Part shown: one piece after another, positions 1 through 6,866 of the stretch
Layout of the letters: each line of letters starts with the position of its first letter
Position numbering within the stretch: the first letter of the stretch is position 1
From: a virus
Taxonomy: Duplodnaviria; Heunggongvirae; Uroviricota; Caudoviricetes
Virus record (IMG/VR): IMGVR_UViG_3300049597_000266
Length of the DNA stretch: 6,866 bases
Strand: one strand, 5' to 3'
Notes under the pieces: model-generated
Seen by the model: the letters and a program-made list of their open reading frames with translations, nothing else
What the model was told of the DNA's origin: nothing
Database searches by the model: none
Program-made: the position numbers and the translations under genes

Positions 1-318
1 AACCCGCTGGCAAACCGCAAGCAGAATCCTGCCAATCTCTTTACCGCTGCAGAGGAAACGGTGATCGAACTGGAGGAAGTCCAGGACGACAAACCGTCCC
101 TGTTTTCCCGCGTCACGGCGCTGTTCACCAAAAAAGAGCAGTCCGATGACGCCCGGTTCTCTGATGTGCATAAGGCCGTGGAGCTGGTCGCCACTGAGCA
201 GCAAAACCTGAGCGCGCGAACCGAAAAATCTCTGTCTGAGCAGGAAGAACGCCTGTCTGAACTGGAGTCTGCTCTGCAGAAGCAGCAACGGGCAATGCCT
301 GTAGTTCCACACTGGTGA
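1..318 (+). CDS. Partial CDS (5' end outside window) for a hydrophilic, coiled-coil-like protein of unknown function, upstream of the lysis genes
   Basis: Frame 1 is open from nt 1 to TGA 316-318 (106 codons). Translation reads ...NPLANRKQNPANLFTAAEETVIELEEVQDDKPSLFSRVTALF...EERLSELESALQKQQRAMPVVPHW. It is E/Q/K-rich with no hydrophobic segment. GC content and codon usage match the flanking phage genes. No family recognised by eye. The ORF-track start at GTG 61 is arbitrary because the frame continues to the window edge. Confidence 0.35.
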   Translation, partial: NPLANRKQNPANLFTAAEETVIELEEVQDDKPSLFSRVTALFTKKEQSDDARFSDVHKAVELVATEQQNLSARTEKSLSEQEERLSELESALQKQQRAMPVVPHW

Positions 319-458
319 AATTGCTCAATCAGCGGCGCTGGGCAGATGCGTGCCGACAGTTGCCGCGCTGGGTTTATGTAAAAGGTGTGTTTAATCAGGG
401 GCTGGATAACCGCCGTGCGCGGGAGATGGCCTGGTGCCTTAAAGGAGCTGGACTATGA
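261..458 (+). pseudogene. C-terminal remnant of a GH24 (T4/P21-type) phage endolysin; N-terminal catalytic part absent
   Basis: Frame 3 between TGA 258-260 and TGA 456-458 translates to TGSCSAEAATGNACSSTLVKLLNQRRWADACRQLPRWVYVKGVFNQGLDNRRAREMAWCLKGAGL. This matches my recollection of the C-terminal motif of P21 R / RrrD-type lysozymes (GN..STLL.K.NQ....AC.QL.RW.Y..GK...GL..RR..E..CL). The stop overlaps the lysB ATG (ATGA), the usual endolysin-spanin junction. Upstream of 258 all three + frames lack lysozyme-like sequence and frames 2 and 3 contain stops (209-211, 237-239, 258-260). No ATG lies within the remnant. Confidence 0.5.
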
Positions 459-883
459 CGCGTGCGCTGGCAGTAGTGGTGGCGCTGGCACTCGTTGCGC
501 TGGGCTGGCAGTCGTGGCGGCTTAACAGCGCCAGCCACACCATCGAAACGCAGCGCGCGGCGCTGAAAAGTAAAGCGCAGGAACTGACGAAGAAAAACAG
601 CCAGCTTATCAGCCTGTCCATTCTGACTGAAACCAATAACCGGGAGCAGGCGCGGCTCTATGCCGAAGCAGAACAGACCAGTGCACTGCTGAGACAACGA
701 CAACACCGGATCGAGGAACTGAAACGTGAGAACGAGGATTTACGCCGCTGGGCTGATACTCCTTTGCCTGCTGACATTATCCGGCTGCGGGAACGTCCGG
801 CACTCACCGGAGGTACAGCTTACCGTCAGTGGTTGTCCGCGAGTGACGCCGTGTCGGCTGGATCAGGCAACGCCGCGCACTAA
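455..883 (+). CDS. lysB: LysB, Rz-like inner-membrane spanin (i-spanin)
   Basis: 142-aa ORF with ATG 455 preceded by AAGGAG (442-447). N-terminal hydrophobic helix (ALAVVVALALVALGW), then a coiled-coil-like region (QRAALKSKAQELTKKNSQL...RQRQHRIEELKRENEDLRRW). The C-terminal ENEDLRRWADTPLPADIIRLRERPA resembles my recollection of P2 LysB. Position directly after the endolysin and before lysC/R fits. Confidence 0.85.
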   Translation: MTRALAVVVALALVALGWQSWRLNSASHTIETQRAALKSKAQELTKKNSQLISLSILTETNNREQARLYAEAEQTSALLRQRQHRIEELKRENEDLRRWADTPLPADIIRLRERPALTGGTAYRQWLSASDAVSAGSGNAAH

Positions 884-1016
884 CGGTGATCTGAACGCGT
901 TGCTGGATGAAACGGAGGCCGCCTGGGCGGTCTGTGCAGACAAAGTGGACATGATTATTGCGTGTCAGGAGCGAAACAGTGAACAAACCACAATCCCTGC
1001 GCCACGCCCTCAATAA
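726..1016 (+). CDS. lysC: LysC, Rz1-like outer-membrane lipoprotein spanin (o-spanin), in the +1 frame overlapping lysB
   Basis: 96-aa ORF beginning inside lysB in another frame and extending 133 nt past the lysB stop (overlapped architecture, as in P2). N-terminus MRTRIYAAGLILLCLLTLSGC has a positively charged start, hydrophobic core and lipobox L-S-G-C. Mature part is Pro/Cys-containing with a proline-rich C-terminus (TTIPAPRPQ). GAGGAA lies 8 nt upstream of GTG 726; the exact start codon is uncertain. Confidence 0.8.
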   Translation: MRTRIYAAGLILLCLLTLSGCGNVRHSPEVQLTVSGCPRVTPCRLDQATPRTNGDLNALLDETEAAWAVCADKVDMIIACQERNSEQTTIPAPRPQ

Positions 1017-1410
1017 AGCGGTGCCTTATGTCCGCAATAACCCGGACAAACTGCATCTGTTTGTGGATAACGGTTCGCTGGTTGCCACGGGGGCCAGCTC
1101 CATGTCGTGGGAGTACCGTTACACCCTGAACGCGGTGATTGAGGATTTCAGCGGCGACCAGAATCTGCTGATGGCCCCGGTTTTGCTGTGGCTGCGGGAT
1201 AACCAGCCCGATGCCATCAATAACCCGGCGTTACGGGAAAAACTATTTACCTTTGAGGTGGATATTCTGCGCAACGATGTCTGTGATATCAGCCTTAACC
1301 TGCATCTGACGGAACGTGTGCTGGTCAGCACTGACGGCAGTGTGTCGAGCGTTGAAGCTGTAGCAGAACCCGATGAACCTGAAGAAATGTGGACGGTGAA
1401 ACGTGGCTGA
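979..1410 (+). CDS. R: Tail completion protein R (P2 gpR-like)
   Basis: ORF reading MNKPQSLRHALNKAVPYVRNNPDKLHLFVDNGSLVATGASSMSWEYRYTLNAVIEDFSGDQNLLMAPVLLWLRDNQPD... resembles my recollection of P2 gpR. Start chosen as GTG 979 with AGGAG at 967-971; the ORF-track start at TTG 958 is an alternative. The start overlaps the lysC 3' end, and the TGA stop at 1408-1410 overlaps the S start. Confidence 0.8.
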   Translation: MNKPQSLRHALNKAVPYVRNNPDKLHLFVDNGSLVATGASSMSWEYRYTLNAVIEDFSGDQNLLMAPVLLWLRDNQPDAINNPALREKLFTFEVDILRNDVCDISLNLHLTERVLVSTDGSVSSVEAVAEPDEPEEMWTVKRG

Positions 1411-1849
1411 ACTGCAGACGGTGGACGACTGGCTTAGTGCCTTACTGGCGAATCTGGAACCAGTCGCAAGAAGCCGCATGATGCGCCAGCTGGCGCAGGA
1501 ACTGCGCCGGACACAGCAGCAGAATATCAGGATGCAGCGCAATCCAGATGGCAGCAGTTATGAACCGCGCAAGGTCACGGCGCGCAGTAAAAAAGGCCGC
1601 ATCAAACGTCAGATGTTTGCAAAGCTGCGCACCACCAAATACCTGAAAACCGCCGCCAGCGCCGACTCTGCCAGCGTACAGTTTGAAAGTAAGGTGCAGC
1701 GCATTGCCCGCGTTCACCATTATGGCCTGCGCGATCGCGTCAGCCGCAAAGGACCGGAAGTGCGTTACGCAGAGCGTCGTTTGTTGGGTCTTAATGGTGA
1801 GTCTTACGTTCTAACTCGTGATATATTGAATAGATTCCTTCTGTCTTGA
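1403..1849 (+). CDS. S: Tail completion protein S (P2 gpS-like); last ~17 codons lie in the AT-rich island (probably a chimeric C-terminus)
   Basis: 148-aa ORF with motif LEPVARSRMMRQLAQELRRTQQQNIRMQRNPDGSSYEPRK matching my recollection of the P2 gpS N-terminal region. GTG 1403 overlaps the R stop by 8 nt. From about nt 1798 the codons become AT-rich and rare for enterobacteria (cta, ata, aga) up to the stop at 1847-1849. Confidence 0.8.
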   Translation: MAELQTVDDWLSALLANLEPVARSRMMRQLAQELRRTQQQNIRMQRNPDGSSYEPRKVTARSKKGRIKRQMFAKLRTTKYLKTAASADSASVQFESKVQRIARVHHYGLRDRVSRKGPEVRYAERRLLGLNGESYVLTRDILNRFLLS

Positions 1850-2597
1850 ATTCACCATATGCCCAATGAATTGCATTTTTTTGTTCAGTCAGAATATATT
1901 TCCTAACTTTTTTAGAATAGTGAATGGTCAGTATAAAACCCAAAGAAATCCATAATAGAATAAATATGGTTGTTGGGGCAAAGGAATAGATAAAGAATTT
2001 GTCTTTAACGAAATTCTTGACTTCTTCATCAATGTAAGTATTCCCTTCATCAGAGGTTAGTAGTTTACAAAGAATTTCTTTATGTTCTATAGTTAATGAT
2101 TTGTACTTCTCTGTACTGGCAGAGGATGACTCTTCGCAATCATCTTTTGATATTTCCCAATCAGGAGTGGTTAATATTGTAGCTGCAGTCGCCAGTTTTT
2201 TTGACATATAAAATGATTCACCGGACTTTATCCAATAAAGCAATGTGCTATTTGGTGGGGTTCTAATGGCTTGGATGAAAACTGGACCAAAAATATAAAT
2301 TGCACACAAAAAAAGAAGTGAAAAGAGAACCGTGATTGATTTTTCAGCCCATGTGATAGTAGGCAGCCTTTTTAATGATATTCGTATAAGAAAAAAATTT
2401 AATATAAACGCAGGTATTCCTGATTTTTTCAAAATTACATCATGAGATTTTCTATATTTGAATAGTGCTCTTATAACTATCGTCACCAAAGTTATAACAG
2501 CTCCAATAATGGAAATCCATGCGGCAAGTGCCGCTGCCGGGGTGTTTAAAAATTCAGCATTAAATATATTAGAACTTATTGGATTCATAACACTCAT
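1791..2597 (-). CDS. Hypothetical four-helix integral membrane protein (268 aa) encoded by the AT-rich moron; function unknown
   Basis: An 807-nt ORF uninterrupted in ~30% GC DNA, where stops are frequent by chance. ATG at 2597 (minus) is preceded by GGTGGATAA (RBS-like). Four hydrophobic segments: AAALAAWISIIGAVITLVTIVIRALF, IPAFILNFFLIRISL (weaker), ITVLFSLLFLCAIYIFGPVFIQAI and FFIYSFAPTTIFILLWISLGFILTIHY. A hydrophilic, acidic ~90-aa domain sits between helices 3 and 4. Its 3' end overlaps the S 3' end convergently by 59 nt. No homology recognised. Confidence 0.65.
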   Translation of the reverse strand: MSVMNPISSNIFNAEFLNTPAAALAAWISIIGAVITLVTIVIRALFKYRKSHDVILKKSGIPAFILNFFLIRISLKRLPTITWAEKSITVLFSLLFLCAIYIFGPVFIQAIRTPPNSTLLYWIKSGESFYMSKKLATAATILTTPDWEISKDDCEESSSASTEKYKSLTIEHKEILCKLLTSDEGNTYIDEEVKNFVKDKFFIYSFAPTTIFILLWISLGFILTIHYSKKVRKYILTEQKNAIHWAYGEFKTEGIYSIYHELERKTHH

Positions 2598-2700
2598 TTA
2601 TCCACCTATTGGTTGTTTTTTATCCTTTTATCAATTTGTACCATCGATACCACAATTTGCAAGAAGTTATAAACAAGTTTTCAGCTGTCATCATATATCT
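1795..2700. other. AT-rich island (~30% GC against ~55% in flanks) at the S-V junction; probable horizontally acquired moron
   Basis: Abrupt compositional shift visible by eye. One 60-nt sample (1861-1920) counts 17 G+C (28%). The island carries one long ORF on the minus strand and is bounded by the tail genes S (left) and V (right). No terminal inverted repeats or target-site duplications were seen. Confidence 0.7.
2637..2654 (+). promoter_or_regulatory. TGT-N12-ACA dyad, candidate Ogr/Delta-type activator site of the P2 late promoter for the V operon
   Basis: Sequence TGT ACCATCGATACC ACA at 2637-2654 (palindromic core ATCGAT), flanked by direct repeats CAATTTG (2632-2638 and 2653-2659). 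It lies about 55 nt upstream of the V ATG, in the intergenic region between the divergent moron ORF and V. P2 late promoters are known to carry TGT-N12-ACA centred near -55. The -10 and transcription start are not resolved; TATAAA at 2669-2674 and TATAT at 2694-2698 are candidates. Confidence 0.35.
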
Positions 2701-3279
2701 ATGAACGCACAACTAACCGAAATCATGCGCCTTATCACCAATCTGATCCGCATAGGTGTAGTCACCGAAGTGGACCGGGAAAACTGGCTTTGTCGGGTGA
2801 AAACGGGCGACCTTGAAACCAACTGGATCAGCTGGCTGACGCTGCGCGCGGGTAATGCCCGCACATGGTGGCGACCATCGGAAGGTGAGCAGGTGGTGCT
2901 GCTGAGTCTGGGCGGCAATCTGGAGACTGCCTTTGCGCTGCCCGCTGTCTATTCGAATCAGTTCGCACCACCGTCGACGTCGGCGGACGCCTGCGTGACA
3001 GAACATCCTGACGGTGGCTGGTTTGAATACGAACCCGCCACCGGGCGCTGGTATGTCAGGGGCATCAAATCAATGGTCATTGAGGCCGCTGATAACATCA
3101 CCATGAAAACCAGTGAGTTTGTACTGGAGGCTGACCGCACGCGCATTAACAGCGAAGTGGTGATCAATGGTGGCGTTACCCAGGGCGGCGGAGCGATGAG
3201 TTCTAACGGGATCGTGGTTGATGCGCATCAGCATACTGGCGTCCTGAAAGGCGGCGATACAACCGGAGGCCCGGTATGA
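2701..3279 (+). CDS. V: Baseplate assembly / spike protein V (P2 gpV-like)
   Basis: 192-aa ORF, MNAQLTEIMRLITNLIRIGVVTEVDRENWLCRVKTGDLETNWISWLTLRAGNARTWWRPSEGEQVVLLSLGGNLETAFALPAVYS..., matching my recollection of P2 gpV (..IRTGIIVETD..CRVQTG..WLTHRAG..RTWWAPSVGEQV..GGELDTAF.LP). Start placed at ATG 2701, the first ATG after the AT-rich intergenic region; ATG 2725 is an alternative. No clear Shine-Dalgarno. The ORF-track extension back to 2458 is rejected. Confidence 0.85.
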   Translation: MNAQLTEIMRLITNLIRIGVVTEVDRENWLCRVKTGDLETNWISWLTLRAGNARTWWRPSEGEQVVLLSLGGNLETAFALPAVYSNQFAPPSTSADACVTEHPDGGWFEYEPATGRWYVRGIKSMVIEAADNITMKTSEFVLEADRTRINSEVVINGGVTQGGGAMSSNGIVVDAHQHTGVLKGGDTTGGPV

Positions 3280-3635
3280 CGCTTTATAGCGGGATGAACA
3301 ATACCAGCGGCAAAGTCATTACTGATATTGACCATCTGCGCCAGTCGGTGCGGGACATTCTGCTGACGCCGCAGGGTAGCCGCATTGCTCGCCGTGAATA
3401 TGGTTCCCTGCTGTCGGCACTGATAGACCAGCCACAAAATCCGGCGTTACGCCTGCAGGTCATGTCGGCAGTGTATGTGGCGCTGAGTCGCTGGGAGCCA
3501 CGGCTGACGCTGGATTCCATCACCATTAACAGCAATTTTGACGGTTCAATGGTGGTGGGACTGACCGGGCGGCGTAATAACGGTGTGCCTGTTTCCCTTT
3601 CCGTATCAACAGGAGCAGAGAATGGCAGTGATTGA
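3276..3635 (+). CDS. W: Baseplate wedge protein W (P2 gpW, T4 gp25-like)
   Basis: 119-aa ORF with ATG overlapping the V stop (ATGA) and GGAGG 8 nt upstream. Sequence ...RQSVRDILLTPQGSRIARREYGSLLSALIDQPQNPALRLQVMSAVYVALSRWEPRLTL... is typical of the GPW/gp25 family. Confidence 0.9.
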   Translation: MTLYSGMNNTSGKVITDIDHLRQSVRDILLTPQGSRIARREYGSLLSALIDQPQNPALRLQVMSAVYVALSRWEPRLTLDSITINSNFDGSMVVGLTGRRNNGVPVSLSVSTGAENGSD

Positions 3636-4530
3636 CCTTTCGCAGTTGCCTGCGCCGCAGATTGTCGATGTGCCGGACTTTGAGACGTTGCTTGCCGAAC
3701 GCAAGGCCGAATTTGTTGCGCTTCATCCGAAAGATGAGCAGGAAGCCGTGATCCGCACGCTGGAACTGGAATCTGAACCCGTCACCAAATTGCTGCAGGA
3801 GAATGCTTACCGTGAGTTGCTTCTGCGCCAGCGCATTAACGAAGCCGCGCAGGCGGTGATGGTGGCTTACGCGATGGGCGGCGATCTTGACCAGCTCGCT
3901 GCCAACTACAACGTGAAACGCCTGACGGTGACGCCTGCTGATAATGACGCTGTGCCGCCCGTTGCGGCTGTGATGGAAAGCGATGAAGCGTTACGCCTGC
4001 GTGTGCCTGCAGCCTTTGAAGGGCTTTCAGTTGCGGGGCCAACTGCAGCCTATGAATTTCATGCCCGAAGCGCCGACGGTCGGGTGGCGGATGCCAGTGC
4101 AACCAGTCCGGCACCTGCAGAGGTGGTACTGACTGTCCTTAGCCGTGAAGGCGACGGAACAGCAGAAAAAGACCTGCTGGATGTGGTGGAAAAAGCCCTG
4201 AACAGTGAGAACGTCCGCCCGGTGGCTGACCGTCTGACGGTTCGCAGCGCAGAAATCATCCCGTATCGCGTGGAAGCCACCATTTTTCTCTATCCGGGAC
4301 CGGAAGCAGAGCCGGTAATGGCAGCGGCAAAAGCCAGCCTGCAGAAGTACATCGCCAGTCAGACGCGTCTTGGTCGGGATATTCGCCGTAGCGCCATCTT
4401 TGCCGCCTTGCATGTTGAGGGTGTGCAGCGTGTGGAGCTGGCTTCTCCTCTGGCGGATGTGGTCCTGAACAAAACACAGGCGGCATCATGTACGCAGTGG
4501 AGCGTAACCAACGGAGGAACGGATGAATAG
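3622..4530 (+). CDS. J: Baseplate assembly protein J (P2 gpJ-like)
   Basis: 302-aa ORF from ATG 3622 with AGGAG at 3611-3615. Sequence MAVIDLSQLPAPQIVDVPDFETLLAERKAEFVALHPKDEQEAVIRTLELESEPVTKLLQENAYRELLLRQRINEAAQAVM...RLGRDIRRSAIFAALHVEGVQRVELASPLADVVL matches my recollection of P2 gpJ. Overlaps the W 3' end by 14 nt. The ORF-track start at 3583 is an in-frame upstream extension. Confidence 0.9.
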   Translation: MAVIDLSQLPAPQIVDVPDFETLLAERKAEFVALHPKDEQEAVIRTLELESEPVTKLLQENAYRELLLRQRINEAAQAVMVAYAMGGDLDQLAANYNVKRLTVTPADNDAVPPVAAVMESDEALRLRVPAAFEGLSVAGPTAAYEFHARSADGRVADASATSPAPAEVVLTVLSREGDGTAEKDLLDVVEKALNSENVRPVADRLTVRSAEIIPYRVEATIFLYPGPEAEPVMAAAKASLQKYIASQTRLGRDIRRSAIFAALHVEGVQRVELASPLADVVLNKTQAASCTQWSVTNGGTDE

Positions 4531-5043
4531 TCTGCTGCCACCGGGTTCAACACCACTGGAGCGCCGACTGGCGCAAACCTGCAGCGGGATTTCTGATCTG
4601 CAGGTGCCGCTTCGTGACTTGTGGAATCCGGCAACCTGTCCGGTCAGTTTCCTGCCTTATCTCGCCTGGGCGTTCTCTGTGGATCGCTGGGACGAGGACT
4701 GGACAGAAAGTGTCAAGCGCCAGGTGGTGAAGGATGCTTTTTATATTCATCAGCATAAAGGGACCACCAGTGCCGTGCGGCGGGTGGTGGAGCCGTTCGG
4801 CTTTCTGATCCGCATTATTGAGTGGTGGCAGACCGGATAAGCGATGCCAAACCATGCAGCCGTCACATGATCGGCATGTCCATCAACCTGCAGACCAGCG
4901 GCCCGCATTGGGTGGGAGCCGCCAGCTATCTTGGCGAAGAAATCACGATCTATCCGTATATCAACGAAACAATTATTTCCGGTGGCACCGCGCATGAAGG
5001 CGGGGCGGTCCATGTTATTGACACAATGAGAGTGAATCCATGA
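4523..5043 (+). pseudogene. I: Baseplate protein I (P2 gpI-like), interrupted by a frameshift near 4819-4840
   Basis: The N-terminal 105-aa ORF (4523-4840, frame 2) carries typical gpI motifs (LWNPATCPVSFLPYLAWAFSVDRWDEDW...VVEPFGFLIRIIEWW). The downstream ORF (4822-5043, frame 1) resembles the gpI C-terminus (DAKPCSRHMIGMSI...EEITIYPY). The two overlap by 19 nt, and the combined span (521 nt) is 1 nt short of a single ~173-codon gene. The ATG overlaps the J stop; the second ORF's stop overlaps the H ATG. Confidence 0.6.
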
Positions 5044-6662
5044 GCACAAAATTTTATACCCTGCTGACGGATATTGGCGCGGCGAAACTTGCCAGCGCCG
5101 CCGCGCTCGGTGTGCCTTTAAAAATTACCCATATGGCGGTCGGCGATGGCGGCGGAGTATTGCCAACGCCGGATGCAAAGCAGACTGCACTGGTGAATGA
5201 GAAACGCCGGGCTGCGCTGAATATGCTCTATATCGACCCGCAGAACAGTAGCCAGATTATTGCTGAACAGGTAATCCCTGAAAATGAGGGCGGTTGGTGG
5301 ATACGTGAAGTGGGCCTGTTTGATGAGTCCGGGGCATTGATTGCCGTGGGAAACTGCCCGGAAAGCTATAAGCCGCAACTGGCTGAAGGCAGTGGGCGTA
5401 CCCAGACCGTGCGCATGGTGCTGATTACCAGCAGCACGGACAATATCACCCTGAAAATCGACCCTGCCGTCGTGCTGGCAACCCGCAAGTATGTGGATGA
5501 CAAGGTACTGGAGCTGAAGGTGTTCGTGGATGATAAGATGGCAAAACATCTTGCCGCACCGGACCCGCATTCACAGTATGCACCCAAAGAAAGCCCGACA
5601 TTGACCGGAACACCCAAAGCGCCAACGCCAGCGGAGGGGAATAACACCACGCAGATTGCGACCACCGCGTTTGTTCAGGCGGCACTGATGGCCCTTATTA
5701 ATGGTGCGCCAGCCACACTGGATACGATGAAAGAAATTGCCGCTGCCATTAATAATGACCCGAAATTCAGTACCACCATTAACAATGCGCTGGCACTGAA
5801 AGCGCCGCTGTTAAGTCCGGCATTCACCGGAACGCCAACAGCCCCCACTGCCGCACAGTCGGTTAACAATACACAGATTGCCACCACGGCTTTTGTGAAA
5901 TCGGCAATTGCGGCAATGGTGGGGTCTGCACCTGCTGCACTGGATACACTGAACGAACTGGCTGCGGCGCTGGGGAATGACCCGAACTTTGCCACGACAA
6001 TGCTTAATGCGCTGGCAGGTAAACAACCGTTGGACAATACGCTGACTAATTTGAGTGGAAAGGATGTAGCTGGTCTTCTCGCATACCTTGGTTTGGGAGA
6101 TGCATTAATTGGTGATGAATGTAAAATTGCAGGGTTTGACAGTAGTAACGTCAATGCCCCGTATATGCGATTCGCCAGAACAAATACAGTAGTTCGTCTG
6201 GCAACAAAAGACTATGCGCAACCAAAAGACCAGACACTGACAGATTTAAGCGGTAAGGATAAGGCTGAACTAAGAACTTATCTTGATCTGAAAAGTGCGG
6301 CTCAAAGGGATGTTGGCTCAGGGGCAAATCAGATTCCGGATATGAATGACTTCACATCCAGCCTGACCAGCCCTGGCTGGCAAAAATTACCGTCAGGTCT
6401 GATTATTCAGTGGGGGGCAGCCAATCCATCATCAACTGGAGAGATCTTTATTACGTTTCCTGTCGCGTTCTCTGCATACCCGATGTATGTGGGATTTGGT
6501 CCTCAGCAGGCATCGCTTCCTAACGTAGTTCAGTCGCCAGTAATTTCAGCGCCAACGATAACTAATTTAGGATGCGGCGTCCGAAATCTGATGATTCCAA
6601 CAGCGGGCGGAGCACCAGTAGCCAGCATGAGTTCATTTTTCTGGATTGCGGTAGGGAAATAA
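5040..6662 (+). CDS. H: Tail fibre protein H (P2 gpH-like N-terminus with a divergent C-terminal receptor-binding region)
   Basis: 540-aa ORF. N-terminus MSTKFYTLLTDIGAAKLASAAALGVPLKITHMAVGDGGGVLP...GGWWIREVGLFDESGALIAVGNCPESYKPQLAEGSGRTQTVRMVLITSS matches my recollection of the conserved baseplate-attachment domain of P2 gpH. The region SPAFTGTPTAPT...NTQIATTAFV...LDTLNELAAALGNDPNFATTMLNALAGKQP also matches P2 H. The C-terminal third (from about 6030) is divergent and lower in GC. Confidence 0.9.
   Translation: MSTKFYTLLTDIGAAKLASAAALGVPLKITHMAVGDGGGVLPTPDAKQTALVNEKRRAALNMLYIDPQNSSQIIAEQVIPENEGGWWIREVGLFDESGALIAVGNCPESYKPQLAEGSGRTQTVRMVLITSSTDNITLKIDPAVVLATRKYVDDKVLELKVFVDDKMAKHLAAPDPHSQYAPKESPTLTGTPKAPTPAEGNNTTQIATTAFVQAALMALINGAPATLDTMKEIAAAINNDPKFSTTINNALALKAPLLSPAFTGTPTAPTAAQSVNNTQIATTAFVKSAIAAMVGSAPAALDTLNELAAALGNDPNFATTMLNALAGKQPLDNTLTNLSGKDVAGLLAYLGLGDALIGDECKIAGFDSSNVNAPYMRFARTNTVVRLATKDYAQPKDQTLTDLSGKDKAELRTYLDLKSAAQRDVGSGANQIPDMNDFTSSLTSPGWQKLPSGLIIQWGAANPSSTGEIFITFPVAFSAYPMYVGFGPQQASLPNVVQSPVISAPTITNLGCGVRNLMIPTAGGAPVASMSSFFWIAVGK
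5592..6029 (+). repeat. Two tandem ~72-aa (216-nt) tail-fibre repeat units within H
   Basis: Residues 185-256 (SPTLTGTPKAPTPAEGNNTTQIATTAFVQAALMALINGAPATLDTMKEIAAAINNDPKFSTTINNALALKAP) and 259-330 (SPAFTGTPTAPTAAQSVNNTQIATTAFVKSAIAAMVGSAPAALDTLNELAAALGNDPNFATTMLNALAGKQP) align over their full length with about 60% identity; nt 5592-5807 and 5814-6029. Confidence 0.8.
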
Positions 6663-6663
6663 T

Positions 6664-6866
6664 ATGTACAAATACAGTGCTAAAAAAAATGCGTTTTATC
6701 TGGCTGGTAATGAGGCCGTATACCGCGATTCCGGCACATGGCCTGATGATGCAAAAGATATTGAAACCCGACGTGCCGAGTCGTTTATGGCGACACCTCC
6801 GCAGGGTAAGCGACGTATTGCAGGTGCAGACGGAATGCCTGCGTGGGCAGATATTCCTTCACCCAC
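6664..6866 (+). CDS. Partial CDS (3' end outside window), putative tail-fibre assembly chaperone (gene G position)
   Basis: ATG at 6664, 1 nt after the H stop; frame open to the window end (67 codons): MYKYSAKKNAFYLAGNEAVYRDSGTWPDDAKDIETRRAESFMATPPQGKRRIAGADGMPAWADIPSP. Position immediately downstream of the tail fibre gene and the N-terminal NAFY...Y...G.WPDDA pattern suggest a Tfa-type chaperone. Assignment is mainly by synteny. Confidence 0.5.
   Translation, partial: MYKYSAKKNAFYLAGNEAVYRDSGTWPDDAKDIETRRAESFMATPPQGKRRIAGADGMPAWADIPSP

Follow-up and report, generated by a model that had tools for sequence, protein, structure and literature searches.

The stretch of DNA analysed (the window) was 6,866 nt long, and its first 458 nt held fragments of two late genes, followed directly by an intact pair of spanin genes. 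Frame 1 was open from 1 to 318 (translation NPLANRKQ...ESALQKQQRAMPVVPHW, then a stop). Its positions 1..288 (+ strand) were codons 146-241 of gpO, the capsid scaffold/protease gene, with 100% identity to positions 20001-20288 of the corresponding prophage locus (L004) of E. coli 20A24 (NZ_CP147044.1), where they lie within an intact gpO of 277 aa. gpO starts 435 nt before the window, within which its middle region is followed by the beginning of the C-terminal scaffolding domain. In an HMM search, the frame-1 product matched Pfam PF05929, "Phage capsid scaffolding protein (GPO) serine peptidase", with an E-value of 9e-22 over profile positions 142-236 of 268, and PHROG phrog_73 (head scaffolding protein) with an E-value of 1.2e-20. 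The part of GpO inside the window scored 78.4 bits against a PF05929 gathering cutoff of 33.6, and the whole ORF of the E. coli B prophage scored 352.5 bits. The first-pass annotation had described 1-318 as an unrelated coiled-coil ORF that might supply a different lytic activity. The open frame stood, but the product was the GpO scaffold/protease, whose gene normally lies about 3.1 kb upstream, and the lytic role fell away with its recognition as a 3'-truncated gpO.

After codon 241 the gpO frame continued through nine lysozyme-gene codons and a TGA (289..318, + strand; RAMPVVPHW), giving a fusion ORF (GpO') of 250 aa with its stop at 316-318. The scaffolding domain of GpO' was incomplete, 36 native residues being exchanged for nine out-of-frame ones, and the B protein matched the Pfam GPO profile only up to residue 243, at profile position 236 of 268. 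Residues 1-241 were identical to the intact 20A24 copy, including the N-terminal protease domain, which is encoded upstream of the window, and the middle region. RefSeq carries this CDS as WP_000216259.1, "GPO family capsid scaffolding protein", 250 aa.

Frame 3 was open from 261 to a TGA at 456-458. It contained a pseudogene fragment (K', 288..458, + strand) corresponding to residues 116-171 of a 171-aa P1-Lyz-like SAR lysozyme (56 codons, TGNACSSTLVKLL...KGAGL), recognised by a partial PF00959 match and by identity to the 3' end of the 20A24 lysozyme gene. The reading of 261-458 as the last ~65 residues of a lysozyme was correct in that a C-terminal GH24 fragment was present; the true remnant was only 56 aa, with homology beginning at 287/288, and the nine residues from 261-287 of the 65-aa ORF were gpO DNA read out of frame. 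The frame-3 product matched Phage_lysozyme PF00959 with an E-value of 7.4e-11, over profile positions 80-125 of 125 only, and PHROG endolysin families with E-values of 6e-23 and 2e-19. At 42.9 bits against a cutoff of 22.3, K' passed the threshold for family homology and is, judged by its profile match, a true fragment of a PF00959 family member, that is, a pseudogene. RefSeq likewise enters it as a pseudogene, "glycoside hydrolase family protein", incomplete and missing the N-terminus. K' had no start codon of its own besides a fortuitous GTG at 315.

The intact 20A24 lysozyme showed what the remnant had lost. This protein matched PF00959 over residues 39-161 and was most similar to the SAR endolysin Lyz of phage P1 (PDB 1XJT, E 2e-26). 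Its residues 9-60 comprised a hydrophobic segment and a conserved EGCRxxPYxCxAGVWTDGIGNT block, which we take to hold the catalytic Glu-8aa-Asp/Cys-5aa-Thr residues, as in the T4/P1 lysozyme family; all of this lay inside the deleted part. K' therefore had neither the full catalytic domain, the EGC..C..T block (residues 41-56) falling within the deleted residues 1-115, nor the SAR membrane anchor, the hydrophobic N-terminus CLVGAVLAIAATLPG falling in the same deleted part and the remnant starting at residue 116. These results agreed with the earlier statement that the catalytic N-terminal part is absent. They agreed also with its account of the upstream frames: several stops interrupted frames 2 and 3 before nt 260, and no lysozyme N-terminus was present in the + frames of 1-290, where frame 1 was GpO.

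The TGA of K' at 456-458 overlapped the ATG of lysB at 455 in the ATGA arrangement already noticed. The lysB gene (455..883, + strand), encoding an Rz-like inner-membrane spanin, was intact, with an AAGGAG ribosome-binding site upstream and a match to phrog_89 (E 9e-47). It was overlapped by lysC (768..1016, + strand), which encodes an Rz1-like outer-membrane lipoprotein spanin and was also intact (PF23793 LysC, E 6e-16; phrog_952). The accessions of LysB (WP_000196203.1) and LysC (WP_223704555.1) were the same in B and in the intact 20A24 prophage, which bore out the description of the spanins as intact. Next in the same late operon came the tail completion gene gpR (979..1410, + strand), intact by its PF06891 match (E 1e-45) and RefSeq annotation. 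S, the gene after R, had also survived intact. The identities of LysB, LysC and GpR, as assigned from these matches, are those of a P2-family late operon. Further downstream, a DUF6216 gene (PF19723, E 1.6e-11; 268 aa) lay antisense between S and V (1791-2597, - strand), the position of orf30 in P2. It overlapped the 3' end of S by 59 nt, was AT-rich (~33% GC versus ~57% in the flanks) and was also present in the intact 20A24 prophage; it is a typical moron, or possibly defence cargo.

TGT-N12-ACA dyads that match the Ogr/Delta-type late-promoter activator site of P2-family phages were located in the P-O intergenic region upstream of gpO (positions 19321-19338 of the B prophage locus L003) and upstream of gpV (window 2637-2654). 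A promoter and terminator scan of 1-2800 gave counts at or below shuffled expectation, and no internal promoter or terminator signal was detected at the scar. GpO'-K'-lysB-lysC-R-S probably still forms one transcription unit behind the putative Ogr-type late promoter upstream of gpO. An ogr-like gene was still present in the B prophage.

Junction and extent of the deletion

When the window was aligned with the intact 20A24 prophage, it matched in two pieces. Positions 1-288 corresponded to L004 20001-20288, and positions 287-4837 corresponded to L004 23435-27985 with 99.9% identity; a split match to two places 3148 bp apart is far beyond chance. The intervening 3148 bp (L004 20289-23436) were absent from B. 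A three-way alignment of the window with the gpO and K breakpoints of 20A24 placed the junction at 287..288 (no strand assigned), where AA was common to both parental breakpoints, a microhomology of 2 nt, and revealed zero non-parental bases. On the gpO side the break came exactly after codon 241 of 277, and on the K side it came at nt 347 of the 516-nt lysozyme gene, with 346 nt of K missing. No longer repeats or IS elements were found at the breakpoints, which had only the two nucleotides in common.

By comparison with 20A24, the missing segment began with the codons for GpO residues 242-277 (the last 36) and ended with those for lysozyme residues 1-115; between them lay N (major capsid protein), M (small terminase), L (head completion), the gene for tail protein X and the holin gene. 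The event thus went well beyond the loss of lysA and most of the endolysin first proposed: N, M, L and X, as well as the end of O, went along with the holin gene and two-thirds of K. The same split was found against phage genomes: window 1-288/293 aligned with 93-95% identity to the scaffold gene in P2-like phages of Klebsiella and Escherichia, window 287/288-1000 aligned to endolysin-lysB-R of the same phages with 91-97% identity (e.g., Cartapus), and the two matches were ~3.1 kb apart within the same records. In Cartapus and phage 500465-1 this interval contained the genes for the major capsid protein, small terminase, head completion protein, tail protein X and holin, and the 5' part of the endolysin gene.

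A single deletion would have joined codon 241 of gpO to nt 347 of the endolysin gene K at the AA microhomology. Illegitimate recombination or replication slippage would fit this pattern; site-specific or homologous exchange would not. The 2-nt microhomology and the zero extra bases argue for a simple deletion by one of these routes, so that of the "replacement or deletion" put forward earlier, the deletion was upheld and the replacement was not. With a probability of about 0.97, one 3148-bp deletion in the late "O operon" of a defective P2/186-like prophage of E. coli B left window 1-458 as its scar. The breakpoints, the genes lost, the lack of any inserted DNA and the confinement to the B lineage (below) were each shown, and nothing was found to contradict the deletion itself.

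The lysis cassette of B retained its two-component Rz/Rz1-like spanin. The holin was gone, the 20A24 holin gene (PF16080/PF04971; L004 22895-23110) lying inside the deleted interval. With the holin and the catalytic part of the endolysin both deleted, the cassette would be lysis-defective, as the first-pass annotation had supposed. Spanins act only once peptidoglycan is degraded, so the intact lysB and lysC would be stranded. Its gene content, read against general knowledge of P2 and of phage lysis, suggests that the prophage is unable to build heads, package DNA or lyse the cell.

The source prophage in E. coli B

The junction was present in 44 of the 5426 complete E. coli genomes, including those of REL606, BL21(DE3), C41/C43, NEB Express strains, ATCC 11303 and NCTC10537. 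By name these genomes were of the B lineage, apart from two with ambiguous labels ("strain C, cow's milk" and NCTC10537), whose match over these 6.9 kb was the same as that of the B genomes. The 346 nt of K were absent from all 44 assemblies, and no upstream frame restored a lysozyme after correction of a single indel.

In REL606 the locus was a P2/186-like prophage between rcdA and ybjL (ECB_RS04335-ECB_RS04500), containing an integrase, CI/CII-type regulators (the switch being of the 186 type), a replication endonuclease, an St85-family retron (Ec86/Eco1), the portal and the large terminase. In RefSeq the order continued with the 250-aa GPO CDS, the glycoside hydrolase pseudogene, lysB, lysC, R and S. 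The reverse transcriptase and effector of retron Ec86/Eco1 lay upstream of the window (L003 14417-16465), between the replication genes and the portal gene, and were retained identically in the intact 20A24 prophage. B/BL21 has been reported to carry a P2-like prophage bearing retron Ec86 (PMC3032704; bioRxiv 10.1101/2020.06.22.160242); the paper on the genome of E. coli W (PMC3032704) names the B prophage Rybb*B. The literature searched, which did not extend to the primary E. coli B genome papers, yielded only such general statements on the P2-like prophage and Ec86 and no printed description of the exact deletion. The truncated GPO CDS beside a truncated glycoside hydrolase is already in the public RefSeq annotation and in that sense already known; the scar is ordinary decay of a known defective prophage.

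A second deletion was found in the B prophage ~8.6 kb downstream of the scar, outside the window. It spanned ~6.9 kb from the DNA-invertase gene into gpD, had a 3-nt microhomology (TAC; L003 28419-28421) and removed the tail sheath, tube, E/E', tape measure, U and most of D. Both flanking genes were partial pseudogenes in RefSeq. Together, the two deletions would lock the prophage in the chromosome.

The window matched the B genomes over its full length, apart from three substitutions and 85 missing bases in gene I, all of which lay outside 1-458. The 85 bp, absent at 4837/4838 (gene I, 4523-4840), were present in all 44 B-lineage genomes and in 20A24, and the eight best-ranked complete E. coli genomes for the gene-I junction all carried them (8/8). 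The breakpoints of this gap had a GA dinucleotide in common, and the loss cut baseplate protein I from 201 to 105 aa, leaving its 3' part (4822-5043) out of frame. A genuine variant in a B derivative not yet sampled, an assembly error and an alteration of the sequence are all possible origins of this gap. Compared with both REL606 and 20A24, the substitutions were C for A at 1419 (GpS K6T), A for T at 2054 (DUF6216 protein T182S) and T for G at 2088 (silent). Identity to the 20A24 prophage ended at ~6100, inside the tail-fibre gene H (5040-6662); the C-terminal receptor-binding part of H and the downstream assembly genes (window 6100-6866) belonged to a different mosaic module adjoining the remnant invertase.

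Competing explanations and significance

The best surviving alternative, and still a very improbable one, holds that the deletion was selected and that the surviving protease domain of GpO', a 47-aa K' peptide starting at GTG 315, and LysB/LysC benefit the host. The surviving ORFs were all undegraded, and K', lysB, lysC and GpO residues 1-241 were identical to the intact copy. The late regions of REL606 and 20A24 differed, however, by only 1 mismatch in 5.9 kb, indicating that the deletions are recent, so the same identity is equally expected from a recent deletion and the undecayed K', lysB and lysC give no evidence of selection. The GTGA (315-318) and ATGA (455-458) overlaps could couple translation from GpO' to K' to lysB, but they were inherited from the parental sequences or are fortuitous, and no Shine-Dalgarno sequence preceded GTG 315. 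Defence-type cargo (retron Ec86 and the DUF6216 moron) was kept in the prophage, whereas the junction was confined to one clonal laboratory lineage with no sign of selection or recurrence. We thus think it highly doubtful that selection, as part of prophage domestication, favoured losing the genes for holin, endolysin and capsid, with the stop/start chain keeping a protease-bearing GpO', a lysozyme tail peptide and the spanins expressed for a host function. Were it true, the host role might be, e.g., envelope remodelling or abortive defence alongside retron Ec86.

Two further accounts have a negligible chance of being correct. Foreign DNA for a different, coiled-coil lytic or accessory protein might have taken the place of lysA and of the 5' portion of the endolysin gene, and the frame-1 product was indeed hydrophilic, helical and overlapping with the remnant; this was refuted by the identity of frame-1 DNA to gpO (100% in 20A24 and 93-95% in the Klebsiella/Escherichia P2-like phages), by the purely parental bases at the junction and by the absence of lysA from the 20A24 prophage, 99.9% identical to the window, and from Cartapus, so that lysA, too, had been wrongly counted among the losses. 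The other, in which the endolysin is in truth full-length but masked by a frameshift or an assembly collapse, was raised earlier and suits the switch of reading frames around nt 288, but it was refuted by an identical junction in 44 independently assembled complete B-lineage genomes, by a missing part of 3148 bp that is no mere indel and by the lack of lysozyme similarity in any frame upstream of 288.

A single 3148-bp deletion offers a base-pair-level explanation of why the P2-like prophage of BL21 and its relatives, the most used protein-expression strains, would form no particles and cause no lysis. The 20A24 prophage, as the intact natural counterpart, offers a possible route to rebuilding the ancestral phage that carried retron Ec86. 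The lesson for annotation is that an ORF next to a partial gene can represent the opposite flank of a deletion and need not have been inserted. The overall significance of the scar is small.

Intact relatives and the P2 lysis cassette

The closest counterparts of the B prophage were phage Cartapus (Elveevirus, Peduoviridae) and the intact prophage of 20A24, whose retron proteins and insertion site are those of B. In this comparison the likeness to B covered the attachment site, the retron and the order of late genes. LysB, LysC, R, S, DUF6216, V, J and I had the same protein accessions in B and 20A24. Identity to the window was 99.9-100% on both sides of the junction for 20A24 and 97% over K'-lysB-R for Cartapus. 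Unlike B, 20A24 and Cartapus retained the full O-N-M-L-X-holin-K block (3148 bp in 20A24) and the block from the tail sheath to D. Both lacked lysA, the endolysin gene overlapping lysB directly, which indicates that the lineage had no lysA at the time of the deletion. Phage 500465-1 and Klebsiella phages (4LV2017) had an extra 378-nt gene between K and lysB, and the window therefore aligned to them in two pieces. The undeleted 20A24 cassette (L004 22895-23606) combined an HP1/P21-type holin with a P1 Lyz-like SAR endolysin and had no lysA; the cysteines of this endolysin, at residues 9, 43 and 50, were reminiscent of the disulfide-caged Lyz of P1.

The lysis cassette of phage P2 has the order Y-K-lysA-lysB-lysC. 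The cassette of the B/20A24 lineage resembled it in where it sits in the operon (following L and X and preceding R and S) and in the overlapping LysB/LysC spanin pair. It differed from P2 in the absence of lysA even when intact, in its P1 Lyz-like endolysin and in its HP1/P21-type holin. The GpO proteins of P2 and B belonged to the same PF05929 family, but GpO' of B was without the last 36 residues of the scaffolding domain and ended in nine unrelated residues. In P2, the C-terminal domain of GpO (residues 195-284) is "absolutely required" for procapsid assembly (PMC7552001). Set against the P2 cassette, that of B had no holin, and its endolysin was reduced to a stub.

Follow-up and report, generated by a model that had tools for sequence, protein, structure and literature searches.

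Among the closest described counterparts of the gene studied here are phage proteins acting at the inner membrane. SieA of phage P22 is a three-transmembrane (TM) inner-membrane protein sufficient to block injection (PMC10883804), an effect shown experimentally and escaped through mutations in the ejection proteins gp16 and gp20. The gp15 moron of the siphovirus HK97 encodes a small YebO-like exclusion protein that is expressed from the prophage and inserts into the inner membrane (PMC3594210). T4 Imm, a small, early product of a lytic phage, is a membrane protein that halts myovirus genome translocation at the inner membrane; its binding partner in a contractile-tailed phage is the tape measure protein (bioRxiv 10.64898/2026.03.06.709160). 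The cargo genes of P2 itself (old, tin and Z/fun) and the retron Eco1-type cargo of the prophage analyzed here are AT-rich accessory genes that occupy fixed slots and are kept when the prophage decays.

We analyzed a window of 6,866 nucleotides and found it to be the defective P2-like prophage carried by E. coli B/BL21(DE3), with three substitutions and one deletion (83 bp, gene I) as the only differences. Between the late genes S and V it carries a gene of the DUF6216 family that resembles SieA in arrangement: both are single prophage genes placed antisense at the end of a structural block, their products have three TM segments (predicted for DUF6216) and a conserved cytoplasm-facing motif, and their sequences are highly divergent (<30% identity between SieA sequence types). 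SieA is shorter (162–164 aa) and lacks the ~90-residue periplasmic disulfide domain predicted in DUF6216, and exclusion, demonstrated for SieA, is our hypothesis for DUF6216. Homology of the two was rejected, as hhalign gave an E-value of 0.18 and no detectable relationship.

Like the HK97 gp15 gene, the DUF6216 gene is a compositionally distinct insertion in the tail region with chromosomal homologues outside prophages in Enterobacteriaceae, but the proteins are unrelated in sequence, and gene flow from host to phage was proposed for gp15 whereas the opposite direction is apparent for DUF6216. For a P2-type tail, Imm provides the most pertinent mechanistic precedent, although its sequence and fold are unrelated to the DUF6216 model. 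DUF6216 shares composition, fixed position and persistence with the P2-like cargoes; these, however, are cytoplasmic nucleases, ATPases and reverse transcriptases that sit in other slots and have PADLOC models, whereas DUF6216 is a membrane protein without one. We hypothesize, at a probability of about 40%, that the DUF6216 protein, expressed in the lysogen, serves as an inner-membrane factor for superinfection exclusion. Defence or exclusion appears the most plausible class for the protein because the gene has repeatedly persisted in decayed prophages, in some cases beside recognised defence cargo.

A cargo gene in the orf30 slot

The junction of S and V contains the following features:

1798–2700, no strand: AT-rich island at the S/V junction of the defective P2-like prophage, delimited by composition and similarity edges
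1791–2597, minus strand: 268-aa coding sequence of the DUF6216 family (PF19723), from the open reading frame (ORF) list, the Pfam match and purifying selection
2601–2607, minus strand: Shine-Dalgarno-like AGGTGGA, 3 nt upstream of the ATG, its GGAGG/GGTGG core kept in 13 loci
1403–1849, plus strand: tail completion gene S (PF05069), its 3' end overlapping the DUF6216 gene tail to tail
2701–3279, plus strand: baseplate spike gene V, first in the PV operon (PF04717 plus Apex)

The GC content was 32.5% in the island, compared with 56.8% over positions 1–1790 and 56.4% over 2701–6000, and the GC fraction of 200-nt windows ranged from 0.29 to 0.375 within 1801–2700 and from 0.50 to 0.625 on either side, out to about 6000. 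These values bear out the ~0.9-kb AT-rich island described in an earlier note on this DNA. On the left, likeness to the S gene of Klebsiella phage 4LV2017 stops near 1797–1800; on the right, megablast similarity to related phages restarts at 2699, just 2 nt ahead of the start codon of V. A search for RNA families and for flanking direct repeats as insertion signatures gave nothing convincing. The region is 99.8% identical to the BL21/REL606 prophage.

A moron in the definition of Juhala and Hendrix (as given in PMC3594210) differs in composition from flanking genes that are adjacent in a related phage, and we found both properties here: in 4LV2017, S and V are 68 bp apart and the slot is empty. 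In phage Cartapus the slot is occupied by an unrelated soluble 176-aa protein, and in P2 by the low-GC, nonessential orf30, which agrees with the earlier proposal that the junction is a variable cargo site. The same proposal had placed the island inside one tightly packed late operon; the P2 record instead gives the order O-operon terminator, orf30, Ogr site and V promoter, a boundary between two late operons. The island carries a moron-type cargo gene and fills the "orf30 slot" of P2-like phages, the interval that separates the O..S late operon from the promoter of the V..G operon.

The sole ORF of at least 50 aa wholly within the island is the 268-aa frame on the minus strand, which together with its ribosome-binding-site-like sequence had been anticipated by the earlier note. 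It has a GC3 of 26%, and its product differs from that of BL21(DE3) (ECD_RS04470, WP_000115390.1) by a single residue (S182 for T182). Pairwise dN/dS, computed for pairs with dS above 0.3 and unsaturated, was 0.13–0.34; overall it was about 0.13–0.26, and it stayed below 0.6 in every gene segment, including comparisons of one remnant with another. Given these low ratios and the intact homologues at 47–99% identity, the ORF is a real gene under purifying selection, and a chance reading frame in AT-rich DNA is ruled out. The gene shares its last 59 nt (1791–1849) with the 3' end of S, in which the final ~17 codons consist of island DNA, and the same tail-to-tail overlap was present in four other loci. 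For V, the TTG start at 2458 in the ORF list was rejected as a spurious upstream extension.

Family membership, predicted architecture and P2 Orf30

The earlier note recognised no family. The protein, however, matches Pfam DUF6216 (PF19723) with 44.4 bits against a gathering threshold of 27.3 (E 1.6e-11), a match confined to residues 72–237 and profile positions 114–265 of 270, and the BL21 copy already bears this family name in RefSeq. A precomputed PF19723 match was present in 31/31 full-length homologues. The family is small, with 50 cluster representatives among 1.84 billion, and confined to Enterobacterales. Its members are 232–296 aa long and have in common three TM segments and, in the domain between TM segments, an invariant pair of cysteines; hydropathy follows the same pattern in the members from Dickeya and Tatumella.

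Beyond Pfam, profile and fold searches returned little. No PADLOC-DB v2.0.0 family matched the DUF6216 protein at E-values up to 1, nor did any match P2 Orf30 or Cartapus gp14, and the NCBIfam search gave nothing meaningful. The PHROG scan yielded four matches, all with E-values of 0.15 or weaker and none to an exclusion family. A holin or antiholin identity was rejected, the sole match being phrog_4237 (E 0.26 over 27 residues) and the gene being antisense to the lysis and tail operon. Sequence profiles of the PDB gave no match, nor did the modeled fold resemble any PDB entry, and a fold search of BFVD with the model gave nothing below an E-value of 0.3; the predicted fold is without known relatives in these two databases. 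As tblastn (E 1e-5) against 50,697 GenBank phage records was also blank, the gene is absent from the sequenced isolated phages of that set.

The coding sequence divides into the following segments:

2463–2537, minus strand: TM1, residues 21–45 (hydropathy, AlphaFold)
2337–2462, minus strand: basic loop, residues 46–87 with nine K/R, predicted cytoplasmic or interfacial
2265–2336, minus strand: TM2, residues 88–111 (hydropathy, AlphaFold)
1995–2264, minus strand: soluble domain, residues 112–201, a four-stranded sheet plus helices in the model, predicted periplasmic
1917–1994, minus strand: TM3, residues 202–227, continuous with a long helix at 183–247
1794–1916, minus strand: basic C-terminal tail, residues 228–268 with eight K/R, predicted cytoplasmic

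A 19-residue Kyte–Doolittle window and the AlphaFold model (pLDDT 87.8, pTM 0.75) agree on three TM helices (~21–45, 88–111 and 202–227). Four had been proposed; the additional segment, at 61–75, falls under the hydropathy threshold and is modeled as a short nonspanning helix. The N-terminal 20 residues, which lack K and R, are predicted to lie on the periplasmic side, and the charge distribution as a whole is consistent with the positive-inside rule. From hydropathy, charge bias, the predicted model and the cysteine pair, the product is predicted to be an inner-membrane protein with its N terminus outside, a periplasmic domain and a cytoplasmic tail. The soluble domain of about 90 residues described earlier is indeed present, but it is only mildly acidic (16 acidic versus 12 basic residues).

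Within the soluble domain, Cys154 (2136–2138) and Cys177 (2067–2069) are the only invariant residues in an alignment of 39 sequences reaching down to 14% identity, which suggests that they form a periplasmic disulfide; F129 and W147 are nearly invariant in the same alignment. The most constrained segment was the loop at 46–87 (dN/dS 0.05–0.20), which carries the motif K-[SA]-G-[IV]-P-x-F. A segment-wise test, including the periplasmic domain, detected diversifying selection in no segment.

The closest candidate relative outside the family is P2 Orf30 (NP_046770.1, 261 aa, nonessential), which occupies the same S/V slot in the same antisense orientation, is similar in size and has 34% GC. It also resembles DUF6216 in architecture, with three hydrophobic segments, two conserved cysteines between TM2 and TM3 and a basic tail. 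Comparing the two with hhalign, the Orf30 alignment consisting of five sequences, we obtained a probability of 50%, an E-value of 1.6e-4 and a score of 35.7 over 82 columns, whereas the reversed alignment scored 13.8 and 60 block shuffles scored 25.0 at most. The aligned part takes in both cysteines, the last TM segment and the tail. BLASTP gave an E-value of 0.047; Orf30 has no Pfam match, and tblastn at E 1e-5 produced no link with DUF6216. The two also differ: the N-terminal halves cannot be aligned, the TM1–TM2 loop has ~80 residues in Orf30 and ~40 in DUF6216, and the cysteines are spaced by 17 and 23 residues, respectively. P2 Orf30 is probably a remote homologue of DUF6216.

Candidate promoter and persistence after prophage decay

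Upstream of the DUF6216 gene, two elements overlap on opposite strands:

2635–2662, minus strand: candidate sigma-70 promoter of the DUF6216 gene, from conservation across loci
2637–2654, plus strand: TGT-N12-ACA dyad of the Ogr/Delta activator-site type, belonging to late promoter PV, from sequence and a spacing as in P2

The candidate promoter consists of a –35 element TTGCAA (2662–2657), a 16-nt spacer and an extended –10 element TGgTACAAA (2643–2635). A generic scan found no promoter upstream of the gene, because this –10 element lacks the final T. Nevertheless, both blocks were kept in 13/13 aligned upstream regions, among them four remnants that lack V, and the lone Franconibacter copy has a similar arrangement (TTGCTA-N16-TAAAAA). 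The dyad, which this conserved promoter-like element overlaps, is centered 55.5 nt upstream of the V start, equal to the distance in the P2 annotation (activator site 10239–10266, V start/TSS 10308), and it also precedes the copies in Dickeya, Tatumella and Erwinia. Its TGT half has degenerated to TAT in three remnants without V, which retain the –35 and extended –10 blocks. As no intrinsic-terminator-like sites were found within 1600–3000, the unit falls short of the textbook picture of a self-contained moron.

The gene lay antisense at S/V in every intact prophage examined, at 13 loci as well as in Dickeya (18% identity) and Tatumella; across the family, the gene is nearly always found in this arrangement and is almost exclusively phage-borne. 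One copy was located in a MobA/TraD element near a SIR2 gene. The earlier note had regarded conservation as a core gene at this position as an argument against cargo. The gene is tied to the slot from Dickeya to E. coli, as a core gene would be, yet within E. coli it is still accessory, the island being present in 111 of 5426 complete genomes and related S/V flanks in 1052.

This attachment to one slot could reflect an accessory function for the phage itself, in lysis timing, virion release, injection or guarding the induced cell from re-adsorbing progeny. The gene follows closely on the lysis cassette (lysB/lysC, R, S) and adjoins the spike gene, its position is kept throughout the P2-like phages of Enterobacterales, and its candidate promoter and the PV Ogr site interlock. 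We consider such a role highly improbable, as the gene is antisense to both late operons and missing from many viable relatives, such as 4LV2017 and Cartapus; moreover, the P2 record annotates orf30 as nonessential, and genomes stripped of all other phage genes keep DUF6216 under purifying selection.

At least seven decayed prophages contain an intact DUF6216 gene. Between ybjL and rcdA in Citrobacter sedlakii (L009/L016) no other phage gene survives, and the same holds in Franconibacter, where the GC content has risen to 45% and the gene is common to two species. Intact copies were also found in decayed prophages of C. youngae, Scandinavium, Serratia rubidaea, Klebsiella aerogenes and Erwinia billingiae and at three further loci (L015, L023 and L034). 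The gene probably protects its host, since bacteria keep it intact after the surrounding P2-like prophage has decayed, and its repeated lone retention after prophage erosion is strong comparative evidence of a benefit to the bacterium. Some remnants have retained defence cargo beside the gene, a retron in BL21 and an Old/AriA-like ATPase in Scandinavium.

The company of such abortive-type cargo, as well as the copy near a SIR2 gene, could indicate abortive infection. The protein would then be an idle inner-membrane effector, damped by H-NS for its toxicity, that on sensing a phage component forms oligomers or opens, dissipates the membrane potential and kills the infected cell ahead of progeny production. 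A single gene for a multi-pass membrane protein without an enzymatic domain would suit this role, and the loop and tail on the cytoplasmic side, the parts that would sense an intracellular trigger, are under the strongest constraint. The one paper found to mention the gene, a 2026 preprint on H-NS-silenced, toxic immunity genes in BL21, contains "DUF6216 gene" once, "BL21" 29 times and "P2-like" four times, but neither "superinfection exclusion" nor "abortive infection" (10.64898/2026.09.05.749240). We hold abortive infection to be unlikely: the protein has no PADLOC match, no partner antitoxin or sensor gene was found in any context examined, a disulfide-stabilised periplasmic domain would be superfluous for a cytoplasmic sensor and the presence of a lone chromosomal gene across the whole genus Franconibacter suggests low toxicity.

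Proposed superinfection exclusion and its possible targets

Under superinfection exclusion, the lysogen would transcribe the DUF6216 gene from its own weak sigma-70 promoter, back to back with PV and overlapping the Ogr site of the latter. H-NS bound to the AT-rich DNA would probably damp this promoter, and Ogr together with late antisense transcription would shut it off. The protein would act at the envelope, to the benefit of the host, its periplasmic domain and membrane helices hindering the delivery of incoming phage genomes across the inner membrane in a manner comparable to P22 SieA, HK97 gp15 and T4 Imm. If so, the interlocked promoters of the moron and PV would form a compact switch between lysogenic and lytic expression.

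Two features of the selection pattern count against exclusion. The segment under the strongest constraint faces the cytoplasm and is not the periplasmic domain, and the diversifying selection expected from direct arms-race contact with parts of incoming phages was not seen. The blank searches with models of known exclusion and defence proteins, the lack of similarity to P22 SieA and an uninformative fold search add to these.

Phages T1–T7 were isolated on E. coli B, a carrier of the gene, which P2 has been reported to lysogenise and which remains sensitive to the classical T phages. It follows that the natively expressed gene does not exclude those phages, which likewise counts against exclusion.

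The sensitivity of E. coli B and the lack of arms-race selection would fit a lysogenic-conversion or host-envelope role unrelated to phage replication, such as immunity to R-type (P2-tail-like) tailocins, colicins or other envelope toxins, or a contribution to stress tolerance or fitness. The membrane location and predicted periplasmic domain are compatible with such a role, and a benefit independent of any particular phage is suggested by the long-term domestication of the gene in Franconibacter, with its GC amelioration, and by its survival alone in Citrobacter sedlakii. The protein, however, shows no likeness to known immunity, transporter or envelope-modifying families, and the family is almost exclusively phage-borne and tied to one slot; we regard this explanation as quite improbable.

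If the DUF6216 protein is an exclusion or defence factor, it would extend the repertoire of phage resistance by a family of new fold and make S/V a third cargo hotspot of P2-like phages besides old/tin and Z/fun. It would probably also provide a function for P2 orf30, now listed as a nonessential hypothetical protein. The gene is carried by E. coli B/BL21(DE3), among the most widely used laboratory strains.

A wider-reaching version of the exclusion hypothesis, which we think unlikely as it stands, would unite DUF6216 and P2 Orf30 in an old, slot-specific superfamily with an orphan fold. Its members, inner-membrane proteins encoded next to the spike gene, would stop contractile tails, either of rival Peduoviridae or of P2-derived R-type tailocins, at the inner membrane, for example by the disulfide-bonded periplasmic domain capturing the tape measure or tube tip, and would have been repeatedly domesticated by Enterobacterales as a stand-alone shield. 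With such a superfamily, P2-like phages would have their first described exclusion system; it would give P2 orf30 its function and would already be present, silenced by H-NS, in BL21.

A gene in the slot between S and V

In 200-nt windows, GC content falls from 0.50–0.62 to 0.29–0.375 at about 1800–2700 and recovers immediately afterwards. The AT-rich island that an earlier note had described between S and V from the sequence alone is real, with 32.5% GC for 1800–2700 vs 56.8% for 1–1790 and 56.4% for 2701–6000, and the opposite-strand ORF with an RBS-like sequence was found as described. The features are as follows.

1791–2597, minus strand: DUF6216 gene, 268 aa, GC3 26%; the only ORF of at least 50 aa wholly within the island
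3 nt 5' of the DUF6216 ATG, minus strand: AGGTGGA, RBS-like, from the sequence
Left flank in the window: LysB/LysC, R and S, by Pfam
Right flank in the window: V, W, J, I and H, by Pfam

Comparison with relatives placed the island's left edge near 1797–1800, within the 3' end of S, whose final ~17 codons are accordingly island DNA, and the right edge at 2699–2700, 2 nt ahead of the V start codon. The DUF6216 and S frames converge and share 59 nt at their 3' ends.

The gene is real and under purifying selection, and it is bound to one place in P2-like phages, the inter-operon slot between S and V. All the intact P2-like prophages that we examined have it there in antisense orientation, with the 3' end adjoining S or running into it, and the placement holds for copies at 47–50% identity (loci L018, L036 and L037), for a Dickeya copy at 18% and for the Tatumella copy. 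It was absent from all 50,697 GenBank phage records, and S adjoins it in the only two "plasmid" records that bear it. Among 5426 complete E. coli genomes, the island occurs in 111, related S/V flanks in 1052 and P2 orf30 in 464. The junction is a variable site, as the earlier note had said: the slot is empty in Klebsiella phage 4LV2017 (S–V distance 68 bp), filled by an unrelated soluble 176-aa protein (32% GC) in Escherichia phage Cartapus and occupied by orf30 in P2. Insertion inside one packed late operon, as first proposed, has to be revised, since in the P2 genome annotation the slot has the O-operon terminator on one side and the Ogr-activated V promoter on the other; cargo placed there disrupts no operon. 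A Pectobacterium brasiliense copy (L040) has no P2 context and is found in an element that also encodes a MobA/MobL relaxase and TraD, indicating that the gene is able to reach other mobile elements.

The Cartapus protein, gp14 (L011 1877–2407), is antisense and cysteine-rich, negative for Pfam, PADLOC and DUF6216 similarity, and represents a second uncharacterised cargo type of the slot. A SIR2_2-domain gene lies a few kb from the Pectobacterium copy (L040 1–1159 and 9315–12711). The related intact prophage L002 carries, between the tail-fibre assembly and sheath genes, an antisense Acyl_transf_3 gene (4672–5739, 355 aa) that resembles an O-antigen acetylase, is negative in PADLOC and marks another tail-region cargo slot.

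The object is not new. Region 1400–3300 matches the defective P2-like prophage carried by E. coli B derivatives, among them BL21(DE3), REL606 and C41/C43, at 99.8% identity, and the BL21(DE3) copy (ECD_RS04470, WP_000115390.1) is publicly annotated as "DUF6216 family protein", so that element and family name already stand in the annotation of a very well-known strain. The likeliest class, prophage morons encoding envelope-acting protective proteins, is also well established. Our analysis adds the slot-specificity of the gene, its lone retention through prophage decay, the predicted topology and orphan fold of its product, a probable link to P2 orf30 and a candidate promoter interlocked with that of V; the gene is a good and cheap experimental target.

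Predicted protein and its relation to P2 Orf30

The protein, for which no family had been recognised, passes the Pfam DUF6216 (PF19723) threshold with 44.4 vs 27.3 bits; PADLOC, PHROGs and NCBIfam returned nothing meaningful for it. A word-indexed search of 5.8 billion proteins gave 32 relatives at 50–98% identity in Escherichia, Salmonella, Klebsiella, Citrobacter and Serratia, while 1.84 billion cluster representatives, searched exhaustively with a profile, yielded 50 matches at E 1e-3 or better and no more, the named members all being Enterobacterales (Cedecea, Franconibacter, Erwinia, Pectobacterium, Pantoea, Tatumella and Dickeya). On these counts the family is small and taxonomically narrow, and it is entirely uncharacterised.

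Using a 19-residue hydropathy window, we found three strong transmembrane (TM) segments, centred near residues 33, 99 and 216. The earlier note had proposed four, but its additional segment (61–75) fell below threshold, and AlphaFold has nothing longer than short helices between residues 50 and 82. The AlphaFold model (pLDDT 87.8, pTM 0.75), built on a diverse 39-sequence alignment with identities down to 14%, contains helices at 20–46, 83–111 and 183–247 and a compact domain of four strands (118–150) followed by helices (151–181); the fold is an orphan, confidently predicted. Across these sequences, C154 and C177, both in the compact domain, are the only invariant residues, and F129 and W147 come close to it. 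A cysteine pair that stays invariant while the rest of its domain evolves fast is a sign of a structural disulfide, and on this reading the compact domain is placed in the periplasm. The charge distribution agrees, with no K/R in the N-terminal 20 residues, nine in loop 46–87 and eight in the C-terminal tail. The predicted topology would then run from an outside N-terminus through TM1, a cytoplasmic or interfacial loop, TM2, the periplasmic domain and TM3 to an inside C-terminus.

P2 Orf30 (261 aa, 34% GC) shares the slot and orientation, and has three hydrophobic segments (9–27, 109–127 and 221–239) with family-invariant cysteines 177 and 194 between the second and third. It had no match in Pfam, and its BLASTP match to the window protein was marginal (E 0.047). 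Profile–profile comparison, with only 5 sequences on the Orf30 side, gave a probability of 50%, E 1.6e-4 and a score of 35.7 over 82 columns that pair both cysteines, the last TM helix and the basic tail; the score was 13.8 for the reversed Orf30 alignment and no higher than 25.0 in 60 block-shuffled versions. Remote homology of the C-terminal halves is probable from these alignments, short of proof.

Retention, and proposed regulation and function

The gene is accessory to the phage and repeatedly retained by the host. In Citrobacter sedlakii (L009, L016) it is the sole phage gene remaining between ybjL and rcdA, and it is likewise the sole survivor in Franconibacter (L038), where it is common to F. 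pulveris and F. daqui and its GC has climbed to 45%, compared with ~33% for copies within prophages and 56% for the flanking DNA. It is retained with an S fragment in C. youngae, with ogr, a V fragment and S in Serratia rubidaea, next to an IS element and S and R fragments in Klebsiella aerogenes, and beside a CI repressor gene and a 662-aa Old/AriA-like ATPase in Scandinavium sp. (L005 7861–9849 = L017). Further remnant variants occur (L015, L023, L034 and Erwinia billingiae L042), and the E. coli B prophage itself matches the pattern. The ORFs of all these remnants are intact, and pairwise dN/dS is 0.13–0.34 where dS is >0.3 and unsaturated, remnant–remnant pairs included. The repeated persistence of this 0.8-kb gene out of ~33 kb, under purifying selection, is difficult to account for without host benefit. 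Survival without the phage makes a phage-internal accessory role improbable. Genus-level domestication and the absence of arms-race selection would suit a non-phage envelope role, such as tailocin or colicin immunity, which we nevertheless consider quite doubtful. The Scandinavium ATPase matches the PADLOC AriA (E 2e-20), mad3 and Old models and, judged by these matches, is recognised defence cargo that outlasted the same decay.

An alignment of the gene's upstream regions (200 nt each) at 13 loci showed two conserved blocks, TCTTGCAA and, 16 nt downstream, GATGGTACAAAT.

2662–2657, minus strand: candidate −35, TTGCAA, in a block conserved across the 13 loci
2643–2635, minus strand: candidate extended −10, TGgTACAAA, in a block conserved across the 13 loci
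2637–2654, between the two blocks: TGT-N12-ACA, an Ogr/Delta-type activator dyad by sequence

The dyad centre lies 55.5 nt upstream of the V start, exactly matching the P2 annotation. In three V-less remnants the TGT half-site has decayed to TAT and the −35 and −10 blocks remain; the lone Franconibacter copy has a similar TTGCTA-N16-TAAAAA, the dyad being absent. This persistence suggests that the blocks are signals of the DUF6216 gene itself, a candidate promoter interlocked with the Ogr site, which is supported by cross-locus conservation and was not called by a generic promoter scanner. Late lytic Ogr binding would occlude it while switching on PV, the promoter of V. A terminator scan found none, and read-through from the O operon would thus add antisense interference. 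H-NS may also damp the gene.

We hypothesize, with a probability of roughly 40%, that the function is superinfection exclusion at the inner membrane. This reading is favoured because the protein is almost all membrane and periplasm, lacks any enzymatic or cytoplasmic sensor domain and needs no partner gene, and because it is similar in kind to SieA, gp15 and Imm. In HK97, the tail-operon moron gp15 encodes an inner-membrane protein that stops genome entry in a manner dependent on the incoming phage's tail (PMC3594210); the three-TM inner-membrane protein SieA of P22 is enough by itself to block injection, and its escape mutations lie in ejection proteins (PMC10883804); and T4 Imm binds the tape measure protein (bioRxiv 10.64898/2026.03.06.709160). 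P22 sieA is antisense at the end of the structural operon, as the DUF6216 gene is at the S–V junction, and no sequence relationship between the two was found. The main rival, an abortive-infection type membrane effector, would draw on the strong constraint on cytoplasm-facing parts and on the theme of toxic, H-NS-silenced genes; we regard it as rather unlikely.

Phages T1–T7 were isolated on E. coli B, so the gene at native expression does not block them, and any targets must lie outside T1–T7 or the effect be masked by silencing. The name DUF6216 came up in only two distinct works of the literature searched. One, a 2026 bioRxiv preprint, [quoted passage not shown], mentions "DUF6216 gene" once, "BL21" 29, "P2-like" 4 and "retron" 7 times, and has no instance of "abortive infection", "superinfection exclusion" or "membrane protein"; the single mention suggests that the gene is not its main subject.

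Further observations on the source prophage

The BL21(DE3) prophage (L001) sits between rcdA and ybjL and is without much of the head and tail gene set. At the window start (1–455; L001 18167–19059), the 3' part of the GPO capsid-scaffold gene is fused directly to an endolysin gene fragment, a partial pseudogene in RefSeq. The major capsid, small terminase, head completion, tail X and holin genes, found between O and K in intact relatives (e.g. L002), are therefore deleted, and the prophage is defective. A retron just upstream of the portal gene (L001 13167–15215, outside the window), for which the annotation gives an St85-family effector and a reverse transcriptase, is a second AT-rich cargo locus retained there.

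Compared end to end with BL21, the window has three substitutions, one changing T182 to S in the DUF6216 protein, and an 83-bp deletion in baseplate gene I (4523–5043). The missing stretch (L001 23439–23521) falls at 4836–4838 and leaves two ORFs, 4523–4840 and 4822–5043. A 201-bp query of this region gave two aligned pieces spanning ~286 bp in the complete E. coli genomes among the best matches listed, all of which thus retain the stretch; the loss could be specific to this strain or be an artefact of assembly.

Identity among these prophages is 55–100% for the spike protein V (2701–3279) vs 80–100% for its neighbours W and J, and low-identity V types tend to accompany divergent DUF6216 types, a pattern that may reflect linkage or functional coupling. 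The tail fibre gene H (5040–6662) is 72–100% identical among otherwise near-identical prophages, and GC drops to 0.41–0.49 in its 3' third (6000–6800), the C-terminal part, which bears a Gp53-like_C domain; this sequence pattern points to a mosaic, exchanged receptor-binding end.

Follow-up and report, generated by a model that had tools for sequence, protein, structure and literature searches.

Morons are extra genes in phage genomes, in the sense of Hendrix and colleagues. The slot between the tail gene S and the baseplate gene V is one of three moron regions of P2-like phages, as given, after Christie and Calendar, in PMC6823313. In P2 this slot holds orf30, which resembles the gene described here in lying between S and V on the opposite strand and in being AT-rich, non-essential and variably present. 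No relationship between P2 Orf30 and the present moron was detectable, however (BLASTP E-value 0.047 over 66 residues); Orf30 belongs to phrog_2407, whereas the moron found no match in PHROGs, and no Pfam family is shared. Also, 72 nt and a putative terminator separate S from orf30 in P2, whereas S and the moron described here share 59 nt, without a predicted terminator. Morons of the S/V slot that are convergent with S are known from Cartapus (CARTA_14, 5-nt gap) and Klebsiella phage ST11-OXA245phi3.1 (QBP08096, 4-nt overlap). The S tails of both are diverged, gpS-like and AT-rich, with GC content of 0.20–0.25 compared with 0.45–0.69 in phages without the island and 0.49 in P2. Their morons belong to other protein families, and a long stretch coding on both strands is not present.

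Antisense overlapping genes of EHEC are known cases of overprinting (PMC5960689, PMC9927249). The present locus is like them in that one stretch of DNA is predicted to code for two proteins, one of which was probably extended over an existing gene. It is unlike them in that only the C-termini overlap, convergently, both partners being annotated genes with Pfam families, and in that the younger part would be a short extension and not a whole gene. A same-strand overlap, lysB/lysC, is present in the same window. 'Grounded' prophages, in which useful prophage genes are selectively retained during decay (PMC6379469), are a general concept and not a family; the likeness lies in intact DUF6216 genes, the family of the present moron, which are kept beside fragments of S, R, V, ogr, int or cI. 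Rousset et al. (2022, PMC9122126) described an antiviral hotspot of P2-like phages beside cos, and a term search of their paper gave no mention of orf30, gpS, gpV or baseplate. The hotspot is likewise a small, high-turnover locus between conserved phage genes, and short DUF6216 relatives also occur in accessory regions of other mobile elements, but no family among the PADLOC-DB 2.0 defence models matched the moron at E-values up to 1. The ideas of mosaic exchange, morons, overprinting and 'grounded' prophage genes are already established (PMC6379469, PMC5960689), and the arrangement varies the known mosaicism of phages in a tidy way without being a system of a new kind. In the searchable full-text literature, no description was found of a conserved convergent both-strand segment shared by an essential tail gene and a moron, of a module of S tail, moron and promoter, or of recurrent DUF6216 survival at ybjL/rcdA.

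The window, that is, the whole stretch of 6866 bases analysed, is 99.8–100% identical to a defective P2-like prophage of E. coli C and of the E. coli B/BL21 lineage. Its source is the defective P2-like (Fels-2/186-like) prophage located between ybjL and rcdA in E. coli B and C, and the laboratory strains E. coli B/BL21 and C have the DUF6216 moron gene. The prophage is flanked by ybjL and rcdA in E. coli C (L024, 1196000–1232000). The genes of the window are in P2 order, R, S, V, W, J, I, H, G, with lysB and lysC upstream of R. The window shares with E. coli C a deletion of the capsid, terminase-small, head-completion, X and holin genes, and its prophage is therefore unable to make virions. 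At about 295–330, the C-terminus of scaffold gene O runs straight into a C-terminal fragment of a lysozyme gene, the two being fused by deletion. The main features are as follows.

979–1410: tail gene R.
1403–1849, + strand: tail gene S, tail completion / virion morphogenesis, 148 aa (Pfam PF05069 Phage_tail_S, E-value 3.5e-38; same coordinates in PGAP).
1403–1798, + strand: S core, codons 1–132, of the local phage lineage type.
1799–1849, + strand: S tail, codons 133–148 and stop, predicted C-terminal helix, cassette-borne.
1790–1801: left junction zone, with island-specific differences at 1790, 1792 and 1797 and dense mismatches from 1801.
1791–1849: both-strand coding region, 59 nt including both stop codons, S residues 130–148 and moron residues 250–268.
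1791–2597, − strand: moron, predicted membrane protein of the DUF6216 family, 268 aa, GC content 0.33.
2701–3279, + strand: baseplate gene V (Pfam Phage_base_V and Apex), with the right mosaic boundary at its start codon.

Gene S sits between R and V in the P2-like late region, and its product scored 131.2 bits against PF05069 (cut-off 24.3), with residues 3–146 aligned to profile positions 2–147 of 148. According to the list of open reading frames, S and a 268-aa ORF of the minus strand (1791–2597) converge and overlap by 59 nt. The earlier note had claimed this overlap, and NCBI PGAP agrees with it, as the identical two genes and overlap are annotated in E. coli C and E. coli ampC_0069. These 59 bases encode the final 16 codons of S on one strand and the final 19 of the moron on the other; S terminates in ...NGESYVLTRDILNRFLLS and the other strand in ...GIYSIYHELERKTHH. 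The AT-rich 3' end of S with rare codons, which the same note had pointed out, was recognized as well. The codons cta (1811–13), ata (1823–25) and aga (1832–34) were read there, and GC content in 60-nt windows drops at about 1790–1800, from 0.55–0.63 at 1700–1799 to 0.32–0.35 at 1780–1879. By our own estimate, an open antisense frame of 19 codons has a chance of about 0.25 in such DNA, and the overlap alone is therefore not statistically remarkable; it is its conservation that exceeds chance. Every examined phage-context relative with a readable S ORF has an overlap of 47, 59 or 83 nt. In a Buttiauxella MAG (L012), a synonymous change in moron codon F250 (TTC to TTT) abolishes the S stop codon, so that S is eight residues longer (...LLSQIHHGRNV) and the overlap is 83 nt. 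In the provirus fragment L035 (IMG/VR 3300009034_000404), S ends prematurely as ...LLGLNGKS*, the overlap is only 17 nt, and the moron terminus reads ...HELEPKTYH.

Relatives without the island are phage 500465-1, Fels-2, a prophage of E. coli VG12A2, and Klebsiella phage ST13-OXA48phi12.1. In all four, S and V are 68 nt apart with no gene between them, and S codes for 148 aa. The gene in the window is thus a moron in the usual meaning, present in some relatives and absent in others between conserved genes. The length of S, which the earlier note had called roughly preserved, is exactly that of the close relatives without the island. When aligned with the VG12A2 prophage and phage 500465-1, the S core (1403–1789) was 90–92% identical at the nt level, and the S tail (1799–1849), of equal length and without gaps, only 43–45%. 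This fall of identity places the left junction at 1790–1801, in agreement with the position near 1795–1800 proposed from composition. On the other side, the 66 nt upstream of the V start codon (2635–2700) were 48% identical to the same two sequences, and the first 300 nt of V (2701–3000) were 96% identical. By these comparisons, the exchanged segment is about 900 bp long (about 1799–2700); beside the moron, it contains the S tail and the late V promoter in a diverged copy. The sequences on either side of the moron align as same-length, strongly diverged, AT-richer homologues of the native sequences. The statement that an insertion had replaced the native 3' end of S is accordingly partly right: the S tail was exchanged, but the V promoter copy was exchanged together with it, so a simple insertion does not describe the event. 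Only short, chance-level pairs of inverted or direct repeats were found at the junctions, and transposition or site-specific insertion is not indicated. A distant P2-like phage would be the source of the cassette, which more probably spread by homologous recombination within V and the conserved core of S; its origin would not be a raw insertion with destruction of the S end. We infer that moron cassettes of the S/V slot travel together with an S tail, with the recombination point in the conserved S core.

The composition shift could also be coincidental, the S tail being native to the lineage and only the moron having been inserted downstream of it; native length and the tail motif of S would both agree with this. 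Nucleotide identity, however, falls to 43–45% exactly at 1799 next to a core of 90–92%, the tail type was found only in DUF6216-linked S, and the moron ORF lies physically on the same bases as the S tail. Coincidence is scarcely credible against these three observations.

The S tail has GC content of 0.37 and reads ESYVLTRDILNRFLLS, compared with DVEAMTRDMILQWLAG and EVETVTRDTLLRWLAG in native tails. The pattern T-R/L-D-x-L-x-R-aromatic-L of gpS tails is retained in it. On a profile built from 50 gpS proteins with distinct tails and no link to a DUF6216 moron, the real tail scored 10.6 bits above shuffled tails (sd 1.3), and none of 1000 shuffles reached its score; for the commoner TLD variant of the tail, one shuffle of 1000 did. 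In the AlphaFold model, residues 132–147 form a terminal helix with pLDDT 83–87, in a whole model that is poor (pLDDT 67, pTM 0.27). A sequence search of PDB with S gave no relevant match. A comparison of 120 close gpS homologues showed strong mosaicism beyond the conserved RRLLG motif. DUF6216-linked tails make up a single family, N-[GDNK]-[ED]-S-[YI]-[VD]-L-T-[LR]-D-I-L-[NH]-R-[FY]-L-L-x, with invariant hydrophobic positions, and this type was seen only in DUF6216-linked S proteins. The C-terminus of S had been called chimeric, which stands insofar as its 3' end lies in the AT-rich segment; a foreign tail is contradicted by the retained gpS pattern. The alignment named in the earlier note as a possible refutation gave a mixed result, as the motif is conserved in gpS of phages without the island but the actual sequence is island-specific. 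On the pattern and the profile score, the S tail is a true gpS tail and not a foreign one.

The moron has GC content of 0.33, compared with 0.56–0.57 in its flanks. Its product scored 44.4 bits against Pfam PF19723 (cut-off 27.3), residues 72–237 being aligned to profile positions 114–265 of 270, and PGAP names it a DUF6216 family protein. The close homologues, 32 in number, are 262–268 aa long and 50–98% identical. The AlphaFold model (pLDDT 83, pTM 0.68) contains a long helix at residues 183–247, and its best Foldseek match in PDB had a meaningless E-value of 0.35. The moron body in L012, L021, and L042 has 44–48% aa and 56–59% nt identity to the window, and in L012 the nt identity of the moron is about 57% compared with 81–83% for the flanking phage genes. 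Such fast divergence of the body suggests relaxed or diversifying selection. Residues C154, C177, and F129 (window about 2067–2212) are invariant across DUF6216 relatives down to 19% identity and belong to a small beta-sheet region flanked by predicted long helices; C154 and C177 may form a disulfide in an exposed domain of the model. As a best guess, offered with low confidence, the moron would be an inner-membrane protein expressed from the prophage, with a function in lysogenic conversion or phage exclusion. Short DUF6216 relatives were also met on other mobile elements (L017, L048–L050), namely upstream of a holin-endolysin-spanin cassette, on an AlpA-type element next to genes with GAAD/GASH domains, and beside an integrase fragment near a gene for a SNIPE-domain nuclease. 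These settings fit a role in phage conflict or lysogenic conversion, as an association only.

The profile search for DUF6216 relatives covered 1.84 billion representative proteins and found 49. Full-length distant relatives (at least 14, with 20–34% identity) have 232–246 aa and end at about residue 247. The moron does not have this family-typical C-terminus, as it continues for 21 residues past it.

1794–1856, − strand: subfamily-specific moron extension, residues 248–268, GEFKTEGIYSIYHELERKTHH.

The extension, GEFKxEGIYxIYxELER, was found only in the close S-adjacent subfamily and in protein P0153 (274 aa, 40% identical). Short relatives whose surroundings could be read are located on other mobile elements or at ybjL/rcdA without a readable S. 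In the S-adjacent subfamily, the extension is 17–27 residues long and almost exactly matches the overlap; in the window the extension comprises residues 248–268 and the overlap residues 250–268, and the start of the extension is within 2–3 codons of the S stop. AlphaFold predicted the extension as a separate helix (residues 252–267, pLDDT about 62). The last four moron residues vary or are missing among homologues, as is expected if each copy reads its local S sequence. The TAA stop of the moron (1791–1793) is supplied by S codons L130–N131 (CTT AAT). An ancestral stop at codon 248 (1854–1856) would sit 4 nt from the S stop, a packing as in Cartapus.

From the family comparison, the DUF6216 gene would have lain stop-to-stop with S, about 4 nt apart, and then have lost its stop codon. 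Reading would have continued for 17–21 codons over the antisense strand of the S tail until halted at the stop formed by S codons 130–131. Most likely, the newly coding part is the C-terminus of the moron and not that of S. The whole locus is probably best explained as a mosaic cassette in the S/V slot in which loss of the moron stop codon created the overlap and both frames were then held. A P2-like phage in which a short DUF6216 gene adjoins S stop-to-stop was not encountered among 50,697 GenBank phages or in IMG/VR scans, and the latter gave no confirmed short DUF6216 relative. A profile of the short relatives proved too diverse for scanning. A short contig (L047) was rejected, as there is no S beside its short DUF6216 gene, and so was a 741-bp ORF in the S/V slot of R18C, which is on the same strand as S and represents a different arrangement.

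The order of events may have been the opposite. If the extension predated entry into the phage, the insertion would have removed the native tail of S, and S would now read the antisense strand of the moron as a tail made de novo, its likeness to native tails being due to chance plus later selection. P0153, with its extension at a chromosomal ybjL/rcdA locus that has no S remnant, would also fit such an order, and the S tail shares AT-rich composition and rare codons with the moron. Single changes can moreover approach the consensus, as in the E. coli B/C copy, where moron Q260H turns S L139 into R139 and restores TRD. Against this, the tail has exactly the native length and a profile score beyond all its shuffles, and the coincidence of the extension start with the S stop within 2–3 codons is not predicted. 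The V promoter flank is also a same-length diverged homologue, which indicates a phage donor, and the P0153 locus is at a phage attachment site with an 18/21 match to the cassette edge. We therefore hold an origin of the S tail by such capture to be unlikely, and continue with loss of the moron stop codon as the preferred reading.

The weight of P0153 depends on how DUF6216 genes at ybjL/rcdA are understood. They were found between ybjL and rcdA in prophage-like orientation in Citrobacter youngae, C. sedlakii, and an Enterobacteriaceae MAG, and in the same position and orientation in the draft and metagenomic genomes that code for P0153, P0154, and P0158. The DUF6216 gene of Scandinavium is downstream of ybjL, and rcdA was not seen within the locus. 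Phage fragments beside the gene are V, S, and R (L008), ogr (L009), V, cII, and cI (L011), and int (L018). The copy of Klebsiella aerogenes adjoins an IS3 transposase and has fragments of V, S, and R. An intact DUF6216 gene beside phage fragments was listed for L008–L011, L013–L016, and L018–L023. No phage protein fragments were detected in L013 and L014, the latter having an 18/21 match to the cassette edge, with one half of TGT-N12-ACA in the matched stretch (0 of 500 shuffles). An 18/21 match upstream is the sole phage trace at the P0153 locus. The idea that the Citrobacter copies are native chromosomal genes was rejected, as fragments of S, R, V, and ogr are located beside them and the locus is an attachment site. 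From these remains, DUF6216 genes at ybjL/rcdA are read as morons left by decayed prophages, the moron apparently outliving its prophage repeatedly. Read in this way, they weaken the objection that P0153 raises to stop-codon loss.

In the overlap, the first codon positions of S and the moron face each other, second positions of S face third positions of the moron, and third positions of S face second positions of the moron. In this phase nearly every change therefore alters one of the proteins. Such dual constraint would explain the slow evolution of the segment, and the rare S codons ata and aga would persist, as a change to a commoner synonym changes conserved moron residues. In diverged phage-context pairs (L012, L021, L042), extension codons 248–264 have 80–86% nt identity compared with 56–66% elsewhere in the moron. 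This excess in the overlap is absent from L014, a locus without S, where the extension has 53% and other parts 52–57%. Some changes co-vary in both frames: moron S257A with S N143H, G254 GGA/GGT with S F145Y, and Q260H of the B/C copy with S L139R. Four loci where S is a pseudogene have disruptions of the S frame, namely a stop (L010), L-to-P (L009, L010), and F-to-R, T-to-A, and Y-to-W (L009), several of them synonymous in the moron; the moron extension remains conserved at such loci. The S ORFs of phage-context loci showed none of these disruptive changes, except for the early S stop in the metagenomic provirus L035. In this contrast of phage-context and decayed loci, based on about 12 distinct sequences, selection appears to hold both frames, which is supported and not proven. 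Recent recombination instead of selection could account for a part of the conservation of the overlap.

Transcription signals of the cassette are located between the moron and V.

2598–2700: region between moron and V, a cassette-specific copy of the late V promoter region, presumably also the moron promoter.
2602–2607, − strand: Shine-Dalgarno-like AGGTGG, 4 nt upstream of the moron ATG (2595–2597), read from the sequence.
2637–2654, + strand: TGT-N12-ACA (TGTACCATCGATACCACA), presumed Ogr/Delta activator site of the late V promoter.

The distance from TTTGT to the V start codon is 66 nt, the same as in phages without the island, and the centre of TGT-N12-ACA is 55.5 nt before this codon, a spacing that agrees with the activator site and transcription start annotated for P2. 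The site is intact in all phage-context loci; its ACA half-site is lost in decayed L009–L011. The intergenic region of 103 nt is almost invariant among the window, L007, L008, L012, L021, L038, L039, and L042, cassettes whose moron proteins are only about 50% identical. When 1650–2800 was scanned, no terminator was predicted, no sigma-70-like site was found by consensus upstream of the moron, and promoter-like sites were fewer than in shuffles. The RNA fold downstream of the moron stop had z = -0.06. A long hairpin at 1776–1876 followed by a T-run (z = -2.4) was rejected as a terminator candidate, as it is not conserved in diverged cassettes; its T-run represents conserved Q-K-N codons of the moron. 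As no terminator is predicted, interference between late and moron transcription, which had been proposed previously, seems plausible.

The overlap might even be a selected linkage device that entrenches the cassette, combined with late shut-off of the moron and with moron RNA antisense to R and S, but this is doubtful in our opinion. Because the essential S helix is encoded antisense to the moron 3' end, a simple deletion or recombination could, on this reading, not take away the end of the moron unless S were lost or given another tail. In lytic growth, the moron would be silenced by late transcription that converges on it from the O operon, and the moron transcript, with no predicted terminator, would be an antisense RNA to R and S in the lysogen.

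Of 5426 complete E. coli genomes, 111 have the island, as do 19 IMG/VR proviruses, among which several are 34–38 kb long. Using tblastn with the moron and a short relative, no match was obtained among 50,697 GenBank phages. The overlap could be a by-product of decay in a defective prophage, with no significance to a working phage, since the capsid gene is among those missing from the E. coli B/C prophage, gene D is truncated there, and gene I is broken in the window. However, the same 59-nt overlap is present in the prophage of E. coli ampC_0069 at ybjL, which has a full P2-type gene set and zero pseudogene flags, and the overlap is also found in proviral contigs of 34–38 kb. The ampC_0069 prophage also has an S of the same allele type as the window, which would indirectly support a function of this S in tail completion. 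In both this prophage and these contigs, the hydrophobic positions of the S tail are invariant. An origin by decay is thus very improbable, and we return to a mosaic cassette with an overlap made by stop-codon loss.

The locus reveals the working of an accessory slot at base resolution, where the exchanged unit is a module and not the moron alone. As the module brings its own end of the upstream essential gene and its own copy of the downstream late promoter, structural function would survive the swaps. It is also a clean, datable case of a protein that would have gained a C-terminal helix by reading the antisense strand of its neighbour, for which the decayed loci are natural controls with one frame freed from selection. 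Survival of DUF6216 genes after prophage decay, together with their fast divergence, makes the protein a candidate host-beneficial or phage-conflict membrane protein.

Minor differences were found between the window and E. coli C. Three SNPs are located at 1419 (S K6T), 2054 (moron T182S), and 2088 (synonymous). Tail gene I is broken at 4837/4838 (ORFs 4523–4840 and 4822–5043), where the window has 83–85 bp fewer than E. coli C, which results in a frameshift of gpI. In all listed records of E. coli B, BL21, and C, the gene I stretch matches in two pieces, as if these bases were present. A retron with a St85-family reverse transcriptase and an effector adjoins the portal gene in the E. coli C prophage (L024), which we take to be the locus of retron Ec86 of E. 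coli B. In the intact-looking relative of ampC_0069, next to ybjL, a DUF262 gene is in the place of the retron.

Follow-up and report, generated by a model that had tools for sequence, protein, structure and literature searches.

A predicted P2-type late promoter for gene V within the exchangeable S-V cassette of an E. coli B-type defective prophage

Late promoters of P2-like phages and the prophage in the window

The late promoters of phage P2 (P_P, P_O, P_V and P_F) have the sequence TGT-N12-ACA in common and depend on Ogr, a zinc-finger activator of the CX2CX22CX4C type (PMC3931495). P_V lies directly upstream of gene V, following a non-essential, AT-rich divergent ORF (orf30 in P2); its TGT half-site is at -65 from the V ATG, and a -10-like hexamer, CAATCT (CAnnnT), lies about 7–8 nt before an ATG that has no Shine-Dalgarno sequence (SD). 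All of these features recur in the locus described here, with the TGT at -64. The 186 B, P4, PSP3, phiR73 and NucC systems use activators of the same Cys4 zinc-finger family at -35-less promoters with an upstream dyad. Leaderless genes are listed from lambda, P2 and Tn1721 (PMC4633059), and that source counts a P2 mRNA among the few leaderless mRNAs of E. coli, with Christie and Calendar (1985) cited. No explicit statement that the P2 gene V mRNA is leaderless was found in the literature. We take the P2 transcript concerned to be that of gene V. The orf30 locus is itself a recognised hot spot of P2-like phages, together with the TO region and Z/fun (PMC3091744, PMC6823313), and, like the region studied here, it has S and V separated by a foreign, AT-rich ORF that differs in content from one P2-like phage to another.

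The window, by which is meant the whole 6,866-nt stretch of IMG/VR record IMGVR_UViG_3300049597_000266 that was analysed, is 99.94% identical to the defective P2-like prophage carried by E. coli B strains, here represented by BL21. With an 85-nt deletion set aside, three mismatches are counted in 4837 nt, and the spacer at 2598–2700 is the same in the BL21 prophage, with no differences. The prophage is of the Elveevirus/Wadgaonvirus type and is the E. coli B defective prophage; the window covers its late region, from a truncated scaffold/endolysin junction through lysB/C, R, S and an AT-rich block to V, W, J, I and H. The coordinates of the features discussed below are collected in Table 1.

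Table 1. Features of the window around the S-V block, with positions counted from the first nucleotide of the window
Feature	Position	Strand	Basis or remarks
AT-rich exchangeable S-V cassette	~1801..2700		recoded S 3' end, DUF6216 gene and its own P_V (predicted)
DUF6216 gene, 268-aa membrane protein	1791..2597	-	PF19723, E = 1.6e-11; PGAP: DUF6216 family protein
Start of the divergent minus-strand ORF	2597 (CAT 2595-2597)	-	read from sequence
SD of the DUF6216 gene, AGGTGG (GGAGG in homologues)	2602-2607	-	conserved
Extended imperfect palindrome around the dyad	2625..2666		42 bp; 24-nt overlapping arms, 71% complementary
Weak candidate DUF6216 promoter	2633..2662	-	-35 TTGCAA (2662-2657), 16-18 nt, TACAAA/CAAATT (2640-2633); dyad in its spacer
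Predicted binding site of the P_V activator (Ogr/B/Delta family), TTGT-N12-ACAA	2636..2655		sequence and comparative offset
Left half of the dyad, TGT	2637-2639		sequence
N12 of the dyad, ACCATCGATACC	2640-2651		sequence
Core of the dyad, ATCGAT	2643-2648		sequence
Right half of the dyad, ACA	2652-2654		sequence
Alternative weak candidate DUF6216 promoter	2691-2664	-	ATGACA (2691-2686)-16-TAACTT (2669-2664)
Predicted extended -10 of P_V, TG-t-CATCAT	2686..2694	+	hexamer 2689-2694, at -12 to -7 if +1 = 2701
V start codon and predicted transcription start	2701..2703	+	position of the -10, dyad centre at -55.5, no SD
Gene V (baseplate spike; heads the V-W-J-I-H late operon)	2701..3279	+	BL21 and relatives annotate it as "baseplate assembly protein V"

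In comparison to the classic examples, the window has the more regular site. The P2 V protein is ~41% identical to that of the window, and the P_V of the P2 record (L084, 1421–1440) reads TGTTGTATGGTCGTTCTACA, which gives TGT-N11-ACA or TGT-N14-ACA, whereas the window has a perfect N12 with extended symmetry. Most P2-type V loci (L148–L224) keep only the left half, TTGT(G/A)TC, at -65/-66, with a degenerate right side, and upstream of orf32 of phage 186, the homologue of V, only a TGT half-site is present at the expected place. Alignment with the P_V regions of P2 and 186, as suggested in an earlier note on this DNA, gives no alignable homology upstream of V, and the correspondence is one of shared architecture. 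We regard the predicted P_V of the window as a clean member of the class that cannot be aligned with its classic representatives. Like P2, the near-identical BL21 prophage has an Ogr-family activator gene in the same element: it keeps an ogr/Delta-like zinc-finger gene with the CX2CX22CX4C arrangement, located outside the window.

The closest described relatives are Klebsiella phage 4LV2017 and Escherichia phage 500465-1, both island-free phages of the Elveevirus/Wadgaonvirus group, and Escherichia phage Cartapus, whose V proteins are 96–99% identical to that of the window. In all three the dyad is at exactly -64 and a TG-extended CAACCT occupies -12 to -7, while the P_V DNA is otherwise unrelated to that of the window save at these functional positions. 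In 4LV2017 the S-V interval measures just 68 nt and the cassette gene is missing; Cartapus carries a different divergent ORF, of 176 aa.

The dyad upstream of V and the predicted start of its transcript

The start of the divergent ORF and the V ATG are separated by a 103-nt spacer of ~32% GC, and both the coordinates and the AT-rich composition agree with the description in the earlier note. Within the spacer the dyad TGTACCATCGATACCACA spans 2637–2654, with its first base 64 nt upstream of the V ATG and its centre, 2645.5, at 55.5 nt upstream of the A of that codon; the TGT-N12-ACA with an ATCGAT core and the distance of about 55 nt to V had likewise been read correctly. A single TGT-N12-ACA in 6.9 kb is by itself not above chance: one is seen in the window against 1.78 expected, and at least one occurs in 168 of 200 shuffles.

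The dyad is embedded in an extended imperfect palindrome (Table 1) that is equalled or beaten in ~1% of shuffles. This palindrome is kept within the present cassette family, is missing in other cassette classes, and holds both copies of CAATTTG (2632–2638 and 2653–2659) and both copies of TACCA (2639–2643 and 2648–2652). The earlier note had singled out these repeats as symmetrically ordered elements flanking the dyad. They are indeed present, but the significance attached to them could not be upheld, since a 7-nt direct repeat within 40 nt arises in 29% of spacer shuffles; the repeats are also absent from other cassette classes and were rejected as a separate element. As CAATTTG differs from the self-complementary CAATTG by a single additional T, most of what looks like symmetric direct repeats is accounted for by the outer arms of the palindrome.

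The position of the dyad was judged against relatives. V loci were drawn from IMG/VR (80), species-representative genomes (41) and reference phages (3), and their 115 usable upstream regions fell into 29 unrelated sequence classes, comprising the island-free one, the present cassette and many other cassettes. Of these 29 classes, 26 have a TGT-N12-ACA whose first base is 63–66 nt upstream of the V ATG; composition-matched shuffles give 0.036 such classes. The commonest offset across classes is exactly -64, as in the window. Judged in this way, the placement of the dyad greatly exceeds what chance would give. Alignment of the classes on the dyad gives a site consensus of TTGTgtcA..ACAA. Within the cassette family the dyad is kept and TGTCAT is invariant, with spacers of varying sequence between the elements. 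The loci of Erwinia piriflorinigrans (L126) and Pantoea (L134–L136) have no TGT-N12-ACA within 130 nt upstream of V, and they may have another arrangement or an activator of other specificity. The Pantoea loci carry GAGG upstream of the V ATG together with only a TGT half-site.

When the dyad itself and the coding sequence are set aside, the strongest signal in the dyad-aligned classes is at A(+53) and T(+57), counted from the dyad start, and a weaker one is seen at +29 and +52. The two strong positions match A2 and T6 of a -10 hexamer of the sigma-70 type, with the consensus cAnnnT at +52 to +57; the V ATG comes seven nt behind this hexamer, at +64. The window has CATCAT here, a 4/6 match to a -10 that is preceded by an extended TG; the first base of the hexamer is 43.5 nt from the dyad centre. 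The best -35 at a spacing of 16–17 nt is GTTATA at 2666–2671, a poor one with 3/6 matches. TGTCAT is invariant in six cassette homologues, and the hexamer reads CATCAT in five of them and CATTAT in the sixth (L101). The stretches 2670–2685 and 2695–2700 vary among these homologues, and the alternation of conserved blocks with such variable stretches is what one would expect of a promoter.

No GGAG, GAGG or AGGA is found at -18 to -4 of V in the window, and an SD core precedes V in only one of 26 classes, in keeping with the lack of an obvious SD remarked on earlier; W, I and lysB each have an SD core. In two loci, from Scandinavium lactucae (L117) and Tatumella saanichensis (L131), the dyad is at -77, that is, 13 nt further upstream, with TATAGT at the usual +52 to +57 and a 13-nt leader that carries a GAGGA/GAAGG Shine-Dalgarno sequence. 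The spacing in these two loci indicates that the geometry is tied to the dyad and not to the ATG. The leadered variant of P_V lies ~80 nt upstream of V (locus position 1501).

The position of the -10, the geometry of the dyad and the lack of an SD together lead to the prediction that the V transcript starts at, or 1–2 nt before, the A of the start codon, and the V mRNA is probably leaderless in the exact sense. A very short leader, as the earlier note had anticipated, is what the placement of CATCAT at 2689–2694 would give, with a predicted start at ~2701. In lambda cI (transcribed from P_RM) and in the P2 late mRNA, both leaderless, the ATG is at +1 without an SD, as is predicted for V of the window, and the -10 hexamer of V ends 6–7 nt before the ATG, as in leaderless phage mRNAs. 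Some relatives with offsets of 65–66 differ from the leaderless examples in that their ATG would be 1–2 nt downstream of the predicted start.

Further sites of this kind were located in the related genomes. The BL21 prophage (~20 kb) has only three TGT-N12-ACA sites, all of them in the P/O region or before V. In 4LV2017, where gp38 is Ogr-like, four of the eight sites fall into three late intergenic regions that amount to ~1% of the genome: the P-O interval holds two of them, FI is preceded by one, and the fourth is at -64 from V.

We assign 2636–2701 as a P2-type late promoter P_V, predicted to be Ogr-dependent, with a probability of roughly 0.85. The segment combines TGT-N12-ACA with a -10 that has a poor -35, it stands at the head of a late operon, and a gene for the cognate activator is present in the near-identical BL21 prophage. 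The identification of the dyad as the P2-type late-promoter activator site of V, proposed in the earlier note, is supported by the 26 of 29 classes, by 4LV2017 and by the late-region sites of the BL21 prophage. Counting against the assignment are the hexamer, at 4/6, the expectation of one TGT-N12-ACA per 6.9 kb by chance, and a resemblance to the experimentally studied promoters of P2 and 186 that is architectural and cannot be aligned. A Cys4 zinc-finger activator of the Ogr/B/Delta family would bind TTGT-N12-ACAA centred at about -55.5 and would recruit sigma-70 RNA polymerase to the extended -10 (TGtCATCAT, 2686–2694) without a usable -35; the activator could be supplied by the ogr-like gene of the prophage itself, by a superinfecting P2-like phage or by a P4-like satellite. 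Transcription would then begin at or within 1 nt of A2701 to give a leaderless V-W-J-I-H mRNA. That the activator binds here, where precisely the 5' end lies and that V is translated without a leader are predictions made from sequence, and no usable BL21 transcription start site data for this prophage were found in the literature. As the prophage is defective, P_V may never fire in its present host unless the activator is supplied.

The divergent DUF6216 gene and other readings of the spacer

The divergent gene encodes a DUF6216 protein with several hydrophobic segments (Table 1). The protein gave no PADLOC match and no tblastn match in the phage collection, and comparison with P2 Orf30 (E = 0.5) revealed no detectable relation. 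With the cassette and its flanks (1750–2760) as query, coverage of at least 80% was obtained in 111 of 5426 complete E. coli genomes, and homologues of the protein, down to 50% identity, occupy the same position adjoining V. Of its two potential start codons, the ATG at 2597 is kept in the cassette homologues and that at 2588 is not. Since the SD and the first ATG (2597–2607) are conserved, the DUF6216 mRNA has to start within about 2612–2700, inside the footprint of P_V. In 103 nt the promoter of the DUF6216 gene must overlap P_V, an arrangement that is geometrically unavoidable, and on the same geometric ground mutual interference between the V and DUF6216 transcription units is predicted.

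A standard sigma-70 and terminator consensus scan of 1700–2800 returned nothing in the spacer on either strand. A relaxed scan for a DUF6216 promoter yielded candidates with 7–8/12 matches at best, of which two are given in Table 1. TTGCAA and TACAAAT of the first are invariant in the cassette homologues; the -35 of the second, ATGACA, is the P_V -10 on the other strand. It is possible, if rather doubtful, that the P_V dyad also acts as an operator for the DUF6216 gene, whose sigma-70 promoter would overlap the dyad or the P_V -10. Just as tentative is the further suggestion that the activator or RNA polymerase at P_V would shut DUF6216 off late, the gene being expressed in the lysogen. Such a dual use is consistent with a DUF6216 mRNA start that must lie wholly inside the P_V footprint and with the construction of both candidate promoters from blocks invariant in the cassette homologues, as well as with a flanking symmetry that goes beyond TGT/ACA and is confined to this cassette family; near the dyad of other cassettes there are CAT triplets that may be starts of divergent genes. 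However, neither candidate reaches the threshold of the standard scan, and the conserved block includes the 5' coding part of the gene and is therefore not specific to the promoter candidates.

Two further proposals concerning the divergent gene were rejected. Co-activation of DUF6216 from the same dyad at -55.5 would place its start at ~2590, downstream of the conserved SD and of the ATG at 2597, and the second ATG lacks such conservation. The impression that the spacer is more conserved than the gene is not upheld by one homologous locus (L103, 50% protein identity), in which the 5' part of the gene equals the spacer in conservation, the pattern being mosaic.

The start of the V transcript could also be placed further upstream, near 2680, if TATAAA at 2668–2673 served as the -10 and left a ~20-nt leader without an SD, but this we consider very unlikely. 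By eye, TTATAAAC (2667–2674) is the most -10-like string of the spacer. It is found, however, in the least conserved part of the spacer and reads TTAAAATC in one cassette homologue (L100) and ATAGCAAAAC in another (L101), and nothing comparable is present at this spacing in the other classes, which generally have cAnnnT at +52 to +57 instead. The dyad would moreover be centred at about -35 and not at the -55 given for P2 late promoters, and the true leadered variants from S. lactucae and T. saanichensis carry a real SD. A chance palindrome in AT-rich foreign DNA, with V depending entirely on transcripts that read through from the late operon upstream, would agree with the number of matches expected per window and with the failure to find a terminator-like site between S and V, which makes read-through possible, but it is effectively refuted by the shared offset in 26 of 29 classes against 0.036 expected, by the location of all three sites of the BL21 prophage in late-promoter regions and by the constant spacing, across classes, between the dyad and a -10-like element.

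The exchangeable block between S and V

The GC content of the cassette is 30–36%, against ~57% in its flanks. BLAST homology to the closest relatives, those with V 96–99% identical, ends at 1752–1800 on the left and resumes at 2699–2701 on the right, so that the entire spacer, with the dyad and the -10 included, falls within the variable cassette. The right boundary of the island had been placed between 2598 and about 2636 in the earlier note; this placement has to be abandoned, as homology to island-free relatives and to relatives with other islands breaks only at 2699–2701. On the left, the last ~16 codons of S (1776–1849, where S ends) are inside the AT-rich cassette, and the 3' ends of S and of the DUF6216 gene form a 59-nt antisense overlap at 1791–1849. 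Across cassettes the C-termini of S are homologous as protein (LLGxN...RD.L..WL) and diverged as DNA. Besides the island-free class there are 28 upstream classes, at least about eight of them among loci whose V is at least 98% identical. The block has what characterises a hot-spot cassette of P2-like phages (PMC3091744), a foreign gene of deviant GC content between S and V that differs among near-identical phages.

P_V, as predicted here, is not part of a conserved flank: each cassette variant appears to bring its own P_V with the same geometry. The homologous but diverged tail of S, together with a right edge in the highly conserved first codons of V, suggests that diverged P2-like phages have traded cassettes through recombination within S and around the V start, and that these cassettes did not arise by insertion beside a resident promoter. 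In comparison to the orf30 locus as described, the block in the window is extended by the last ~16 codons of S and by a complete predicted P_V, and it ends at the V ATG. In the orf30 literature read, no statement was found that makes the promoter and the tail of S part of the variable block. This kind of promoter is already well known, and the established picture of P2 late gene control is unchanged; the modestly new point is that the promoter, judged from comparison of the loci, would reside inside the swappable cassette and travel with it, with a boundary that falls at the predicted +1.

For annotation, the AT-rich block would be treated as a complete exchangeable module that includes the promoter, and not as an island next to a conserved promoter. 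The boundaries of this P2-like phage hot spot would coincide with a predicted start of both transcription and translation. The relatives also provide ~26 independent natural versions of one activator-dependent, predicted leaderless promoter, together with a natural leadered variant, and these versions point to the positions that matter: TTGT, ACAA, A2 and T6 of the -10, and a fixed spacing. E. coli B strains, BL21 among them, carry the locus, which makes the predictions inexpensive to test.

A more far-reaching model, which we regard as speculative and improbable, would hold that what is exchanged at the S-V hot spot is a whole module, and that the hot spot is no insertion site; the module would consist of the C-terminal tail of S, an antisense accessory gene and P_V, with its right edge at the +1 and ATG of a leaderless V mRNA and with the Ogr site doubling as an operator in the DUF6216 promoter. 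Were this model true, every accessory gene would travel with its own Ogr-responsive promoter, and the DUF6216 gene would be on in the lysogen and turned off via the same protein that turns the tail genes on.

Several other features of the prophage were recorded. At its left end (1–458) the window shows the deletion junction that typifies the defective prophage of E. coli B: a GPO scaffold gene cut short at 318 is joined to what is left of the endolysin gene, its 3' fragment, and the genes N, M, L, X and that of the holin are lost. In the BL21 prophage the genes from FI to D are absent and the A gene is truncated. At 4837/4838, in the baseplate gene I, the window lacks 85 nt that are present in BL21, Cartapus and 4LV2017, the junction being formed between CAGACCGGA and TAAGCGATG. 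The deletion shifts the reading frame and splits I into ORFs at 4523–4840 and 4822–5043. An Rfam scan of the whole window returned no RNA family. A retron with an St85-family reverse transcriptase and an effector is present in the BL21 prophage (L147, 9055–11103) and in 4LV2017 (L104, 10905–12888), in both cases between the replication genes and the portal gene, which is the place of the TO hot spot of P2. Within the tail-fibre gene H, two segments of ~205 nt (5591–5795 and 5813–6017) share ~66% identity with each other and represent an internal duplication.

What the first reader, a model, noticed from the sequence alone, without database searches (positions are those of the whole stretch)
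4815..4845. Frameshift splitting baseplate gene I into two overlapping ORFs
The gpI-like reading frame changes from frame 2 to frame 1 between the frame-1 stop at 4819-4821 and the frame-2 stop at 4838-4840. Both halves resemble gpI and the total span is one nucleotide short of a single ORF, consistent with a 1-nt deletion (or 2-nt insertion). There is no homopolymer or obvious slippery heptamer at the site. gpI is an essential baseplate component in P2, so if real, this prophage cannot make functional tails. That would make it a cryptic prophage, which raises the interest of any retained cargo such as the S-V moron.
Basis: partly seen in the sequence, partly recalled or inferred. Interest (0 to 1): 0.55.

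Follow-up and report, generated by a model that had tools for sequence, protein, structure and literature searches.

The report
85-bp deletion in prophage gene I
The split baseplate gene is real in this sequence, but it comes from an 85-base deletion (not a 1-base slip) in the long-known, already dead P2-like prophage of laboratory E. coli B/BL21, is recorded only in one short contig of a fragmented draft assembly, and is biologically ordinary.

Summary
The frame change at 4819-4840 is present exactly as described. The cause is not a 1-nt indel. The window is colinear with the defective P2-like prophage of E. coli B/BL21(DE3), but it lacks 85 bp of gene I (reference 606 nt/201 aa; window 521 nt). 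The deletion removes codons E106-L133 plus one base, has only a 2-bp GA microhomology, and places a TAA exactly at the junction. The lost segment is conserved in all relatives, including P2 and pyocin Tri2 (PA0619). No slippery site exists and no relative has a two-ORF arrangement, so this is a null allele, not recoding.

The prophage was already cryptic. In every B-lineage genome it lacks N, M, L, X, Y, most of K, FI, FII, E, T, U and most of D. One of these old junctions (gpO::K) lies in the window at 286/287.

The deletion junction is absent from 5,426 complete E. coli genomes, 50,697 phage records, GTDB species representatives, metagenome contigs and IMG/VR. The window is the entire 6,866-bp contig JBFDSW010001022.1 of an unannotated draft with more than 1,000 contigs. 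It carries three more private substitutions in DNA that is invariant across 44 B-lineage genomes. A real deletion and an assembly error cannot be told apart without reads. Interest is low.

The parts
4523..4840 (+). 5' fragment of gene I (gpI / Tri2-family baseplate wedge protein): native residues 1-105, then stop TAA 4838-4840 created at the deletion junction
   Evidence: ORF list. Pfam PF09684 Tail_P2_I, E 1.6e-43, profile 1-100/139. 100% identical to BL21 WP_001086815.1 residues 1-105.
4836..4838 (+). Deletion junction. 85 bp of the reference gene (L001 5816-5900 register; GAGACACCGGG...GAGCGACTGA) are missing. The GA at 4836-4837 is a 2-bp microhomology present at both breakpoints.
   Evidence: blastn of window against BL21(DE3): 1-4837 = L001 979-5815 and 4836-6866 = L001 5899-7929. 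Base-level breakpoints. Multiple alignment with BL21, phage KP12 and P2.
4837..5043 (+). 3' fragment of gene I, now in frame 1: native residues 134-201 plus stop TGA 5041-5043. The mechanical ORF starts at GTG 4822 with five alien codons (MVADR). A public gene caller called 4867-5043.
   Evidence: No Pfam match on its own. No Shine-Dalgarno-like sequence seen by eye in the 20 nt upstream of the candidate starts 4822, 4825, 4867 and 4876.
3622..4530 (+). Gene J (baseplate wedge, Tri1/gp6-like), intact. Its end overlaps the start of gene I by 8 nt.
   Evidence: Baseplate_J_N/M/C.
5040..6662 (+). Gene H (tail fibre), intact. Its ATG overlaps the native gene I stop (ATGA), so the premature stop leaves about 200 untranslated nt in front of it.
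1..458 (+). Older decay of the same prophage: 3' part of the gpO scaffold gene (to 318) fused to the last third of lysozyme gene K (288-458). Homology to an intact relative resumes at 287. Genes N, M, L, X, Y and the 5' part of K are missing.
   Evidence: BL21 annotation ('glycoside hydrolase... missing N-terminus'). blastn against intact relative L003: window 287-1801 = L003 1644-3158, inside its lysozyme gene 1300-1815.
1419..1419 (+). Private substitution A>C (gpS K6T)
   Evidence: SNP-centred 55-mer absent from 5,426 complete E. coli genomes.
2054..2088 (-). Two private substitutions in the minus-strand DUF6216 gene: 2054 T>A (T182S) and 2088 G>T (synonymous I170)
   Evidence: SNP-centred 55-mers absent from all complete E. 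coli genomes.

Best explanation
The window is the defective P2-like prophage of laboratory E. coli B/BL21. In this one contig, gene I has lost 85 bp, corresponding to nt 316-400 of the 606-nt gene. Gene I encodes the gp7/Tri2-like subunit of the (gpJ)2-gpI baseplate wedge. The loss deletes conserved residues E106-L133 and shifts the frame by -1. Translation stops at a TAA formed exactly at the junction and yields only residues 1-105. The remaining 68 codons lie out of frame with no evident ribosome-binding site. The result is a plain null allele (pseudogene), not a recoding site and not a two-subunit gpI. It has no consequence for phage production, because this prophage had already lost its capsid, holin, sheath, tube, tape-measure and replication functions through at least three older internal deletions. 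Shown here: the deletion, its borders, conservation of the lost segment, absence of the allele elsewhere, and prior defectiveness of the prophage. Inferred: no translation of the 3' fragment and no phenotype. Unresolved: whether the 85-bp gap exists in the cells' DNA or arose during sequencing or assembly of a low-quality contig. I put this at roughly even odds.
For: Colinearity with BL21(DE3) apart from one 85-bp gap and 3 substitutions. Every one of the best 30 phage rows and 30 E. coli rows spans 606 nt in two pieces. The reference gene is annotated as an intact 'phage tail protein I' of 201 aa. The lost stretch is present and conserved in BL21, Klebsiella phage KP12 and P2 itself (PGTFRLDIGV..GITE..Y.E.ERLI), and it aligns to pyocin R2 Tri2 PA0619, PDB 6U5B (E 6e-46). 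The Pfam domain is cut at position 100 of 139. (PA0618)2-PA0619 is the counterpart of the T4 (gp6)2-gp7 wedge (PMC10457771). No slippery heptamer is present. The prophage is defective in all B-lineage genomes, with partial CII, a partial replication endonuclease, a gpO::lysozyme fusion, a partial invertase and a partial gpD. The gpO::K junction lies inside the window.
Against: The allele is found in no other record, so its reality rests on a single contig. No reads were available. Expression of either fragment was not measured. A 2-bp microhomology is weak support for any particular deletion mechanism.
Confidence: 0.9

Rival explanations
1. The 85-bp gap, and the three private substitutions, are not in the organism's DNA. 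On this view they are sequencing or assembly errors in a low-coverage contig, for example E. coli BL21-type contaminant DNA in another organism's draft, two contigs abutted across a small coverage gap, or a chimeric or erroneous single long read. The true sequence would be the intact 606-nt gene. This rival concerns only the origin of the lesion and is compatible with the anatomy given in the best explanation.
For: The window is byte-identical to the whole of contig JBFDSW010001022.1 (6,866 bp) of GCA_043537265.1, whose contig numbering exceeds 1,000. The proteins of that contig have no NCBI accession or name, so the assembly is unannotated. The gpO::K junction occurs only in the 44 B-lineage complete genomes, all mutually identical over window 1-4837, yet the window differs from all of them at 3 sites in 6.9 kb. 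The junction is absent everywhere else. Both contig ends fall inside genes.
Against: There are no small indels anywhere in 6.9 kb, so this is not raw noisy long-read sequence. No repeat longer than 2 bp and no significant hairpin bridges the breakpoints, so a k-mer collapse is not expected. The flanks are 100% identical right up to the junction.
Confidence: 0.5
2. One reading: a 1-nt deletion (or 2-nt insertion) between 4819 and 4840 splits an otherwise full-length gene I, and this lesion is what turned a functional prophage into a cryptic one.
For: 521 nt is one short of a multiple of three and is close to the 531 nt of P2 gene I.
Against: Alignment with BL21, KP12 and P2 shows one contiguous 85-nt gap and no 1-nt gap. 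28 conserved residues are missing. The prophage is already defective when gene I is intact.
Confidence: 0.01
3. Programmed -1 ribosomal frameshifting, or a naturally split two-subunit gpI, produces functional protein from the two ORFs.
For: The two ORFs overlap by 19 nt in the -1 direction. P2 itself uses a -1 frameshift in E/E'.
Against: There is no X XXY YYZ heptamer or homopolymer in the overlap. No phage or E. coli record has this arrangement. Any fused product would still lack 28 conserved core residues of the Tail_P2_I domain. No Shine-Dalgarno-like sequence precedes ORF2.
Confidence: 0.01

Closest known systems
Gene I of the E. coli B / BL21(DE3) defective P2-like prophage (ECD_RS04490, WP_001086815.1, NC_012971.2 887846-888451)
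   Same: 100% identical on both sides of the junction, with the same neighbours (V, W, J upstream; H, G downstream) and the same older gpO::K deletion junction.
   Different: The reference is an intact 606-nt/201-aa gene. The window lacks 85 bp and is frameshifted. The window also differs at three further bases.
Bacteriophage P2 gpI (NP_046774.1, 176 aa), essential baseplate protein
   Same: Homologous (57% identity to the B-type protein), same position J-I-H, and the deleted segment is conserved in P2.
   Different: P2 gpI is 25 aa shorter at the C-terminus. This is why the truncated 521-nt span looked nearly full length.
R-type pyocin Tri2 (PA0619; PDB 6U5B/6U5K), the gp7-like member of the (PA0618)2-PA0619 wedge triplex
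   Same: Clear sequence homology of the intact allele over residues 3-174 (E 6e-46). The deleted residues 106-133 align to a conserved PA0619 stretch. Wedge role as described in PMC10457771.
   Different: The window allele retains only the N-terminal 105 residues in frame. No structure was modelled here.
P2 E/E' programmed -1 frameshift (tail chaperone)
   Same: Two overlapping ORFs related by a -1 shift in a P2-type tail operon.
   Different: E/E' has a conserved slippery site and is conserved in relatives. The gene I split has neither and is explained by a deletion.

Membership tests
gpI / Tail_P2_I (PF09684) / Tri2, gp7-like baseplate wedge subunit | Significant match to the Tail_P2_I profile | tested here: met
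   ORF 4523-4837: E 1.6e-43, 148 bits against a cut-off of 20.6.
gpI / Tail_P2_I (PF09684) / Tri2, gp7-like baseplate wedge subunit | Complete domain in one reading frame (profile 1-139) | tested here: not met
   Only profile positions 1-100 are present. The intact BL21 allele covers 1-138. 28 residues are deleted and the remainder is out of frame. It is a pseudogene of the family, not a functional member.
gpI / Tail_P2_I (PF09684) / Tri2, gp7-like baseplate wedge subunit | Synteny V-W-J-I-H-G of P2-type tail operons | tested here: met
Programmed -1 ribosomal frameshift site | Slippery heptamer X XXY YYZ in the 0 frame within the overlap | tested here: not met
   The overlap reads GAG TGG TGG CAG ACC GGA TAA.
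Programmed -1 ribosomal frameshift site | Two-ORF arrangement conserved in related functional phages | tested here: not met
   All listed relatives have a single 606-nt (or, in P2, 531-nt) ORF. The junction 40-mer is absent from phage records and complete E. coli genomes.
   One contiguous 85-nt gap.
Cryptic (defective) prophage: E. coli B P2-like remnant | Loss of genes essential for particle formation and replication, independent of gene I | tested here: met
   The BL21 locus has gpO fused to a lysozyme fragment (no N, M, L, X, Y). There is no FI, FII, E, T or U, and only partial D, partial CII, partial replication endonuclease and partial invertase (compared with P2). The gpO::K junction is in the window at 286/287.
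Cryptic (defective) prophage: E. coli B P2-like remnant | Identity of the window with that remnant | tested here: met
   99.94-100% identity, colinear over 6,866 nt. The full 1-4837 match is found only in 44 B-lineage genomes.

The most novel reading that the evidence does not exclude
The deletion is real, and the retained 105-aa N-terminal fragment of gpI is still expressed from the V operon. That fragment is the part that, in Tri2/gp7-like proteins, joins the wedge core bundle. It could then act as a dominant-negative decoy that poisons baseplate assembly of superinfecting P2-like phages, making it a defence by-product of prophage decay. Nothing here supports this reading. It is only not excluded.
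Probability: 0.02. Interest if true: 0.4.

Novelty: already known. Interest (0 to 1): 0.07.

Why it matters
It matters little biologically. This is one more lesion, or a sequencing error, in a prophage remnant that has been known to be defective since the E. coli B genomes were compared. It does not change the status of the prophage or of its cargo. That cargo is the DUF6216 gene between S and V inside the window and, outside the window, the retron.

The practical value is cautionary in two ways. A span that is 'one nucleotide short' can hide a much larger out-of-frame deletion when the gene family varies in length. And a short orphan contig of BL21-type DNA in an unannotated, highly fragmented assembly should be treated as possible contamination or low-quality sequence before any biology is read from its private mutations.

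Tried and rejected
1. I looked for the deletion allele elsewhere. The junction 30-mer was absent from GTDB species representatives and metagenome contigs. A 25-mer was absent from IMG/VR. A 40-mer searched by megablast was absent from 5,426 complete E. coli genomes and 50,697 phage records.

2. An exact look-up of the 105-aa product returned five contigs. All of them end in ...CCGGAG(A), which is the wild-type allele cut by a contig end, not the deletion. That coincidence is a consequence of exact-sequence look-up. The 73-aa ORF2 product is on record nowhere.

3. I tested programmed frameshifting and a split gene, and rejected both. There is no slippery site, no conservation and no RBS.

4. 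I looked for repeats or a hairpin that could explain the deletion or an assembly collapse. Nothing longer than 2 bp lies at the breakpoints, and the fold z-score is -0.88.

5. Literature searches for the E. coli B P2 remnant and for the assembly prefix JBFDSW gave only a passing mention of P2-like elements and retron Ec86 in REL606 (PMC3032704) and no hit for the assembly. My recollection that the defective P2-related prophage of E. coli B has long been known (P2 Hy dis; Studier et al. 2009) rests on my own knowledge, not on a retrieved paper.

6. I did not run structure prediction or the large protein searches, because the answer did not depend on them.

Full report
OBSERVATION. The window has a frame-2 ORF at 4523-4840 (105 aa, stop TAA 4838-4840). 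It also has a frame-1 ORF open from GTG 4822, just after TGA 4819-4821, to TGA 5041-5043 (73 aa). The first ORF matches Pfam Tail_P2_I at E 1.6e-43, but only over profile positions 1-100 of 139. The second ORF has no Pfam match on its own. The overlap reads GAG TGG TGG CAG ACC GGA TAA in the 0 frame, with no homopolymer and no slippery heptamer. The span 4523-5043 is 521 nt.

WHAT IT REALLY IS. A similarity search with 4523-5043 found hundreds of P2-like phages and prophages. In every listed row the 521-nt query mapped in two pieces onto a 606-nt stretch of the record. The best matches, 100% identical in both pieces, are E. coli B-lineage genomes such as BL21(DE3) and REL606, where the stretch is an intact 'phage tail protein I' of 201 aa.

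Direct alignment of the whole window to BL21(DE3) gives window 1-4837 = L001 979-5815 with 3 mismatches, and 4836-6866 = L001 5899-7929 with none. The window thus lacks 85 bp (GAGACACCGGGCACG...CTTGAGCGACTGA), with a GA dinucleotide shared by both breakpoints. Since 85 = 3x28+1, the loss removes residues E106-L133 and shifts the frame by -1.

The TAA that ends ORF1 is made of the T-AA of the native codons ...CTG ATA AGC... and sits directly at the junction. ORF1 is therefore exactly native residues 1-105. ORF2 is five alien codons (MVADR) followed by native residues 134-201.

The missing stretch is present and conserved in BL21, in Klebsiella phage KP12 and in P2 itself, at both DNA and protein level (PGTFRLDIGV..GITE..Y.E.ERLI). 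The window has therefore lost it; the others have not gained it.

The B-type protein is 201 aa, with a 25-residue C-terminal extension over P2, which hid the missing 28 residues.

WHAT THE PROTEIN IS. The intact allele aligns over residues 3-174 with Tri2 (PA0619) of the R-type pyocin baseplate, PDB 6U5B/6U5K, at E 6e-46. The deleted residues fall in a conserved block of that alignment. (PA0618)2-PA0619 is described as the small counterpart of the T4 (gp6)2-gp7 wedge module (PMC10457771). gpI is thus the gp7-like wedge subunit that pairs with two copies of gpJ.

An allele that stops after residue 105 and lacks the last quarter of the conserved domain is a null allele. The 3' fragment has no Shine-Dalgarno-like sequence before any candidate start (4822, 4825, 4867, 4876). 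Even a hypothetical -1 shift would give a protein without 28 conserved residues. Native gene I ends in ATGA, overlapping the start of tail-fibre gene H. The premature stop leaves about 200 untranslated nucleotides ahead of H, so reduced coupling or polarity on H is a reasonable inference that was not tested.

CONTEXT: THE PROPHAGE WAS ALREADY DEAD. In BL21(DE3) the element runs from an integrase at about 872.5 kb to ogr at about 892.6 kb. It contains a partial CII gene abutting a partial replication endonuclease. It also contains a retron (effector plus reverse transcriptase), portal, terminase and a gpO scaffold gene fused to the last third of a lysozyme gene. The late genes that follow are LysB/LysC, R, S, a minus-strand DUF6216 gene, V, W, J, I, H and G. 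An inverted alternative fibre segment comes next, then a truncated invertase abutting a truncated gpD, then ogr.

Compared with P2, it lacks N, M, L, X, Y, most of K, FI, FII, E/E', T, U and most of D. One of these old junctions lies in the window. Homology to an intact relative (L003) begins at window 287, inside that relative's lysozyme gene, and window 1-318 is the end of the gpO gene.

Gene I inactivation therefore cannot be what made the prophage cryptic. From my own knowledge (not retrieved here), a defective P2-related prophage in E. coli B has been known since the P2 Hy dis work and was described in the REL606/BL21 genome comparisons. PMC3032704 mentions the retron-Ec86-bearing element of REL606.

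IS THE DELETION REAL? The allele is private.
- A 40-mer centred on the junction, which cannot seed a megablast hit unless the junction is present, finds nothing in 5,426 complete E. coli genomes or 50,697 phage records.
- Exact junction patterns find nothing in GTDB species representatives, metagenome contigs or IMG/VR.
- The 73-aa ORF2 product is on record nowhere.
- Five contigs encode exactly the 105-aa product, but they are wild-type genes cut by contig ends (...CCGGAG/…GGAGA).

An exact look-up of the window's variant gpS and DUF6216 proteins led to a single record. This is contig JBFDSW010001022.1 of NCBI assembly GCA_043537265.1, which is 6,866 bp long and byte-identical to the window. 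Its proteins carry no NCBI accession or name. The assembly is thus unannotated and has more than a thousand contigs.

The gpO::K junction is found only in the 44 B-lineage complete genomes, which are all identical to one another across window 1-4837. Yet the window differs from all of them at three bases: 1419 A>C (gpS K6T), 2054 T>A (DUF6216 T182S) and 2088 G>T (synonymous). None of these three exists in any complete E. coli genome.

Three private substitutions plus a private deletion in 6.9 kb of laboratory-strain DNA point to one of two sources. One is a poor-quality or low-coverage contig, possibly BL21-type contaminant DNA in another organism's draft. The other is a heavily mutated derivative. 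Against a simple artefact, there are no small indels at all. No repeat beyond 2 bp and no significant hairpin bridges the breakpoints, which argues against a k-mer collapse. I cannot resolve this without reads and put it near even odds. Either way the biology is ordinary.

ALTERNATIVES REJECTED. A 1-nt indel is excluded. Programmed frameshifting or a split functional gene is rejected for three reasons. There is no slippery site, the arrangement is not conserved in relatives, and conserved residues are missing.

VERDICT. The feature is an 85-bp out-of-frame deletion, real or artefactual, in gene I of the well-known defective P2-like prophage of E. coli B/BL21. It is recorded only in one short contig of a fragmented, unannotated draft. 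It is an already known kind of thing, of low interest (0.07).

Noticed in passing
window 1-6866: The window is byte-identical to an entire public contig (JBFDSW010001022.1, 6,866 bp, NCBI assembly GCA_043537265.1). That assembly is unannotated and has more than 1,000 contigs. The DNA is of laboratory E. coli B/BL21 type, so contamination of another organism's assembly is a possibility.
   Followed up: partly
window 1419, 2054, 2088: Three substitutions, all transversions (A>C, T>A, G>T), occur in none of 5,426 complete E. coli genomes. The 44 B-lineage genomes are invariant across window 1-4837, which contains all three sites. This is an unusually high private-mutation density for laboratory-strain DNA.
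   Followed up: yes
window 1-458 (junction at 286/287): An older internal deletion of the prophage fuses the gpO scaffold gene to the last third of lysozyme gene K. It removes N, M, L, X, Y and the 5' part of K. This junction is found only in B-lineage genomes.
   Followed up: yes
window 1791-2597 (- strand): This is the S-V 'moron' slot. It holds a DUF6216-family protein of 268 aa on the opposite strand, at 32% GC against 52% for the window, and its 3' end overlaps gene S convergently by 59 nt. P2 has an unrelated Orf30 in this slot (no significant similarity), and a close relative (L003) has an FRG-domain protein there. It is a cargo hot spot with interchangeable contents.
   Followed up: partly
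window 5592-5794 and 5814-6029: Tail-fibre gene H contains an internal tandem duplication. Both segments match the same stretch of P2 gene H (L008 8500-8715), and the translated repeats read NNTQIATTAFV...DPxF(S/A)TT.
   Followed up: no
L003-L007 (contig ends), equivalent to window 4837/4838: Five public contigs end at the same 1-2 nucleotides as the left breakpoint of the deletion (…CAGACCGGAG). They carry the wild-type allele. The coincidence follows from looking up the exact 105-aa sequence and is not independent evidence of fragility at this site.
   Followed up: yes
L011 9890-11938 (BL21(DE3) 877,889-879,937, outside the window): The same defective prophage carries a retron between its early region and the portal gene, made of an St85-family effector and a reverse transcriptase. 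This is the retron Ec86 of E. coli B mentioned in PMC3032704.
   Followed up: no
window 6664-6866: The contig ends inside the tail-fibre assembly gene (G-like). In BL21 an invertible alternative fibre segment with a truncated invertase follows, so the fibre-switching system is frozen in this remnant.
   Followed up: no

Follow-up and report, generated by a model that had tools for sequence, protein, structure and literature searches.

The divergent C-terminus of tail-fibre protein H in the P2-like prophage of Escherichia coli B is very probably one arm of a Din-type invertible segment

The stretch of DNA analysed here (the window; 6,866 nucleotides) was identified as part of the defective P2-like prophage of E. 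coli B and BL21. Positions 4836-6866 were 100% identical to BL21(DE3), REL606 and about 45 other B-lineage genomes, and positions 1-4837 were 99.94% identical. The upstream differences between the window and BL21(DE3) consist of three substitutions and an 85-bp deletion, the latter located in gene I, which is disrupted in the window. The prophage adjoins ybjL and carries retron Ec86; the E. coli W genome paper names it solely as the carrier of this retron (PMC3032704). The locus thus sits in BL21 and REL606, the strains most used for protein expression and experimental evolution. In order, the window contains a gpO remnant, a K stub, lysB/lysC, R, S, a DUF6216 open reading frame (ORF) on the minus strand, V, W, J, I, H and the start of a tail-fibre assembly gene. 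The DUF6216 ORF is low in GC; its assignment to P2 Orf30, which occupies the same slot, was rejected, as the similarity was not significant (E = 0.047). An Rfam scan of the whole window returned no families at threshold. Deletion has removed the sheath, tube and tape-measure genes, along with related ones, from the E. coli B prophage, which can no longer build a tail. From H onwards, the gene order in BL21 is H, tfa (plus strand), tfaE (minus strand), a 180-aa fibre fragment (minus strand), a truncated recombinase and a truncated gpD. The features of H and of the gene that follows it are listed below by window position.

5040-6662, plus strand: H, 540 aa, with the gp53-like tip ON (from the ORF list; RefSeq 'phage tail protein' WP_000104800.1 in BL21(DE3))
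5040-5489, plus strand: Phage_tail_fib (PF12571), the baseplate-proximal N-terminal domain, residues 1-150 (Pfam E = 1.4e-64)
5040-6089, plus strand: constant part of H, residues 1-350, outside the predicted invertible segment (94-96% nucleotide identity to P2-like phages, which ends here)
6076-6101, no strand assigned: left crossover site, 26 bp
6090-6662, plus strand: variable part of H, residues 351-540, inside the predicted invertible segment (GC 0.46; delimited by the homology break and by composition)
6231-6299, plus strand: second copy of a TLTxLSGKDxAxLxxYLxL motif, residues 398-420
6384-6656, plus strand: Gp53-like_C (PF21882), lectin-fold, residues 449-539 (Pfam E = 4.5e-12)
6664-6866, plus strand: first 67 codons of a tail-fibre assembly chaperone (145 aa in full; from translation), running to the window end and inside the predicted segment

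H belongs with P2 gpH, as indicated by its Phage_tail_fib domain and by the gene order V-W-J-I-H, and its N-terminal part is near to those of the P2-like phages Cartapus, KP12 and 813R9. Also within the constant part is an internal duplication of 74 aa (5591-5684 and 5813-5906). A sequence-only reading of the window had described H as a short mosaic fibre that matches P2 gpH closely over its first ~330 residues and then, from about nucleotide 6030, becomes AT-richer and diverges, as the result of a horizontal exchange. The protein is indeed shorter than P2 gpH (540 versus 669 aa), and its C-terminal end, ...FFWIAVGK, is exactly as quoted there. The shift in composition was also confirmed, with GC falling from 0.541 in 5040-6087 to 0.464 in 6088-6662 (chi-square p = 0.0037), compared with 0.54-0.58 for the backbone genes V, W, J, R and S. 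Similarity to P2 gpH had been overstated: in a BLASTP comparison, identity was 53% over 332 residues. The alignment stopped at residue 332 (~nt 6035). Divergence beyond this region was real, but it had been placed too far upstream. A maximum-likelihood fit put the GC change point at nt 6020 (support interval 5695-6108). In a megablast search of 50,697 phage records (48 matches), P2-like matches with 94-96% nucleotide identity all ended at query positions 1048-1064, corresponding to window 6088-6104. The abrupt break falls at the crossover site (6076-6101), ~60 nucleotides downstream of the position first given.

The left crossover site reads TTCTCGCATACC TT GGTTTGGGAGAT, with the central TT at 6088-6089, and encodes L-L-A-Y-L-G-L-G of H; the exchange point, 6088/6089, falls in codon L350. 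It was the sole match to the Din-site consensus in the window, with 0.00 matches expected from 200 shuffles. The window holds this site and one cassette, and the remainder of the segment was read from BL21(DE3) (sequence L001). The remainder lies beyond the window end, and the invertible segment was therefore invisible to the earlier reader. An inverted partner was present in BL21(DE3) on the minus strand of L001 at 12125-12150, reading TTTTCTTAAACG TT GGTTTGGGAGAA. The two sites, at L001 10037-10062 and 12125-12150, make up an inverted 25/26-nucleotide repeat with complementary TT/AA cores, 2,088 bp apart from core to core. Several half-site positions differ between left and right, whereas the cores match. 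The locus therefore has the pair of ~26-bp inverted sites with matching 2-bp cores that characterizes Din-type systems. Between the sites lie two opposed cassettes, each consisting of a tip and a Tfa chaperone:

plus strand: H residues 351-540, 190 aa, with Gp53-like_C at residues 449-539
plus strand: Tfa chaperone, 145 aa (Caudo_TAP, E = 2.2e-29)
minus strand: TfaE chaperone, 200 aa (Caudo_TAP)
minus strand: fibre fragment, 180 aa, with a Collar domain

Automatic annotation leaves a short opposite-strand fibre fragment next to a partial recombinase unexplained, and this pattern recurs in many genomes. Inversion in silico at the central TT joined L350 in frame to the minus-strand fragment, yielding a 516-aa protein, H', with a predicted flipped junction that reads ...CATACCTTGGTTTGGGAGAAGACTCT.... 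The site thus lies inside the fibre ORF, and inversion exchanges the 3' end of the ORF in frame, as in Din-type systems. The flipped arrangement exists in natural relatives. H' was identical to the actual H of strain 2017.15.01CC at 502 of 516 positions (97%), with no gaps, and 54 records (58 genomes) matched a 600-nucleotide probe of the flipped junction in one uninterrupted piece over 80% or more of its length. The top match (98.0%) was strain 2017.15.01CC, which is not a B strain. Both cassette orientations occur across related prophages.

What the data very probably show is an invertible segment of 2,088 bp, belonging to the Gin/Cin/Pin (Din) class of serine-invertase systems, whose currently expressed arm supplies the divergent C-terminus of H. 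H is composite, with a separate lower-GC receptor-binding module of ~190 residues, as the sequence-only reading had it; its further claim of a one-off horizontal exchange is very probably wrong, the joint being itself the recombination site of an invertible segment of the programmed Gin/Pin type. In the proposed mechanism, the fixed residues 1-350 of H would be transcribed from the phage late operon, with the 26-bp crossover site in the reading frame at 6076-6101 and its inverted copy 2.1 kb downstream. The invertase would cut at both central TTs, and the strands would rotate and rejoin with the segment flipped. In one orientation, H would carry the 190-residue tip ending in the gp53-like lectin-fold domain, followed by the 145-aa chaperone; in the other, H would run in frame into a tail-collar-type tip of 166 residues, with the 200-aa TfaE behind it. 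Each tip would confer a different receptor specificity. Such inversion would have taken place in an ancestor of the E. coli B prophage. In E. coli B itself, a deletion has shortened the invertase to 80 residues and taken out the genes from sheath to gpD, and the switch would therefore be locked with the gp53-like tip ON.

Directly after the right site, 80 aa of a serine invertase remain, fused by a deletion to the C-terminal part of gpD. The stub is identical to the Cartapus invertase at 79 of 80 positions and 79% identical to Mu Gin over 80 aa. The catalytic Ser9 is kept, while residues 81-188, including the HTH_7 domain, are missing. No intact invertase (Resolvase domain plus HTH_7) adjoins the segment, whereas relatives have the full 188 aa, and the locus is a decayed, non-working member of the Din-type class. 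The flipped junction was absent from the B assemblies (~45 B-lineage), all of which showed a single orientation. When the first 240 bp of the invertase gene were used in a blastn search (word size 11), exactly one place was found per B-lineage genome, among the matches listed, compared with a median of two places and a maximum of eight in other E. coli. Given the truncated invertase, the one invertase-like place per B genome and the lack of flipped B assemblies, the switch in E. coli B is probably frozen with the gp53-like tip ON. A frozen switch would explain the invariance of B genomes at this locus.

It is also conceivable that the switch is live in E. coli B and is flipped rarely by an invertase of another prophage acting in trans. 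Both crossover sites appear intact and the 5' region of the invertase gene is retained. Gin/Hin-type enhancers are located in this 5' region, and a Fis-dependent enhancer is expected in the 5' coding part. Action in trans by Pin paralogues has been documented in K-12, in which PinQ and PinR flip the e14 P segment (PMC12529663). However, the single invertase-like place noted above holds for every B-lineage genome, again among the matches listed; nor did any B assembly carry the flipped junction, the best match to which was outside the B lineage. We therefore consider live switching quite unlikely, and favour a switch that is frozen in E. coli B.

The tip that is ON in E. coli B was examined by domain, structure and fold searches. 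The Gp53-like_C domain scored 46.8 bits, above the Pfam cut-off of 24.9, and sequence matches of the tip in the PDB were to the R1 pyocin fibre (6cxb) and AP22 gp53 (4mtm). An AlphaFold model of the tip had pLDDT values of 80-93 over residues 445-540; residues 351-395 had pLDDT below 50 and are unreliable. With the confident domain, the best Foldseek matches were 6cxb, 6cl5, 6cl6, 4mtm and 6ct8 (probability 1.00, E ~1e-5), followed by lectins. R-pyocin fibres bind core LPS through their lectin-fold region (PMC6363177, PMC6116203). By analogy of fold, at 17-21% sequence identity, the receptor of the gp53-like tip is probably a surface saccharide such as LPS core.

The chaperone gene that follows H was likewise analysed at full length. 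The 67-aa part present in the window scored 17.1 bits on its own, below the Caudo_TAP cut-off of 22.1. Similarity of the 145-aa Tfa to other chaperones was confined to its C-terminal ~75 residues (34% to TfaE and 29% to P2 gpG, the latter with E = 0.075). This pattern fits a modular model of Tfa proteins, in which a variable N-terminal domain binds the fibre tip and the C-terminal domain is conserved (PMC9608196). The sequence-only reading had called the N-terminus of the chaperone atypical, which is correct relative to P2 gpG and incorrect overall, the full-length protein being a standard Caudo_TAP member (E = 2e-29); a differing N-terminus should simply be the expected look of a cognate chaperone for a different tip. 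The same reading had suggested that chaperone and tip were acquired together, and this was borne out. A Tfa of identical sequence (WP_000280166.1) adjoins the module in an unrelated prophage, and a 145-aa Tfa is found in two further backbones; in all, Tfa accompanies the tip module in loci L005, L007 and L010. The unit of exchange is therefore tip plus chaperone, bounded by a recombination site. These module boundaries, that is, the L350 exchange point and a tip with its own chaperone, could serve in re-targeting P2-type fibres or tailocins.

The distribution of the cassette was determined by database searches. Megablast located the variable part together with tfa (window 6101-6866) in 48 of the 5,426 complete E. 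coli genomes, and almost all 48 are B derivatives. A tblastn search of the phage collection with the tip gave no full-length match and none above 60% identity; the exact cassette occurs in prophages only and is absent from deposited phage genomes. In GZ2408P, the same site (CTCTCGAAAACC TT GGTTTGGGAGAT) links an unrelated fibre N-terminus of 115 aa to a module 99.3% identical to that of E. coli B, and the host element is a non-P2 contractile-tail prophage adjoining bioA. VREC0864 has the identical Tfa WP_000280166.1 and the distal two-thirds of the module, both in the OFF orientation and next to an invertase that is intact. CP038791.1 is an e14-like element, with an icd side, an mcrA-like HNH gene, Pin and a Mu-type baseplate, and is 91% identical in nucleotide sequence to the B segment over 1.56 kb. 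It carries the full tip (99% identical) and a 145-aa Tfa in the OFF position, a collar tip and a 202-aa Tfa in the ON position, and an intact Pin. Finally, in PSS-08-1 an intact invertase accompanies the 540-aa H, but an alternative cassette is lacking and the right half-site is degenerate.

Residues 333-355 of H (NTLTNLSGKDVAGLLAYLGLGDA) span the crossover site, and the motif that they contain is present a second time at residues 398-420 (QTLTDLSGKDKAELRTYLDLKSA). The second copy (6231-6299) is identical to 6036-6104 at 14 of 23 aa and 42 of 69 nucleotides, and includes a decayed homologue of the crossover site at 6271-6296, in which 8 of 20 consensus positions are kept. With so few positions kept, we rejected the idea that the second copy is a live extra site, as in the multi-site Min system of p15B or the four-variant EPEC locus. 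In the VREC0864 prophage (L007), a live crossover site occupies the exact homologous position. We infer that the second motif copy is a fossil junction. Homologues of the tip in the databases fall into two classes, one matching the whole 190 aa and the other only the distal 66-76%, and these two classes fit the fossil-junction reading. The 190-residue tip may accordingly have grown by the capture of an older, shorter cassette, in front of which a new stem of 64 residues now stands. More tentatively, and with some doubt on our part, crossover sites might act as portable splice points by which tip-plus-chaperone cassettes pass between unrelated backbones and stack. The notion of such splice points is an old one, as in Sandmeier-type motif shuffling. 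If it is true here, host-range evolution of P2-like, Mu-like and e14-like fibres would take one of its main routes through invertase sites and not through general recombination.

The same observations could be taken to mean that H is a plain mosaic, in which a one-time homologous or illegitimate exchange brought in a foreign receptor-binding module and its chaperone with no programmed switching. The movement of the cassette among P2-like, e14-like (Mu-type baseplate) and bioA-adjacent prophage backbones, its GC content below that of the backbone, the serial acquisitions suggested by the nested second motif copy, and the 540-aa H of PSS-08-1, with its degenerate right half-site and no alternative cassette, would all agree with this. 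On the other hand, the joint falls, to the base, on a crossover site of Din type with an inverted partner; the opposed second tip and chaperone fuse in frame when inverted, and an invertase remnant follows. Horizontal transfer accounts for the origin of the cassette, not for the architecture of the locus, and we regard a plain mosaic as unlikely compared with a programmed invertible segment.

The H ORF is intact despite heavy deletion of the prophage, which raises the question of whether the host keeps the locked H, with its gp53-like tip, and the chaperone because they interfere with adsorption of other phages, a role put forward for the gp53-like StfE2 chimera of e14. In support of this, StfE2 carrying a gp53-like domain has been reported to block T2 adsorption (PMC12529663). 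However, a PADLOC scan of H and the DUF6216 ORF gave no matches to known defence models, and the upstream gene I is disrupted in the window. E. coli B is moreover permissive to T-phages, for which it is the classical host, and short-term intactness of an ORF is no evidence of selection. Retention for such a purpose is very unlikely.

Systems of this kind are already well described (the Mu G, P1 C and e14 P segments, and P2-like prophages), and the locus carries little weight for basic biology. The e14 P segment of K-12 (pinE, stfE/tfaE, stfP/tfaP) has the repeat TTGGTTTGGGAGAAGG, which shares its core with the left site (PMC12529663); the repeat core is nearly the same in the two systems, TTGGTTTGGGAGA.... 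The pair of cassette types is also common to both, one comprising a gp53-like tip with Tfa and the other a collar-type tip with TfaE. In contrast to e14, the B segment is built on the constant part of a P2-type H rather than on a Mu-type or lambdoid fibre stem, and its invertase is truncated. The K-12 e14 cassette is a different allele, and was absent from the megablast matches of the B cassette.

The layout of the B segment is identical to those of Mu G (S/U, S'/U', gin) and P1 C: a constant part, a 26-bp site within the ORF, two inverted cassettes and an invertase gene directly downstream. Their sites have an A(A/T)ACC-NN-GGTTT core in common with the B sites, and in Mu gixL/gixR the annotated boundary of the G segment is the central dinucleotide, the same layout as in the B sites. 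The B segment differs in length (2.1 kb versus ~3 kb), in its core (TT, not TC), in its unrelated tips and in having no functional invertase. Among fibres with the same tip fold, the R-type pyocin foot and AP22 gp53 (6cxb, 6cl5, 6cl6, 4mtm) share with the B tip a C-terminal lectin-like beta-sandwich (PF21882), although sequence identity is 17-21% and both host genus and fibre shaft are different.

The closest counterparts are P2-like. Cartapus (Peduoviridae) has the same site and gene order, an annotated Gin homologue and an H constant part with 95% nucleotide identity. Strain 2017.15.01CC, which is 98% identical in nucleotide sequence around the junction, is in the mirror orientation, with the collar tip ON and the gp53-like tip OFF. 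In its complete P2-like prophage, the 516-aa H is followed by a Tfa of 200 aa and then, on the opposite strand, by a 142-aa Tfa and a gp53-like fragment; an intact invertase (188 aa) and the sheath gene come next. In EPEC, experiments have demonstrated inversion at the tail-fibre loci of P2-like prophages (PMC4272514). Compared with the B prophage, these relatives (Cartapus, EPEC E2348/69 and 2017.15.01CC) have an intact invertase, full tail genes and a different tip ON. P2 itself shares the N-terminal Phage_tail_fib domain of H, at the 53% identity over 332 aa given above, and has neither an invertible segment nor an invertase; its distal ~290 aa are unrelated to the B tip, and its gpG has a weak likeness to the B Tfa over the C-terminal ~70 aa (E = 0.075). 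P2 H nevertheless retains a relic site, TTATCGAATATCTCGGTTTACAGGAA, at the equivalent position (~codon 379), with 22/26 identity to Mu gixL. Measured from this relic site, of the 129 aa by which H falls short of P2 gpH, ~29 lie on the proximal side and ~100 belong to the distal module.

Phage P2 has no invertase, yet its tail-fibre gene H carries a relic resembling gixL (TTATCGAATATCTCGGTTTACAGGAA), identical to gixL of Mu at 22 of 26 positions. The position of the relic corresponds to that of the live Gin/Pin-type crossover site within H of the B prophage. A P2-like prophage in strain PSS-08-1 was also compared.

L002 (phage P2) 5858-5883: gixL-like relic inside gene H
L006 2433-5110: P2-like prophage of strain PSS-08-1

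The PSS-08-1 prophage encodes a 540-aa H of the same type as that of the B prophage, together with an intact invertase, and has no alternative cassette; the right half of its crossover site is replaced (TTCTCACATACCTTGGATTAACCGGC). This arrangement looks like a second, independent route to locking of the same tip.

Two gene junctions in the B prophage mark deletions.

Window 1-458: C-terminal end of the gpO scaffold and C-terminal stub of the endolysin, a glycoside hydrolase (L001 annotation)
L001 12206-12846 (BL21(DE3)), downstream of the window: invertase stub-gpD fusion

At the first junction, the end of gpO runs directly into the endolysin (K) stub; therefore the capsid, terminase-small, head-completion and holin genes of the O-K interval are deleted. 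At the second, the 80-codon invertase stub abuts the last ~130 codons of gpD, and ogr comes next; a single deletion in BL21(DE3) took the remainder of the invertase together with the genes from FI up to and including most of D.

Comparison with B-lineage genomes revealed a further, smaller deletion in gene I.

Window 4523-4840: gene I ORF, with an 85-bp deletion at 4836-4837

The absent 85 bp correspond to L001 8714-8798 and are retained in all B-lineage complete genomes; the deletion was found in none of the complete E. coli genomes of the collection. The sequence at the deletion junction, GGA|TAA, introduces a stop codon, so that gpI is 105 aa long in the window, compared with 201 aa without the deletion. 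Besides this deletion, the window differs from BL21(DE3) by three substitutions, at 1419, 2054 and 2088.

Two further ORFs were noted, one between S and V and one beside the portal gene.

Window 1791-2597, minus strand: ORF of 268 aa (Pfam DUF6216, E = 1.6e-11)
L001 1-490 (BL21(DE3)), upstream of the window: retron St85-family reverse transcriptase

The DUF6216 ORF has a GC content of 0.33, versus 0.54-0.58 in its surroundings. The same S-V slot in P2 holds Orf30, which is non-essential and likewise antisense; similarity between the two was not detectable, and a PADLOC scan of the DUF6216 ORF returned no matches. The ORF probably represents a moron that occupies a variable slot. The reverse transcriptase, which in BL21(DE3) adjoins this prophage's portal gene, is that of retron Ec86 of E. 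coli B (PMC3032704).

The constant part of H (residues 1-350) contains an internal repeat.

Window 5591-5684 and 5813-5906: direct repeat of 94 nt

The two copies are 71% identical with a spacing of 222 nt, giving a 74-aa internal duplication in the protein (SPTLTGTPKAP... and SPAFTGTPTAP...).
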